Source: Mobula birostris
Taxonomy: Eukaryota
Direction: 5' to 3'
Assembly: GCF_030028105.1 (NCBI RefSeq)
Contig: NC_092402.1
Span: forward strand, 33,650,843-33,714,842
Length of the DNA stretch: 64,000 bases
In this document: positions 1-64,000 of the stretch, piece by piece
Layout: each line of letters opens with the position of its first letter
How positions within the stretch are numbered: the stretch's first letter is position 1
Translations under genes and position numbers: made by a program
Notes under the pieces: generated by a model
Told to the model about the DNA's origin: nothing
Database searches by the model: none
What the model saw: the letters and a program-made list of their open reading frames with translations, nothing else

Positions 1-413
1 AACATGGCCTGGACACAGTGGAACAAATGTTTTTTTTCTCTATGCGGTTCTGTCTATGATCATAAACCACACTGAACTATTCTTATTCCAAAATTATTTC
101 AGTTATGTCTGAAATCTAAATTCTGACTGCTGTGCACTCCTTTTCATCAGCAGAGAGCACCAGCTGTAACTATAGCAACTCTCGCTGTCACTGGGTTCCC
201 TCTCCATGAATAACTGAATAAATTGACTGCTTCTTTCCTTCATATTGCACTCAGTGAACCAAACTAAAACTGAATAATGCAGCCTTTTCCTTCACACTGA
301 ACCAGATCACCAGCACATGTACATTGCCTCCAGAACTGGCAAGTCCATGGCACCAACGGAAGTATTGTGAAATACTCTGTGCTCAATGCAACTTTATTCG
401 GTCATCTGAAAGA

Positions 414-550
414 AAGAGTCGTAGAGTCATAGAAATAAACAGCAGGAAATCACCTTACCTAGAGCAGGATTGGTGTAAAAATAGGTACTGAGAGCAACTT
501 ACCTATTTTTACACTAATCCTAGCTTCATTCATTTCACTCTTCCCACATT
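414..550 (-). mobile_element. SINE/CR1-type 3' tail remnant containing a local inverted duplication
   Basis: agagtcgtagagtcatagaaa short tandem tail and acactaatcc...cccacattc resemble the reverse complement of the CR1/V-SINE 3' ends found elsewhere in the window. Confidence 0.4.
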
Positions 551-947
551 CAAAGAGGAAAAGAGAAATTTCACCCTAGTGTTGCTGTGAAGAAGTGGGA
601 ATATTAAATGTTGAAAAGAAAAGCTTCTGCCTCAAGTAAATAAAAGTCTCATCTACAGTTAATGCTGGAAAGGTTTTCCTCAAGCCACTTGGAACAGACT
701 GCAGGATGCAAACTCCTTGAATTAAGTTGTTTATGATCCAGCTGGATGCTGCAGTGAGTGAGTTCTTTAAGGTATTTAATGGGATGTCTTTATTATAATA
801 ATTTGCATTTGAATGTAAATGTGTTGAATATCTCTATGATGATGGAAGGTGCAACCTTCCAAAGCTTCTTGCTCTTTTGATCAGGAAGTATTTCTAGTTT
901 TCTACCCAACAGTGCACCTCTGATGCTGGATGACTGAGTTAATTATA

Positions 948-1081
948 CATTCAGTGGCCACTTTATTGGGTACACATGTACACCTGCTTGTTAATGCAAA
1001 TATCTAATCAGCCAATCATATGGCAGCAACTCAATGCATAAAAGCATGCAGACATGGTCAAGAGGTTCAGTTGTTGCTCAG
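948..1081. mobile_element. Tc1/mariner non-autonomous element, one end
   Basis: TA followed by cattcagtggccactttattgggtacac; matches the TIR and subterminal region of the complete element at 29509-30018 in reverse complement. Confidence 0.8.
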
Positions 1082-1594
1082 TTTTGCAGTATGATCTTGT
1101 ACAAAGCAGAGTTCCATTATTGCTTGCAGAGGACTCATATGAACAAGGCATTTCTATGCATCTAAGAGGGCAGAGTGCCTGACATCTCATATTGGCAGAG
1201 CTAATGATACAAACTAGAGGAACCACGAGAGAAGAGTCACATTACTTGCAAATCTTCTCTGCATCCTGCCAAATATGGGCATTGAAGCACAATGAGCCAA
1301 GTAACCAGGGTCAAAACAGGAGGCAAGAAATCGAAGGGCCAAGTCATTCCCAAGTCATTTTCTGTCTTTGCCACCTCAAAGCCCATGGCAAATTAAATGG
1401 TAGCAGATGGGAAGTCAAAGCAAGCACCTGTCATTCAATGTACCTTTTGTTTACAATTTACATTACAATGGGGCAGATTTCCCAAAGCTGCTCGCTATAT
1501 CACTTCTTCCGAGGTGGTCCAGGATGTGGACCTCCGCTGGGACACCAGATCCCAGCTCATTGGTGAGGACCAAGATAGATCTGAATTCAATTAA

Positions 1595-2120
1595 AAAGGG
1601 AAGATAGCCAGTATGAAGAGGAGAGGTGTCGGGGTGAGACGAGGGCCAGTGGATGTCAGCTGATGAAAGATAACGAGCAGAAGGAGCCAGGTGGAAGAGG
1701 GGGACAGGGACAGGGGCTGCGGAGTGACATGTAAGGAAGGTGATAATGAGAACCAGTAAAGGAGAGATGAAGGGCAGATGGAATCAGATAGGGGATCCAG
1801 TCAGTGAAGTGTGCGTGTAGTAGGTGGTGAATGGGGATATGGCAAAGGAGACAAAAACAGGATAACCAGATCTAGATCGGAAGGAAAAAGTGATGGGGGA
1901 ACACAGGAGGTAAGGGTTACATGAAATTGGAAAATACAGTATTCATACCATTGGTTTGTAGACTACCCAATTGGAATATGACTTGCTATTCCTCTGGTTT
2001 GCATTGGGCCTCACCCTGACAACGGAGAAGGCCAAAGATAGACAGGTCAGCATGGGAATAGGAAGCAGAGCTGAAATTAATGCATCTGTGGCTTGGGATG
2101 GTCATTGTTTTCAGCATCTG
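1595..2120 (-). mobile_element. Penelope-like element 3' remnant (GIY-YIG C-terminus plus pyrimidine-rich UTR)
   Basis: Minus strand reads SHADLSIFGLLRCQGEAQCKPEE*QVIFQLGSLQTNGMN, homologous to EEQHFIFCLDSLQPDGLNID of the Penelope at 6296-6523. Confidence 0.7.
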
Positions 2121-3714
2121 CGGTTTCTTGTGTCTCCTTATAACAAATTCGTTTGGGCTGTGGCTAAAATCTAATATGTTCTTTTGACAAAGATAATTAA
2201 AAAATAGAATGTCTAATGACACAAAAGAAGTACAAAATACATTTTAACTGATTCACCGTTACATTCTCTAAAACAAATTAAGTTTCATTTTAATAGAATC
2301 TCATGATACTGGATTTAATTCATTGTCTACTGAATCAGAGACATCTAATTATATGTGTCAGTATTTATGGCACCTATCAATTTCACTTAATTTCATTCAA
2401 AAAATAAAATGAAACTAAAATAACTAGGAGTGCTGTTCATTAATAGGAATTTCATCCTGAAGGAAATCATAATGACTTGCCCTCAGGCACCTCAACAAGG
2501 CATGATGTTGGTGCATTCTGACATTTCCCCCACTTTTTTTCAGTGATGAGCAACATAAAGACATACTGGTCCAGGATTCTCAGCACTGTAATACACTGCT
2601 GCAAAATAGGGGAGAGAAAATATCAAGGCAGGCGGTGAAAAACAAGAGAAAAATGAGAATGTTAAAAATGTCAGGAGAAAAAGCAAGATAAAAGAGGCGA
2701 AAATAAAGATTGAATCAGCCAATACACAACGTGACAAAGACAGGTTGGTTCTATTTGTCTTTATTTTGATGAGTGCCTTTAGTGTCCAGCTTGGAGTTGT
2801 AAAAGCTGTAAATACAGGCCTGTTATACAAAAACAATCAAGTGTAATTGTGGACTTTCTTTGCCAAAGGAACCTGGACATTGGATAGACTGGCTCACTTT
2901 TTCCATACTTTGTCTCCCTATCATGTTGTTAGATATGGAGAAACAGAGCATGGATGCAAAACTGAAAGAAATCAACTGCAGAGAAACAGCGGGGAGAAAG
3001 GGAATAACCCGTGGCTCCTTCACATATCAATGTCAACAAGAACTCTCCTGGTGTTGCTCAAAGGTTGTACATCTGCACCAGAGGGAAAGCAATACGTGGA
3101 AATTGGAGATATTTAGAAAGTTTATATTTTCAGAATGACACCAAATTGTTTTCATGGATTGGAAAATAGATTAATACAATTTCTTCATTAATACCAAGCA
3201 AAAATGAATGGATTTCCCTTCTTCAAAACGCATTGCACAAATCTCCAGATTCAATATAAGGGAACAGTTTTACAATTTAACCTCATGTTAATTAAGATAT
3301 CTGCATTAACACTGTAGATTTTTATTGAAAATTTTAAGAACTATATCAAAAGAACTTACTGTACTGTGTGCAATACTGTAAAATCAAATCAAAGCTTTGC
3401 TAAATGTGCAAATGGGATTCACAAGGATGACATCAGAATTGTAAGACTGCTAAGGTGATCCTTTTATGTAGCTAGGAGTAGGTTGACAGGTCACCTGATA
3501 AATGGTTTGAAATCGGAGACATAGAGAGGTTTCCAATTACAGAAATCTAATAACCTGAGCAATAGATATCAGATAATCATGAATAAATCTAACACCGAAT
3601 TCAAGAGACACCTTCTCTTGAAGTGGACAGGAAGTGGTACTCATTAGCCAAAGTTTGCATAACGAAAATCTACAATTACAAGCGGGAGATGGGAAGACGA
3701 ATGTAGGTATTAAA

Positions 3715-3965
3715 GCCAAAACTCTGGATGATGGAAATCTGAAATAAAAATGGAAATTACTGGAGGTGTTCAGCGAGTCAGACAGCATCTGTCAAGAGAG
3801 AAACAAAATTAACATTCGAAGATAGGATTTCATCTGAAGTATAAGCGTCTATTGAGATAAAATGAGGTAAGGCAGTAAGAGACTTGAAAATACCAGAAAA
3901 AGTCACAGAGACCCAATATCTTGTTTCTGTTTTATACATTTCAGATACTGCAGCACATTTCCAGA
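3715..3965. mobile_element. Degraded Penelope pseudo-LTR remnant
   Basis: ggaaatctgaaataaaaatggaaattactggaggtgttcagcgagtcagacagcatctgt matches the pLTR family consensus seen at 6075-6200. Confidence 0.55.
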
Positions 3966-4007
3966 AGGTACTTCCACATTCTTCCAAAATTTACTACCAT
4001 TTATATG

Positions 4008-4262
4008 TAGGCATCCGTTAGTCTCATGAGACCATGGATTTGAGCCTTGGAAGGTTTCCAGGGCGCAGGCCTGGGCAAGGTTGTATGGAAAACCGGTAGT
4101 TGCCCATGCTGCAAGTCTCCCTTCTCTACGCCACTGATGTTGTCCAAGAGAAGGGCCCTAGGGCCGATACAGCTTGGCACCGGTGTTGTCGCAGAGCAAT
4201 GTGTGGTTAAGTGCCTTGCTCAAGGACACAACACGCTGCCTCAGCTGAGGTTCGAACTAGCT
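4008..4262 (-). mobile_element. tRNA-derived SINE, CORE-like central motif
   Basis: Minus strand has B-box-like gttcgaacc followed by gtgtccttgagcaaggcacttaacc; GC-rich body distinct from flanks. Confidence 0.6.
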
Positions 4263-4394
4263 ACCACTTACTGTATATTAATACAGAGGATTCAGGTTAC
4301 AGTAATTGGCAATGTTCCCTCTAAGGTGTGTGTTCGTGCGTGCACACACATTTTTTTTGCTACCAGCGCATAAAGGAATTAAGGAATTTAAACT

Positions 4395-4917
4395 GCAAGC
4401 AAGCAAGTTTATTTGTATAGTGCTTTTCAAACCCAAGGCAGTTCAAAGTGCTTTACGTAGAACAAGGTATAAAAATCGAACATCAAATTTCAGACAATAT
4501 ATAAGAGAATAAAATCACACAAAAATAGATATGATAAATAGAAGTTACAGTGTAGAAGATCCTAATAAAAAGCTACAATGAAAAGAAAAGTTTTAAGTCT
4601 TGATTTGAAAGACCTTAAAGTGGGAGCAGATTTCAGATCCTCTGGAAGGCTGTTCCAGATACATGGAACATAGTAACTAAAAGCAGCTTCACTTTGTTTA
4701 ATTTTGACCCTGGGGATGGTAAGCAGACCCGCCCCAGACGACCTGAGAGCTCAGGAAGGTTCATAATGCAGCAAGAGATCGGAGATGTATTTTGGCCCTA
4801 GACCATTCATTCAGAGCTTTATAAACCAGTAATAATATTTTAAGTTCAATGCTCTGATGGAATGAAAGTCAGTGTAGCGATCTGAGAACTGGAGTGATAT
4901 GTTCAACTTTCTTGGTC
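4395..4917 (-). mobile_element. L2 LINE 3' fragment inserted in the hAT element
   Basis: Minus strand TKKVEHITPVLRSLH*L...IELKILLLVYKAL..GLGAKYISDLL is the typical L2 ORF2 C-terminus; (cttg)n tail at about 4395-4407. Confidence 0.8.
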
Positions 4918-5119
4918 TACACACAGACTGAACACAAAAGGTTGTCACCCTCTACCTCATTGGCACGTTAAGAATATTTCACAATCGTACACAATCACAT
5001 TTCCTTTTCCGGTTTCTGATGTGGATGTTGTCGACAATGTGGAGCTTGCAGTGATTTGTCTGCAGATTTTAGAACTGGCTTAGTTATGCTGTTTTTATTG
5101 AAGAAATTATTGATTCACT

Positions 5120-5581
5120 ATGTTGAATTCCAAAGAAGCAGAGGGCGTGAAGCGCAAATGAACTGCAAGTTCATTTGAAGCGGAATAGCTTAATGAAACA
5201 GTAGAAACTGCTACACTGAAAGCTCAAGAGGTCAGGAACACGCAGCTACGAGAAATATTTATGTACAATACCGAAACGGGTGTTACCTGCATGTATTGTC
5301 ACAATGCAAAAGTTGCTGGAGAATTTGTAAGTGGGAAGAAGTGGAGTGATATTTGGAAACTTGACTTTTTAAAGTGTCACTTAGCAAGCAAATCACATGT
5401 GGACAGTGTGCAAAAGCTCCAGAGAGAAAGCCCTTCATTACCTGCTATTGGCTTGCTTCATATGTTTACTGAATGTGCAGATGAACGAGAGCAAAAGCGA
5501 TCAAACCCAGAGGAGTTCAAAGTTCTTATTGACAGTGTTTTGCTAGCCATTAAAATGAATACCTCGATATATAATATTTAG
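5120..5581 (+). pseudogene. hAT transposase N-terminus with TTF/C17orf113-type zinc finger
   Basis: ATG at 5120 is in frame with ORF 5261-5581 through two stops; CMYC...F..G...WKLDFLKCHLASKSH is a CxxC/HxxSxxH finger; no catalytic domain before the right TIR. Confidence 0.7.
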
Positions 5582-6069
5582 TGAGCACATGTTATCACTG
5601 TACAGCACAAGACTTTTGCGCACACCAGTCATTACAAATTAGAGGGAACGTTATTAATTGGGCCATCAATTAATTGAGACAGCTGCTTATTTGGAACAGC
5701 ATTTAAAGAACAAAGGCTAATCAAGGAAATAGCTGTGATTCCCTTCATTTGTTTGGGACACTATGAGATCTGCAAACTGCTAAGGGCCAGACCAAAGGCA
5801 TTCAAGCGACCAAGAAAAATAGAAGAGGTCCAAGTATGATCTCCAGAAAGCCATCTCATGGGCGAAGTGGCAATTCTGGACTAAACATGAATCAGTGAAG
5901 GATGCTCAACAGTTGTGGCAGGGCTTGAATGATATCACCTCTTATAAGTGAAATCAAAGTTCGAAGTAAATTTATTATCAAAGTACATATATGTCACTAT
6001 ATACAATATGAGATTCATTTTCTTGTGGGCACACTCAATAAATCCATAATAGAATAGTAACCATAATAG

Positions 6070-7762
6070 TAAACATGAGAAAATCTGCAGATGCTGGAAA
6101 TCTAAAGCAACAAAATGCTGGAGGAACTCAGCAGCTCAGGCAGCATCTATGAAAATGAATAAACAGTCGATGTTTCAGGCTGAAACCGTTCTTCAGGACT
6201 GAAAAGAAAGGGGGACGATGCCAGAATAAAAAGGTGGGGGGACAGGAAGGAGGCTAGCTGGAAGGTGATAGGTGAAACCAGGTGGGTGGGAAAGGTCAAG
6301 GACTGGAGAAGATGGAATCTGATAGGAGACTAGAGTGGACAACAGGAGAAAGGGGAAGAAGGAGGGGACCCGGAGGAAGCAATAGGCAGGTAAGAAGAGG
6401 TAAAAGGTCAGAGTAGTGAATAGAGGAAGTGGGGGGAGAAATTGTTTGCTGTAAGAAGAAATCGATATTCAAGCCATCAGGTTGGAGGCTATCCAGACAG
6501 AATATAAAGTGTTGCTCCTCCACCCTGAGGGTGGCCTCATCTTGGCAGAGGAGGAGGTCATGGCCAACACGTTGGAATGAGAACTAAAATGTTTGGCCGT
6601 CGGGAAGTCCTGCTTGTGGTGGATGGAGTGGAGGTGCTCAATGAAGCAGTCCTCCAATTTATGATGGGTCTCACCAATGTAGAGGAGGCTGCATCGGGAG
6701 AACCGGATACAATAGATGACTCCGGCAGGTTTGCAGGTGAAGTGTTGCCTCACCTGGAAGGACTGCCTGAGGTCCTGAATGGAGGTGAAGGAGGAGGTGT
6801 ATGGGCAGGTGTAGCACTTTGGCTGCTTGCAGGGAGGGATAAATGCCAGGAGGGATGAATGGATAAAGGAATTGCAGGGGGAGCGACCCCTGCAGAAAGT
6901 GGAAGTGGAGAGAAGGTAAAGATATGTTCAGTGTAGGATCCCCTTGGAGATGGCAGAAGTTGTGGAGGATAATGTGTTGGATGTGGAGGCTGATGGGATG
7001 GTAGGTAAGGACACGAGGAGGTCTGTCACTGTTAAGGTGGTGGGAAGATGGGGTGAGCACAGATGTTCAGGAAATGGTGGAGATGTGAGTGAGGGAAGCA
7101 TCAATAGAGGAGGGAGGGAAATCCCATTCCTTAAAGAAAGAAGGAATCTTTGATGTCCTGGAATGGAAAGCTGCATCCTGGGAACAGATGTGGTGGAGAT
7201 GAAGAAACTGAGAAAAGGGAATAACATTTTTACAGGAGGTAGGGTGGGAAGAGGTATAGTCAAGAGAACAGTGGGAATCAGTTGGTTTATAAGAGATGTC
7301 AGTTAATAGTTTATCTCCAGAGATGGAAACAGAAAGATCAAGAAAGAGGAGAGGGTGTCAGAGATGAATCAAGTGAATTTAAGGGCAGGGTAGAAGCTAG
7401 AGGCAAAGTTGGTAAAATTGATGGTTGTATGAAACAGCACCAAAACAGTCATCATGTCGCAGAGGAAGAGTTGGGGAGTATTACTGGGGAAGGCTTCCGA
7501 TATGAACTATTCTACCTACCTAACTAAAAGGCAGGTATAGCTGGGGCCCATGCAAGTGGCCATGCCTACCCCTTGAGTTTGGAGAAAGTGGGAGGAACCG
7601 AAGGAAGAATTGTTCAGGGTGAGGACAGGTTCAGCCAGATGGAGGAGTGTGGTGATAGGAGGGAATTGGTTGGTTGTTTTGTCAAGAAAGAAGTGAAGAG
7701 CTTTAAGGCCTTCTAGATGGAGGATAGAAGTATATAGGGATTGAACATCCATGGTGAAAATG
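6070..7762 (-). mobile_element. Penelope-like element (Neptune-like), 5'-truncated: RT, GIY-YIG endonuclease and pLTR
   Basis: TMDVQSLYTSI..LNNSSF..FLQTQGVGMATCMGPSY (Penelope RT) and VIYCIRFSRCSLLYIGET (GIY-YIG); frameshifted; 10-bp TSD accataatag (6060-6069) / accataagag (7763-7772). Confidence 0.9.
6164..6201 (-). ncRNA. Minimal type I hammerhead ribozyme motif in the Penelope pLTR, partly mutated
   Basis: CAGUC-CUGAAGA-ACGGUUUCAGCCU-GAAA-CAUC-GACUG; stem I is perfect and core boxes are present, but stems II and III carry substitutions. Confidence 0.65.
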
Positions 7763-9166
7763 ACCATAAGAGAATCAATGAAAGGCTGCACCAGTGTGCA
7801 AAAGACATCAAACTGGGTAAATACAAAAAGAAAGAAATAATAATAATAATAATAAATAAACAAACAATAAATATGGAGAACATGAGATGAAGAGTCCTTG
7901 AAAGTGAGTTTGTGGGAACATTACAATGATGGAGATAGTGATATTGAGTGAAATTATCCCCTTTGGTTCAAGAGCCTGATGGTTGAGGGGTGATAACTGC
8001 TCTTGAACCTGGTGGTGTGAGTTCTGAGAGTCCTGTACTTTCGTCCTGATGATAGCAGCAAGAAGAGAGTATGGCCTGGGTGCTGGGAGTCCCTGATGAT
8101 GGATGTTGCTTTCCTTCAACAATGTTTCATGTAGATGGGCTCAATGGTGGGGAGGGATTTATCTGCAATAGACTGGGCCATATCCACTACTTCTGTAGGA
8201 TTTTCCATTCAAGTGCATTGGTGTTTCCATACCAGGCTGTGATGCAATCAGTCAATATACTCTCCACTACACATCTATAGTAGTTTTAGATCACATATTG
8301 AATCTACACAAACACCAAAGGAAACAGAGGCATTGCCATGTTTTCTTCATATTTGCACTTATGTGCTGGGGCCCAAGACAGGTCCTCTGAAATAATAACA
8401 CCAAAGAATTTAAAGTTTCTGACTCTCTCTACCTCTGATCCTTCAATGAGGACTGGCTTATGGACCTTTGGTTTCGTCCTCCTGAATTTATTAATCAGCT
8501 CCTTGGTCTTGCTGACATTGAGTGAGAGGTTGTTGTTGTGGCACCACTCAGCCAGATTTTCAATCTCCCTCTTACATGCTGATTCATCACCACCTTTGAT
8601 TTGACCAATGGTAGTGGTGTTGTCAGCAAACTTGAATATGGCTTTGGAGCTGTGCTTAGGCACACAGTCATAAGTATAAAGCAGGGGGCCATGCACATAG
8701 CCTTGTGGTGCACCTGTGCTGATGGAGATTGTGGAGGAAATGTTGTTGCCAATCCAATCTGACTGGGATCTGCAAGTGAGGAAACTGAGGATCCAATTGA
8801 ACATGGAGGTATTGAGTCCAAGGTTGTGGTGCTTATTGATTAGTTTTGAGAGGATGATGCTATTGAATGTTGAACTGTGGTCAATAAAGAGCATCCTGAT
8901 ATATGCGTCTTTGCTGTCGAGATGTTCCAGGGTTGAGTATAGAACCAATGAGATGGCATCTGCTGCTGACCTGTTGTGACAGTAGGCATGTTGGAGCTGA
9001 TCCAAGTCACTTCGCAGGCAGGAGCTGATATCTTTCATCACCAACCTCTCGAAACACTACATCATTGTGGTTGTAAATGCTACTGAACAATAGTCACTGA
9101 GGCAGGTTACCACGTTCTTCTTAGGCACTGGTATAGTTGAAGCCTGTTAGAAGCTGGTGAAGCGAG

Positions 9167-9794
9167 TGTAAGGGGTACTTCTTTCATGTTACGTGCAAAG
9201 GCTAATAAAATGGCTTCTCTGTAATGTTATACTGTGATAAAATGGCTTCTCTGTAATATTAACTGCTGATGTAAGGGGTTCTCTGTAGCAGCGTGTTTGG
9301 GTTATAATTAGCGATAATGAGACTTGTATTCATTTGCTAACCAATTGGCACAGATGTCATTCTTTCTTGTGCATCTGAAAGCTGTTGTTTGCATGAGATT
9401 TGGGGAGAACGCGCCATTGGGAGGAAGAGAGAAGACGCACACGAAGAGATGGTGTGAGCTGGCTAGCGGAGTGGACCCCGTGCGAGGGCTTGCGACCTGG
9501 CGGAGTTTGGAGGAAATCGAAGGGTGGACCAAGGATATTTCGTGAGCTCCAACTATTTGTGCACAGATCTGATAAATTCACTGACTTGGTGCCTTTATGG
9601 TATTTGTTTCTACTAAACCATCACCAAGAAATAATTATAAAGTGTAATCATTTAATTGCCTATGGTGTACTGTCTGTTTTTAGGTGTTGCGGGGTACATC
9701 ACACAGCATCTACTCAAACGTGATCACATGGTTTGGTGGGGCCGAAGGCTGCTCCCCTTAGACAAATGCGAGCTGAGCGAGCCTGAGGCTCACA
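9167..9794 (+). mobile_element. Probable solo LTR
   Basis: Begins TGTA and ends CACA; flanks cgag/cgac are a near 4-bp TSD; interrupts Rex1; internal repeat ataaaatggcttctctgtaat x2; orientation tentative. Confidence 0.6.
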
Positions 9795-11497
9795 CGACAT
9801 CGGTGACAACAGGGCTTCACTTCCAGATGGGCTCAGTGCCTTCTATGCTCACTTTGACCGTCAATGGAGGAACGTAGGTATGGAGGAATGGAGGAATGGA
9901 GGAACCATCACGAAGTCCCACAGCCCACAGTGACCCTGTGATTTCAGTCTCTGAAGGCAAAGTGAGAGCATCCTTCAGGATGGTGGTCTCGTGGAAAGCT
10001 TCTGGCCCAGATGGGGTACCTGGCCAAGTACTAAAGGCCTGTGCTGATCAACTGGCTGGAGTGTTCACTAAGATCTTTAACCTCTCGCTTCAGCAGTCTG
10101 AGGTACCCATCTGCTTCCAGCAGGCTTCAATTATACTGGTGCCTAAGAAGAACGTGGTAACCTGTTGTCCAGTAACACTTATATCCACAGTGATGAAGTG
10201 CTTTGAGAGGTCAGTGATGAAAAATATCAACTCCTGCCTGAGAAGAGACTTAGATCCGTTCCAATTTGCCTACCAGCGCAATATGTCCGCAGCAGTTGCC
10301 ATCTCATTGGCTCTTCATTCAAACCTGGAACATCTAGACAGCAAAAATGCATATATCAGGATGCTCTTTATCAGCATTCAATACTATCATCCCCTCAAAA
10401 CTAATCAATAAGCTTCAAGACCTTGGCTTCAATACCTCCATGTGCAATGGATCCTGGATTTCCTCACTTGTAGACCCCAGTCAGTTCAGATGGGCAGCAA
10501 CATCTCCTCCATGATCTCCATCAGCACAGGTGCACCACAAGGCTGTGTGCTTAGCCCCCTGCTCTATTCACTTTATCCTTATCACTGTGTGGCTAAGCAC
10601 AGCCCCAATGCCATATTTAAGTTTGCTGACAACACCACAGTTGTTGGTCAAATCAAAGGTGGTGATAAATCAGCATATAGGAGGGAGATTGAAAACGTGG
10701 CTGAGTGGTGCCACAACAACACCCCAGTACTCAATGTCAGCAAGACCAAGGAGTTGAACTAGGCCTTGTTGGGGGAATCAGTGGTAGAGAGGGTCAGCAA
10801 CTTTAAATTCCTCGGTGTTATCATTTCAGAGGACCTGTCCTGGGTCCAGCACGTAAGTGCCATTGCAAAAAAAGCACGGCAGTGCCTCTATTCCTTAGAG
10901 GTATGTAAAGATTCAGCATGACATCTAAACCTTTGACAAACCTCTATAGATGTGTAGTGGAGAGTATATTAACTGGTTGCGTCACGCCCTGGTATAGAAA
11001 CATCAATGCCCTTGAATGGAAAGTCCTACCAAAAGTAGTAGATATGGACCTGTCTATCTTAAGTAAATCCCTGCTTATTATTGAGAACATCTACATGAAA
11101 TGCTGTTGCAGGAAAGCAGCATCCATCATCAAGGACCCCCACCACCCAGGACATGCTGTCTTCTCACTACTGCCATCAGGAAGAAGGTACAGTAGCCTCA
11201 GGACTCACACTGCCAGGTTCAGAAACAGTTATTACCCTTTACACTTTAAGCTCTTGAACCAGAGGGGATAACTTCACTCAGCTTCATTTGCCCCATCACT
11301 GATCTGTTCCCACAACCTGTGGACCCACTTTCAAGGACTCTCCATCTTATGTAGTGCTTATTTATTTACTTATCTATCTATCTATCAATATATTTATTTA
11401 TTTATTGTTGCACAGTTTGTTGTCTTTTGCACACTGGTTGCTGACCATGTTCGGTGCAGTCTTTCATTGATTCCATTAGGGCTATTGGATTTAGATT

Positions 11498-11778
11498 GCA
11501 ACACGGGAGCATAGTGATTGCACAATGCTTTACAGTACAGCTGACCAGGGCTCAATTCCCACTGCTGCCTGTAAGGAATTTGTATGTTCTCCCAATGACT
11601 GCATGGGTTTCCTCCAGGTTCTCTGGTTTTTTCCCACACTCCAAAGATGCCAAGGATGTACCGGTTGGTAGATTCATTGGTCATTGTAAATTGTCCCACG
11701 ATTAAACTGGGGGATTGCTGGGTGGCACGGCTCAAAGGACTGGAAGGACCTACTCCATGCTATATCTCAATAAAAACA
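11498..11778 (+). mobile_element. tRNA-derived V-SINE (HE1-like)
   Basis: tRNA-like head (gggctcaattccc), V-domain tgtaaggaatttgtatgttctccc..gggtttcctcc..cccacactccaaaga and CR1-like tail; inserted in the Rex1 3' UTR. Confidence 0.8.
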
Positions 11779-12212
11779 TTTTTAAAAGTGAATCTCGGGA
11801 TCGTATATGGTGGCATATATGTATTTTGATCATAAATCTACTTTGAAATTTGAACTTTAATTGATGCAGGTGACTATTGCCCAACAGGTTTGCCGTTAGA
11901 CACTACACCATTCTTAGAGTGAACAGTTTTTAAATAGCATCAGTTGTGTCTTCAAAATGCAGCAATTTTAGTCACTGATAGTTGGCAAGAAATAAGCAGC
12001 AAGACAATTCAGAACTGTTTTGCTCACTGCCAGAATTGAAAAGGAAACGATTTTGCTGTTTGAAAAAGAATTTGAAGATATCGGCAATCATCTTGAATGT
12101 TCTAATGAAAATAAGATTTGAATGACACAATCATCAACAGCATTCTATTAAGACAGTCCATTATAAGCACTAGGTGTCTGCTCTGATCTTGGTTATTTTG
12201 TTGTTCAGTCAT

Positions 12213-12377
12213 TAAGTCATGACCTCATGGACCATAGGGTCCATAAGGTTTTCATGGCAAGATGCGGAGGTAGAATCCACGCAAATACTGCCACTGCCCA
12301 GGTGGGACCCGGCTGGGTTTGAACTCAGGACCGTCTGCCTTGAAGTCCAATGCTGATGCCACTACACCACCTGCCGG
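12213..12377 (-). mobile_element. Short tRNA-derived SINE
   Basis: Minus strand ggtggtgtagtggc (A box) ... gagttcaaaccc (B box). Confidence 0.65.
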
Positions 12378-12735
12378 TTTACAGTTAATCAAAAGAACAT
12401 GGCAGCGTACACTGGATTAATTCATCCGTTGATAACTATTAGGACCTAATAAGGAGTTTTATAGTATTGCAGTAGTAGTAATAGTGTTCTAATTTGTTCC
12501 ATATTTTATTTAAATACATACTGTAATTTGTTATTCAGTTCAACAATAGTTTGCTTTTTTTTATACCTTTTTAACTATTTCCATGGAACTTTGGCTAATT
12601 GGCACAGCCACTTAATTGGGCCAAAATGTATTGGTCTTGATGCATCCCAGTTAACTGGAACCCACTGTAATTGTTTCAAGTAATTATTTAAATCTAAGCA
12701 ATGTCTTAGGCATTTAGAGAGAAACATAGAATATA

Positions 12736-12952
12736 AACTCAGAGGGTGGTGTGAGTGTAGCATGAGCTGCCAGCGGGAGTGGTAGATGGACGTTTGATTA
12801 CAACATTTAAATGAAGTTTGGATAAGTACATGGATGGGAGGGCTACGGTCCAGGTGCAGGTCAATAACTCTCGGTAAAATAACGGTTTGGCACATAATGG
12901 ATGGGCCAAAGGACCTTTTACTGTGTTGTATTGCTCTATGACTCCATGACTC
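12736..12952 (+). mobile_element. CR1 LINE 3' end fragment
   Basis: actcagagggtggtg..gagctgccag..gggccaaaggacc..ctatgactccatgactc, homologous to 24000-24230. Confidence 0.8.
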
Positions 12953-13724
12953 TGTAAAGGCATCACTTATCATTTTGTCACCTGAGCCATTTAAGTTTAA
13001 TTTGGCATATGTTTAACAGCCTTTGTGCATAGCAACCTGCACTTGGAAACCACTGAGCTTCAAATCAAAATCAAGAAAAAAACTGCACCTCTTGTAACAA
13101 TTTGGAACACAGTACATAAAATAAAACTCCGGCCTAAGTTACCCACAGCATACTTTGAATTTCTCCACATGTCTGGACATTCTGTAAGTGTACCCACAAG
13201 ACGCTATTTCATTGTGTTTCAAAGAAGTACGGTTTCTGCATTCCTTGTGACCATTCATCATAATCAATAAGTGCTGGTAGTAATTCTTTAATTTAGCTCT
13301 CTGTCCAGGTTCCAACAGGCAATTCCTTTCCCTTTTTTCAGATGTTTACTTATCAAAAAGTTATCCACTTTTACTTGATGGACAATCTCTGTCTAAATAG
13401 CTGTATGTCGCAGTATACCTTGTTGCACCCTCAAAGCAGACTTCTCCCTTCATTCTTTTCATGATGTTCCCTTGTTATTGATTTGCCAAATGGTCTGTAC
13501 TTGCTGTCTGTAATTCCACAGATCAATAACTATGCTGTATGTTGTGTTTATGTTTCCAAAGTTATTGCAGAAAAGGTTGTAGGGCTCAGGCATGACCTTG
13601 GTCTGTTATGTTTTATACAAGAGAAAATCCTGTGCTCTGTAAAAATGGATTCCCCAGAGGTTTACTGTCTTTGTATAATATTCAGGATTGCAGAAGGAAC
13701 TAGAGGTAACAAACAATAAACCTT

Positions 13725-13739
13725 GGCGCCCTCCACTGA
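13725..13739 (-). promoter_or_regulatory. Candidate CTCF site
   Basis: Minus strand TCAGTGGAGGGCGCC is close to the CCAGYAGRGGGCGC consensus; retains a CpG in a TE-free AT-rich island. Confidence 0.35.
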
Positions 13740-14354
13740 TAGCTAGCCATGCTGGTAATCACTTTTTTTAACCCTATGTCATGTGGATACAAATATGAAT
13801 TGAAAGGCAAAGCCAGCTGCCATTTTGAATCTCTTCACCGAGAGTGATTGCTAACGGAAGCACAAGCTAAGATGAAAGCTTCTCAAACTGCACAGATATC
13901 TGATGGAAACTTTTATTGGGGTCATTTGAAATATACTTTATGTGGAGGTGAATTTCAGTATTTTTGTATTATCATGTTAAAGGACAATTTCCATTACTAA
14001 ATCCTCAGAGAAAGTAAATTACTAAATGAAGAGACTAGGGAAGTAATTACCGAATAAAGCAATTAAATTGGGAATACATTATAAAATTCAGTTAACAGAT
14101 TAATTTAATTTTGTAATTTAGTTACACAGGGTGAATTAATTATAAATTACCAAAGCAATTAGATAATTATAATATTGTTTATGATTAGCAACAAAAAGAG
14201 CTTTAAATTAAGATAGTGAAAAGTGCAATTTGGTAAATAAAATTGAAAAAACATTAAATTGATAATCATCTTCATTATTTCAACACCAGTTAACTTACTC
14301 AGTATAATTGAAGTGCTGAATGGAGGGCGAATGTGTGTTCATTAGTTGTACATA

Positions 14355-14514
14355 TACGCAGTGGCCGCTTTATTAGGTACCTAATGCCTGTACCTAATAA
14401 AGTGGCCAACGAGTGTAAGTTCATGGTCATCTGCTGCTGTAGCCTCTGCATTTCATAATATTTTGCATTAATGAGCAGGTGTACAGGTGTACCCAATAAA
14501 GTGACCACTGAGTG
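14355..14514. mobile_element. Tc1-type MITE with three TIR copies
   Basis: cagtggccgctttattaggtac ... gtacctaataaagtggccaacgagtg ... cccaataaagtgaccactgagtg, flanked by TA. Confidence 0.8.
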
Positions 14515-15239
14515 TATGTAACAAACACTTTCACATGAACAAGAGTGTTAGGAAATGTTTTAAGAAGTTGGGATCAAGGGAGACAACAAGGGAGAGCGGG
14601 GGGATAAGAAGCAAAAACAAGGCGCAAGGAGAACAGTTGAGGTACAAGTATGTAACAATGGTTATTGAATGAGAAGCACTGCATGACAAAGAGATAAGCT
14701 GAACTTCAGCTAATACACTATGAAGCAAATATTGAAGGGGAATCTTGAAAGGGAGGCATAAACTTCACAGAAAAGCAAATCCCAGGATTTGAAACTTGTA
14801 GAGGTATAATTTAAAATTCTGAATAAGGATTTTATTTAGATTTAGATAAAGTTTCTATGAACTTGTGTCCTGAGTTTAATTTTTTCATATGCATTTGCTG
14901 AATTTTATTCTTACCTTGTCCATTTATTTGTTACTAATGTACTTGGTGTTAATGACAATTCTCATAACTGCTTCCAACCTAAGCAGCAGAAAGAAATCTG
15001 CTGTCAAATCAACCACCCGCGAAGTGTTGTAAAAGAGGCTTCATATAATTTCCTTCATGTTCTCTCATGACAAGAGTGTGATCCAGGGAATTTGTCACTT
15101 GAAGTCTAATGAACAGGAGAGGTGCACTTGACATGACTTTCAACATATTTCAAGCAAATTCTTCATTGTTGCATGAATGTATAGATATACTGCCAGCATT
15201 TCTGAAGGCTGCTCCCAGCCATCTACTTACCTTAAATTT

Positions 15240-15680
15240 GTAAACTGGTTTATTATTGTCATATGCATTGTCATCAGTGAACAACTTGCCTTGCATAGCG
15301 TTCCGACAAATCAACAATGTATTGAGGTAGTACAAGATAAGTACAGAGCACAGAATGAAGTGTTACAGTTACCAAGAAAATGAGGTGCTGGTAGCCAAGA
15401 AGATGCAAGGTCATAACAAGGTAGATTGTGAGGTCAAAAGTCCATGTTATCATGCTAGGCATCAATCAAATAGACATGTAACAGCAGGATAGAGTCTGCC
15501 CTTGAGGGTTAGTGTTATGGTAGTACATAGTTCCAGGCTTTTGTATCTTCTGCCTGCTGGGAGGGGGAGAAGAGAGAATATTCAGGTACTGGGGTTTTTA
15601 ATAACATTGCATACTTTACCAAGGCACCAAGCTGATATGCATCCAGATGGAGTGTTTTCTATCATGCATCAATAGATTCT
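15240..15680 (-). mobile_element. Old Rex1-type 3' UTR fragment
   Basis: ggtttattattgtcatatgc..ccaggcttttgtatcttctgcctg resembles the other Rex1 tails in the window. Confidence 0.5.
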
Positions 15681-16074
15681 TTGACCATAGATCATGGGAA
15701 ATGCAGTAAATGCCATTCAAATCAAATTTCTTTTTGGTTTCACCCAATTCTCTCAAGTTTACGAGAGATTCTTCTCCTTGATATTTTACAAGTGCTGGAG
15801 CAAGAGAAAATGGTGTGTCACCTGGCAACTAGGAAACCTCAAAGGTACTTCAAAGCACAGATTGGAAATTAATAGTTTTTCAAAATGTGGTTGATAAGCT
15901 TTGTCTTGGATTACAGGCGTTCCAGTTTCTGTGTTGTTACTTTCAATTGTAGAAGTAATACCATATATTCCAAATGACTGCCTTTACTTGTATCCTGTTA
16001 CCTACTAAATGTTTGTAGGATTATGCTTGAAGTATTGTATAATGTAGAATCATTACCAATCAAAATCAGTGACT

Positions 16075-16290
16075 AAAAAGAGAAAATGCTCGAAATACTC
16101 AGCAGGTCAGGCACCATGCGTGAAGCAGAAAACAGAGTTAATGCTTCACACCAAAGACCTATCATTAAAACTGATGAAGGATCACCAATCTGAAACCTCA
16201 ACTCTGTTTCTCTCTCACAGATGCTTTATGAATTGCTGAGCATTGCCATCATTTTCTCCATTTGTCTCAGGTACCAGCATTTAAACTTCT
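16075..16290. mobile_element. Penelope pLTR fold-back element with decayed hammerhead core
   Basis: aaaatgctcgaaatactcagcagg... inverted against ...tgctgagcattgccatcatttt; ctgatgaagg..tgaaac at 16171-16196. Confidence 0.65.
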
Positions 16291-18184
16291 TGTTTTCAAT
16301 CAAAATTTGAATTGTTTGGTTGTTAAATTAAAGTTTTAATGTTTTAGATACAAAATAGTTTCACACTTAAGGGATAAATTAATATATTTTATGCAAGCTA
16401 TTCACGTTATATAAGAATGTTATATAAGACATTCTTGTTGAACATCATTGAGAAAACACATAATTTTTCAGAACAGCATTTAGCTCCAGCCCCATACAAT
16501 TATTGCACTTCTCATCCTTTGCTCCATAGGTTTGAGCACTTGCACTGTGAATAGGTAAAAACAAGAAGTGAGGAAGTCCAGCGATGATGTATCCTTGTTC
16601 GTTCTTTGGCTTTTTTTCCCTGTTTTGATTAAGCAATTTATCTATGAAGCTACCTATCAACATTGAAAGGAGGATTATAGCAACAAATACGTAGAAATCA
16701 GATTTCATCTGCATTTGGTGTGTTGATATGTGCTTTAGGTTCGTACTAATGCCCAGTTGCCCTCAACAATTTACAAAATTGATATTATCCAGAGTTAAGC
16801 AATATTAGTGTTCTTTAGACACAGGAGCAAGTGGCAATAGGCAGCCCTGCAAGATCCCCAGTGAGGTCCTGGCGAGTCCGGCTCAGCTCCCAAAGTTGTG
16901 GACTGTAGAGATCAGGACAGCAAGTTAGCCCTTAAGGCAACATTGAAAACCTTGGGCCCCATGGAGGAAACAGAGACTACATAGAAAAGGCACTACCTCA
17001 TTCACTCAAAGAGACATACAAGTTCAGGTTAAAGAGGTACATGCCAGGAGGTTGTCTTGTGCGGCAAAGTGGTCAGGAAGCTCATCAACCCTACCAAGTG
17101 GAGAACCAGGAAGGGCTAATGTTCTCCAGCAGTGAGAACCTCTGCACAATGGAGTGATGCAGAAAGAAATGCAACGTCCTTACGAGATGTGTCAGGGTAA
17201 TCTGCACACTGCTCGTTACCCCAGTAGAATGGATATCCTCACAGCAAAATGAATTTATGCAGAAGGCTAAGTTTTTTTTTTATACATGAGATCTGATGGT
17301 ATTTTATCTGTCCTCTTAGTTCACTGGTCTGATTATTTGTATTCAGGAGCTATCTTGGAAAGAGGTTTAACAAATCAGCATGGGGGAGTTTTATTTTGCT
17401 AGATAATTTGAAAATTGTCTCTCTGTGGGAAGCTTCTTGTATGTGATATAACACTTTAGAACAATGGCCACCTCTTCCACTACTCTGGGACAAAATGCTG
17501 CAGACATTGAACAAGGTCAGCCCCCAGTCTCCTTCCTTCTCTTACTCCCCCGATCCCGCTATCCTATAGTTATCATGCTGTGGGTCTCCTTGTACATCTT
17601 CTTCATGCGTTTGGCTGTTCTTTTTAATTAGCAAAGTTATGCAACAGGCAAAATAATATTGTATCTACACCTGATTGGCATATATTGAAATGCACCCATA
17701 GAGTAAGTGAAAACAGACAACGAAAGGAAACCTAAGGTGTTTTCTGCTATGATCTTGGTACTTGAAAGGTACCCGTATGGATGCTCAGCTGCTGTAGTTA
17801 AAGAAGAGATAGGTCTGAAAAGTGAATGACTTAGAGGGTTGTTCTTGTCCCCAAATTCCAGCTTGTTGGGCAATACCAGCCACTGAAAACATCTGGCAGT
17901 AGGTATCCTTCAGGATGAAGGAGTCGTGTACTCCCTGGAAACAGGTCACTCAGCATGAGCGACTTCTTCTATGATCGACAATAATTTCCACATTAAGGAA
18001 GTGGAAAACATTAATCAGAAATTCCATGGTGGACACAGGAGGGCAGTCGATGGCTCCCTAGAATCACATAAATCCAGTGAAGCTGGCTTGACCTCATTCC
18101 AAGATACCACTTATTTCTCACTTAAATTAATGTGGATGAAGTTACTTCTTTGTGAAGACAATGCACCTTTGATGCAGAGATGAG

Positions 18185-19350
18185 GAGCAAAAGGTTTTGT
18201 GATGAGGAAGTTAAGAATCAAATTGGCATTGACTTTTGACCCTGAAGGTTGTTGGCGGTATGGATAGTGGATGGTCTCATGTTATAGGAAGATGTTGAGC
18301 AGTTGATCAGTTGGGCATTAAAATGGTAGATGGAATTTAATTCTGATAAGTGCATCTTGGGAGGTCTTATGAGAATAGGAATATTTACCCTGAGGGCCAG
18401 GGCCCTAGTGAGTATTGAGGAACAAAGGGACGTGGCTTAGATCCATAGATCCCTGAAAGTGCAGCAGCAGTAGATGGAGTGGTAAAGAAAGGCATACAGG
18501 ATATTTGCCTCTATTAACTAGGGCATAGAATATGAGAACAGGAATGGCACGGTACATACAAAATGCTGGAGGAACTCAGCAGGCCAGGCAGCATCTATGG
18601 AAAGGAATAAACAGTCAATATTTCAGGCCAAGACCCTCCATCATAACTCTCCTGATGAAGGGTTTGGCCTGAAACATCAACTGGCTATTCCTTTCCATAG
18701 AAGCTGCCTGGCCCGTTGAGTTCCTACAACATTTTATATGTGTTACTCTGGATTTCTAGCATCTGCTGAATCTCTTGTGTTTAAGCTATGGTACAGCTTC
18801 CTAAAACATTGGTGATATCATCTTGAATATAGTGTGTAGTTTTGGTTACCTTATTATGGAAAAGATGTGATTGGTCTTGAAAGTGTGCAAAGGGTGATAG
18901 TCGCCAGCATATTGCCTTGGATGGAGTGTCTCACTTATGAAGAAAGACTTGATCAAGTGGGTTAATTTTCCTTGAAACAAAGGTTGGGGTGGTGGTTGGA
19001 GACCTGTTGAAGGTGTACAAAGGTATGATGGGCACAGGTAGGGTAGATAGTGGAAAACTTTATAGCAAAGGTATCTATGAGTAGAGGGTATGGGTTTAAA
19101 GTAAGGAGTAGGGGGTTTAGAGGAGAGATATGGAAGATTTTTTTTCATCCAAAGAGAGATTGGAGTTTGCAATGCACTACCTAAGAGGGTGGTGGAGGCA
19201 GGGACTTTTATTACATTTAAGAAGGATCGAGGTGATTATTGAACCAACAAGGTCTAAAAGGCTAGAAATCAAATGTTGCTAAATGGGATTAGAATAGTTG
19301 AGTACTTGATGGTCAGGAGAGACAAGGCCAGTTCCCATGCTGGATGACTC
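18185..19350 (+). mobile_element. Degraded CR1 LINE 3' portion
   Basis: Homologous to CR1 RT C-terminus and 3' UTR (aaatggtagatggaatttaat..., ggcatagaatatgaga...). Confidence 0.7.
18555..18783. mobile_element. Penelope pLTR fold-back element with two opposed hammerhead motifs
   Basis: About 90-bp inverted arms; minus-strand motif at 18612-18643, plus-strand ctgatgaagggtttggcctgaaacatc at 18652-18678; approximate TSD gcacggtaca/ctatggtaca. Confidence 0.8.
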
Positions 19351-19439
19351 TTTCACTGCCAAGAGAGAGCAGATGTGTCTGGCTGAAGACCTTCCCACAG
19401 AATATCACATATCTCAGTGATGACAGCCTTGGAAAGCCT

Positions 19440-19990
19440 CAAGGGTAGGAGAAGGATGCTATTCTTCAGTATTTAGGAGATTAGTGAGACAGCATCAGTA
19501 TTGTTCTCTTTGCTAAACAAAGGATGTAGTATTACAGAAGCAGCGCAGAGAAGATTTATTGGACTAAAAAGTGAAATGGACAGGTTACCACATGAAGAAA
19601 GGCTGGACGTGGAAAGCTTTTACTTGCTGACTTTAGAACTGTGGGAGAAGGATTTTGACAGGGTAGTTAAGTAGTTGAAACTTGAAGAAGGGTCTTGCCC
19701 TGAAACCTCAACTGTTTATTCATTTCCATAGATGTTTCCTGACTAAAATGCTGAGTCCCTCCAGCATTTTGTGTGTGTTTCTTTGGATTTTCAGCATCTG
19801 CAGAATTTCTTGTGTTTGTGTAGAGAATGTTTCCTCTTGAGAGAGGATTTGGAACTAAGGGCCACTGTTTATTACTAAGAAGTTAACATTATAAGGAATA
19901 AGGTGAAATTCTTTTCAGAGGCATGAATCTTTGAAACTCTCTTCCACAGAGGGTAGGAGAAGCAAAGTCTTTGAATATTTTCAGAGCAGA
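19440..19990 (+). mobile_element. Degraded CR1 fragment with a Penelope pLTR inserted at about 19680-19820
   Basis: CR1 3' motifs flank cttgaagaagggtcttgccctgaaac..cagcatctgcagaatttcttgtgttt. Confidence 0.6.
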
Positions 19991-20039
19991 CATAAGAGAT
20001 TATTAATATGCAAGAAGGGAGAAAGGTGACTGGGGCCTT

Positions 20040-23000
20040 CTTCGTGCAAGGGGTTTGGAAGGGGCGGAATTTGTTAAAGTGCATCCAGGTAGGTTTCTTA
20101 AATCAATATGTGGATGATCCAATGAGAGGAGGGGCCGTACCGGACCTGGTTCTGGGCAAAAAGCCTGGCCATGTGACTGACCTTGTAGTGGATGAACAGT
20201 AAGGAAACAGTGAACATAATTCATTGACTTTCAGGATAACTATAGATAAGGATGGGTATGGTCTTTGTGGGAGAGTTTTAAATTGGAGTAGGGAAAATTA
20301 TGAGGGCATTAGGCAGGAACGAAGGAGAGTTAATTTGGAACACCTTTTTTCTGGCAAGTCCACACCAACATGTGGAGGGTGTTTAAAGATCAATTGCTCA
20401 GAGTACAGGAAGGGTATGTTCTTGTTAGAAGGAAGGATGGGGATGGAAAGATAAGAGCACTTTGGATGTCCAGGGAGGTGATGAATTTGGTCAAGAAGAG
20501 AAAGGAAAAGTATGTAAAGCTTTGGAAGTTAGGGTCAAACAAAGCACATGAGGAGTATAAGGAAGCCAAAAAAGAACTAAGGAAGGGAGTTTGGAAAGCC
20601 AGGAGGGGCCATGAAAAGTCCTTGGCAAATAGGATTAAGCTGAATCCCAAGGCATTCTATACGTACATCAAGAGCAAGAGGATAACTAGGGAGAGGGTGA
20701 GACCACTCAAGGATAGAGGGGGCAACATTTGTTTGGATGCGGAGAATGTGAGTTAAGTACTTGTTGAGTACTTTGCATCTGTATTTATCATGAAAAAGGA
20801 TATGGAGGAGCAGGAGATCAGTGCTGAGTGTATAAATACATTAGGATGTTTAGAGGTCAAGGAGGAAGAAGTGTTGGACCTCCTTCTGAGTATTAAGGTG
20901 GATGCCCCAAGGGCCTGATGGAATTTACCGCAGGTTATTGAAGGAGACAAGATTGTTAGGCCCTTGACTAGTATCTTCGTGTTCGCTCTAGTCACAAGCG
21001 TGGTCCTGGAGCACAGGCAAGCAGCCTCTATTTAGGAAGAAAACAAGTGAAAATCCTGGGAACTCTTGATTCCTGAGAACTAGAGTCTCACGTCAGCTGT
21101 AAGGAAATTGCTGAAGAAAATTCTTAGGGATAGGATATATATGAGTATTTGGAAACTTATGGCCAAATTAGGGAGAGCCAGCATGGCTTTGTGCAGGGCA
21201 GGCTGTATCTTATCAACTTGATTGAGTTTTTTGACAAGTTGATGAGACAGATTGATGAGGGTAGGGCAGAGAATGTTGTCTACATGGATTTTCGTAAGGC
21301 GTTTGACAAATCCACTAATAGAAAGGTTGTGAGTGGTGGTAAAAATTTTCTGAGGTGTATATATTTCAATGCTAGGAGTATTGCGGGGAAGGCAGATGAG
21401 TTGAGGGTGTGGATTGACACGTGGAATTATGACGTTGTAGCAATTAGTGAAACTTGGCTACAGGAGGGGCAGGACTGGCAGCTTAATATTCCTGGGTTCC
21501 GATGTTTCAGATGTGATCGAGGCAGGGGAATGAAAGATGGGGGAGTAGCATTGCTTGTTAGGGAAAATATTACAGCAGTGCTCAGGCAGGACAGATTAGA
21601 GGGCTTGTCTACTGAGTCCTTGTGGGTGGAGCTGAGAAACAGGAAAGGTATGGCCACATTAGTGGGATTGGATTACAGACCACCCAATAGTCAACGAGAC
21701 TTGGAAGAGCAAATCTGCAGAGAGATAGCAGGCAACTGCAGGAAACATAAAGTTGTGGTAGTAGGGGATTTTAATTTTCCATACATTGATTGGGACTCCC
21801 ATACTGTTAGGGGTCTAGATAGTTTAGAGTTTGTAAAATGTGTTCAGGAAAGTTTTCTAAATCAATATATAGAGGGACCAACTAGAGGGGATGCAATATT
21901 GGATCTCCTGTTAGGAAACGAGTTAGGACAAGTGACAGAAGTCTGTGTAGGGGAGCACTTTGGTTTCAGTGATCATAACACCATTAGTTTCAACTTGATC
22001 ATGGACAAGGATAGATCTGGTCCTAGGGTTGAGGTTCTTAACTGGAAGATGGCCAAATTTGAAGAAATGAGAAAAGATCTAAAAAGCGTGGATTGGGACA
22101 GGTTGTTCTCTGGCATGGATGTGATCAGTAGGTGGGAAGCCTTCAAAGCAGAAATTTTGAGAGTGCAGAATTTGTATGTTCCTGTAAGGATTAAAGGCAA
22201 GGTGAATAGGAATAAGGAACCTTGGTTCTCAAGGGATATTGCAACTCTGATAAAGAAGAAGAGGGAGTTGTATGACGTGTATAGGAAGCAGGGAGTAAAT
22301 AAGGTGCTTGAGGAGTATAAGAAGTGAAAGAAAATACTTAAGAAAGAAATCAAGAGGGCTAAAAGAAGACATGAGGTTGCCTTGGCAGTCAAAGTGAAGG
22401 ATAATCCAAAGAGCTTTTATAGGTATATTAAGAGCGAAAGGACTGTAAGGGATAAAATTGGTCCTCTTGAAGATTAGAGTGGTCGGCTATGTGTGGAACC
22501 AAAGGAAATGGGGGAGATCTTAAATAGGTTTTTTGCGTCTGTGTTTACTAAGGAAACTGTCATGAAGTCTATGGAATTAAGGGAAATAAGAGACCATGGA
22601 AACCATACAGATCGAAAAGGAGGAGGTCCTTGCTGTCTTGAGGAAAATTAAAGTGGATAAATCCCCGGGACCTGACAGAGTGTTCCCTCGGACCTTGAAG
22701 GAGACTAGTGTTGAACTTGCAGGGGCCCTGGCTGAAATATTTAAAATGTCGCTGTCCACAGGTGAGGTGCCGGAGGATTGGAGAGTGGCTCATGTTGTTC
22801 CGTTGTTTAAAAAAGGATCGAAAAGTAATCCGGGAAATTATAGGGCAGTAAGTTTAACGTTGGTAGTAGGTAAGTTATTGGAGGGAGTACTAAGAGACAG
22901 AATCTACAAGCATTTGGATAGATAGGGGCTTATTAGGGAGAGTCAACATGGCTTTGTGCCTGGTAGGTCATGTTTGACCAATCTATTGGAGTTTTTCGAG

Positions 23001-25370
23001 GAGGTTACCAGGAAAGTGGATGAAGGGAAGGCAGTGGATATTGTCTACATGGACTTCAGTAAGGCCTTTGACAAGGTCCCGCATGGGAGGTTAGTTAGGA
23101 AAATTCATTCGCTAGGTATACATGGAGAGGTTGTAAATTGGATTAGACATTGGCTCGATGGAAGGAGCCAGAGAGTGGTGGTAGAGAATTGCTTCTCTGA
23201 GTGGAGGCCTGTGACTAGTGGTGTGCCACAGGGATCAGTGCTGGGTCCATTGTTATTTGTCATCTATATCAATGATCTGGATGATAATGTGGTAAATTGG
23301 ATCAGCAAGTTTGCTGATGATACAAAGATTGGAGGTGTGGTAGACAGTGAGGAAGGTTTTCAGAGCCTGCAGAGGGACTTGGACCAGCTGGAAAAATGGG
23401 CTGAAAAATGGCAGATGGAGTTTAATACAGACAGGTGTGAGGTATTGCACGTTGCAAGGACAAACCAACGTAGAACATACAGGGTTAATGGTATGGCACT
23501 GAGGAGTGCAGTGGAACAGAGGGATCTGGGAATACAGATAAAAAATTCCCTAAAAGTGGTGTCACAGGTAGATAGGGTCGTAAAGAGAGCTTTTGGTACT
23601 TTGGCCTTTATTAATCAAAGTATTGAGTATAAGAGCTGGAATGTTATGATGAGGTTGTATAAGGCATTGGTGAGGCCGAATCTGGAGTATTGTGTTCAGT
23701 TTTGGTCACCAAATTACAGGAAGGATATAAATAAGGTTGAAAGAGTGCAGACAAGGTTTACAAGGATGTTGCCGGGACTTGAGAAACTCAGTTACAGAGA
23801 AAGGTTGAATAGGTTGAGACTTTATTCCCTGGAGCGTAGAAGAATGAGGGGAGATTTGATAGAGGTATATAAAATTATGATGGGTATAGATAGAGTGAAT
23901 GCAAGCAGACTTTTTCCACTGAGGCAAGGGGAGAAAAAAACCAGAGGACATGGGTTTAGGGTGAGGGGGGAAAAGTTTAAAGGGAACATTAGAGGGGGCT
24001 TCTTCACACAGAGAGTGGTGGGAGTATGGAATGAGCTGCCAGACGAGGTGGTAAATGCGGGTTGTTTTTTTAACATTTAAGAATAAATTGGACAGATACA
24101 TGGATGGGAGGTGTATGGAGGGATATGGTCCATGTGCAGGTCAGTGGGACTAGGCAGAAAATGGTTCGGCACAGCCAAGAAGGGCCAAAAGGCCTGTTTC
24201 TGTGCTGTAGTTTCTATGGTTTCTATGGTTAAAGTCCCTTATGGGAGGCTAATCCAGAAGACTAAGATTTATGGGGTCTGTGGCGAATTGTCTGGATTCA
24301 CAATTGGCTTGCGCACAGAAGACAGGGTAGTCGTTGAAGGAACTTATTTGAGCTGGAGGTCTGTAATTAATGGAGTTCTGCAGGGATCTGTGCTGTGACC
24401 TCTACTGATTGTGATGTAGAAAAATGACCTGGATGAAAATGTAGAAGAGCAAGTTAGTAAATTTGCGCATGATACCAAGATTGGTGGAGTTGTGAATAGT
24501 GTAGAAACCTGGCAAAGAATACAGTGCAATATAGATCAGTTGCAGATATAGGCTGAGAAATGGCAGTTGGAGTTTAACCCAGATAAATGTGAGCTGTTAC
24601 ACCTCAGCAGGGCAAATGCAAGGAGACAGAGTACTGTTAAGGGCAAGATCTTTAACAGTGTTGCTGAGCAGAGAAATCTAGCTGCTTGAAAGAGAAGACA
24701 CAGGTCGATGGGGTGGTTAAGAAGGCTTATGGAATGCTTGCTTTTATCAGTCAAGGCATTGAGTTCAAAGGCCAAGGGTTATGTTGTAACTTTATAAAGC
24801 TCTGGTTAGGCCAGATCTGGGGTATTACATATAGTTCTGGTTGCCTCACTATAGGATGGATGTTGAGGATTTGGAGAGGGTGTAGAAGATGTTTACCAGG
24901 ATGCTGCCTGGTTTAGAGGGCATATGTATCATGAGAGACTGGATAAAATTGGGTTGTTTTCTCTGGGGCGGCAGAGGCTGAGAGGAGATCTGATAGAGAT
25001 TTATAAGATTATGAGAGGCATAGATAGAGTAGACAGGGAGTATCTGTTTCCCAGGGTTGAAATGTTCAATACTATTGGGCATGTATTACGGGTGAGAGGG
25101 GGTAGGTTCAAAGGGGATGTGAGGGGTAAGTTTTTTACTCAGAGAGTGGTTGGTCCCCAGCATCTGCTGCCTGGTATGGTGGAAGAGGCAATAAACTAGA
25201 GATCTTTAAGAGACATGTAGATAGGCACATAAATGTGAGGAAAATGGAGGGATATGGACATTGTGTAGGTAGGAGGTGTTTTTGATTTCCTCTTTAGCTG
25301 GTTCAGCACAATATGATGGCTGAATGACCTGTTTCTATGCTGTACTGTTCCAAGTTCTGTGTTCTATATG
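20040..25370 (+). mobile_element. Older CR1 LINE (outer), split at 21310/24231
   Basis: FLNQYVDDPMRGGAVPDLVLG, NPKAFYTYIKSKR and YMDFRKAFDK resume as KVPYGRLIQK at 24231; RT C-terminus and 3' tail run to about 25370; many stops. Confidence 0.9.
21311..24230 (+). mobile_element. Young CR1 LINE with nearly complete ORF2 (APE endonuclease and RT)
   Basis: LRCIYFNARSI, SETWL, VGDFNFP, SDHN (APE); KSPGPD, QGSVLGPLLF, KFADD (RT); stop at 22325, frameshift near 22590, stop at 22923; (ttctatggt)n tail ends 24230. Confidence 0.95.
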
Positions 25371-28300
25371 GAAATGTGGAACTGAAGTTACTGAATGTGG
25401 CGCAGGCTCGAGGCGCTGAATATCCCATTCCTGCTTTAATTTCATACGTATGTTTGACTTCAGAGCTACAGAGGCATACGTATATATGGGAACATATGAA
25501 CCTTCAGCCACACTCTAAACTGCCTCTAAATATCCTCTAAATTGACAATAGGTCTTCATTTTTATTCTTCTGCATGTATGACACTGAACTGGAATTTACA
25601 CCGTAACAATTTAAAAGAAGTATCATAAACCAAGAGGTGAACTTAAGGTCCATGAATATGCTTTCTTTTTCATAGTGATGAACACGTGGAGCTTAATTTG
25701 AAAACTGTTCAGAGTCCTCATTTTATTAATGGCCAACTGGTGGAAATGTAATTAACTTTTTGTAGTTGAGTTTACATTTCAACAGAACCATGACATTTTG
25801 TTATTTTCAGAGAAAATCTGGAAGGAAACTATGCTTGCAGTGGAGGCTCACAAATTGAAAATGGATGGATCATTTGCATGGATTTGCATTTGCTTATCTT
25901 TGATTTTAAAAAAATCTGTTCTGGTTTCAAGATTTTTGTAATAATATCTCTTACCTGTCAAAAAATGAACTAAGGGTTATTCTACTAGCTGTTAAATTCA
26001 AAGTAGTATTTGCTCTGTGCCAAAATATATTGCATTGTGTTGACCAATACAGTATTTGCAAACCATCATGGTGAATCGTAAGTCAGCTGACAAATATGCA
26101 AAGTAATAATGGCATTTGTATTTTTGGTTTTCCAAACTCCGAATCAGAAAGAGCATCATGAGGAAGTGCCCGTACAGTCATAGTAGTTCACAAATAAGTT
26201 GCAAGGTAGGTAATAAGCAATGTTCTTAAGACCGTAGGTAATGTGCTTTTCTATAGGAAAGCATTCAAATATTGGTACTTTAAGCTAATATTCTGGAACT
26301 AACCAAATTCAATTTTGTTTGGTTTTGATTGGTGTAATCTCACGTTTAGTATACAGAAAATCATTCTATCAGAGCCACAGGGTCACATATAAATGAATGA
26401 TTTTCAGCGTAGAACCCATTCAAAGAAGCTTGCCAATTGTTTAAGCATGTATAACAAACTGTGTTTTTGAAGAGCCACAAACTACATAAAAGCCAATCAA
26501 CAAATCTGTTCAATAAGCAATAGGACTGATTAATTTTACAATCATTAATTATTCTATTCATTAAAACATATTCATCTTCCTACCAGCAATAAAAACAATG
26601 TTTATTACAAAATATTCATAGACAGTATATAATTGAAGAATGAGCCAGAACTAAAATATTCTGGTAATTGATTTATCTTACGATGTGTGACTTTGTTTGA
26701 TTTATTCTATGTAATGTTCTCTGTCTATTCATGTATCTACACATCCCATTAACTATGTAGTGGCTGTCAGTGAGAGGCTCTCATTTCATTAATGATTTAA
26801 GAACCTTTGTAGCAAGCAGTTAACAATGGTATTATAGAAAAGGCTATTTTTTAATAAACAACATCCTGTTTCATCCAAAAGATTCTCAGGTGGGTTGGAC
26901 CGGGTGAGGGAGGGAGGTTACTATTCCCAATCTCTATTCCCAGTGAAGTTCCTTTTCATATTCATCAACACAAAGCACAAATTCATTAGTAGCAACTGCT
27001 TAAAACGTATTTGCAACTATAGTTCTGAACACATTTACAAATATAATGAGCTACTTCTCATAAACTACTCCTCATTATCCTGTCATGTTAATTTCCTCCC
27101 TTAAGTAAACATTTGTAGGATATTGCTAAAAACAGACCAATCATAGATGAGTATTTTAGAATTGCCCTGAATTGTTAATCATTTCTTGTTTTCCACTGTC
27201 TTATATTGAAACTGATTTAATTATTGATTGAGTGAGAGCAAATTGTCATCAGATGGTCAAGATGCAAGAGCAGAAACAAGCCTCCGAGTAGGAATTTGGC
27301 CTGCTGGGCTTTCAATAAATGGTTAAAGACTCAGTTAAAAAATACCTTAAGCAACTACTTACCAAAAACCTCATCTGCATCACCTGCTTTTGTAGTAGAC
27401 ATATTGCAGCTGGGACTGTGGATAAGAAAAGCAGGGCATCAGATAAGGGGTTTATTTTTGGCCTAACACATAGGGCCAACTAAAATAATCAGTATAACTC
27501 TACTCCAGTGGAGTGATAAAGCCTTGCATGCCAGCTAAGCTGTTGTCGGGAGTGGAAGGAACAGGATGCAGGGGGGATGGTGAGGGGTAAGGAAGAGAAC
27601 AAACATCCACAGTAATTAATCAGAACTTACCTGTGGAAGGTTCACAGCATGTTAATCACAGCATCTCCTAACAACTGTACACTGTTGGTTAGCAGGGCTC
27701 TTAATGATTCCCCTCCAGCAAGATTCCTTCCAGCAGCAAGATGCAGGGGATGCTTGCAATTCATTCGGGCAAGAGCACCTCAGCCAGTTTGATTAAAACT
27801 GAGATTCATGCCTCGATACATCCAGCATGGGATGGGTCCAGGGTCCAGATGGGAGGAGGTCTGTAACTGCCCTGCTCTTTCGCTGTGATAAGTCATTAAC
27901 AAATACTGCTGCTCCCTGACTGCCACATTATGAATGCAGTGGTCCCTCGAGTGCCTCTAAGAGTCATTCAGTTTTTGGTGATGCATTATTTTGTCATTGC
28001 ACGGGGAAAGAACGAGACAGGACCCTGATCTATAGAAGTCAGTGTTGCAGAAGCTCGTCCTCTTCTCCCCAAAGAGAATCACAGTGTTATTAGGTGTCGA
28101 TTACGAAAGAAGGTTTCAGCCTGCTCCACACTGCTCACGGTGTTTTCAGAGATTTAAAAAGAAGAAGCAGGTTCCTGGGATGCTGACAGACACGCTGTAC
28201 ATGTTTGATGCCCGGCTTTTCAGAATGGCAACTTGTTCGTACTGTAGATCATAATTGCAATTGGATGCTTCACTGCTCCTGATTCTAGGCAAATTCAGTT

Positions 28301-29139
28301 TAACTCTTTCCATTCCACTTCAGATTATCTTGCTCAATACAAATGACCATTATAAGCTTTCCAAACTCTAATTTGTCATACTGCATTACAATTGAGGATA
28401 TATTCTAATAATAATTAATGATTCAAAACATTTAGTTTCCAAATGAAACAATTGACTAATCATTATTAAGTTTCATATTCTTTTTTAATTACGTGTTTAG
28501 GACCAGATTTTTGGAAAGAAAAATAGAATTTTCAATCATTTAATTATGGGTAACAGCCCATCAATAGTTTGCTAACATTATAAAATGCTCTAGGGCAACA
28601 GCACATATTAACAATCACTGTTCAGGTTGAAGAGCCTTGCGCTTTCCAGCTTTGTCGCTCTTGTTAGTTACCAAGTCTCCATCCTCCTCAATTAGATTTA
28701 ATAACTCCTTCTGGTCTGGACAAAGCTGTTCACGCACATTCCTCGAAAGGGAGTTTGTTTCATAAGAAAGTCACCATTTCCAGAATATTGTACTGCTGAA
28801 GTATTAGATGGATGTAGCTATTTAATTTTTCATCATTGCACTGTGTGTCTGTATACAATTGAGACAAAGTTTACTGATCTTTATTGGTTGAGACTCTGGA
28901 GCCATATATTGTATAGCTATGGCCAAGATCATTGGCTGTAATTTCCAAACTGGTAGATGTCCAATCGTGGTCATGCCCCTGTTAACAAATCTGAAGAACA
29001 ATGTAGTCCTCTAGCAGTAGTAGAGTGAGAAATTGAATCTTTCTTGTATTCGTGAATAATCTCCAGTGGTCAGCAGGTAGGACCACCATTTTGTGGATAA
29101 ATGTTTAACAGATGAACCGTATTGATTCATGCCTCCTTG

Positions 29140-29315
29140 TCCACCAATAACCTTGGGCTCCAGTATTACCATTCCCCCTCTCTTGTTTTTAGTGGGCATC
29201 TTTCCTCTCAGTTTTGATGCAGGTTTTGACCTGAAAATCAGCAATTCCCTCCCCCTTCCAACACCCCCACAGAAGTTTCTCAACCTGCCGAGTTCTTCCA
29301 GCAGATTGTGCTCTA
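29140..29315 (+). mobile_element. Penelope pLTR remnant, divergent family
   Basis: ctcagttttgatgcaggttttgacctgaaa..acctgccgagttcttccagcagattg. Confidence 0.5.
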
Positions 29316-29508
29316 TATAGACTCACAATTTGATTCCCAGGACTGTAGTTTTGACCATGTAGCATGCCTTTTAAGCACCATGCAATTGACTTCAAATGTA
29401 AGACTGCACACAAAATCCATTTGTAGCCAATGATACGCACAGTGCATAATGTTTTCCACTAGCTGTTTCACTGTAGATGGTAAACCAGTACAGTTCGAAT
29501 GAATGATA

Positions 29509-30018
29509 CACTCAGTGGCCACTTTATTGGGTACCTCCCGTACATGTCGTGTGTTCAGAGATGCTCTTCTGCACACCACTGCTCTAACATGTGGTTATTT
29601 GAGTTATTGTCGCCTTCCTGTCAGCTTGAACCAGTCTGGACATTCCATTCTATTCTGCCCTCTCTCATTAACAAGGCATTTTTGTCACAGAACTGCTGTT
29701 CACTGGATGTTTTTTTTGGGATTTTTTTGCACCGTTCTTTCTAATCTCTGGAGACTGGACTGTTGTGCGTGAAAATCCCAGGAGATCAGCAGTTTCTGAG
29801 ATATTCAAATCACCCCAGCTGGCACCAACAATCATTCCATGATCAAAGACAGTTAGATCACTTTACTTCCCCATTCTGATGTTTGGTCTGAACACCAACT
29901 GAGCCTCTTGACCATGTCTGCATGCTTTTATGGATTGAGTTGCTGCCATGCGATTGATTAGATATTTGCATTAACAAGCAGGCGTACAGGTGTACTTAAT
30001 AAAATGGTCACTAAGTGT
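29509..30018. mobile_element. Complete Tc1-type non-autonomous element, about 510 bp
   Basis: TA-cactcagtggccactttattgggtac ... gtacttaataaaatggtcactaagtg-TA terminal inverted repeats. Confidence 0.85.
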
Positions 30019-31804
30019 ATCAGCCCACAGGCGATGCTTGCCTTCTGACTCAACTGTGAACATGAAGCAAATTTGCAATTAACATGTTTTGTTGACTACA
30101 CAGGGGAAAGCAGATCTTAATACATGATAAACCTCTGCATCTCCATCATTTAAAGGTTTAATCAATTGTTTGCTGACTTTATGCAAATGAATTGGAACTG
30201 GGCTCAACTCATCCCACTGAGGAAAAGTGAATAGTCACACAATGAGTCTTGATGAGCATGGAGCTCAAGTTTCCCTTTTATTATTGGTTTTAATGCGCAG
30301 TTGAGTAGAGATGCCTGGGGCTACCACCATGCTCTATTGCACAAGGCACAAAGGCCAAGACAACTAACTGAAAAGCGGAAGGCTCCAAAGATTACATACA
30401 AATTAGAATAGGAGTAGGCTGCTGTCCATCAAACATTCAATAAGATCAAGCCTGATCTGATTGTAATTTCACCTCCATATCCCTGATAATTTTACACCTC
30501 CTTGCTGATCAAGAATTTAATTTCCACCCCCTTAAAATTATTCAAATCTCCGCTTCCATTCTCCTGTGAATGGACAGCTCCTTATTTCTAAATGGTGAAA
30601 TCTATCCTCTCTATATTGACAGGATCTTATGGTTCATCCAGTACCACTTACTCTTCTAAATTCCAACAGATGAAAGTCTAGCCAGTCCAGACTTTCCTCA
30701 TAAGATCATCTGCGTTTTCCAGGTATTAATTCAGTAAACCTTTTCTGGACTGTTTAGCATGTTTGATTAGATAAGGAGATGAATAATGTATCCAGTACTC
30801 CAAATCTGGTCTACCAGTATCCTAAATATCTGAATCCTAACCTCCTATGTTTGTATTCAGTTACTTTTGCAATAAATTATAGCATATTTTGAGCTTTCCC
30901 AATTAATTGATTCATTGCATATTCACCTTTTGTGAATCATGTGTTAGGATACCCAATTCCTCCATCGTAGACCTCTGCAATCCCTACACTTTAGAAAATA
31001 TGTTTTTCTTTATTTTAGCAAAGAAGACTCAATGGGCTGAATGGCCTAATTATGTTCCTATGTTTAATATCTTATGTCTTAGTTTCCCTGCCAAAATGGA
31101 TAATTTCACATCTTCTCACACAATATGCCATTTGCTCGATCATTGTCTATTCACTTAACCGACCTATATTCCTTTTTAGTCTCCTTATATCTTCATTACA
31201 ATTTACTTTACTAACTCTCTTTGTGTTATTCGCAAACTTAATAACCATACCACTGTGCTTTCATCCCAGTTATTGATATAAATTGTAAAACGTTTCGACC
31301 TCAGCATCAATTCTTTTGGTACGTCACCCACTATATTTTGCCAAATAGGAAATAACGAACCTACATATGTCTTCTTTCTACTTCCTATTCACACTCTATT
31401 CCACTTCTATCTTTCCTGTAGCCAGCCAATTTTCCGTCCATACCAGAGAAATTTGCTTTTCCTTAGTAACTTTTGATGTGGAACCTTATCAAAGGCCTTC
31501 TAGAAATCTAACTCTACTATATCTAATAGCTTGTCTTTGTCTACTGTGTGTGATTCTTCTTCAAAGAATTTCAACACTTTGGTCAAATATAACCTCCTTT
31601 TCACAAAACTGTGTTGCCTTTTCCTGATTACCTCAAATTTTTCAAAGTGCCCTGCCTTAACATCTGTAATAGAAAGTTCTATCAGTTTTCCTCTGGCAGA
31701 TATTGAGTTAACTGCCTTTAACTACCTGCTTTCTTTCCCTCCTCTTCTATTTTCTATTTCCCAGTCTTCCTGTCTTAGCAAATTATGGAAAATTAAAATC
31801 AATG

Positions 31805-32065
31805 CATCAGCATGGTAACGTAACGGTTAGCATAACACTATTACAGCACCAGCGAGCCAGGTTCAATTTGACCACTGTCTGTAAGAAATTTGTACATTCT
31901 CTCCAAGGCCACATGGATTTCCTTTGGGTGCTCTGGCTTCCTCCCACATTCTAAAGACATATGAGTTCGTAAGTTAATTGGTCACATGGGTGCAATAGGA
32001 CAGTGCAGTCTCGTTGGGCCAGAAGGGCCTGTTACCATGCTGTATCTCTAAATAGAATAAAATAA
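31805..32065 (+). mobile_element. V-SINE (HE1-like)
   Basis: gcatggtaacgtaacggttagc head, tgtaagaaatttgtacattctc V-domain, gggccagaagggcctgtt tail and A-rich end. Confidence 0.8.
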
Positions 32066-32529
32066 TTAAGATAACCTATCTCACAAGCCACTTCTTTAAA
32101 GACTATGAAATCCTCTAGGACCTGTCAGCCTATAGCACCAACAATTTAGTGAATACCATTTCCCTGCTATGGGTAATTTTCCTGATTTCCTCCTAATTCC
32201 CGATATACAGCTTTTTTTTGGAATTTTATTTACATCCTCTGTAGGGAAAATTGATATAAACTACATGTTTGATTCATTTGCCAGCTCTTTGTTTTCCTTT
32301 CTTAATTACTCAAGCGGATTCCTGATTGGATCAAAGCTCATTTAGTTGATTCTTTTTTAAAATATCTACGAAAATGTTTTTGGCTAACATTATCTCATGT
32401 TTTATTTTTTTCTACTTTATTTATACTATAGTCATTTTTGTTTCTCCTTATATTCTGCCCAACCTACAGACTTGTTTCCAACTTTTGCGTAATTGAACTG
32501 TTTTTATTTAAACTTTTTATCATCATTAA

Positions 32530-32732
32530 TGTAATTGGGAGAAATGTGCATAATTCACAACCACCGACGTTGAGTTGAGGTTTCACTTTAAGAGGCTGGT
32601 CTGACGTGATGACATTGTTACATAAGGATTTTTAGCGCGCTTTTGCATTTAGGTTTTGGAGATCCATAAAATGTATTACAGGTTTCATTAAACATAAAAT
32701 GGCTCACTTCATTTTATTTGTGAAAACCTGTG
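32530..32732 (+). repeat. Gypsy 5' LTR
   Basis: Starts TGT, aligns with 36541-36948 and is followed by the PBS. Confidence 0.8.
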
Positions 32733-32774
32733 TTGGTGACGCTGTTGCTCTCGGAAAATTCCAGAGTTATTGAA

Positions 32775-35700
32775 CATGTTGTCCAATACAGTTCCTTTGA
32801 AACTGCTGGAGTTTTGGGAGTAAAATGCCATCGCTTGGTTCATACAAACTAAGGCCCTGTTCGCTCTGTGAGAAATCTCTGCCAACGACACCAAATTCTG
32901 CTACGTGGTAGTATTACTCAGCAATTCCATGGTACGCAAGAGTGGTGAGTCTGCTTGAACACACGCCTGAACACAATAAATACTGATCGCTGAAAACTCA
33001 CCTTTTACTCTTAGACTATTGGAGTCTGAGCGTGCAAATAGTTGCTGTCCTTACCCTGTCTCTGTGATGCTAGGCTAATGGACCACATGATGTCTCTCCT
33101 GGGAAATCAAATTGTTTTATTTTTAAAGAACTCTTCATGCTGCAAATGCCTGATCAAATTCGTATAGCCCTTGCTAATGCATCTGTGAATGACTATAGGG
33201 AGCTTGCTAAGATGCCTAATAGTCTCCCCTCAGCTAGGCAGTGGTGCATCATTCCTCCTACTTTCTCTGCTTCAATAAGCCTGATCAACAAGGCCCCCAA
33301 CACAAGAAGGCCCATGGCTGTGAAGCCAACAAAGATCAGGCCTGTGTTTTCACCACACTCGCTTTGGTATGAACGCTGGGAAATGCCAACTGGCTTGCAG
33401 CTTCAGCAGTGACAACGCATTGGGACATCAGAGATCAGTGAACACTGTGGGTTCCAGCTGCCAGGGTCATTTACTGTTCATTACAGACACCCTTTCAGGG
33501 CAACATTTCCTGTGTGACATGGGTGCTCAAGCGAATGTGCTGCCGTCATCACCCATTGATGAGAACGCAAAGAGCAATGAAACCTCACTGGAGGTCACCA
33601 ACGGCAGCAGGATCCAGACTTATGGGACATGATGGGTGACACTCTGCTTCAGTAGATAATGTTACACATGGGACTTCCTCCTGGCTAAATTGGCTAGACC
33701 TCTGCTTGGTACAAATTTCCTGTGTGCCCAAGGACTGTTGGTCGATCTTAAGAACTGCCGGCTTGTGGACGTCAAGGACCTTGGGGTGTTACCCTGCTCC
33801 CCCAGTAAGTTCCCCACAACGACTCTGTCAAGCACATGCAGCACCACATGTGAGTTTACTCAACTACTGGGCAAATTCTCAAACCTCACCAAGCCCACAT
33901 TCTCCACTACAGCCTCAAAACATGGGGTTGTGTACGTCATTTCTATAATTGGCCAACTAGTCCATGACCACGCATGTAGACTGGACCCAGAAAAGTTGGC
34001 AACCATGAAGGTTGAGTTTACTAACATTGAAAGACTTGACATTGTACATCAGTTGAATAGTCTCTGGGCTTCACCCCTCCATATGGTCCCTAATTCCGAT
34101 GGTGGTTGCCACTCATGTGGTGATTACCAATGCTTTAACAAGGCCACCACTTCTGATCATTAGTCGGTCCCAGACATCCGAGACTTTTGGCATGTTTAGA
34201 TGGAAAGTTATTTTTTTTCAAACTTGATCTAGTTAGGGGCTACCGTCAAGTGCCCGTGTGCTAGGAGGACATTCACAAAACAGCTGTGATAACCCCGCTT
34301 GGCCTCTTTGAGTTTCTGCGCATGCCATTTGGGCTGAAAAATGCAGCACAGACTTTCCAGTGGCTGATGGACTCTGTATTAAAGACTTACATTTTCTTTT
34401 TGTTTACCTGAATGATATACCAGTCACTAGTGTATCCAAATCTGAACATGTATCTCATCTCTGCACACTTTTTGAGCGCTTAAGCCAACACAGGTTGATT
34501 ATTAATGCTGCTAAATGCCCGTTTGGATTGTCAGCCATTGACTTTCCCAGCCATCGCATTTCCACAGAAGGTGCAAAACCCTCCCATCAAAAGTAACTGC
34601 TATTATGGATTTCCCACCACCCTGCACCACTAAAAAAACGAAAGGAGTTTTTAGCTTTGGTAAATTTCTATCACCACTTTATTCCGTGAGTTGCCGAACT
34701 TATGCTCCCCCTGTATAATGTGCTTAAAGGCAATACTCATGTGCTTGACTGGTCAGCAGATATGAGCAGGGCATTTAATGATACCAAACAGGCTCTTTCC
34801 AAAGTGACCCTACTGGCACACCCGCTCCTCATTGTACCCATTGCCATTACTACTGACACTTCAGACTATGCTATCAGTGCTGAGCATGAACAGTTGGTCA
34901 GAGGCGTGTGGCAGCTTCCCGCCTTCTTTGGTCGGCAGCTCCATCCCCCCAAAAGGAAGTACAGCATGTTTGACTGTGAGCTTCTTGGTCTCTATCTGGC
35001 TGTTCACCATTTTCATTTTCTTCTGGAGTGTCACCATTTCACAGCATTCGTTGGCCACAAACCCCTTGTGCACATGATGGCCAAAATATCAGAACCTTGG
35101 TCTGCACGGCAACAATGCCACATGGCCTACATATCCGCGGTCACAACTGAAATACAACATGTCACGGGAAAAAATAATGCTGTGACTGATTGCCTATCAT
35201 GGCCTGCCATTGAGGCTGTACACATTGGTGTTGACTATGCCAGCATGACAGCCGACCAAGTTACTGACCCAGAGATCCAGGCTTACTAGACATCAGTCAT
35301 GGGCCTGTGGATGGGGGAGGTGGGGTTTCTCTCCTGTGCGATGTCTCAACCGGTCACCCTCATTTTATCATGTCCACAAACTGGAGATGGACTGTTTTCA
35401 ACTCCATCCAAGCTGGAAGGCTTCAGAGAAATTGGTTGCACTAAAGTTTGTGTGGTGGCACGGCCTTAGAAAGGACGTGGGTGATTGGACTGCAGCCTGT
35501 GTGGAGTGGCAGCGGGCAAAAAACAACCGGCACGTTCATGCGCCGTTGGCACCTTTTGAGGTCCCTGAGCAATGGTTTGACCATGTCAATATGGACCTTG
35601 TTGGTCCTCTTCCTCTCTCCCGCAGCTTCACACACCTTCTTACCATGATGAACTGTACAACCAGGTGACCAGAGGTCATCCCTCTAGCATCGACGACGGC

Positions 35701-36478
35701 CACAGACATGGCTCGGGTGTTCATCAGCACCTGGGTTGCTCTGTGTGGTACCCCATCTGATATTTCCTCTGACCAAAGTCCCCAATTCATATCAGACCTC
35801 TGGGCTTCATGATACGCTGTGGTGTGATGTAGCCTTGTCGTTAGGCTACATCACACCATAGCATATCACCCGCAGTCCAATGGCCTATGTGAGCGGTTTC
35901 ACCTCTCCTTAAAGGCTGCTCTGAGGGCTTCCTTGACAGATGAGTGTTGGCATGATCATCTCCCATGGGTCCTGCTGGGCTCAGAACAGCTCCAAAACAG
36001 GAGCTGCAGTCATCCGCAGCTGAGTTGGTGTATGGGCAACCATTATGAGTACAAGGTGATTTCTTTCCTGACGCCACAATCACCTGGTTGGCCTCTCAAT
36101 GGCGTTCCACCTTCCTTAGTAACTTCAGTTCCTTCTCATCTATTCCAACCTCCCATCATAGCATACAGTACTCTGGTGTTCCTGTTGACCTACATTCCTC
36201 CTCATTTGTTCTCGTCCACCATGATGCAAACCAACATCCCCTTAGGACCCTTACGATGGCCTGTTCTGTGTTTTGGAACAGAGAAAAAGACTTATCTCAT
36301 AGATAAGAGGTGTAAACCTGAATTAATTTTGGTAGATCACCTTAAACCGGCCCACCAAGAGTTGGAGTATTCTGCTGCCATGCCCCTGGTGTCACAACAT
36401 GACCATGAGTGTGTCAACGCACATCTGGACAAGCCTAAGGCACCTGCGGTTCCTCCACCCGTGGAACATAGGACCTGA
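32775..36478 (+). pseudogene. Gypsy gag-pol, fragmented
   Basis: Gag LKLLEFWE*NAIAWF; protease FLCDMGAQANVLP; RT WASPLHMVPNSDGG, VYLNDI; RNase H TTDTSDYAISA; integrase FDHVNMDLVGPLP, AYHPQSNGLCERFH; many stops and frameshifts. Confidence 0.9.
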
Positions 36479-36540
36479 GCTGGGCAGCTCATCTAAGCTC
36501 CAGACAGGCTCACAATGGCAACTTGAGTGAATTCTGGGGG

Positions 36541-36948
36541 GGTGGGGGGCAGCTGCGTACATAATTCACAACCACCGACATTGAGCTGCAGTTTTGCTTT
36601 AAGAATCAGAATCAGAATCTGGTTTATTATCACCGGCATGTGACATGAAATTTGTTAATTTAGCAGCAGCAGTTCAATGCAATACATAATAATATAAATA
36701 ATAATAAATAAAATAAAACATAATAAATAAACAAGCAAATCAATTACGTATATTGAATAGATTTTTTAAAAAGGGCAAAAACAGAAATACTGTATATTAA
36801 AAAGTGAGGTAATGGTCTGATGTAATAATGTGATTATGCAAAGATTTTTAGTGTACTTTTGTGTTTTGGTTTTGGAGTTAAATAAAATATGTTACAGGTT
36901 TCATAAAAGGTAAAATGCCTCACTTGATTTTATTTGCGAAAACCTACA
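36541..36948 (+). repeat. Gypsy 3' LTR interrupted by a Rex1 3' tail (about 36604-36813, minus)
   Basis: LTR homology breaks after tttaaga and resumes at tggtctga; the insert begins (aatcag)n and matches 51405-51610. Confidence 0.8.
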
Positions 36949-37412
36949 CATTTTAGTTAAGCACAGAAGATGGGTTCTTCATTTGTAATTTTTATTTTTA
37001 TTGGAATGTACCTGTGATGCACACAAGAAATTTTCTTAAATATCTGCTGTTGCACCTTGATTGACTGATCCTGTAAGCTAATTTGCTAGTGCACTTTAAC
37101 TTGCTCTGCTTTCCTGTCCACATAGTTGCACGTATTTTCTCTCCCTTCTTGAGGTGTCTTCATGATGAGATCATTAATTACATCTGTCTCATTTCATCAG
37201 TTTCCTCTTGTCTGTTGTCTGATCCTTCCAGAGGCAACACTTTATCTCCAACTGTTTGAGACTGAACTTCTCTTATGCAAAGATCTATCACTTTCTGAAG
37301 ACAGTGCCACAACCAAATAGCCATACTTGGGCTACATCTGCTTGTTGATACAAAGTTCTTGGCAGTTAAATGGATTAGATCTTGGATAATTCCAGCCAGA
37401 GCCAATTGATAC

Positions 37413-37500
37413 AGGTTCTCCTCAGGTTACAAATATCCAACTTATGTACAGTCCATATGTATGAATGAGCATTTGGGAGACTGGCAGGATGGATTTACTG
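37413..37500 (+). mobile_element. Possible Tigger-like TIR fragment
   Basis: TA-caggttctcctcaggttacaaatatccaacttatg resembles pogo/Tigger termini; no partner TIR found. Confidence 0.3.
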
Positions 37501-37570
37501 TGGGTCTGCAGACATTTTCTGCTGTGTGGAAACGCTACTCATGGTAATATTGGAATGGTTTTAATACCAT

Positions 37571-38750
37571 CTGCCTTTAATACCATCGTTCCAAATAAAC
37601 TGATTCCTAAGCTCCGGAACCTGGGCCTTAGCACTCAGGTCTGCAGCTGGATCTTCAATTTCCTCACAGACAGGACCCAGGCTGTAAAAATAGGGGACAA
37701 GCTCTCCTCTACAATCACTCTGAGCACCGGTGCCCCACAAGGCTGTGTACTCAGCCCCCTGCTGTACTCACTGTACACCCATGATTGTGTAGCCAAGTTT
37801 CCATCAAACTCAATATATAAGTTTGCTGATGACACAACAATTGTAGGCCGTATCTCGGGTAATGATGAGTTTGAGTACAGAGAGAAAATTAAGAATCTGG
37901 TGACATGGTGCGAAGACAATAACCTATCCCTCAACGTCAGCAAGACAAAAGAATTGGTTGTTAACTTCAGAAGGAGTAGCGGACCTCACGACCCAATTTA
38001 CATCGGTGGTGCGCAAGTGGAACAGGTCAAAAGCTTTAAGTTCCTCAGGGTCAATATCACAAATGACCTGACTTGGTCCAACCAAGCAGAGTGCACTACC
38101 AAGTAGGCCCACCAGTGTCTTTACTTCCTGAGAAAACTAAAGAAATTTGGCCTGTTCCCTAAAACTCACTAATTTTTATAGATGCACTGTAGAAAGCATT
38201 CTTCTAGGGTGCATCACAACCTGGTATGGAAGTTGTCCTTCCAAGACCAGAAGAAGCTGCAGAAGATCGTGAACACGGCGCAGCACATCACACAAACCAA
38301 TCTTCTGTCCGTGGACTCACTTTACACCGCACGCTGTTGGAGTAATTCTGCCAGGGTAATCAAGGACCTGACCCACCCAGCCAACACACTTTTCATCCCT
38401 CTTCCCTCCGAGAGAAGGCTCAGGAGCTTGAAGACTCGTACGGCCAGATTTGAGAACAGCTTCTTTCCAACTGTGATAAGACTGCTGAACGGATCCTGAC
38501 CCGGATCTGGGCCATACCCTCCAAATATCCGGACCTGCCTCTCAGTTTTTTTGCACTACCTTACTTTCCATTTTTCTATTTTCTATTTATGATTTATAAT
38601 TTAAATTTTTAATATTTACTAATTTTAACTATGTTCAATATCTTTAATATTTAATATTTGTAATCCAGGGAGTGTGAAGCGCAGAATCAAATATCGCTGT
38701 GATTATTGTACATTCTAGTACCAATTGTTTGGCGACAATGAAGTATAAAG
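37571..38750 (+). mobile_element. Rex1/Babar LINE 3' portion, a different and younger subfamily
   Basis: [55 protein letters not shown]; stop at 38104; AT-rich 3' UTR. Confidence 0.9.
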
Positions 38751-39362
38751 TTTGTATCTGGTTGAGCAAAAGACCAGGATTTAATGACATATTGTCCTTG
38801 ACTGGCCTACGTTTTTATTTTCAACACAAGAATTTCTGCAGATGCTGGGAATCCAGAGTAACACACATAAAATCTTGATATAGTTTGCTTTGCCCATCAC
38901 ACTTCACTGGATACATGGGAAAAATAGATGTCATCTGGAAATCGAGAGCTAATCTATCTACTGTATACTTAACTCCTCACTACACTCCACGTCCTGGTCA
39001 TGCTGGAAGGTATACTCTAAGTACAATTGGCACAATTATAATTACACATGGCAACCATGGAGATTGCGATTATCGTCCAAGAGAATCAATGATTGGGATT
39101 ACTCAAGGGAGCCCTCCAGTATGAAAAACTAAAAAAACTAAAAACACTGAGTTGGTCTGAAAGCATCCATAGCTGGGCTGTGCATTTTTAAATATTACAT
39201 GCATTAAGGTAAATTGCTGCATTAGTTTATTGACGCATGTACTGAAAAACAACGACAAGCTTTGTTTTGCATGCCATCCATACAGACACTTCTTTGCAAT
39301 AGTGCGTTGAAGAAGTACAAAGGAGTGATGCCTTCCATAGTGAAAGAGTCTACTGAATAGCA

Positions 39363-39703
39363 TTGGTTTGTCAGTGTTCGTACATCGTTGACGTCAATGA
39401 TGACCTTGACACCATTATGATGGTGTTAAGACTGGCGTGTGATTGGGATTTAAGTGGGGGAGAGATGCGCAGCGTCAGCCTCACTCTCTCTTCCCAATTC
39501 CCATCTGGATCCAGTGGCAAGACAGAGTCAAAACGGCTGGAGATGGGACTAGGCGCAGTGGATGACCAGGATGTCTTCTGTGTCTTATCCTGCTCTACAT
39601 GTTCCACGACGCTTGCAGAGACCGCCTTCTTAACCGTTGGACCTTCCATTGGTCTTGCCCGTTCAATCCACTGGAGTCTGTCTTCACCTGCTGGGATAGA
39701 CAG
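39363..39703 (-). mobile_element. GC-rich insertion, probably an RTE-related non-autonomous element or SINE
   Basis: Sharp compositional boundaries and CpG retention; family assignment is from recollected resemblance only. Confidence 0.35.
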
Positions 39704-41734
39704 TAAAGAGCGGCCAAATGGACAACATATTAAAGTACCCTGGCAATTTTTGAGCAAACTCCTAAACACATTAGGCACTGTAACTTGAGAAGTTCATAAC
39801 ATCAATGGGGAAATAGCAAAGGAAAATTAAAATTAATGACCTTATTTGAATGTCCATTACGATAAAGTTCATATTTCCAATTTCCTACCATTGATTCCAT
39901 GGTATAATTTCAAATCTTTTAATAAAATGATCTGTTGCTCATTATGGTAAAGTGCAAGATGATTTTTCTTTCATTTGAACTCAATATATTGGATACAGGA
40001 ATATTTAATAAATAACATTTTATATTTTGAAGCCTGATTCTATATCTAAATTATGTTTTGTTAGATATGGCAAAAAGAAATTGCTTTTGATCAAACATTA
40101 TTAAAAACCTGCAAGGATCTAATAAATTATTGATACATATTTTATTTATTTATTCCCAACATTGTTAAGTGGCTTGTGTTTATTTTGGTCCTCGTCTCTC
40201 TGCATATCTATACAAAATATTGAATATATTATTCCACTCACAGTCTCCCACATAGCTCTACCAGGAATAACTTGTCAAATTTTGATTACCACCTCCCTGG
40301 GTAAGTAGCTGAGGTTTGTTCACTTAATATACATTCACGGCATCAGACTGGCTACCCAGCTTGGGCTTTAGGATTAGCATGGGGAGCAATGGCAGGCAAT
40401 CTTTCTTAATGCATAACATGTTGAACCATCCACATCGCAGTGTGAAAGGAAGAACTTACTTCATTAAAAAACAGACACTGCTTGAGATAATCTATAGATC
40501 AGGTGGAGTCTGTGAAGAGAGAAACACCGTCAGCATCACAGGTTGACGGCATTCCATCTAAACAGGTTACCAATTTGAAATATTAACTCTGCTTCTCCCT
40601 CCACTTATGCTGCTTGACCTATGGTAAGTCAAAGCATTGACTGACTTTAGTGTAACACAACGTACTTTCTAGACCAGTTCAGCTTTTCAGCCAATGGCCT
40701 CTCAAGATGCTTAGGAAAGATCAATTGCCAGGTTTACATCAAGAATGTCTTGGCATGCAACTTGTGGCCAGCATTACAGTTTGAATTATCCTTCATTTTC
40801 CATGTGGAGTAGATGATATCAGTATTCATATTCCACATGACTAAGCCCTGTCCTTTAACTCCAAGGAAGATTTAAAACCACGTTTTCTGAAATTGAATCA
40901 AATTGAGCTGTTAGTTCTTCATACTTCATACATCACCTAAACGATGGTTCAGCATCAACTGTGTAAATGTTAACTCTCATTTCCCAGAAGGGAAACAGTC
41001 TTGAGTGCATTCAAGCTTTAATGGTGGAAATTGCTTGTTGCTCCAGATGTCTTTATTTTTGTTGAGTTAGTTGACATTAGAATAAATGGCAGAGTTGCTC
41101 AACTGGACTGGGAGCCACTCAGTTGGATTTGATCTGATCACAACTGTAATTTAGAATTGTGTCCACATGGTCAGCCAGGATTGTATACTGTACCTCGGGA
41201 AAAGTAGACTCAGTCAAAGTTAGAATAGAAGGAATTTGAGCTGTCCTTGCCCACGACTTTCATTGAGGTTTCAGGCCTGGTTCTTCCTGTTTTTTTTTAC
41301 ACTTTTAACCTAGTATTGATGAACAGGTGAGACACCTGTCCAGAGTGAGATCTCGGTGTTTTGGGAGGTGGATGTGTGTAAGTCACCTTCTGGAGAACAA
41401 AACTAAAAGTTATTGCTCAGTAAAGTTGTTGTTCAGGCAGATCACTAATACCTTGAAATAGAGGTAGATACCCTAGGTATCGAAATAATATTCAATGTGG
41501 TCAGTGTTGCTTATGAGTATCCTATTCATTCCTCCACTGTTAATTGTGTTTGTCATGCCTTGGTCCAAAAGAAACTTCCAAGATTCATTGTAAAATATGT
41601 CCAGTATTTCGATGTTGGAAAAAGACATGAAGTGCACCAAACCTTGCAGCTGACTGTTAGTCATGTCACAGTAATAGTTGTAGTACTCAATAAGCTGATA
41701 AAACTATATCAACACCACTGAGCAGCTGTTCATA

Positions 41735-41835
41735 AACACAAAATAATCTGCAACACTCACAACATGCTGGAGGAACTCAGCAGGTCGGGCAGCATCCGTG
41801 GAAAAGATCGGTTGACGTTTCGGGCCGGAACCCTT
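41735..41835 (-). mobile_element. Penelope pLTR fragment truncated inside the hammerhead
   Basis: atgctggaggaactcagcaggtcgggcagcatc..gttgacgtttcgggccggaaccctt; minus strand gives GGG..CCC GAAACGUC, with the CUGANGA box missing. Confidence 0.75.
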
Positions 41836-42084
41836 AAAGGTTCATTTCCAAACTTCAGTATCAGGAAGTGTCATTTTGCTGTTGTAAAGTCTATAAACCT
41901 TCTCAATGATTCCATTGGTTCCAAGGACTTGGCCAGAACATTATCTTCATTCTCTGAGGTCCATCAACACATACAGCAGGGTAGTTTCTGAACCATGTTT
42001 TTATAGACATCAAGCAGTGGCAGAAGGAGGATGGACCACCATCTTTATGCATTATCAGCTGCTTCTCCTGGTTGCTACATGATA

Positions 42085-43824
42085 CACAATAGACAATAGA
42101 CAATAGGTGCAGGAGTAGGCCATTCAGCCCTTTGAGCCAGCACCACCATTCACTGTGATCATGGCTGATCATCCACAATCATTATCCAGTTCCTGCCTTA
42201 TCCCCATAACCTTTGATTCCGCTATCTTTAAGAGCTCTATCCATCTCTTTTTTGAAAGCATCCAGAGACTTGGCCTCTACAGCCTTCTGGGGCAGAGCAT
42301 TCCATATATCCACCACTCTCTGGGTGAAAAAGTTTTTCCTCAACTCCATTCTAAATGGCCTACCCCTTATTCTTAAACTGTGGCCTCTGGTTCTGGACTC
42401 ACCCATCGGGGGAACATGCTTCCTGCCTCCAGCGTGTCCAATCTCTTAATAATCTTATATGTTTCAATAAGATCCCCTCTCAGCCTTCTAAATTCCAGAG
42501 TATACAAGCCCAGTCGCTCCAATCTTTCAACATATGACAGTCCCGCCATCCTGGGAATTAACCTTGTGAACCTACGCTGCACTCCCTCAATAGTAAGAAT
42601 GTCCTTCCTCAAATTTGGAGACCAAAACTGCACACAGTACTCTAGGTGTGGTCTCACCAGGGCCCTGTACAGCTGCAGAAGGACCTCTTTGCTCTTATAC
42701 TCAATTCCCCTTGTTATGAAGGCCAGCATGCCATTAGCTTTCTTCACTGCCTGTTGTACTTGCATGCTTGATTTCAGTGACTGATGTACAAGAATACCTA
42801 GATCTCGTTGTGCTTCCCCTTTTCCTAACTTGACTCCATTTAGATAATAATCTGCCTTCCCGTTCTTACCACCAAAGTGGATAACCTCACATTTATCCAC
42901 ATTAAACTGCATCTGCCGTGCATCTGCCCACTCACCCAGCCTGTCCAAGTCACCCTGCATTCTCATAACATCCTCCCCACATTTCACACTGCCACCCAGC
43001 TTTGTGTCATCGGCAAATTTGCTAACGTTACTTTTAATTTCCTCATCTAAATCATTAATGTATATTGTAAACAGCTGCGGTCCCAGCACTGAACCCTGCG
43101 GTACCCCACTGGTCACCACCTGCCATTCCGAAAGGGACCCATTAATCGCTACTCTTTGTTTTCTGTCAGCCAGCCAATTTTCAGTTCATGTCAGTACTCT
43201 GCCCCCAATACCATGTGCCCTAATTTTGCCCACTAATCTCCTATGTGGGACTTTATCAAAGGCTTTCTGAGAGTCCAGGTACACTACATCCACTGGCTCT
43301 CCCTTGTCCATTTTCATAGTTACATCCTCAAAAAAATTCCAGAAGATTAGTCAAGCATGATTTCCCCTTCGTAAATCCATGCTGACTTGGACCAATCCTG
43401 TTACTGCTATCCAGATGTGTCGTAATTTCATCTTTTATAATTGACTCCAGCACCTTTCCCACCACCAACGTCAGGCTAACTGGTCTATAATTCCCTGTTT
43501 TCTCTCTTCCTCCCTTCTTGAAGAGAGGGACAACATTAGCCACCCTCCAATGCACAGGAACTGATCCTGAATCTATAGAACATTGGAAAATGATTACCAA
43601 TGCGTCCACAATTTCTAAAACCACCTCCTTAAGTACCCTGAGATGCAGACCATCAGGTCCCGGGGACTTATCAGCCTTCAGACCCAACAGCCTATCCAAC
43701 ACCATTTCCTGCCTAATATAAATTTCCTTCAATTCATCCATTACCCTAGGTCTTTTGGCCACTATTACATCTGGGAGATTGTTTGTGTCTTCCCTAGTGA
43801 AGACAGATCCCAAGTACCTGTTCA
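42085..43824 (-). mobile_element. Young 5'-truncated CR1 LINE (RT)
   Basis: ORFs 43328-43825, 42373-43119 and 42182-42406 with KSPGPDG, QGSVLGPQLF, KFADD; (tctattg)n tail. Confidence 0.95.
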
Positions 43825-44009
43825 AAGTACCTGATGTTTTGGATTCTCCTCACGAGGGATGTAGAACACACATTGAGCACGTCATTGCCATAAATTTCGG
43901 CCATGATTCTTCAGGCATTTTGAGTAGGTGCCATCGATTCTGTCATCCTCCCAAGGTGGTCGCCAGAACGATCTCCACGCCTTTGTGGGAAAAGCTGCCA
44001 AAAAGATGG

Positions 44010-44225
44010 AGACACAAGAGATAGCAGATGCTGGAATTTGGACCATCACCTGGTCTGCTGAAGGAGCACTGCGAGTTGAGCAACTTCTGTGCGAGGGAAG
44101 GAATCATTAAAGCTTTGGGTCAAAATTATGCATCCTCATGCAGGTTTTCAACCTGAACCATCAAAAATTCCTTCCCCACCACTCCTACCCCATGAATTCT
44201 GTTTATTCCTCCAGCAGAACGAATG
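44010..44225. mobile_element. Degraded Penelope pLTR fold-back element
   Basis: acacaagagatagcagatgctggaat... followed by cctcatgcaggttttcaacctgaacc..ttcctccagcag. Confidence 0.55.
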
Positions 44226-44517
44226 TTGATAACAAAAGATGATGGTGAAGTGCTATTTTGCAGAGGCCCTTTATTACACTGCACTTATTTTCAGTGGTGC
44301 CCCCTGTCATTGAGATGGCAGTGATCATGAATGAAAATAATTGCAGTGTGAAAAGCCAACCACAGTGTAATGTGCCTTGACCCTTAGTGTCTCATGTGAG
44401 GTCAAACATGCTTGGAGAGCTCATTATAGGACAACTATTAATCTGCATCCAGATTCCATTAGGTTGAATTCTAACAAGTTGATCACTTCCACTTTTTATT
44501 GCACACTTCCTTCTACC

Positions 44518-44554
44518 TTTAGCACCTAAAGGTGTTTTACCTTTAGGTGCTAAA
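44518..44554. repeat. Perfect 16-bp inverted repeat with 5-nt spacer
   Basis: tttagcacctaaaggt-gtttt-acctttaggtgctaaa. Confidence 0.95.
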
Positions 44555-46069
44555 TGTTAAATCTAGACCACTTGTTTGGCTTAGCAGATGTTAACTCTCC
44601 TGGAAGAAATGGCATTAATACAGCACTTTTCACAGCCTCAGGTTATGCTAAAGCACTTGTGTATGCTTGAATTGTTTACTGTTGTATGTAGCAAACAAGG
44701 CAATTTATGCACAGCAAGGTCCCACAAGCTGAATTGAGTTAATGGTCCAATAATCTGCACTAGTGATACCGGTAGAAAGATTTTTTTAGCACCCTGGGGA
44801 AAATTCCCCATTCCTCTTCCTCAGAGAAGCACAGGAAACTTAGCCTAAATTATGCTCTCAAGATTTAGTAAGGAGATTTACTGGTGAAAGACCAACCTTT
44901 GAGACACAGCAGTCTAAATAGAATCTCATCTAGCAAAAATTGTCTATCTATAATGAATGGGGAGACTCTTTGAAATTTTTAATTCTGATGTTACTCCTCC
45001 ATTGGTATTAACATCAAGAAAATAATTTATGGTTTCTTATAAGCTGAATAGGCTGTCCCAAATGCCCGAAGCAGAAAAAAGATGAAATATGGTAATGTGA
45101 AAGTTGAAAATGACAAAAAACTATATATACATATAAATAATATTCACACATACCTGACACTTAATTTATTAAATTTACACTTTCAGCCATAAACACTTCT
45201 CTGGTCCGAAGACACTCTGAATTTTACCTCTCTAAAATATGAATTAATATTGCTCTGGTTAAATAAGATATGTGTTCATATGACACCAGATTATTAATTG
45301 GCTTTAATCACGCTGTTGGGTTAAAATGACAATTTCAAATAGCACTCTTTAATTCTTATTTCAAACTGATATTAAAAAGTGTTTGGTGATAAATTCAGAC
45401 AGTGCATGAAATATACAATGCCTAACACAACTGGTGTGAAATTTGGATTATAAATGGAAATCCATTTTTAGTTTTGATTTCTCAAAAACTAACAAAATCA
45501 TTCCAAGTAATATTGCTTTTTAGTGGGTTAGTATCAAAACAAAATAGTTTGCTTGATTATTTGAATGTAGCAATAAATGTAGCTTTGGGTAATTTTGAAT
45601 TGTTTATCAAAGATATCATTTTTCACTGATGCATTGACATTCACTAATGTGAATTTTAATATACCCAGAGTGAACTTTACCCTGAATTATGTGAATAACT
45701 TGCTGAACAGCTTTCCAGTTATGATGCACTTTGGTGCTGATCCATGACAAGAATAATTTCATAGTGCAAGTTACACACAGCATGCAAAGAGGTAGGGAGA
45801 CCTTAAGTCAACTAAATTCAGAGTATTTAATTTGGTGGGAAATGAAAACTTAAAAATAAGTTCAAATTTGAAAGAAGCTACATTAGGTTAGCATACTTTT
45901 GTTTTCTATAATCCTTTCCTAAAACCATTTCAACCCGAAGTTTCCTGAAAGGACCTTTCTTATCATGTATTTAGCCTTCTCTTGGCTCTTCCGGCTTATT
46001 GTTTGTAAGGTGTAACTTATAGGCTCTCTCAAGGAACAATATAGAGAGATTAAGGTATAGCTTTAATAT

Positions 46070-46623
46070 GAACATAGAAACATAGAAAACAGGTGTAGGA
46101 GTAGGCCATTCGGCCCTTCGTGCCTGCACCGCCATTCAGTATGATCATGGCTGATCATCCAACTCAGAACCCTGTACCAGCCTTCCCTCCATACCCCCTG
46201 ATCCCTTTAGCCACAAGGGCCATATCTAACTCCCTCTTAAATATAGCCAATGAACTGGCCTCAACTGTTTCCTGTGGCAGAGAATTCCACAGATTCACCA
46301 CTCTCTGTGTGAAGAAGTTTTTCCTCATCTCGGTCCTAAAAGGCTTCCCCTCTATCCTCAAACTGTGACCCCTCGTTCTGGACTTCCCCAACATCGGGAA
46401 CAATCTTCCTGCATCTAGTCTGTCCAATCCCTTTAGGATTTTATACGTTTCAATAAGACTCCCCTCAATCTTCTAAATTCCAACGAGTATAAGTCTAGTC
46501 GATCCAATCTTTCCTCATATGAAAGTCCTGTCATCCCAGGAATCAATCTGGTGAACCTTCTTTGTACTCCCTCTATGGCAAGGATGTCTTTCCTCAGATT
46601 AGGGGACCAAAACTGCACACAAT
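46070..46623 (-). mobile_element. Young CR1 3' fragment
   Basis: QFWSPNLRKDILAIEGVQRRFTRLIPG..FFTQRVVNLWNSLP; (aacataga)n-type tail. Confidence 0.9.
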
Positions 46624-47214
46624 AAAAATCTATGGATCAACTTGATCATTGACACAAGAATATAAGTTTTATTTTGAAGTTATTGAATTCAGGCTTCACC
46701 TGATAAATATGTTAATATTTTATATTTAGTTATTTCTCAAGATTTTCATTGTACTCTTAGGTATAGTTTTACAATAACACTGGCATGAGTCATCTGTCTG
46801 AGAGGATCTGTTGAACAAACAGTACTGGTCTTAAAAAAGAGACCAAGCTGGCTGAAGATTCTTTCCTTCCTATCTTGGTGAAACATTACATATTTCTGCA
46901 TTGTCTCTTCTACAATAATCTGGCCACCGAACCTGCATTAAAGGCCATTGACACTTCAATGCTAGACAGCTGCCTTATTACCCCTAAAGCCAGTTGTGTG
47001 TTCAATGATGACTGCTGTATTGCAAGTAATAGATGTTAAGAAGTATTGATCACCTGGCCAATTCAGTGGTAAATAATTTGTCAAAACATTTTCAAATGAA
47101 AACTATATAGCTATCACTATCAACCTAAGACTGCCAATTAAATAGCATTAAGAGATAGATGTATATCTCCTTTTTGGAAACTCTACTTTACAAAAGCTCA
47201 AATTTATTTTAAGT

Positions 47215-47530
47215 ACCAGATACTGAAAGGCCTGGAAGGTGTGGACATGGAGAGGATGTTTCCATTAGTACGACAGCCCAGCATCCGAGGACACAGCCTC
47301 AGAATAAAGGGGCATGCCTTTAAAACTGAGGCAGGGACTAACTTCTTCAGCCAGAGGGTGGGGAATCTGTGGAATTCGTTGCCACAGAGGGCTGAGGAGG
47401 CAAGTTATTGAGTGTATTTAAAGCAGATATTGACAGGTTCTTGAATGGTGAGTGGGTTAATGGTTATGGGGAGAAGACAGGTGAATGGGCTTAAAATGGG
47501 CTGAAAGGCCTAATTCTTTTCTTATGGTCT
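47215..47530 (+). mobile_element. CR1 3' fragment
   Basis: ttcttcagccagagggtggggaatctgtggaattcgttgcc..gggctgaaaggcctaattct. Confidence 0.8.
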
Positions 47531-47552
47531 AAATGCATTTATTTATTCTGAT

Positions 47553-47685
47553 AAACACAAGCAATGTGGAAATCCAGAGCAACACACACAAAATGCTGGA
47601 GGAAATCAGTAAGTTGACCATTTATTCATTTCCATACAATGCTGCCCGACTTGCTGAGATCCTCCAACATTTTAATTGTGTTGCT
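47553..47685. mobile_element. Penelope pLTR fold-back remnant
   Basis: agcaacacacacaaaatgctggaggaaatcag inverted against ctgagatcctccaacattttaattgtgttgct. Confidence 0.7.
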
Positions 47686-47779
47686 ATTTATCCTGATAAT
47701 ACTTTTATGTTCTGTTTTAACATCAAGAAATTTCTTCATAAATGTCTTATCTGAATATAAGGTAGCGGCTGGAAACATA

Positions 47780-49550
47780 GACCCACAAAGGAAGATAGTT
47801 GTGATTATTGAAAATCAGTTATCCTAGGACATTGCGACAAGAGTTTGAAGGGAGAGAGTACTAGGCCCAGCCATATGCTGTCACTTCATCTTCTATTACC
47901 TCCTTCTTTAAAAAGGTCAGGCATAAGAATGTTTGCTGATGATTGCATAATGCTCAATTCCTTTCATAATTCCACAGAAAATGATGTAGTTCATGCCATA
48001 ATGCATAGGGCCAAAACTACATTTAAACATTGGCTGGTATGTAGCAAGAAACATACTTACTACACAAGTCTAACCACCTACACTTGACATTCAATGGTAT
48101 TATCATCCCTGTATCTCCTATTATTAACATACTTTGACAAGGAAGTGTCACCATTGACTAGAAATTCAGCTGTACCAGCGAAATAAAACCAAAGTATCAC
48201 TATCTTGCAATGAGTGACTCATCTTTGGACACCCCAAAGCCTTTCCACCATTTATAAGATTGAACTCAGAAGTGTGATGTAATGATTTCAACTTCCATGC
48301 TTGGAGGTAAGTCAATGACACTCAAGGTGTATAGAGGCAAGAGGTACATTGGCCTTTATTGCTAGAGAATTTGACTACAGGAGTGAAGGTATTTAACTTT
48401 CTGCAGAGGGGCCTGGTGAGACTGCACCTGTAATAAGGTTTAATTTTGGCCTCCTTTCCTAAAAAAACACACACAGTGTCTAAGATAGGGTATAGCAGGA
48501 TTCACCCGGGACTAGGGCTGCATTCTCCAGAGTTTTCAGAACAAGAGGTAATTTTATTTGAACTATTTGCACCATCAATGACTCCAAAAGACTGGAAGTT
48601 AGTAGAGTAAATACTGAAAGGCTTTTATTAGCAGTAAAATGTGACCTCCACTATGCTGAGTGTCTGCCCCTGGACTAAGAGGAGGAGCAATGGCACAATC
48701 GCCTTTATTCAGGAACTGTGGGAGGAGCCACAGGAGCAGTCAGCAGAGGGGCGTGTCCAGACAGGTAACCCAGTTACAACATATAAATATGGTTTACCAC
48801 AAGAGTTTTTCCAGAGTTCAGCAGGGTGGTACTGGGAGAATGTTTGCCATGCCGAAAGAGTCTAGAACCAGGGTCACAATCTTAAAGAGTAGGCCATTTA
48901 GGACCAACATGAGAAGAGTTTTCTGCACTCACAGGGTGATGAATGTTCTGAGTTCATTCAAAATAGAAATTGTTAATTTCCTAGATAATAAAGGAATCTA
49001 GAGATATTGGATAGCGCAGGAAAATAGAGTTTAGGTAGAAAGATCAGCCCCAATCTTGATGAATGATGGAGCAGACACGAAGAGACAGACAGCTTATTTT
49101 TATTCTCAGTTCTTATATTCTAATTATGCTTCCATATCAGAGGAGTCCATTTGGCTGGTGTCCCATTCTCCACCCTAAACATTCATTCCTTCCACTCATA
49201 GTGCTGAAGAGTGTACCATCCACACAATGAACTGCTGTTACTGGCTTGGGATACTCCTTCAGCACCTTCCAAACATGTGACATCTACAATGGAAAAGGAC
49301 AAGAGCAGCCCGAGCATGGAATACCCTGCACATGCAAGTTCGCAACAAGCTGCACACCGCCCTAACTCTGATAAATATCGCTGATCTTTTGTGTGGGTCT
49401 AAATCCTGGAATTCCCTCCCCAACAGTACGATGGGAGTACCATTACCAGAAGGACTGCAGTGGTTCAAGAAGGAAGCTCCTCACTGCTTCTCAAGAATAA
49501 TTGGAAATGGATGATAAATGTTGTTCTTTTCAGTGACACCCATATCCCTA
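47780..49550 (+). mobile_element. Ancient CR1/L2-group LINE remnant interrupted by another CR1 fragment (about 48325-49125)
   Basis: RMFADDC at about 47930; 3' end aaatcctggaattccctccccaacag..ggactgcagtggttcaagaagg at about 49400-49475. Confidence 0.55.
48565..48801 (-). mobile_element. Probable Gypsy solo LTR
   Basis: Minus strand starts TGTGGTAAACC, has AATAAA near its 3' end and ends ..ggtgca; interrupts a CR1 fragment. Confidence 0.55.
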
Positions 49551-51009
49551 AATAAATTGGGAAGACCCCAGCTGATATCTATTTCACATAAATAAGTATA
49601 GTTGTTTTTTTTTAAATTTAGGCTAAGGACTTAAATGTTTTAGTCATTTAAATGATACATTTATATTAAATTTAGCTTCTTACTTATTATCCACAAGAAG
49701 ACATACTAACATCTTTTATTTGTGTCAACCACACTAATTTATTATCATATTCATTTCTAACTTCCTAAGTTTCCTTCATATTTTCATAACAGTATCATTC
49801 TTGTAAGGTTCTGTTTTAGCAAATAAAATTTTTCCTCATTGTTGTAAATATTTTATAATGAGAGGGAACTACAAGTATTAAAGCAATGGTCTAATATTAT
49901 ATTTTCAGTGTTCAATACACATCTCTGTATGCATTTTCCCATTTATTGTAATCTATTTTTTCATTAAATTTACTGACAGAGAAAAATGGGAGCCTTGGAG
50001 GTGGAATGGAGATGACCGCTTTGAGAAGTGGAAAGGTTCACGCTCGTGAATTAGCAAATGCTATGTGACTGTTATGACACCCCACTCAGGCAGGAACTTA
50101 ACCAAAGCTGTATCTTTCACATTGAAATACTTGAAAATAATGCAGTTTCCTTGGATAAATCTCATATTTCTAATGGTATTCAATTGAAGTTTGCTTAGCA
50201 GGGAGAAAGCAAGGAACTATTGATCCACTATGAGCTTCACACTTCAATGGTCTAGCACTGATGGAGTAGATTCCAACATCAACTCCACCTTCACTCCAGG
50301 GAAAATGCATTCACTGGAAGAAGGCTGAAATGCTGCAAATCAATCTATGTCCAGGATTTGGTAACTTTTAGTAAGGAGAAGATAATCAGTAAATGGCAGC
50401 ATCTGAAGGTTCTGGTGGAAGACCATCAGCATGAGCTACTTACTCCATCTCCAAGGGCTCCTCAACCTGAAACATTAACTCTGTTTCTCTTTCAAAAACT
50501 GTTGTCTTACCTGTCAAGTGTTCTCAATTTAATTCTGGATTTGTTTCCATAACATTTGTACTTTTTTATATTAATATCCTCTGTTCCTTAAAAAATTGGA
50601 AATCATAAGCTTCAGATATTTAATTGATTTTTTTTTGTAAGGGTCCTCCTTGAGAAACAGAGCAGTGAAATGAATTGTCTTGAAATGTTAAAGTTTTTTT
50701 GTAACCAATATGATTTAAAACATTTCAGATGTGGTACTTGTGATACTTTTCCAATATTAGTAGCACAGTATCTGACAGAAAATGCAAATTTAAGAGAAGT
50801 GCACTATTTCATGATTAAATGATAGTAAGGATCAGCTATCTCAATGTGCGATCCCAAGTGACATATAAAATGACCCCGTCATCAAAGGAGAAAATAGGTT
50901 TTAGTGATCAGTCATAAATTTCAGTCACCAAGGAGACCATCTGTTCATTCTATTTTTGTTCTATATCCAGAATGCAAAATCTTTTTAAAGTTTTTTAATT
51001 GTTGTATCC

Positions 51010-51350
51010 ATATTTTACCTGCTCATTTTCTTCCCCTTCTCTGACATGCTTATTTTACTTTCACCTCCCCACTGGTGCCCCTCATCCTTCCCTTTCTCCG
51101 ATAATCCACTCTTCTCTCCTATCAGATTCCTTCCTCTCCAGCCCTTTACCTTTCCCACCTGCCTGGCTTCATCTATCACCTTCTAGCTTGTCCTCCTTTT
51201 CCCACCCCCCTCCCACCTTTTTATTCTAGTGTCTTTCCCCTTCCCTTCTAGTCCTGAAGAAGAGTCTTGACCTGAAAAGTTGATTCTTTATTCATTTCCA
51301 TGGATGCTGCCTGAACTGCTGAGTTCCTCAAGCATTTTGTGAGTATTGCT
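51010..51350 (+). mobile_element. Penelope 3' UTR and pLTR with mutated hammerhead (51250-51285)
   Basis: Reverse-complement homologue of about 6110-6420; agtcctgaagaagagtcttgacctgaaaagttgatt. Confidence 0.8.
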
Positions 51351-51404
51351 TTTTTAAAAAAAAATACTTTTCCTTTGCATGGCTCTACTCGCCAGAATTT
51401 GGAT

Positions 51405-52740
51405 TTCAGAATCAGAATCAGAATCAGGTTTATTATCACCGGCACGTAATGTGAAATTTGTGAACTTAGCAGCAGCAGTTCAATGCAATACATAATATAG
51501 AAGAGAGAAAAAAATCAATCATTCAATCAATCAGTTACAGTATATGCATATTGAATAGATTAAAAATCACACAAAAAAACAGAAATAATAAGTATTTAAA
51601 AAGTGAGGTAATGTTCATGGATTCAATGTCCATTTAGGAATCGGATGGGAGAGGGGAAGAAGCTGTTCCTGAATCACTGAGTGTGTGCTTTCAGGCTTCT
51701 GTACCTCCTACTTGATGGTAACAGTGACAAAAGGGCATCCCCTGGGTGCTGGAGGTCCTTAATAATGCACTCTGTCTTTCTGAGACACCGCACCTTCCAG
51801 ATGTCCTGGGTACTTTGTAGGCTAGTGCAAAGCCTACAATGGAGCAGATGAAGATTACAATCCTCTGCAACATCTTTCAGTCCTGTGCAGTAGCTACCTA
51901 CCCCCCACCTCCCAATACCAGACAGTGATGCAGCCTGTCAGAATGCTCTTCATGGTATATCTATAGAGGTTTTTTGAGTGTTTTTGTTGACATGCCAAAT
52001 CTCTTCAAACTCCCAATGAAGTATAGACACTGTCTTGCCTTCTTTATAGTTGCATCAATATGTTGGGACCAGGTTGGGTCCTCAGAGATCTTGACACTCA
52101 GGAGCTTAAAACTGCTCACCCTCTCCACTTCTGATCCCTCTATGAGGATTGGTATGTGTTCCTTCGTCTTACCCTTCCTGAAGTCCACAATCAGCTCTTT
52201 TGTCTTACTGACATTGAATGTAAGATTGTTGCTGCAACACCACTCCACTAGTTGGTATATCTTGCTCCTGTATGCCCTCTCATCTCCATCTGAGATTCTA
52301 CTAACAATGGTTGTATCATTAGCAAATTTATAGGTGGTGTTTGAGCTATGCCTAGCCACACAGTCATGGGTATAGAGAGAGTAGAGCAGTGGGCTAAGTG
52401 CACCGGTGTTGATCGTCAGCAAGGAGGAGATATTGTTCTATTTATTATAAATTATTATAAATTACTATAATTGCACATTGCACATTTAGACAGAGATGTA
52501 ATGTAAAGATTTTTACTCCTCATGTATGTGAAGGATGTAAAAAATAAAGTCAATTCAGTTCAATTCAATACTATCACCAATCTGCACAGATAGTGGTCTT
52601 CCAGTTAGGAAGTCAAGGATCTAGTTGCAGAGGGAGGAACAGAGACCCAGGTTCTATAACTTATCAATCAGGATTGTCGGAATGATGGTGTTAAATGCTG
52701 AGCTATAGTCGATGAACAGCATCCTGACATAGGTTTTTGT
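51405..52740 (-). mobile_element. Rex1/Babar LINE 3' portion, with a second LINE tail inserted at about 52437-52570
   Basis: ORF 51961-52422 [31 protein letters not shown]; (ctgatt)n tail. Confidence 0.9.
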
Positions 52741-53209
52741 GGCTTTGCACATAAGCGCAGCTTCTAGGCAAATAAATTTTTAATAAAATCATCAAAATTA
52801 GAGTCTGACCTTGCTCAGAGTTCTAAATGGTGAAGCATTATGGTTAATTATTAAAATACCAAAAACATATGGTAGATATTAATTTTCCAATAGGTTTTTT
52901 GTACATATGTCTAGATGCACAGAATGGTCTGCCTAATTATTATTTGGAATCTGACATATGGATTATTTCAACTCAAATTGAATGAAATTTTAATCAGATC
53001 ATCAATATTCTGATGCATGTTTATTCTACAATGAATTGGTCCACCCAGGGACCATTATATGAATGTGAATTTGTAATGAATTCAAAGAAAATGATCCAAG
53101 AATGCAGAAGATGGATTACATTTTTGTATTGTTTGATATTTTTGGAAGAGTTTTTAATATTTCAATTGCAGGTTTATAAAAACTTTTAGAACTAGTTGGT
53201 TAAAAAGGA

Positions 53210-53391
53210 AAACAACAGGAATTCTGCAGGTGCTGGAAATTCAAGCAACACACATAAAAGTTGCTGGTGAACGCAGCGGGCCAGGCAGCATCTCTAGGAA
53301 GAGGACGAAGGGTCTCGGCCTGAAACGTCGACTGCACCTCTTCCTAGAGATGCTGCCTGGCCTGCTGCGTTCACCAGCAACTTTTATGTGT
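53210..53391. mobile_element. Young Penelope pLTR fold-back insertion with TSD
   Basis: 59-bp near-perfect inverted arms 53246-53304 / 53337-53395; gttggttaaaaagga duplicated at 53195-53209 and 53392-53406. Confidence 0.9.
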
Positions 53392-53529
53392 GTTGGTTAA
53401 AAAGGACATTGGAACTGATTGTAACTTTTCAAATAGATCTAAGCAAAAAAAAATTCATTTCATACACAAGAGGCCTCCGTGGAAAGTAGACAATAACATG
53501 AAAACTCACAGAAAGATATAAAATGTGAT

Positions 53530-54130
53530 TTATTTTATATTATTGTTATATGCACAAGTACATGTACACACAGGTACAATGCAAAACTTACAACAACTTT
53601 AAAGGCACATAGCATCAAATATGCAATATTCACAAAGAAAAACATATATATAAATTATACTCAATTTTTACAAGAAAGAACACAATTAGAACAAAAGAAG
53701 TCTATTGTGGTGCAAAGTGGGCAAAATTGGTCATGTACAGCATTGTGATGTTGAGGTAGTGGTAAGGGTTGAGCAGGTTGGTTCAAGAACCGAATAGTTG
53801 AAGGGAAGTTGCACACATCAAAGTTGCTGGTGAATGCAGCAGGCCAGGCAGCATCTCTAGGAAGAGGTACAGTCGACGTTTCGGGCCGAGACCCTTCGTC
53901 AGGACTAACTGAAGGAAGAGTTAGTAAGAGATTTGAAAGTGGGAGGGGGAGGGGGAGATCCAAAATGATAGGAGAAGACAGGAGGGGGAGGGATGGAGCC
54001 AAGAGCTGGACAGGTGATTGGCAAAAGGGATATGAGAGGATCATGGGCTGTTCTTACACCTGTTTGTGTTTGGCTTCAGGCTTCTGTACCTTGCCCCAAT
54101 GGTAGCTGTGAAAAGATGGCATGGCACAGA
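53530..54130 (-). mobile_element. Rex1-type 3' UTR fragment interrupted by a Penelope 3' end (53811-54046, minus)
   Basis: gaagggaag|insert|gctgttctt continuity; the insert is the same young subfamily as 53210-53391. Confidence 0.75.
53871..53906 (-). ncRNA. Intact minimal type I hammerhead ribozyme
   Basis: AGUC-CUGACGA-A-GGGU(CUCG)GCCC-GAAA-CGUC^GACU: all core nucleotides present, stems I and II paired, palindromic ACGU in place of stem III; predicted cut between 53875 and 53874. Confidence 0.8.
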
Positions 54131-54696
54131 TCGTGAAGGGAAGTGAAGGCTAGTGAAGGTGAAGGGCCTCAATCTGCTGCATCAGGCTACCTAACAGAGA
54201 GAAACTTGGCTTTTAGAATGTGAATGAACTGAAAGATCAACTGTGCTTATAACAACAGTGCTTTTAAAAGACAAGTTGAAGGTTGATGAAATAAACATGA
54301 CAATGACAGGGAAATAAGTGCAAATTAGAGTGGGTGTTTTCAATAGTATAGAAGGGACACCTTCAGAGTAAGGCAGATTGACTAAGGAAGGAAAAAGGAT
54401 AAAAAAAAGAAAAATATGATACTTTAAAGTGGAAAGAATAAAAAAGAAAAAATATGATAATCTAAAATTTAGCTTTTTTAAAATGCTCAACAAAATTTAA
54501 TACACAGGGAATAAGATACTTCACTTGTAATAGTTAGCTTTCAGTGACAGAGAATTTTGTAAACATGTATGACAACAAAGAGATATCAGGTAGTTTGTTG
54601 GATATCAGCTTTAGGACAACTGAGCTCTGTATCTATGTCTCAGCTAGAAAGTTGTCTTACTATGAAGACCACCACTAGCCCATGTTGTTTGGAAGG

Positions 54697-54749
54697 CAGG
54701 GCTTGAAGACTGCATGATGATTTGACAGGGCTTGAAGACTGCATTATGA
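54697..54749. repeat. Tandem duplication, 29-bp period
   Basis: cagggcttgaagactgcatKatga at 54697 and 54726. Confidence 0.85.
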
Positions 54750-56049
54750 GTGCAACCAGACAATCAAATTATTTTGATAATGGCCTGATAAAGCCTGGGT
54801 GCTTTGAGCTGAGATGCTGCTGGAACAGCACACAAATACCTGAGATATATAAGTGGCTCCTTGATCATAGAAAATATAACTTTGGAAGGAGGAAATGTCA
54901 ATCAAGTGCTGTATGTTGTGTGCTAATAAGACAGGTCAATAATTGCAGAATTGTTTCACTGTGGATATGTTGTAATAGTGCTGCATGTAAAACAAAAATA
55001 CCCAATACCTGCTGGTTCTTTGTCTGAAATGCAACTCTATGTCAGACATAGATAATAAAGCACAGCTCACCAGTCCACCATTTTCCCTATACAATAAACA
55101 TGACTTAGAGTCTCCTGAGTGACACCTTGGATTTCCCACCTGTTACCCTCAGTCTGCAACAGACGTAATTCCATTGCCTGCTGCTTACAGTATTATTCAA
55201 AAGGATGAGTACACAGTGCTCCAGCTTCAACAATTGAATTCTTAATTATTGTATTGTAATAGATTATACTGTAAACATGAATGTTCACAGAGGCAAATAT
55301 GGATTAATAGACACAAAAATTGATCCCACTTTACCTGTAAAGCAAAATACTTCCCCTGCCCCATCCTTACTCAAATCAGCAATTTTCTTATTCAAATATT
55401 GATGTGTAATTCAATAAGGTGGTAGAGAAAGCTAAATAGGAAGATCGAAATTTTGTAATCATCTATAACGCTATTCCCTGCAGAGTGAACCTGACAGAAT
55501 CACAGATGTTATGCTGATACTCTCAAGATGTTAACACTTTAGCCAGAAAGTTAAAATGATTAAAACTATGTATGCTGGGAGCTGAAGCTGAACAGGGACA
55601 GGCATTTAATTCCAACGATTCTGGGCAGGAAAGATTTCACAAAGGACAGAACTTTTTCTTCTTACTTTCTGGCATTTGCCTCAAGGAATCTGGTCTCTTT
55701 GCTTTCTGCTAGTTATATTTTATTAACGCCTGAAAAATTTGATCTGACGAAACTTAGAACTAGGTAGCAGTTTTAGAGAAATACCAACCAGCTAGGGACT
55801 CGGGTACCTGCACATTGCAAGGACCAGGTACAGAATGTGCAGGAGGTCAGATTCCGGGCGTACTTGCAGTCAATAAAAAAGAACTTTCTCACAACACATG
55901 CAGACTCATAAGATTCTTACTTTTCACGGCACACGTAAGTGTAACCTGGTGAATCAGTGGTTCACTTGCACTTCTTCCAATTCAATGTACTGCATTTGAT
56001 GCACTTGACGAACTTGATTAGATTTAATTTTTGATACCTTCAAAAGGCA

Positions 56050-56358
56050 GTGCCTCAAGAAAGCAGCGTCCATCTTTAAAAACTCTCACCATCTAGGACA
56101 TGCCCTCTTCTCATTACAACCATCAGGGAGGAGGTATGAGAGACTGAAGAAGCTTCACCCCCTCCGCCATCGGATTTCTGAATGGTCCATGAACCCATGA
56201 ACACAACCTTACTACTTTCCTCCCTTTTTACACAATTTATTGGTTCATCATTGTAACCTACAATATATATTTTTAAAGTCTTGTGCAGTACTGCTGCTGC
56301 AAACCAACCCATTTGATGACATATGTTGGTGATAATGAACCTGATTCTGATTTTGATT
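56050..56358 (+). mobile_element. Rex1-type 3' end fragment
   Basis: tgcctcaagaaagcagcgtccatc..ccatcagggaggagg..gataatgaacctgattctga tail. Confidence 0.7.
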
Positions 56359-57640
56359 CAATGTGGTATTCTCTGCAATGGAGAAACCAAAAGCAGGTCT
56401 GGTAACAGTTTGGTAGGGCTCCTGTTTTTTTTTGTAATTTATTTTTTATTGAATTTCATCATCAAGCAAACATTACCATAAGATATATTTCAGATACTGT
56501 ACATATATATCATATAGTCATACTTGCCACAAATCTCCACATAATACTTATCTGAGGTATACACTTATAGAAAAGAGAGGGAAGACAGAACAAGTAAAAG
56601 GAGAAAACTTTGTAAAAGTAAGGAGTGATTTTTCTTACAACATATTCATTGATTTGTGAGAATAAAATCAGGCCTATGAGGTGTTATGTAGTTAAACCAT
56701 TTTTTCCAGTATGAATCAAATTGCTCCAACTTATGATTAACAGATGCTGTTATCGTCTCCATTTTGTAAATGTCCATTGTAATTTCCATCCATACATTTA
56801 AAGTTGGGCTCTCCTGTGATAACCATTTCCTGGTAAGAGTCTTTTTACCAGCCACCAGCAATATAGTCATTAAATATTTATCTCTTTTCAACCATTCTTG
56901 AGGTATATACCCAAAATATATGGTCTTACTTTCTAAGGGTATTTCACATTTAAAGATGTCTTGTAGGGCATTGTGTAAGGGTTCCTGTTTTTAGGGCGTA
57001 GAGGCGACAATGACTTTCCTGTTGCCTGCTACTTTAATTCTCCATTCTATTCCCATTTTGATTTACCTCCTGCAGCATCCTGTTATGACAGTCCAAAGCA
57101 AACTGCAGGAGCAACATAGCTTCCATCTTGACACAACACAAAGAATGTTGGAGGAACTCAGTGGGACAGGCAGCATCTTTGGAGGGAAGTAGACAGTTGA
57201 CGTTTTGGATTGAGACCCTGTATCAAACACCGTGCTGACTACCAAACACAATGTCAAGTTGATCAATACCAGTAAACATGCTTTTTCTGTCTGCTTCAGA
57301 AATGCCATTTCTGCTCTAAGTCTTCCGTGACATTGGCTCTGTTTTACCCTCTTTATTAGCATAGACTGACCTGTCAGTTACATCTGGCAGCCCTATTTGC
57401 ATTTCTCTGTTTGTATTATCAGTATCTAACTATGTTGTAGTCCATCAACCACAACACATCTGCACAGTAACACTGGCCTCACCCAAACAGAAATATTCTC
57501 TCTGCCCTCTCTCTTTCTCAAATTGACTTGTTTTCCTCTCTTTCAAGTTCTGACAAAGGGTCCTCCACCTGAAACGTTGACTCAGATTTTCTTTCCACAG
57601 TTGCTTCTCGACCTGCTGAGTGTTGCCTTAATTTTCTGTT
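56359..57640 (+). mobile_element. Old Penelope GIY-YIG/3' remnant, interrupted by an L1 and a pLTR fragment (57131-57226)
   Basis: QCGILCNGETK (compare RCSLLYIGET), FPVACYFNS..KLQEQH; hammerhead relic agttctgacaaaggg..cctgaaacgttgact at 57546-57582. Confidence 0.6.
56430..56977 (-). mobile_element. L1 LINE 3' fragment with TSD
   Basis: ORF 56646-56891 (RKWLSQESPTLNVW..E..F..YWKKW) resembles fish-type L1 ORF2 C-termini; AATAAA and A tail; TSD agggYtcctgttttt at 56415-56429 / 56978-56992. Confidence 0.8.
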
Positions 57641-58529
57641 ATAATGTAAAGCAACAGGTCTTTAGGAAGTCTTTTTAGTTGATGAAAAAGAGTGAGTAAA
57701 ATCAGCAATGATATGGATAGCAGAATTGCAGCAGTGCTGGTGGTAAAGCTGAAGGAGATGGTAGTGACAAGCTATGGCGGAGCCATACCTGGGTTTGAAA
57801 ACAAACAAAATTCTTTTCTTTTAAGAGAGTTTGCATGGTGGACAATATGGTCAGTGAGCATTGGATAATATGCAACAAGACTTGGGTGACCTCAAGTGCT
57901 TGGGGGTTAGAAAATGTGAGGTTGATAAGGGCTATATTGGAGTAGGCAAATCCAAAGAAAACGAAGGCATGGCCATTCAGTTAAAAAGTGCCATTGCTGT
58001 CAAACATTATCCAGATAATTTGGCTTGAGGTACTTTACTTTGACCTGTTCCATTCTCTCTATCCTTATCTGACATTTTGCTTTTGCTTCCTAATAACATG
58101 TCTCTGATACTCATACAAGGTACTTTGAATTCTCAGGTGACAAACCTTTTGTGGGCTTTGTACTCCGGGATCACTAAAGGTCATGATTGCTTTCTCATTA
58201 TCAGCAATGAACATATGCAGTGAGGAAGCAACTGTCATATGATGATAAGTAAAAGATTTTAATAATTAATGCCTTGTTCTGATTATTAGGCTTGGACCGA
58301 CGAAAATAATGATTTTCTAAGTTTCTACTGGATTTTCCTTTGACAAGACAAAAGTGCCTCTCAAGTTCCTGACTTTTCTTCTGGGAGTTTATCATGCAAG
58401 CCACCTCCTCTTTGCCTTCTGCTTATTTTCTCCACTGTTCAGAAGACATGAACTCTGCTGTAGCAGGCAATTATTCCCCTGTAACTAGCTAGAGGCTAAT
58501 TTACATAAAAGAGCTGCAATAGTGTTGTC

Positions 58530-58680
58530 ATAAACACAAGAAATTCCGCAGTTGCAGGAAATCTTGAGCATTACAAGTAAAATCCTGATGAAGGGTCTCA
58601 AGCTGAACTGTCGACTGTTTATTCCCCGCCATAGATGCTACCTAACTTGCTGAGTTCCTCCAGCATTTTCTGTGTGTTGC
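58530..58680. mobile_element. Penelope pLTR fold-back insertion
   Basis: aaacacaagaaattccgcag.. then cctgatgaagggtctc..gtcgactg..cagcattttctgtgtgttgc; tgcaatagtgt duplicated at 58515 and 58678. Confidence 0.8.
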
Positions 58681-59044
58681 AATAGTGTGAGTATTTTACC
58701 TGGAGTCACAGAATCCACTTGTCACTGAATATCACAGATCCAACAGGCAGGGCTTCCCAAGCCGTTTTCTAATTTGATCCTATTTTTAATGCTGAAGACT
58801 TGACGCAATCCCAGGACACTGACCAAAGCCAAATTGCAATCAATGGGTACAAAGTTCCAAAAAAACAGAAGTGTGATGATCATCAGATTATTCCTAAAAG
58901 TCAATATTAGTCAGGACAACAAAAAGAATTCCTGAGGATTATTCAGATGGAATTTTTTTTACACTTTTTTATCCATTAGTCTGGGTCTCAATTTGAAGAT
59001 GGCAAGTTTGACATTCCCTCAGGAAACTTCTTAAGATGAAAGAT

Positions 59045-59176
59045 ATTTATTTATTGATTGATTGATTGATTGAGATACAATGTGGAATAGGCCTCTTCAG
59101 CCCTTCAGTGGGAACTGAACCCTGGTCGCCTGTACTGTAAAGCGTTGTGCTAACCACTACACTACCATGCCGCCCT
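59045..59176 (-). mobile_element. Internally deleted V-SINE (head joined to tail) with (ATTG)n microsatellite
   Basis: Minus strand gggcggcatggtagtgtagtggttagcac..gggttcagttccc joined to gaagggctgaagaggcctattcc and a (caat)n tail. Confidence 0.7.
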
Positions 59177-61169
59177 ATCATATCATATGACAGTGAGTAG
59201 GTAATGGATTGTTTAACTGAATCCCTTTTGTTAAAGTCGGCACATTTATATTTCTGAATAAGATTTTATTCCTGCAGATGTTGTGCCCCAGAGACGAACA
59301 TCGTGTGCAGCTCATGACTCATCAGGCATCATCAATTGTTCATCCTTTATCACCCCAATCCATTCTCCCGTATGTTCAACACAGTCTCTCTTGACAGGCA
59401 GTTCTTTAAAACTTGTAAGGAAAGAGGCAACAAGTATATTCCAGTTTAAACATTATGGAAACATTTCTATTAACGGAAAGAAGCACAGAAATATTAGGCC
59501 GACTTTTGATGGAAAAATAATCGTCCAAATTTTGCATTTGCAGGTAAGGGTAATCTCCACCCTGGCTTTCCCTAATGTTGACTTGGTGATTTATCCAGTG
59601 CTCATTTCATTTTTTCCAAAGTCAATTATTCTCTGGCATCAGTTCCAGGAGACTTGTAATATCAACAACAGTAATATCAAGCAAACTGAACAGCCAATCA
59701 TACACTGAAGATCTCTCAGGCAAAAAAATATCAGGAAGTAAACACTGCAATTTATATATAATTCCTTAAATATTTTATAAACCCCAAGATGAAGTTTGAA
59801 ATGTACACATAGCATTATAGGAGGAAGGAACATATTGAACAAGCTTTAAACAATAAAATCTAATTCTCTTAAAATATTTTAAGCAGCTTTTAGGACTTGA
59901 AAATAGTTATCTAGAATAATGACAGTTGGGGCATCTATATTTTGAGGGTCAGAGATGGTTTTTACAGCAGGAATTATGGTTTATAAATCCATTTACACTT
60001 CAGCTAACCAAGTATGCCAGTCCATTGCAGAAGGATCAGCAACTGCACCTCCGCAGGCACTGAGTTCTCAGCTCCCAGAAGTCTTATTAATTCACTGATT
60101 TCTACAGATTAAGGGGAAGAAGACTATAATGTTACACCCCTTGGACACACATGGGATAAGTGCACATGTGTATTCTCCAGCTGAGGCTAGAATAACTTCA
60201 GTGTGATGGGGAGCACTGAGCGTGTCATTGTTTTTTTTCTTATCACAAATTCAAGGCAAAGATATATGATCAACTCATACAAATAATATTGCACATATCT
60301 GCTAGTAAATTCAAGAATTTAAAAGGGTACAGAACTTTCTGGTCAATTTTACATCACTCTGCAATTTGATTTACACAAGCTGTTTGTAGTCCGCAGACCC
60401 CTCATCCAATTCATAGTATTTGCACATTTACTGATCACTAAATTAGTCATAGAGGTCTATTAAACATTGTTGAAGCAACAGCAGTTAACTGGGGCTAGCC
60501 TGGAAGGAGAGCAATATCCCTGAGTCCCACTTATTCAGGTAGTAAATTAAAGACTTCAAAGACGGCTTGGAATTCTTTGGTGCCTTGAATGATATATTAA
60601 ATTGGCATTGCGTACTGGGTTAATAAACGGTTTCCTAATCTAAGACAGCAAAATCTTACAGTACACGAGGCTGTGCTCTTTTATTAGCCCTTGGAGATTC
60701 AGTGCACGAACAGGTAAATTTAATTGGTTCTTCACTTGTGCTGATAGCAGATAGGGAACGGAATTGATTTGTGGGTTACAAAGTGGGGTAGTGTTGTACG
60801 GGAGAGAGCCATAGCAGATGGGGATGGGAAACAGTCAGTCTTATGATCAATGCAAAACTTAAAGAGGTCCTACCTCATGTCGATTCCCATCGTCAGACAA
60901 TTTAAATAATGAAATAGCTCTTAGGTGTGCTGTGAAGGCTGGTGTGATCCATTGGGTTCTGGATAACGTCCTTCTGCTACTGGAGAGGGAGTGACATGGT
61001 TGGGTAAGGAAGCTCCTCAGTTATTGTGGTAGTATACCACGCCAGAGGACCACGTGAGTGGCAGCAGTGATATTGATGTGCAAAAATGTAATAGAACAGT
61101 ACTGAAAGCATTGACTATGAAGATAAAGAATGAAAAGAATAAAGTTAATTTTGATAGAAAAAAATCCAT

Positions 61170-61850
61170 TGGGCTCTGTTTACCCAAGAAAAACAGGCTG
61201 AGAAGTGTCCTTATAGAGGCTTACAAAATGTAGTATTGATACAGGCACTGGTTTATTATTGGCACAGGTACCAAGATATAGTGAAATGCTTTTGTGTGCA
61301 TCCAGACAGACAGACACACATAATTACACTGAGGTAGTAAAAAGAAAGGCGAATGCAGAATACACTTAGAGAATGTGCAAGGGACATATTCAAGTAGATT
61401 GGGATATCAAGACTTCAGGAGTTCATCCTTTAATATATGAGAGGTCCATTCAGAAGCCTGATAATGGTGGAACAGAAGCTGTCCTGGTGTCTGGTGGTTC
61501 ATTGCTCTCGAGCTTTTGCACCTTCTGCCCGACAGGACACAAATAAGGTGAATGGTTACAGTCCATTTTGCAGCATATGGCTGCCTAAAGCCAGAGGGCA
61601 TAGGTTTAAGATGACAGAGGCAAGATTTAAAGGGCCTTGAGAAGTTTTTTTTTCCACACAGAGGGAGGTGGGCATATGGAATGAGTTGGCCAAGGAGTTG
61701 ATAGAGGTAGGTATAATTACAATGTTGAAAAGACATTTGGACAGGAAGCATGTGGGCCAGTTGCAGGCAAATGAGACTAGCTGTGGAAGACATGGACAAG
61801 TTGGGCTGAAGGGCCCGTTTCTAAGACGTGTAACTCTATTGCATAGTTTA
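61170..61850 (+). mobile_element. CR1 3' fragment with a Rex1-type tail inserted (about 61245-61530, minus)
   Basis: ccagagggcataggtttaag..ttttccacacagagggaggtg..gggctgaagggcccgtttc. Confidence 0.7.
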
Positions 61851-62537
61851 CCCACTAACATTCCACACAGCACTTGCTGAAGTGTTCAAACCTCAAATGC
61901 TTGGTCTCATTTCCCTTAAAAACAGATTCCATAATCCCCACATATTAGAGATATCAGAGATTCGTGCCTATAATTTCCCAGGTATCTCTCTTAATTAATT
62001 AACAGTGGACCATTGGTAGTGTTCTATGCCTGAGAGGTCATTCCCAAATCAAAACTACTATTGAAAGCCATATAAGTGAATATATTAACAAATATCTCAC
62101 ATATTGTAAGTTGGGAAACATCAGGACAGTGAATTATTTATCCATTATCTTCAGCATTTATCTATTACTTTTTACTTTTATTAAGAATAGTTAATACTTC
62201 CCCTTGATTTATTTTTGGATTTCCTTGCATTGTTTTATTCTCCTAATCTCGTGTGCTAATTGATTGCCTTCCATTTCCTGATATCTAATTTCATTACATG
62301 CCATATCTGTCATTAAAGCATTAAATACATGTTTCTTTTAAAATGTTGTCAAAAGACTGTAGTGGTCTACTTTTTACTGGATACATATTTTTTTTGTTAT
62401 CAATTAATATTTTATGTATTTGATTTCTTTGCATTTATCCAAAACCCACTGGAGATCAATTTTAGTCTTTGCTGAAATGACGCAACTTTCAAATTGATAA
62501 TAAAGGTGTTGATTAGTTTTTTTGCCTCTGTTCATGC

Positions 62538-63090
62538 TTACTTCTTCAGCCAGAGGGTGGTGAATCTGTGGAATTCACTACCATAGACGGCTGTGAAAGC
62601 CAAGTCATTGGGTATATTTAAAGCTGAGGTTGACAGTTCTTGATTAGTCAAGATGTCAAAGGTTACGTGGAGAAGGCGGGCGAATGGGGTTGAGAGGTTG
62701 CATGTGTTCCTGGATTCTGGTTACTCTTTCTTTTTTGCTGTTTTTAACCAGCTTGATCAATTCAGCCTGTGTCACAGGCCTGCAGCAAGCTAGTGGCGCT
62801 GAACGGAAATGAATACTTCTGGATGTTTCGTGTTCTATGTGTTGTTCACTCACTTTTTGCCATTTGCACAATTCGTTCTTTTTTTGCACGTTGGGCGCTT
62901 GATGTTTTCTTGAACAGGTGCCATGGTGTTTCTTTGTTTCATGGCTGCCTGAAGGAGGACGAATCTCAGAGTTTTATTCTGTATACATACTTAGATAATA
63001 AATATACCTTGAATCATTGAGATCAGCCATGATGGAATGGCGGAGCAGACTTGATGGTCGAATTCTGTTCCTATATCTGATGGTCTTATT
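62538..63090 (+). mobile_element. CR1 3' fragment with a LINE-tail/SINE-like insert (about 62697-63015)
   Basis: ttcttcagccagagggtggtgaatctgtggaattc..ggggttgag|insert|gatcagccatgatggaatggcggagcagac. Confidence 0.7.
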
Positions 63091-64000
63091 GTAGATGATG
63101 CCACATTAAAATTTGAGTTATTCAGCTATGTTAACTGCATCTGTATCATACTATGGCTAAAGTAAAGAATTTAAAAAAATTATAAATGCAAGATTCTTCT
63201 CTCACTTCACACTTGGTTACAGCAGAATATGCAGTAGTTTAAATGCAGAGCATCATCACAATTGAGTGAAGTTCAGAATAAAGAATTTTATTTAACAGCA
63301 ATGAAATTAGTTTAAGACTTCACTTTGAGGGTGAAGAAAGAGACTTGTGTTGAAGTACTTCAGTACATATTTGATCAAATTACGGTTTGCCACTTGTCCA
63401 AAACCTGCAGCTTAAATATACGATAGTCATGAATGGATACAATAAGGAATTGAGTTTTTCTTTACTCAGAATGGTTAGAATGTGAAACATGCTATCACAT
63501 GCAGGCAAAAGGTTGAGTACTATTTAAAAGGGTTCTTTCCATGAAACAGGTATGAAAGCAAGGATCTGTTAACATTGATAGGAAATAAAGTGGGAGAAGA
63601 CTCACATGGAGCCTAAGCTTTGGCATAAAACTATTAGGTTCTTTCTGTGATCCAAATTTAAAGTGCTGCTTTATAATTAATGAATAATTAATAAACTGAT
63701 AACAGGAAAATAACCTAATGAAATAATGCATGGTATCCAGAATAGCAAAATCACTCTCAGGCAGTGCCCTTGGGAAAACGTGGATAAAAATGACTATTCA
63801 TTTGCCAATAAGTCAAAAAAAAGTTTATTAAATGTTTTAAATACAGTAAAATTATTTAGAAAAACTTATAAAGCTCATAATTGTTATATTAAGTTCCTTT
63901 GGTTATGAGTATTTACGATAAGTACCTTACACTCTACTTTCTGCTCAAACTAAAACTAAACTGTGAACATGATAAAGGAGTGGCTAGGACCAGGATATTA

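Follow-up and report, generated by a model that had tools for sequence, protein, structure and literature searches.

We found that a 36-nt motif at 53906-53871 on the minus strand of the window (the whole 64-kb stretch of DNA analysed here) is, judged from its letters, a type I hammerhead, in which the core CUGANGA, GAAA and UH stand in order and are accompanied by stems I and II. By every sequence criterion tested it belongs to the minimal hammerheads of Penelope-like elements (PLEs), self-cleavage being a prediction only. At this locus, the hammerhead is probably an inert passenger of a young truncated PLE insertion, a reading to which we assign a probability of approx. 80%.

From 53906 to 53871, the minus strand reads letter for letter as in an earlier sequence-only reading of this DNA, and the parts named there were all found in place, namely both conserved boxes, complementary stem I arms, a GUC preceding the cut, an ACGU palindrome as the remnant of stem III (53879-53876) and an extra A between A9 and G10.1 (53895). 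The layout of the motif is as follows.

53871..53906, minus strand: minimal type I hammerhead motif, with all core positions intact and five CpG kept in 36 nt.
53906-53903 and 53874-53871, by position numbering: 5' arm (AGUC) and 3' arm (GACU) of stem I.
53896..53902, minus strand: core box C3-A9 (CUGACGA, N7 being C), with the extra A next to it at 53895.
53883..53894, minus strand: stem II, 53894-53891 (GGGU) with 53886-53883 (GCCC), four pairs (three G-C and one U-G) closed by the 4-nt loop CUCG.
53876..53882, minus strand: box G12-A15.1 (GAAA, 53882-53879) followed by CGUC and merging into the self-complementary ACGU (53879-53876), a helix III without a loop.
53875, by position numbering: C17, with the cut predicted between 53875 and 53874.

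A fifth pair of stem I (U-G, 53907/53870) is optional, stem II is based on the pair G10.1-C11.1 (G53894-C53883), and the extra A at 53895 was retained in all 10 other aligned copies. With a full descriptor (core boxes, stems I and II of at least four pairs each, palindromic helix III remnant and UH), both strands of the 64-kb window gave a single match, 53906-53871, and only 2 of 500 dinucleotide shuffles contained any match (mean 0.004). The two boxes alone were not significant, with 9 matches in the window vs 7.2 expected. Rfam detected no hammerhead at the gathering threshold in the whole window, nor at E<=10 in 53000-54500, which is consistent with the absence of helix III. The 36-mer has a minimum-energy fold other than that of a hammerhead, and its stability is unremarkable (z -0.96).

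Cervera and De la Pena 2014 (PMC4209133) list as PLE traits a base between 9 and 10.1, the pair G10.1-C11.1 and a palindromic 15.2-16.2. All three are shared by our motif, together with the type I topology, the missing helix III loop, a helix I of 4-5 bp and the occurrence mostly as single truncated copies, with occasional min-HHR pairs 100-700 bp apart on opposite strands. Differences concern helix II, which has 4 bp here vs 7-8 bp in the Schistosoma families, and the apparent copy number, far above the 4,000-9,000 of coelacanth and Xenopus (PMC4209133). The odd features of the motif, i.e. the extra A, the palindromic helix III and the predicted dimer dependence, are published traits of PLE minimal hammerheads. 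The statement of the sequence-only reading that Penelope pseudo-LTRs carry minimal hammerheads cleaving as dimers was borne out in its class assignment, and the dimer activity is weak according to PMC4209133: a single motif was uncleaved, and dimers and trimers cut weakly, both the dimer model and the assays referring to tandem copies within one RNA. A review (PMC6765202, citing Lunse et al.) also states that PLE hammerheads cut as dimers. Low dimer activity is not universal, since one of nine Xenopus dimer elements showed very efficient cleavage (bioRxiv 10.64898/2026.07.22.740005). In PMC8557442, PLE hammerheads are said to have an unknown role. Sharks and skates had no mention in the supplement text of PMC4209133 that was searched, and targeted literature searches covering sharks, elasmobranchs and Chondrichthyes turned up no paper on the family; the supplements of PMC4209133 and of the 2026 preprint may list such motifs.

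The motif is carried by a discrete insertion into an older repeat, as deduced from its flanks, which align separately to near-adjacent halves elsewhere in the window, and a second insertion of the same subfamily lies close by.

53812..54047, minus strand: Penelope-like insertion of 236 nt, 5'-truncated (3' region/pLTR), bearing the motif, with a depth step and loose ends at 53812 and 54047.
53746..53811, plus strand: left half of the older repeat (the pre-insertion target), aligning to 7927-7990 and 51604-51659.
54048..54125, plus strand: right half of the older repeat, aligning to 7997-8075 and 51663-51738.
53210..53391, plus strand: fold-back insertion of the same young subfamily, within a perfect 15-bp duplication (53195-53209 and 53392-53406).

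In the two other window copies of the older repeat, its halves are only 4-7 nt apart. The 236-nt insert is non-coding, and no target-site duplication was found around it. Contigs of public runs were aligned to 52900-54500 for depth and loose ends. The depth was about 15 on the unique flanks and climbed to millions over 53812-54047 and 53210-53395, both stretches having loose ends at their edges. The summed X1 contig depth over the motif was 6.7 million, a figure that is not a copy number; contig depth suggests that the family has of the order of 10^5 copies per genome. Within the 64-kb window, 12 motif-bearing copies reached E<1e-8, and the profile was built from 11 of them. Among 40 of the 92 variant rows, one variant fell into the motif of the insert, 53883 G>A at about one third of X1 depth, which turns C11.1 into U and is a CpG change. 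An exact 28-nt pattern had no match in metagenome contigs or in viral contigs.

The affiliation of the insert was traced through another copy in the window.

6071..7776, minus strand: longer, decayed, 5'-truncated PLE copy of a related subfamily, with the C-terminal half of the reverse transcriptase (RT), a CX4CX2C linker, GIY-YIG and the 3' region.

This copy has a decayed hammerhead at 6200-6165, about 230 nt past its broken reading frame. The frame matched proteins P0001-P0004 (from Hypanus and Mobula by source names; 4 hits out of 51 candidates), by which the host would probably be a ray, and in tblastn full-length proteins of 816-927 aa were matched over RT, thumb and endonuclease. RVT_1 and, at the C terminus, GIY-YIG were matched in all six full-length relatives scanned, at E values of 2e-9 to 2e-3 that mostly fell under the Pfam cut-offs, and the GIY-YIG of the 6071-7776 copy itself reached E 0.1 only. 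As a linker of the CX4CX2C type marks the Neptune and Nematis clades (PMC8557442), the RT, linker and GIY-YIG place this copy and its relatives, by sequence features, with the EN+ PLEs of Neptune/Nematis type. The insert and the 6071-7776 copy are homologous over the motif and over the flank downstream of it, where none of 500 shuffles reached either score, and the similarity of the pyrimidine-rich region upstream of the motif was not significant (75/500 shuffles). Because of the latter, the direct link of the motif's subfamily to a reading frame rests on a hand-read 30-nt consensus: read past the truncation point into the first codons of the insert (Pro, stop), the family consensus reproduces the final residues of P0002 (8 of 8) and of P0004 (9 of 10), two ray proteins with a PLE-type body. 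The insert is, from these comparisons, derived from the terminal repeat of a Penelope-like element. With the EN+ PLEs described by Craig et al. 2021 (PMC8557442), the related copy and the family share the RT followed by a CX2-5CxxC linker and by GIY-YIG at the C terminus, heavy 5' truncation, truncated copies in inverted orientation and a pLTR hammerhead; the insert differs in having no coding sequence. Like the insert, the Anolis Poseidon element PAc (Frangieh et al. 2024, PMC11167929) has copies spanning the uncut site and, in the pLTR of a vertebrate PLE, a hammerhead that comprises stems I and II. It differs in belonging to the Penelope/Poseidon clade and in having been assayed, the family described here having the Neptune/Nematis-type linker.

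Several further observations were made on elements of the window. P0001-P0004, annotated in rays as mucin-2, divergent protein kinase domain 1C or uncharacterized, are largely PLE RT-thumb/GIY-YIG, and these names are probably annotation artefacts. On the minus strand, GIY-YIG occurs in a second fragment, at about 1896-2078, and head-to-head stubs of an older PLE subfamily with unequal arms were seen at 16081-16281, 18554-18784, 47566-47676 and 58529-58680. Inverted LINE-type RT fragments at 7907-9159 and 10108-11318, about 1 kb apart and with arms 78-88% complementary, form a large inverted repeat. The plus strand carries a long decayed LINE at 21134-24077 (AP endonuclease and RT frames of 397 and 384 aa) and decayed pol fragments of an LTR retrotransposon at 33660-36475 (RT, RNase H and integrase zinc-binding domain). 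An open frame of 130 aa at 5189-5578 (plus strand) has spaced Cys/His and no Pfam match; by eye it resembles the zinc-finger region of some DNA-transposon relic.

The insertion is young. Its motif retains all five CpG, its copy is 85/89 identical to the arm of the neighbouring insertion, which itself has a perfect duplication and is absent in organism D (one contig), and 2225 of 24116 X1 contigs over the motif were at least 99% alike. The 10 other aligned copies were changed at 34 of 90 CpG cells vs 21 of 180 other cells, and this CpG-weighted change in the window copies is neutral decay; the 53812-54047 copy is intact likely because it is young and not because the host keeps it. Stem covariation, the lack of which the sequence-only reading had named as a refutation, scored 0.206, a value reached by 248 of 500 shuffles; with 11 decayed window copies as a small set, this is a weak test. 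Loose ends at 53906 and 53869 indicate that other subfamilies share the motif and differ in their flanks, and the catalytic boxes are the same in the young subfamily and in most older copies, with diverged flanks around them. That the motif is common to subfamilies with differing flanks suggests selection in the master elements.

In the parent element, the motif could be a protein-binding or a 5'-boundary structure (a transcript start or an RT stop) more than a nuclease, the master copies being usually copied uncut, an idea that we entertain tentatively and at clearly less than even odds. It draws on the 5' ends of the copies: 8 of the 12 motif-bearing window copies start 22-32 nt upstream of the cut, i.e. 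at the front edge of the motif, the remaining 4 reach further upstream and none starts at the cut, bearing in mind that decay blurs the 5' ends by several nt. At 53904-53906, there is an accumulation of loose ends whose flanks are unlike. The 53812-54047 copy spans the predicted site and hence was itself made from RNA uncut there. Together, these ends fit copying from an uncut RNA that starts just before the motif or makes the RT stall there. A weaker thirteenth window copy starts near -4. From Anolis it is reported that PAc cleavage is dispensable for insertion in vitro, where catalytic mutants inserted normally (PMC11167929). The match of the boxes across young and most older copies, while the flanks diverge, speaks against this idea, as it looks as if catalysis were selected in the masters. 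A boundary role would be one of the parent element, and the copy at this locus could be an inert passenger all the same.

Cleavage in the parent element would likely involve two motif copies within a single tandem-element RNA, which swap strands via the palindromic ACGU and so form helix III, and the strand-swapped dimer would cut after GUC, probably helped by the element's own protein; the dimer step is taken from the literature on the class, and the help by a protein from the Anolis element only. The copy at 53812-54047, a single motif in a 5'-truncated insertion, is likely an inert passenger. If its minus strand is transcribed, the active fold would compete with three predicted structures: a rod formed by GACG and CGUC, a hairpin upstream that covers the stem I arm, and a duplex of 89 bp with the neighbouring insertion. 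As modelled, the 36-mer folds as an inactive rod, in which the core GACG pairs with CGUC, and the probability of an open core is 0.0008. The hairpin lies immediately upstream.

53904..53925, minus strand: predicted 7-bp hairpin, occupying three of the four bases of the stem I 5' arm.

With 19 nt of upstream flank, the predicted probability of stem I was 0.17, and with 54 nt or more it was no higher than 0.01. We considered this hairpin as a conserved switch and ruled that out, as over half of the X1 depth has another base at position 53921.

The third competitor is the neighbouring fold-back insertion, one arm of which (53304-53392) is inverted relative to the motif copy. In a minus-strand transcript, this antisense arm would lie about 420 nt downstream of the motif, and pairing to it was predicted at a probability of about 1.0 for 29 of the 30 positions 53900-53871; some 420 nt are transcribed before the arm emerges, and a transcript starting or ending between both copies would escape the duplex. 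Having neither the 5' arm of stem I nor C3 and U4, and lying on the opposite strand, it is ruled out as a dimer partner in cis. The idea that both copies form one composite element was likewise rejected, since the neighbour is bracketed by a 15-bp duplication of its own, and one organism D contig (depth 3.6) lacks it, the empty site there being joined to the intervening DNA. The neighbour itself is a near-perfect hairpin of about 65 bp (53210-53391; z -17), possibly a source of double-stranded RNA on either strand. Matches to Rfam miRNA precursors at 53262-53380 were below threshold and reflect this long hairpin.

The folding figures are nearest-neighbour equilibria without Mg2+, tertiary contacts, proteins, co-transcriptional kinetics or a known active dimer as control; they consequently lower the odds of activity and do not settle it. 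We consider unlikely the proposal of the sequence-only reading that the copy is catalytically competent in vivo, cut or cutting when paired in trans with RNA from other copies. Its core positions and both stems are intact, and identical or near-identical motifs are so numerous that the genome has partners to offer. However, the 64-kb window holds no intact same-strand partner, and among the 10 other aligned copies the 3' half of the motif is kept only by the opposite-strand neighbour. The complex would be held only by 4-5 pairs of stem I and a 4-nt palindrome, and the active trans dimer was computed at -14.7 kcal/mol, which is 9 kcal/mol above two folded monomers (-23.8) and 17 above the most stable inactive duplex (-32.1). 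In its context, the motif is moreover predicted to be buried by the upstream hairpin and the antisense neighbour. Dimers in cis, too, cut only weakly in vitro (PMC4209133). The Anolis hammerhead cleaves once the ORF protein of the element is added, and only then, which favours the proposal, and no RNA-seq ends are reported at its cut site, which does not (PMC11167929). Given the missing partner, the unfavourable dimer energy and the predicted sequestration, trans competence is not supported for this copy.

Nor was a host gene found at the locus. Pfam searches on the 150 longest of the 158 open frames of at least 75 aa returned transposon domains only, plus one sub-threshold DNA_pack_N, and of 12 candidates from a crude exon finder none could be recognised by eye; short exons could be missed in this way. 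The family sequence as such does occur in RNA data, a point in favour of trans competence: RNA library X20 has three contigs with it (strand and ends not given), one with 0 differences over 54 nt, and X14, guessed to be an RNA run, has 799. X16, guessed to be RNA and probably DNA, did not cover the unique flanks (52900-53169 and 54142-54500), which is not proof of silence.

The view that the insert, instead of a truncated PLE, represents one non-LTR retrozyme unit (a short, tandem, circRNA-forming repeat) is very improbable. Its 236 nt are within the retrozyme size range, pLTR-derived retrozymes are reported for one cartilaginous fish (bioRxiv 10.64898/2026.07.22.740005), and animal non-LTR retrozymes share with it the type I hammerhead and the kinship to pLTRs, being dimer-dependent in amphibians (PMC7229834; bioRxiv 10.64898/2026.07.22.740005). 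Their units stand in tandem, each with a ribozyme, whereas the copy here is solitary and truncated, with no tandem array at the locus and a single intact motif in the window; its 5' end falls into the tail of a PLE reading frame and not at the cut site, and the window copies have varied starts and inverted arms, like PLE insertions. For the 53812-54047 copy, this explanation is already largely refuted. A chance resemblance to a hammerhead, to which the silence of Rfam, the covariation within shuffle range and the ordinary fold stability might point, can practically be dismissed given the rarity of descriptor matches in shuffles, the presence of traits outside the PMC4209133 descriptor (the base after A9, G10.1-C11.1 and the palindromic 15.2-16.2) and the position of the motif within a PLE terminus.

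The lesson of this locus is that an intact core need not mean a working ribozyme: by prediction, an inverted sibling makes double-stranded RNA of it. It is conceivable, and in our opinion quite improbable, that transcripts of some 10^5 near-identical palindromic half-ribozymes, coming from unrelated loci of a ray genome and with the Penelope protein helping, dimerise in trans and cut host pre-mRNAs, inverted neighbours being local off-switches; if true, this would be a transposon-controlled, genome-wide network of RNA cleavage. In itself the motif is of little weight: it adds another, very abundant PLE family, probably of a ray, to a described motif class. Being young and of very high copy number, the family, rather than the 53812-54047 copy, is good material for asking whether PLE hammerheads cut in vivo.
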